The notes under the pieces were generated by a model. The model ran no database searches and was not told where the DNA came from. It saw only the letters and a program-made list of their open reading frames with translations. Positions 1 through 5,747 of a stretch of 5,747 bases of DNA are shown in pieces. How positions within the stretch are numbered: the stretch's first letter is position 1; each line of letters opens with the position of its first letter. Origin of the DNA: Amoeboradix gromovi X-113 (taxonomy: Eukaryota; Fungi; Sanchytriomycota); contig JADGIF010000631.1 of the NCBI GenBank assembly GCA_018985225.1, positions 1 through 5,747 of the forward strand, read 5' to 3'. Made by a program: the position numbers and the translations under genes.

Positions 1-79
1 GGGTTGCGGGATGAGTAAAAATGCTGTAAATCAATTTTCATATTCTCCTTAATGTTATCACTTAAATTCTACATACAGA

Positions 80-790
80 GGACTTTCAGAAGACAATCAG
101 GGTTCACTGTTTTGGCAAGACCCAAACGTTGTTAAGTCATACTTCTGTTTAGTAGCCAAAGTAACAGCATCCAAAGTATGCGGATTGATGGAACCAGGAC
201 ACTATTGTTTGTAACGTATATGGAAAGTCATTTCGAAATATGATCTGGTTATCAAGAGTGTTTTGATACATTGGATGGAGTGTTTAGAAAAGTTATGTCC
301 ACATTATGACTGCTGATTTGCCACAGATCCAGAATACACGCAGAGAATGTACGGATTCTTGTCACTCCGTTATAGCTGCTGTTGACTCTACCATTAGATT
401 AAGGCGGATTGGATAGTGATATAAGTTTCATGTATGACTTCAAGTACAGTTGGCGTGAAAGTGAAAAAGACAAAAAATAAACAGCTCTCAGTATCATAGG
501 ACTTCTTTTTATTGGTACTGGTATTTTGTCACCATTCAATACTTTGCAGATCTACGACTTGGAGCAATTTTTCGCATCAGAATATGCGAAATGAAAAGAA
601 CTCAAAGTTCATTAGAGTTGCGACCATTCAAAAACAATATGATGTGTCCAACACTTGTACTAGCTGCAATCGTTATGAGAGGATTCAATCGTTGCGTCAA
701 TTGTCAGCAATGCGGTCACCAAGACCATAGAGATATCAATCCAGGTGCTTCAAAACAATGTAGGCAAGAACATGCTCAAATGGTATCTCC
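80..790 (+). pseudogene. Decayed Fanzor (TnpB/IS607-derived, Fanzor2-like) nuclease gene, copy X; 5' part probably extends beyond the window
   Basis: Motifs occur in the expected order across shifting frames. KSYFCLVAKVTASKVCG (frame 2, to ~183) is followed by IDGTRTLLFVTYMESHFEI*SG (frame 1, from 184), resembling RuvC-I 'GIDPGxRT..T.Y...EIG.G'. Then come IQNTRRECTDSCH, DWIVI*, VFCHHSILCR and VSNTCTSC (644-667). CQQCGHQDHRDIN (702-740) gives the Zn ribbon and RuvC-III xRD, and GKNML follows (763-777). Multiple stops and frameshifts. ORFs 512..730 and 591..809 are pieces of this. Confidence 0.78.
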
Positions 791-798
791 CCAAGTTG

Positions 799-869
799 TC
801 TACACTTGAGAAGTGTGGGGGTTGGAAATCTTCACATTTAACGTAGGCGCACCTAGTGCATGTTGAATG
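799..869 (+). ncRNA. Candidate omegaRNA scaffold remnant of Fanzor copy X
   Basis: Lies directly 3' of RuvC-III. Hairpin TCTACACTT-gag-AAGTGTGGG (799-819). Second hairpin CATTTAACGT(835-844)/ATGTTGAATG(860-869) is 10 bp with 2 G-U pairs, capped by GCAC-cta-GTGC. The position matches where TnpB/Fanzor omegaRNAs lie. Confidence 0.5.
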
Positions 870-1392
870 GTAAATGCTTAATTACACTCAATCATTGTCT
901 TCTCTCTCTTTAGTGCATAGTTTCATCTTTTGATCATGTCTGAATGTAAAAGACAGTATTACGTATCCCATGTTGATTCCTCTCGATTTTACAAGTTTTG
1001 AAGCATTCGAAAGGGATGAAAAGAACCTGTGTTGAGATTTGATGCAGTAAGAAAACTCTTTTAAGAAGAAATATATTCGTGTTGTAATTAATGAAATCAC
1101 GAAAAATGATTTATTCATTTGAATCAAAAATGGTAGCAAACCTAAAGTTAATTGTTCCGCTCAGTATTACGACATTCTAGAAGCACCTCAAACTAAACAT
1201 GACTGTTTTGCCTTGATAGATAACAGTTAATTATGATTAGTTTGTTTTCTAAGACACAGCGTGGAAGCAAACGCAATTCAATACAACTCACATTGTATCA
1301 ACTATCGTAGATGATATCAAGCTCATGATAAAACCACCAAGGCTCATGCGCTATTATAATAAATAACTGCTCAGTAAATGATATAAACAATA

Positions 1393-1398
1393 TTTATT
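1393..1398 (-). promoter_or_regulatory. Putative polyadenylation signal AATAAA of SEC24
   Basis: AATAAA on the minus strand a few nt after the spliced stop codon TAG (1404-1406). Weak evidence because the context is AT-rich. Confidence 0.4.
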
Positions 1399-1403
1399 AT
1401 ATT

Positions 1404-3867
1404 CTACTTTAACTTGTCTATCAAGTATCTTTCCATCATCGTATACGACCATGTCTCACATCTAAATTAATTTAAATTACTTTTGTTCACTTTTACTAGT
1501 ACTTGGCGGTGATTTGTCATCTACAAATGTCCATAAACATTCTTGTCTTATATAGGGATCACCAGTTTCCTTTACTAGTTTTAGTACTGGCACAATCATA
1601 AGCAGGTCTATGTAATATTCGTACAACATTCGCAAAAGTCTGTTCAATCCATTGTCCATGACACTATCTAGCTGTATCTCTCCGCTCTCTAACTCTTCAT
1701 ACGGTTTCACCATCAGCATACCATTGTAATCTCTGCTCATCCATAAGTACCACCCTAACGGTGATAAAATCAAGAACAAACCATCATGTGTCAAATATTG
1801 TGTACTGGGACCTAGACAGTACTGAAACATATCATTTATTGTTGCTATATTTATTATGTTCTCTACGTTTACTACAATAGGTCTGCACATCATTTTAACA
1901 CCTTCTAATGTCATGTAATTTAATGACTCCCTAATGGGTATAATTGCCATTTGCCTCAATATTGGTGTCTTTATAAGCCCTAATCCCAACGCCATCAGAT
2001 CTCTTGGCATATTCACTCTATTGTTTTGGCACAATTGCATGATATCACCTATTTTATTCAGTATAGCTTCTTGTGCCTCTATTCCTCGCTCTATGGCCAT
2101 TCTGCCCATCCACATTAGCAATATATTGCTATTCATATTTGTTAATGCATCTTTTATACTTGTGTTTGGGACACAGCAAGTTAAAACCCTTATCCTTCTG
2201 TCTCCTTGATCACTTGTATGCAGTAATGCACATTGGAATACTGCATTGCCTACAACAGGCTCTTCTATTGTATACTCTATCAAGTATGTATTTTGTGGAT
2301 GTATATTAGCTATGGCTAGTAAATCGCTACTCCTAGTAAAGAATTGCCCATAATACTGTACAGCTCTTAATCCATTACTAGCACGTATCCTTAGCACACT
2401 CTCTAGTCCTATTCTGTTACTCCAGTATGCTGTGTAATGCATCAGTTGACTGCTAACAGTAATCGGTTGATATTTGTAAATGTTACCACCAGTGTATTTG
2501 CTGCAGTAGTACAACTCATTATTGTCATTATGGTACGAGTCTATACCTATATGGCTCCTACTTGCCTCTAAAGCTATTTGCTTAGGGTTTTTTATTGTAG
2601 CCTTTGATTTAATGATTGCTAAGATTGTACCGCCAAGAGGTTTTAAAACACAGGACATAAATGAGAGGAGAGGTGTCAAGTTACGGATGCTAGAGCTATT
2701 TGAAGTATTCATAACACTGTTACTAGCCGCAGAAGGCATACTTTCATAGGCCTCACAGAATTCTGTTAGTAGAGCGGCCATATGATCTGTTGTTTCATCA
2801 TTGTACAGCTTCATCAGCAACTCATCGCGAGGCAAAATTAGATCGTTCTCAATGTCATTGTATATATGCAGACCATTCTCGGTGATCAAAACGATATCCT
2901 GGCATAAATAAATAAATCCCAACAAACAACGGTACTGAGAATGTGGAATTTTATTTAAAAGAGGAATCATAGCACGAATATATTGCAAGTCATCAGTAAT
3001 AACATAATAACACGTTGACATGGGAGGACGTATCATGTACTCTTGGGGAGCATAGTATTCCACGGAATTGGAAGACATAATTGGATTTAAAAGGTTAGGA
3101 TCATTAGACTCCAAATTATTAAATAGTTGACAGGTGTTACATTGCCATTTGTTAATTTTAATAGTGCAGTAGCAATTAAGGTAAGTCCTGCAGCGGCGGC
3201 AACGAATAATGGCATACGAAGAAGTAAATTGTTTATTCAAAGGTTGCACATGTAGGATTAATGGAATATCAGAAGATATACTGGATGATAGTTGGATGTC
3301 ATTGGAAACGATAGCGGGTGATGGAATAGAAGGACTGATTGGTTGGTTCAATTGCTTTAAAGGTGGATTACTAAAAGAAGGCGGAGGAGGACCAGGATTT
3401 TGAAAGTTCAACAACGGTGGTGGACGGCTGGCTTTGAAAGAAGGATTGCTATTTTGAGGTGAATCGTTTGTCCTAGCGGCATAATTGAACTGAGGAGGAG
3501 CATTAACTGGCGGCTGCTGTTCATTGAATTGCGGAGTGGCGATGTTTGATGGACTCGGCTGGTTAAATGAAGGAGGATTGACCAAACCTCTTTGTTGATT
3601 AAACGAGGGACGATTCATATTTGGAGAGAATGGTCGATTCTGATTTTGTAAATGGGGCCGCTGATTATTATTCTGCATTGGCCGATTTTGAACTGGTCTA
3701 TTAAACAAAGGACGAGAATTTTGAAATTTAGGAGGATTTTGCGGATCCTGCCTTGATTGCATATTGTTTGATTGCATATTATTTTGAAATTGGTTGTTGT
3801 TCGGATTAGGACTAGGCTGTTGGGATGGTCTATTCGGTCTTTGATTATAAATTGGTTGCGGAATCAT
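1404..3867 (-). CDS. SEC24: COPII coat subunit Sec24; join(complement(1481..3867),complement(1404..1461)), ~814 aa
   Basis: P/Q/N-rich disordered N-terminus. Zn finger IIRCRRCRTYLN...KWQCNTC. SVEYYAPQEYMIRPP. Beta-sandwich IGLESVLRIRASNGL...YGQFFTRSSDLL...FQCALLHTSDQGDRRIRVLT. Helical and gelsolin-like regions. Splicing adds CETWSYTMMERYLIDKLK*, matching the Sec24 terminal 'SY..F/Y L' helix. Confidence 0.95.
1462..1480 (-). other. 19-nt spliceosomal intron GTAATTTAAATTAATTTAG
   Basis: GTAA donor and TAG acceptor; contains the TAA that ends the ORF-track ORF. Its removal gives AA|A (Lys) and restores an 18-aa Sec24-like C-terminus ending in TAG, followed by AATAAA. Confidence 0.8.
3753..3782. 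repeat. 15-nt-period tandem duplication encoding NNMQS x2 in the Sec24 N-terminus
   Basis: TTGATTGCATATT at 3753-3765 and 3768-3780. Confidence 0.8.
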
Positions 3868-4332
3868 CGGGAAAATAAATTGTTTTAGAAATTTGATTGA
3901 TTTGAAAATTAAAAATGCAAACCATTACTACAAGAATATTTGACAGATTTAAGTTTAAACATTGTTGCAGTATTTGGGTAACTCATAATGCATGATTTTA
4001 CAGTTTGAGGCTACGCCTGGAAATGAGCTTAACGAAGAAATGGTCACCCACCGTAAGAATTGAAGTCTAATTAAAGCGGATTAGAAAAGAAAAGAAACAT
4101 TGAGCTATGGTGTGTCCAAAATCCTTAAAAGGTACCTAAAGCAATATTGTATAAATCGTAATAAGACCATCAAACTATGAGTAAATTACTGCAAATACCT
4201 GAAATACAACGAAAATGGTCACTTAAATTAATGAATAATTCTAGGCTTGTCATGAGCAATAATGGCAAACAAAACGGTTCTGAACTAGCAAGCAATTCTA
4301 ACTTCCACGTTTTACATGTACACTTTGCATCC

Positions 4333-4779
4333 GGGACACCAAATATAATAACTAGACCAAGTCGTTTTCAAAGTAGGTGCTCCATAAGGAGGAAATGCTA
4401 TTATTAATAAGAGTCATTCTTCTTTCAAACCAATTTTCTTTCATTCATGTCATTCCTATCTTTAAAATATAACAAGATGACCCATCTCTTTCAAATATAT
4501 AAGGCCTTTGAGTGTCTAAGAAAAAGGTGCATTATCTACTACTTCACCACTATTATCTTCCATTTTCTTTTTCTTCTTACCACCTTTTGTATAACTTATT
4601 TTTTGTTTTCTCTTCTTGTTAGTCATTGTTTCCAAGATTTTGATGGATGAAAAGCTTTTTTACTAAAATAATTTACTTGAACTAATCAGATTAATTTAAT
4701 TTACTATCAGTTACACACGCTTGATATAATGATTCAAACTATTTTTGAAAGTAAGTCTAGTTTTTATATTTGGTGTCCC
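4333..4779. mobile_element. 447-bp segment bounded by 25-bp inverted repeats (MITE or DNA-transposon remnant)
   Basis: 4333-4357 GGGACACCAAATATAATAACTAGAC matches the reverse complement of 4755-4779 (GGGACACCAAATATAAAAACTAGAC) at 24/25. No clear target-site duplication. A diverged third copy lies at 4868-4892. Confidence 0.6.
4380..4626 (-). pseudogene. Broken ORF: Lys-rich NLS-like N-terminus plus GIY-YIG (T5orf172/MUG113-like) motif
   Basis: ATG at 4626 gives MTNKKRKQKISYTKGGKKKKKMEDNSGEVVDNAPFS*TLKGLIY. After a frameshift at ~4493 it reads ERDGSSCYILKIGMT*MKENWFERRMTLINNSI, fitting the 'G.IY...KIG.T....R...L' pattern. Confidence 0.45.
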
Positions 4780-4994
4780 ATTTGTTGTAACTTATTTCTG
4801 AACATTTAGCGAAAACAGAGGAACTGGCAGCAAAATGCTGTCACCTAAAGCATATTTATAAAAACATGGGACATATATCTAATAACTTGATCTTTTTTCA
4901 CATATTTTTAGAAATTTCTGGTTTTTGCTCTCTGACAAAAAATAACTTATCCAATTCCGGGTGATAGCCTTCTGACTAGTCATATTAAATTGGC

Positions 4995-5110
4995 TTTCTT
5001 GTTAAAACACTTAATTTTCTAAAAAGTCAAGAATTCTGCAAAGAAACAAACAATTTCGATCGATCCATTACAGTGGTACCCAAGCTTCCACTACTTGAGG
5101 CTGCATTAAA
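4995..5110 (-). ncRNA. Degraded omegaRNA scaffold of Fanzor copy A (paralog of the 5437-5590 RNA)
   Basis: Colinear with B's 3' region. Stems GTAGTGG/CCACTGT (5070-5094) and CTTGA-c-TTTT/AAAA-TTAAG (5010-5031) keep their pairing through compensatory changes. Similarity to B is lost after ~4995. Confidence 0.65.
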
Positions 5111-5428
5111 TAAGGATGCATAAAAATGTATATTCCTTGCTGCTATGTGCTCGCGATCGACTTTCTAATTACTGTTTGTGCAAGTGCATGTCTCCAAATT
5201 GGTTTTCTTTAGATTACCACATATTGCACGAGTACTTCTTGGAGTATTCATTTGCTCAGCTACTATAAGCGATTTCTACAGATTAACATGTTTTGGGTGA
5301 TTAAATTTGGAGCAATTCGCGATAACTGAAAGGAGGGAATACCGAGCTTTTGTGTCGTAAGAAAAGTCAAAAAAGGTAGCAGCTTGCGGTGGTAAAGCTT
5401 ATCTAGTCACCAAAAGTTGTATATCTTA
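5110..5428 (-). pseudogene. Decayed Fanzor copy A, C-terminal half (Fanzor2-like)
   Basis: Across frames: KIYN / LVT / QAATF..SYDT / IPSFQLSRIAPNL (from 5340) / RNRL / VAEQMNTPRSTRAICGNLKKTNLETCTCTNSN*KVDREHIAARNIHF. 5178-5229 matches B 5664-5715 at 42/52 nt, with six synonymous third-position changes in the minus frame. Two Zn Cys are lost, RuvC-III D is changed to E, there is a stop at 5165-5167, and the RuvC-II E segment is missing. Confidence 0.85.
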
Positions 5429-5746
5429 TTATAATTGAAATCCGCACTGAATCTGTAAGACAGCGATTCCATACTCCTCGTTAAAAGTCCCGATTTCCGA
5501 GAAAATCGAGAATTTCCACAGAGAAACTAGCAATGCTAGATCTCCGTTACAGTGATTGCTCACGCTTTCACTACCCTGAGGCGGGATTGAATAAGGATGC
5601 ATATACTTGATGTACATGTTACCTGCCGCCATATGGTCTCTATCTATCTTCAAATGACAATTGGTACAGGTGCAAGTTTCTAAGTTGGTTTTCTTTAGAG
5701 TACCACACCTTGTACATGTCTGACTAGTAAATGATTCAATACATTC
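5429..5746 (-). CDS. Fanzor (eukaryotic TnpB-family RNA-guided endonuclease) copy B, C-terminal part; 5'-truncated by the window edge
   Basis: Open frame from 5746: ECIESFTSQTCTRCGTLKKTNLETCTCTNCHLKIDRDHMAAGNMYIKYMHPYS...GFQL*. The Fanzor-type Glu just before the Zn ribbon (5735-5737), CxxC...CxxC and the RuvC-III Asp (5636-5638) are intact. The ORF-track 5429..5653 call is the tail of this frame. Confidence 0.88.
   Translation of the reverse strand, partial: ECIESFTSQTCTRCGTLKKTNLETCTCTNCHLKIDRDHMAAGNMYIKYMHPYSIPPQGSESVSNHCNGDLALLVSLWKFSIFSEIGTFNEEYGIAVLQIQCGFQL
5437..5590 (-). ncRNA. Candidate omegaRNA scaffold of Fanzor copy B
   Basis: Consecutive minus-strand stems: GTAGTGA..GC-GTGA-GC..TCACTGT (5549-5574, GNRA loop); ACGGAGA-t-CTAGC-att-GCTAG-tt-TCTCTGT (5518-5547); TCTCGATTTT-ctcg-GAAATCGGGA (5488-5511); ACTTTT-aacg-AGGAGT; GGAATC...GATTTC (5437-5470). 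Many G-U pairs, and covariation with copy A. Confidence 0.75.
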
Positions 5747-5747
5747 G

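Follow-up and report, generated by a model that had tools for sequence, protein, structure and literature searches.

A contig-terminal Fanzor2-like frame of Amoeboradix gromovi is very probably the right end of a short, non-autonomous IS607-Fanzor2 element

The window analysed here (5,747 nt) is an entire contig (C913) of a 10.55-Mb assembly of 1319 contigs. Its minus-strand terminal stretch very probably represents the right-hand terminus of an IS607-Fanzor2 element that is short, internally deleted and non-autonomous. Over 500 such derivatives are present in the assembly, and the preliminary description of this DNA overlooked that this is one of them. The copy is almost certainly devoid of a working nuclease, and its full length, judged from the family, was probably 450-625 nt.

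The contig-terminal fragment

A minus-strand frame is open from position 5746, at the contig end, down to a stop at 5429-5431 and encodes 105 aa carrying the E-S-F-T-S-Q-T, CxxC..CxxC and D-R-D motifs previously described. Its proposed TnpB/Fanzor identity was borne out by a Pfam profile search, in which the fragment matched PF07282 (E 3.6e-9, 37.1 bits) above the gathering cut-off of 26.3. In a phmmer alignment to PDB 9B0L, the structure of the mimiviral ApmFz2 (ISvMimi), E4 of the fragment pairs with E467, and counting along the same alignment sets D37 opposite D501. Both E467 and D501 are catalytic in ApmFz2 (PMC11832414), and E4 and D37 represent two of the three catalytic residues. A Glu immediately before the zinc ribbon had been read as the Fanzor arrangement, and the pairing of E4 agrees with that reading: the shifted Glu is a mark of Fanzor and of its ancestral TnpB group (PMC11832414, PMC10530073). 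At the canonical RuvC-II site, sister copies and relatives in the alignment display Y-L-P, with Pro at that position. Judged by its sequence, the fragment is of Fanzor2-type origin, a placement that reflects best matches and not a tree: 9B0L is the best PDB match for the fragment, as it is for the protein of a second locus of the genome, C542 (E 4.4e-16), and for the intact relative P0122 (E 3.8e-23).

The C-terminus had also been described as catalytically intact. Glu, the four zinc-ribbon cysteines and Asp are indeed in place, but the A-R-N-I motif has been mutated to A-G-N-M by changes private to this copy, R-N-I being kept in 7/7 aligned full-length relatives. The RuvC-I region would fall beyond the contig end; in the one DNA run, the Logan unitigs are interrupted within the repeat, and the contig was not extended by reads. 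The features discussed below are collected in Table 1.

Table 1. Features of the IS607-Fanzor2 copy and related sequence in the window
Feature	Positions	Strand	Basis
Right-hand part of IS607-Fanzor2 element, 274 nt, cut by contig end	5474..5747	-	91-95% identity to best 39 other copies
Rearranged RuvC-II Glu codon (= ApmFz2 E467)	5735..5737	-	phmmer to 9B0L; PMC10530073, PMC11832414
C4 zinc ribbon (C11, C14, C27, C30 of fragment)	5657..5716	-	PF07282 E 3.6e-9; alignment
RuvC-III Asp codon (= ApmFz2 D501); next motif ARNI to AGNM	5636..5638	-	alignments
Predicted omegaRNA scaffold, overlapping C-terminal coding tail	5474..5596	-	fold z -3.31; L089 layout alike
Hairpin CCC-GCCTCA-GGG; loop CCTC (5581-5578) = 5' strand of predicted pseudoknot	5574..5585	-	
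GAGG = 3' strand of predicted pseudoknot	5476..5479	-	compensatory pairs
AG, putative core dinucleotide at right end	5474..5475	-	junction counts; alike in L088, L089, L091
Flank, would be guide if RNA is made; outside element	5454..5473	-	differs among copies
Older decayed copy of same lineage (paralog A)	4998..5229	-	72% identity, stops, frameshifts

A family of internally deleted copies

The match between the window and its best 39 other copies begins at about 5474. Since copies end sharply at TTTTAACGAGGAG and are followed by unrelated flanks, 5429-5473 lie outside the element, and of the unit 5429-5747 delimited earlier only the part from 5474 onwards belongs to it. A 1-nt indel variant carries the window frame past this end; the same frame terminates inside the right end in many sister copies. 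Pattern counts gave at least 527 right ends and at least 428 left ends in the assembly and 0 in controls; at about 590 nt each, 527 copies would account for roughly 3% of the assembly.

A left end lies 451-625 nt upstream for 42 of the 56 right ends examined, the remaining 14 including contig-end, long broken and older diverged copies. All 38 complete copies examined, of 450-624 nt each, are devoid of RuvC-I: their Fanzor2 match starts no earlier than residue 436 of P0122, the intact 579-aa relative from the metagenomic locus L088/L089, in which the RuvC-I Asp is residue 357. Several deletion classes can be distinguished, with Fanzor2 sequence beginning near residue 436, 470 or 496, and a remnant of the TnpA N-terminus was detected in 7 of these 38 copies. 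The suggestion of a possibly still functional family is at odds with the missing RuvC-I Asp in 38/38. No full-length open frame of the family was found among the 38 complete and three long copies of this fragmented assembly (1319 contigs), in which a long copy could be missed.

The RuvC-I region of the family has six matching places in the assembly, three of them at 85% identity or more. Two of these three carry in-frame stops (C565, two TGA; C385, one TAG), and the third, C977, known from search rows only, is split over frames with stops. Because C565 and C385 each possess a right end already, and because the C977 match sits thousands of bases inside the contig coordinates and continues downstream, none of the three looks like a piece able to complete the window copy. 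Nor does the assembly, which contains no orphan internal piece that could complete it, support a functional copy at this locus.

These results weigh on the reading of the fragment as part of a full-length, intact and working Fanzor2 with its 5' portion located past the contig boundary. The frame does run open to that boundary, E, C4 and D are all present, and related families do possess open frames (335 aa, N-terminal, in C46; 672 aa, complete, in C542). However, the Glu-C4-Asp stretch is intact in 29/51 copies, and the open frame in the window is therefore unremarkable and to be expected; RuvC-I is found in about 3 of more than 500 copies, all broken and none a joinable orphan; this copy no longer has the conserved Arg of ARNI; and C46 is just 80% identical to the family. 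We regard an intact gene as extremely improbable. A longer but broken copy retaining RuvC-I, of the kind seen in C385, C565 and C977, is a very improbable reading as well: three such copies are known, but they represent less than 1% of right ends, and the extra internal piece expected from a further one was not found in the RuvC-I searches.

Element ends, predicted RNA and selection

Left flanks conform to W-R-C-A-G (33, 32, 36, 30 and 36 of 38 at the successive positions) and the right ends to G-A-G (47, 46 and 44 of 56). Neither TIRs nor TSD were found at the asymmetric family ends, and the flanks are unrelated apart from the AG present at most junctions. A Fanzor1, or a Fanzor2 captured between TIRs, in a TIR/TSD or Helitron carrier was considered and rejected, the ends being asymmetric and without duplication. 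By analogy with bacterial IS607 elements, such as ISXfa1 (TAM GGG, right end CGG; 10.1101/2023.08.09.552727) and CboIStron (GG core, TGGG target; 10.1101/2023.11.20.567912), we infer that the core dinucleotide is AG and the TAM CAG. The right end would then escape cutting because the full TAM is absent there, following the IS607 pattern. When flanks were joined in search of empty sites, a single rough case emerged (L072), with no clean site in this genome and no restored gene.

Three metagenome contigs, L088, L089 and L091, carry intact IS607-Fanzor2 relatives whose ends bear this signature. TnpA (PF00239) and Fanzor2 are both encoded on L089 and L091, and L088 and L089, with TnpA plus Fanzor2, have about 60% protein identity to the long pieces of the family. 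L088 and L089 start with CAG/CT (the slash marking the junction) after differing flanks and end with GAGGAG; L091 has a candidate left junction CAG/CT and ends with TAGGAG. On L090, a contig with overlapping ends that may be chimeric, a right end is joined at the TnpA position that corresponds to CAG in L089, with AG counted once. The right flank is common to L088 and L089, and their left flanks differ. Genes beside L088, L089 and L091 gave no Pfam match informative about the host (virus or cell), and a scan of viral contigs with P0006 returned no match, its word patterns being probably too specific.

The hairpins noted earlier at the 3' end of the element are supported by folding (z -3.76 over 5474-5625; z -3.31 over 5474-5596; the coding control, 5600-5747, gave -0.02), but they lie inside the frame and not after it, and the conserved scaffold spans about 112-125 nt instead of some 150 nt. 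The predicted layout comprises a small hairpin and three longer stem-loops. The equivalent region of L089 folds with z -3.40 into the same layout using differing stem sequences. In every close relative the scaffold opens with the 3-bp hairpin with a 6-nt loop at 5574-5585, which is identical in L089 within DNA that is otherwise 67% identical. The loop of this hairpin could pair with the four bases immediately ahead of the core, and the two segments covary as CCTC/GAGG (window, L089), CCTA/TAGG (L094, L095, L098) and CTTA/TAAG (C542), a comparison of five related elements made by eye, with the right ends of L094, L095, L098 and C542 set by analogy. Such compensatory changes fit the pseudoknot observed in ApmFz2 and needed by IS607 TnpB. 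A pairing of the right end with 5591-5597, given by the first minimum-free-energy model, was dropped, as only the hairpin loop stays in register in relatives. Rfam contains no family matching the scaffold, and no RNA run was found to contain this DNA. An omegaRNA-like scaffold at the right end is thus a well-supported prediction. Self-targeting, or a nested guide, was also considered and rejected: 5350-5473 is no more family-like than shuffled sequence, and the would-be guide in the flank (5454-5473) bears no resemblance to family DNA (z -0.28).

Two levels of selection can be told apart among the copies. Polymorphisms shared between copies are concentrated at third codon positions (81, 51 and 239 at positions 1, 2 and 3), and rare, private substitutions are not (1.6, 2.2 and 1.6%), suggesting that the source elements were under purifying selection for protein and the inserted copies were not. 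Between 5546 and 5626 shared third-position variation falls to 6, versus 40 and 30, revealing constraint at the RNA level on the source elements. Among 50 copies compared, mean identity is 90% and no pair exceeds 97%, so that the sample bears no trace of a recent burst.

RNA-level constraint at 5546-5626 would also suit short copies that are kept as omegaRNA donors for a Fanzor2 acting in trans, or as promoters for host genes, as would the strong fold of the window copy (z -3.3), the retention of both pseudoknot strands in 29/50 copies and the location of several right ends 1-30 nt before a host ATG. Conversely, private mutations are as frequent in the RNA region (1.9-2.6%) as elsewhere, indicating that single copies are not under selection, and C542, the one complete open Fanzor2 seen, is single-copy with a different scaffold. 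Genes adjoining right ends lie head-on and tail-on in equal numbers (12 versus 12), and promoter co-option was discarded for want of any such orientation bias. Retention for either role is very improbable in our view. Nor do we give much credence to hundreds of MITE-like copies, spread through the nucleus of a reduced fungal parasite, being still transcribed as omegaRNAs with host guides and loaded in trans by a surviving Fanzor2, a prospect that we rate as very unlikely; were it true, a trans-loading Fanzor2 (C542, C459 or an unassembled copy) would dispose of a genome-wide guide library.

The short, internally deleted element that we favour probably arose as follows. In the parent, the gene for a serine recombinase, TnpA, overlapped that of a Fanzor2, the 3' end of which would have doubled as the omegaRNA. 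By analogy with bacterial IS607, TnpA would excise the element as a circle and insert it at (W)RCAG by recombination over AG, so that the left flank reads CAG and the right end GAG. With a guide RNA that begins in the right end and continues into the flank, Fanzor2 would cut empty sites, where CAG stands beside the target, and spare filled ones, where GAG does, which would promote retention; in bacteria, TnpB cutting of empty donor sites is known to favour retention (10.1101/2023.03.14.532601; 10.1101/2023.11.20.567912). Deletions joined the TnpA N-terminal region to the C-terminal part of Fanzor2 with both ends kept. Amplification in trans would then have raised the short forms to over 500 copies, and these have since decayed neutrally.

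Relationship to other Fanzor-related sequences and known systems

The only complete Fanzor2 frame seen in the genome is that of C542 (L038:1476-3491, minus; 672 aa, open, with D-P-G, Glu and Asp). It belongs to a different family, is present as a single copy, has a predicted scaffold that is short and unlike that of the window, and overlaps a TnpA (PF00239) carrying one in-frame TAG. This Fanzor2 and a 306-aa ORF without Pfam match lie between 33-nt perfect inverted repeats (L038:92-124 and 4625-4657). At C46 (L035:3-1007, minus), a Fanzor2 N-terminal frame stays open over 335 aa until the contig ends, and the TnpA frame that it overlaps is interrupted by four stops; at both C46 and C542 the frame of the nuclease has thus outlived that of the recombinase. 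In search matches to a more distant family, C459 (G000:C459:10224-11916, plus), an open TnpA frame of 245 aa precedes a long TnpB frame that is open over 498 aa, or extends to 603 aa with a single TAA at the match.

Within the window, the fold of paralog A is lost (z 0.37), and the "IPxF" motif earlier enlisted as Fanzor evidence from this paralog falls in a decayed stretch, out of register with the L-P-S-F of the family. A decayed relic of the same IS607-Fanzor2 lineage occupies about 730-914 on the minus strand (76-80% identity over about 60 nt). Broken plus-strand frames at about 500-806, with S-N-T-C-T-S-C and C-Q-Q-C..H-R-D-I-N (PF07282 E 0.003, below cut-off), are probably a relic of a different TnpB/Fanzor type. 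The window also contains a Sec24-like gene (1477-3867, minus; one 796-aa frame, PF04810 and PF08033) with an unusual C-terminal tail, which marks the host as a eukaryote, and a 447-nt MITE at 4333-4779 from a high-copy family, with 25-nt TIRs starting GGGACACC and 4-nt target duplications in copies elsewhere (AAAT in L065, ATTT in L049). Its GGG ends and ANNT duplications are reminiscent of Sola-type elements. A pile-up of joints between the MITE and right ends was put aside with the letters between the joints unread.

The arrangement typical of IS607, a TnpA (MerR-type HTH plus resolvase) upstream of tnpB, is represented by remnants in the short copies and by L089, L091 and C542. ApmFz2 (PMC11832414, PMC10530073) resembles the C913 family in its D-P-G, shifted Glu and D-R-D triad, its IS607 TnpA partner, and the pseudoknot by which its right-end RNA engages the final bases of the scaffold. 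It differs in its TAM (GGG versus a predicted CAG with AG core), in its scaffold (247 nt versus about 125 nt lying wholly within the coding tail) and in copy number, with three copies in a virus versus more than 500 deleted forms in an apparently nuclear genome. Bacterial IS607 elements with TnpB (ISXfa1, CboIStron) share the short left-flank target motif ending in the core dinucleotide, a right end with the core and not the full TAM, the absence of TIRs and TSD, and a pseudoknot that is essential in bacteria; the C913 family is set apart by its AG rather than GG core, its eukaryotic host and the MITE-like amplification of deleted forms. The eukaryotic IS607-Fanzor2 elements described by Bao and Jurka in 2013 (ACa-1/2, CRv-1, ISvAR158_1, ISvNY2A_1; PMC3627910) likewise combine D-X(n)-[TS][TS]-X-X-C4-RD with a serine recombinase, lack TIRs and TSD, and share the HTH_OrfB_IS605 domain with full-length relatives of the family, which differs from them in its very high density of short copies.

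Our literature search found no paper linking Fanzor to sanchytrids, and published eukaryotic IS607 elements have been described as sporadic (10.1101/2023.08.09.552727). The locus studied here is a dead repeat, a known kind of element at unusual density. The family as a whole shows that, in a eukaryote with a compact genome, an IS607 serine-recombinase element can reach a density of about one copy per 20 kb. The many insertions reveal target preference (CAG) and the RNA scaffold at no cost, and thereby make the intact metagenomic relatives P0122 and P0002 ready candidates for Fanzor2 nucleases with a scaffold of ~125 nt and a TAM unlike that of ApmFz2.
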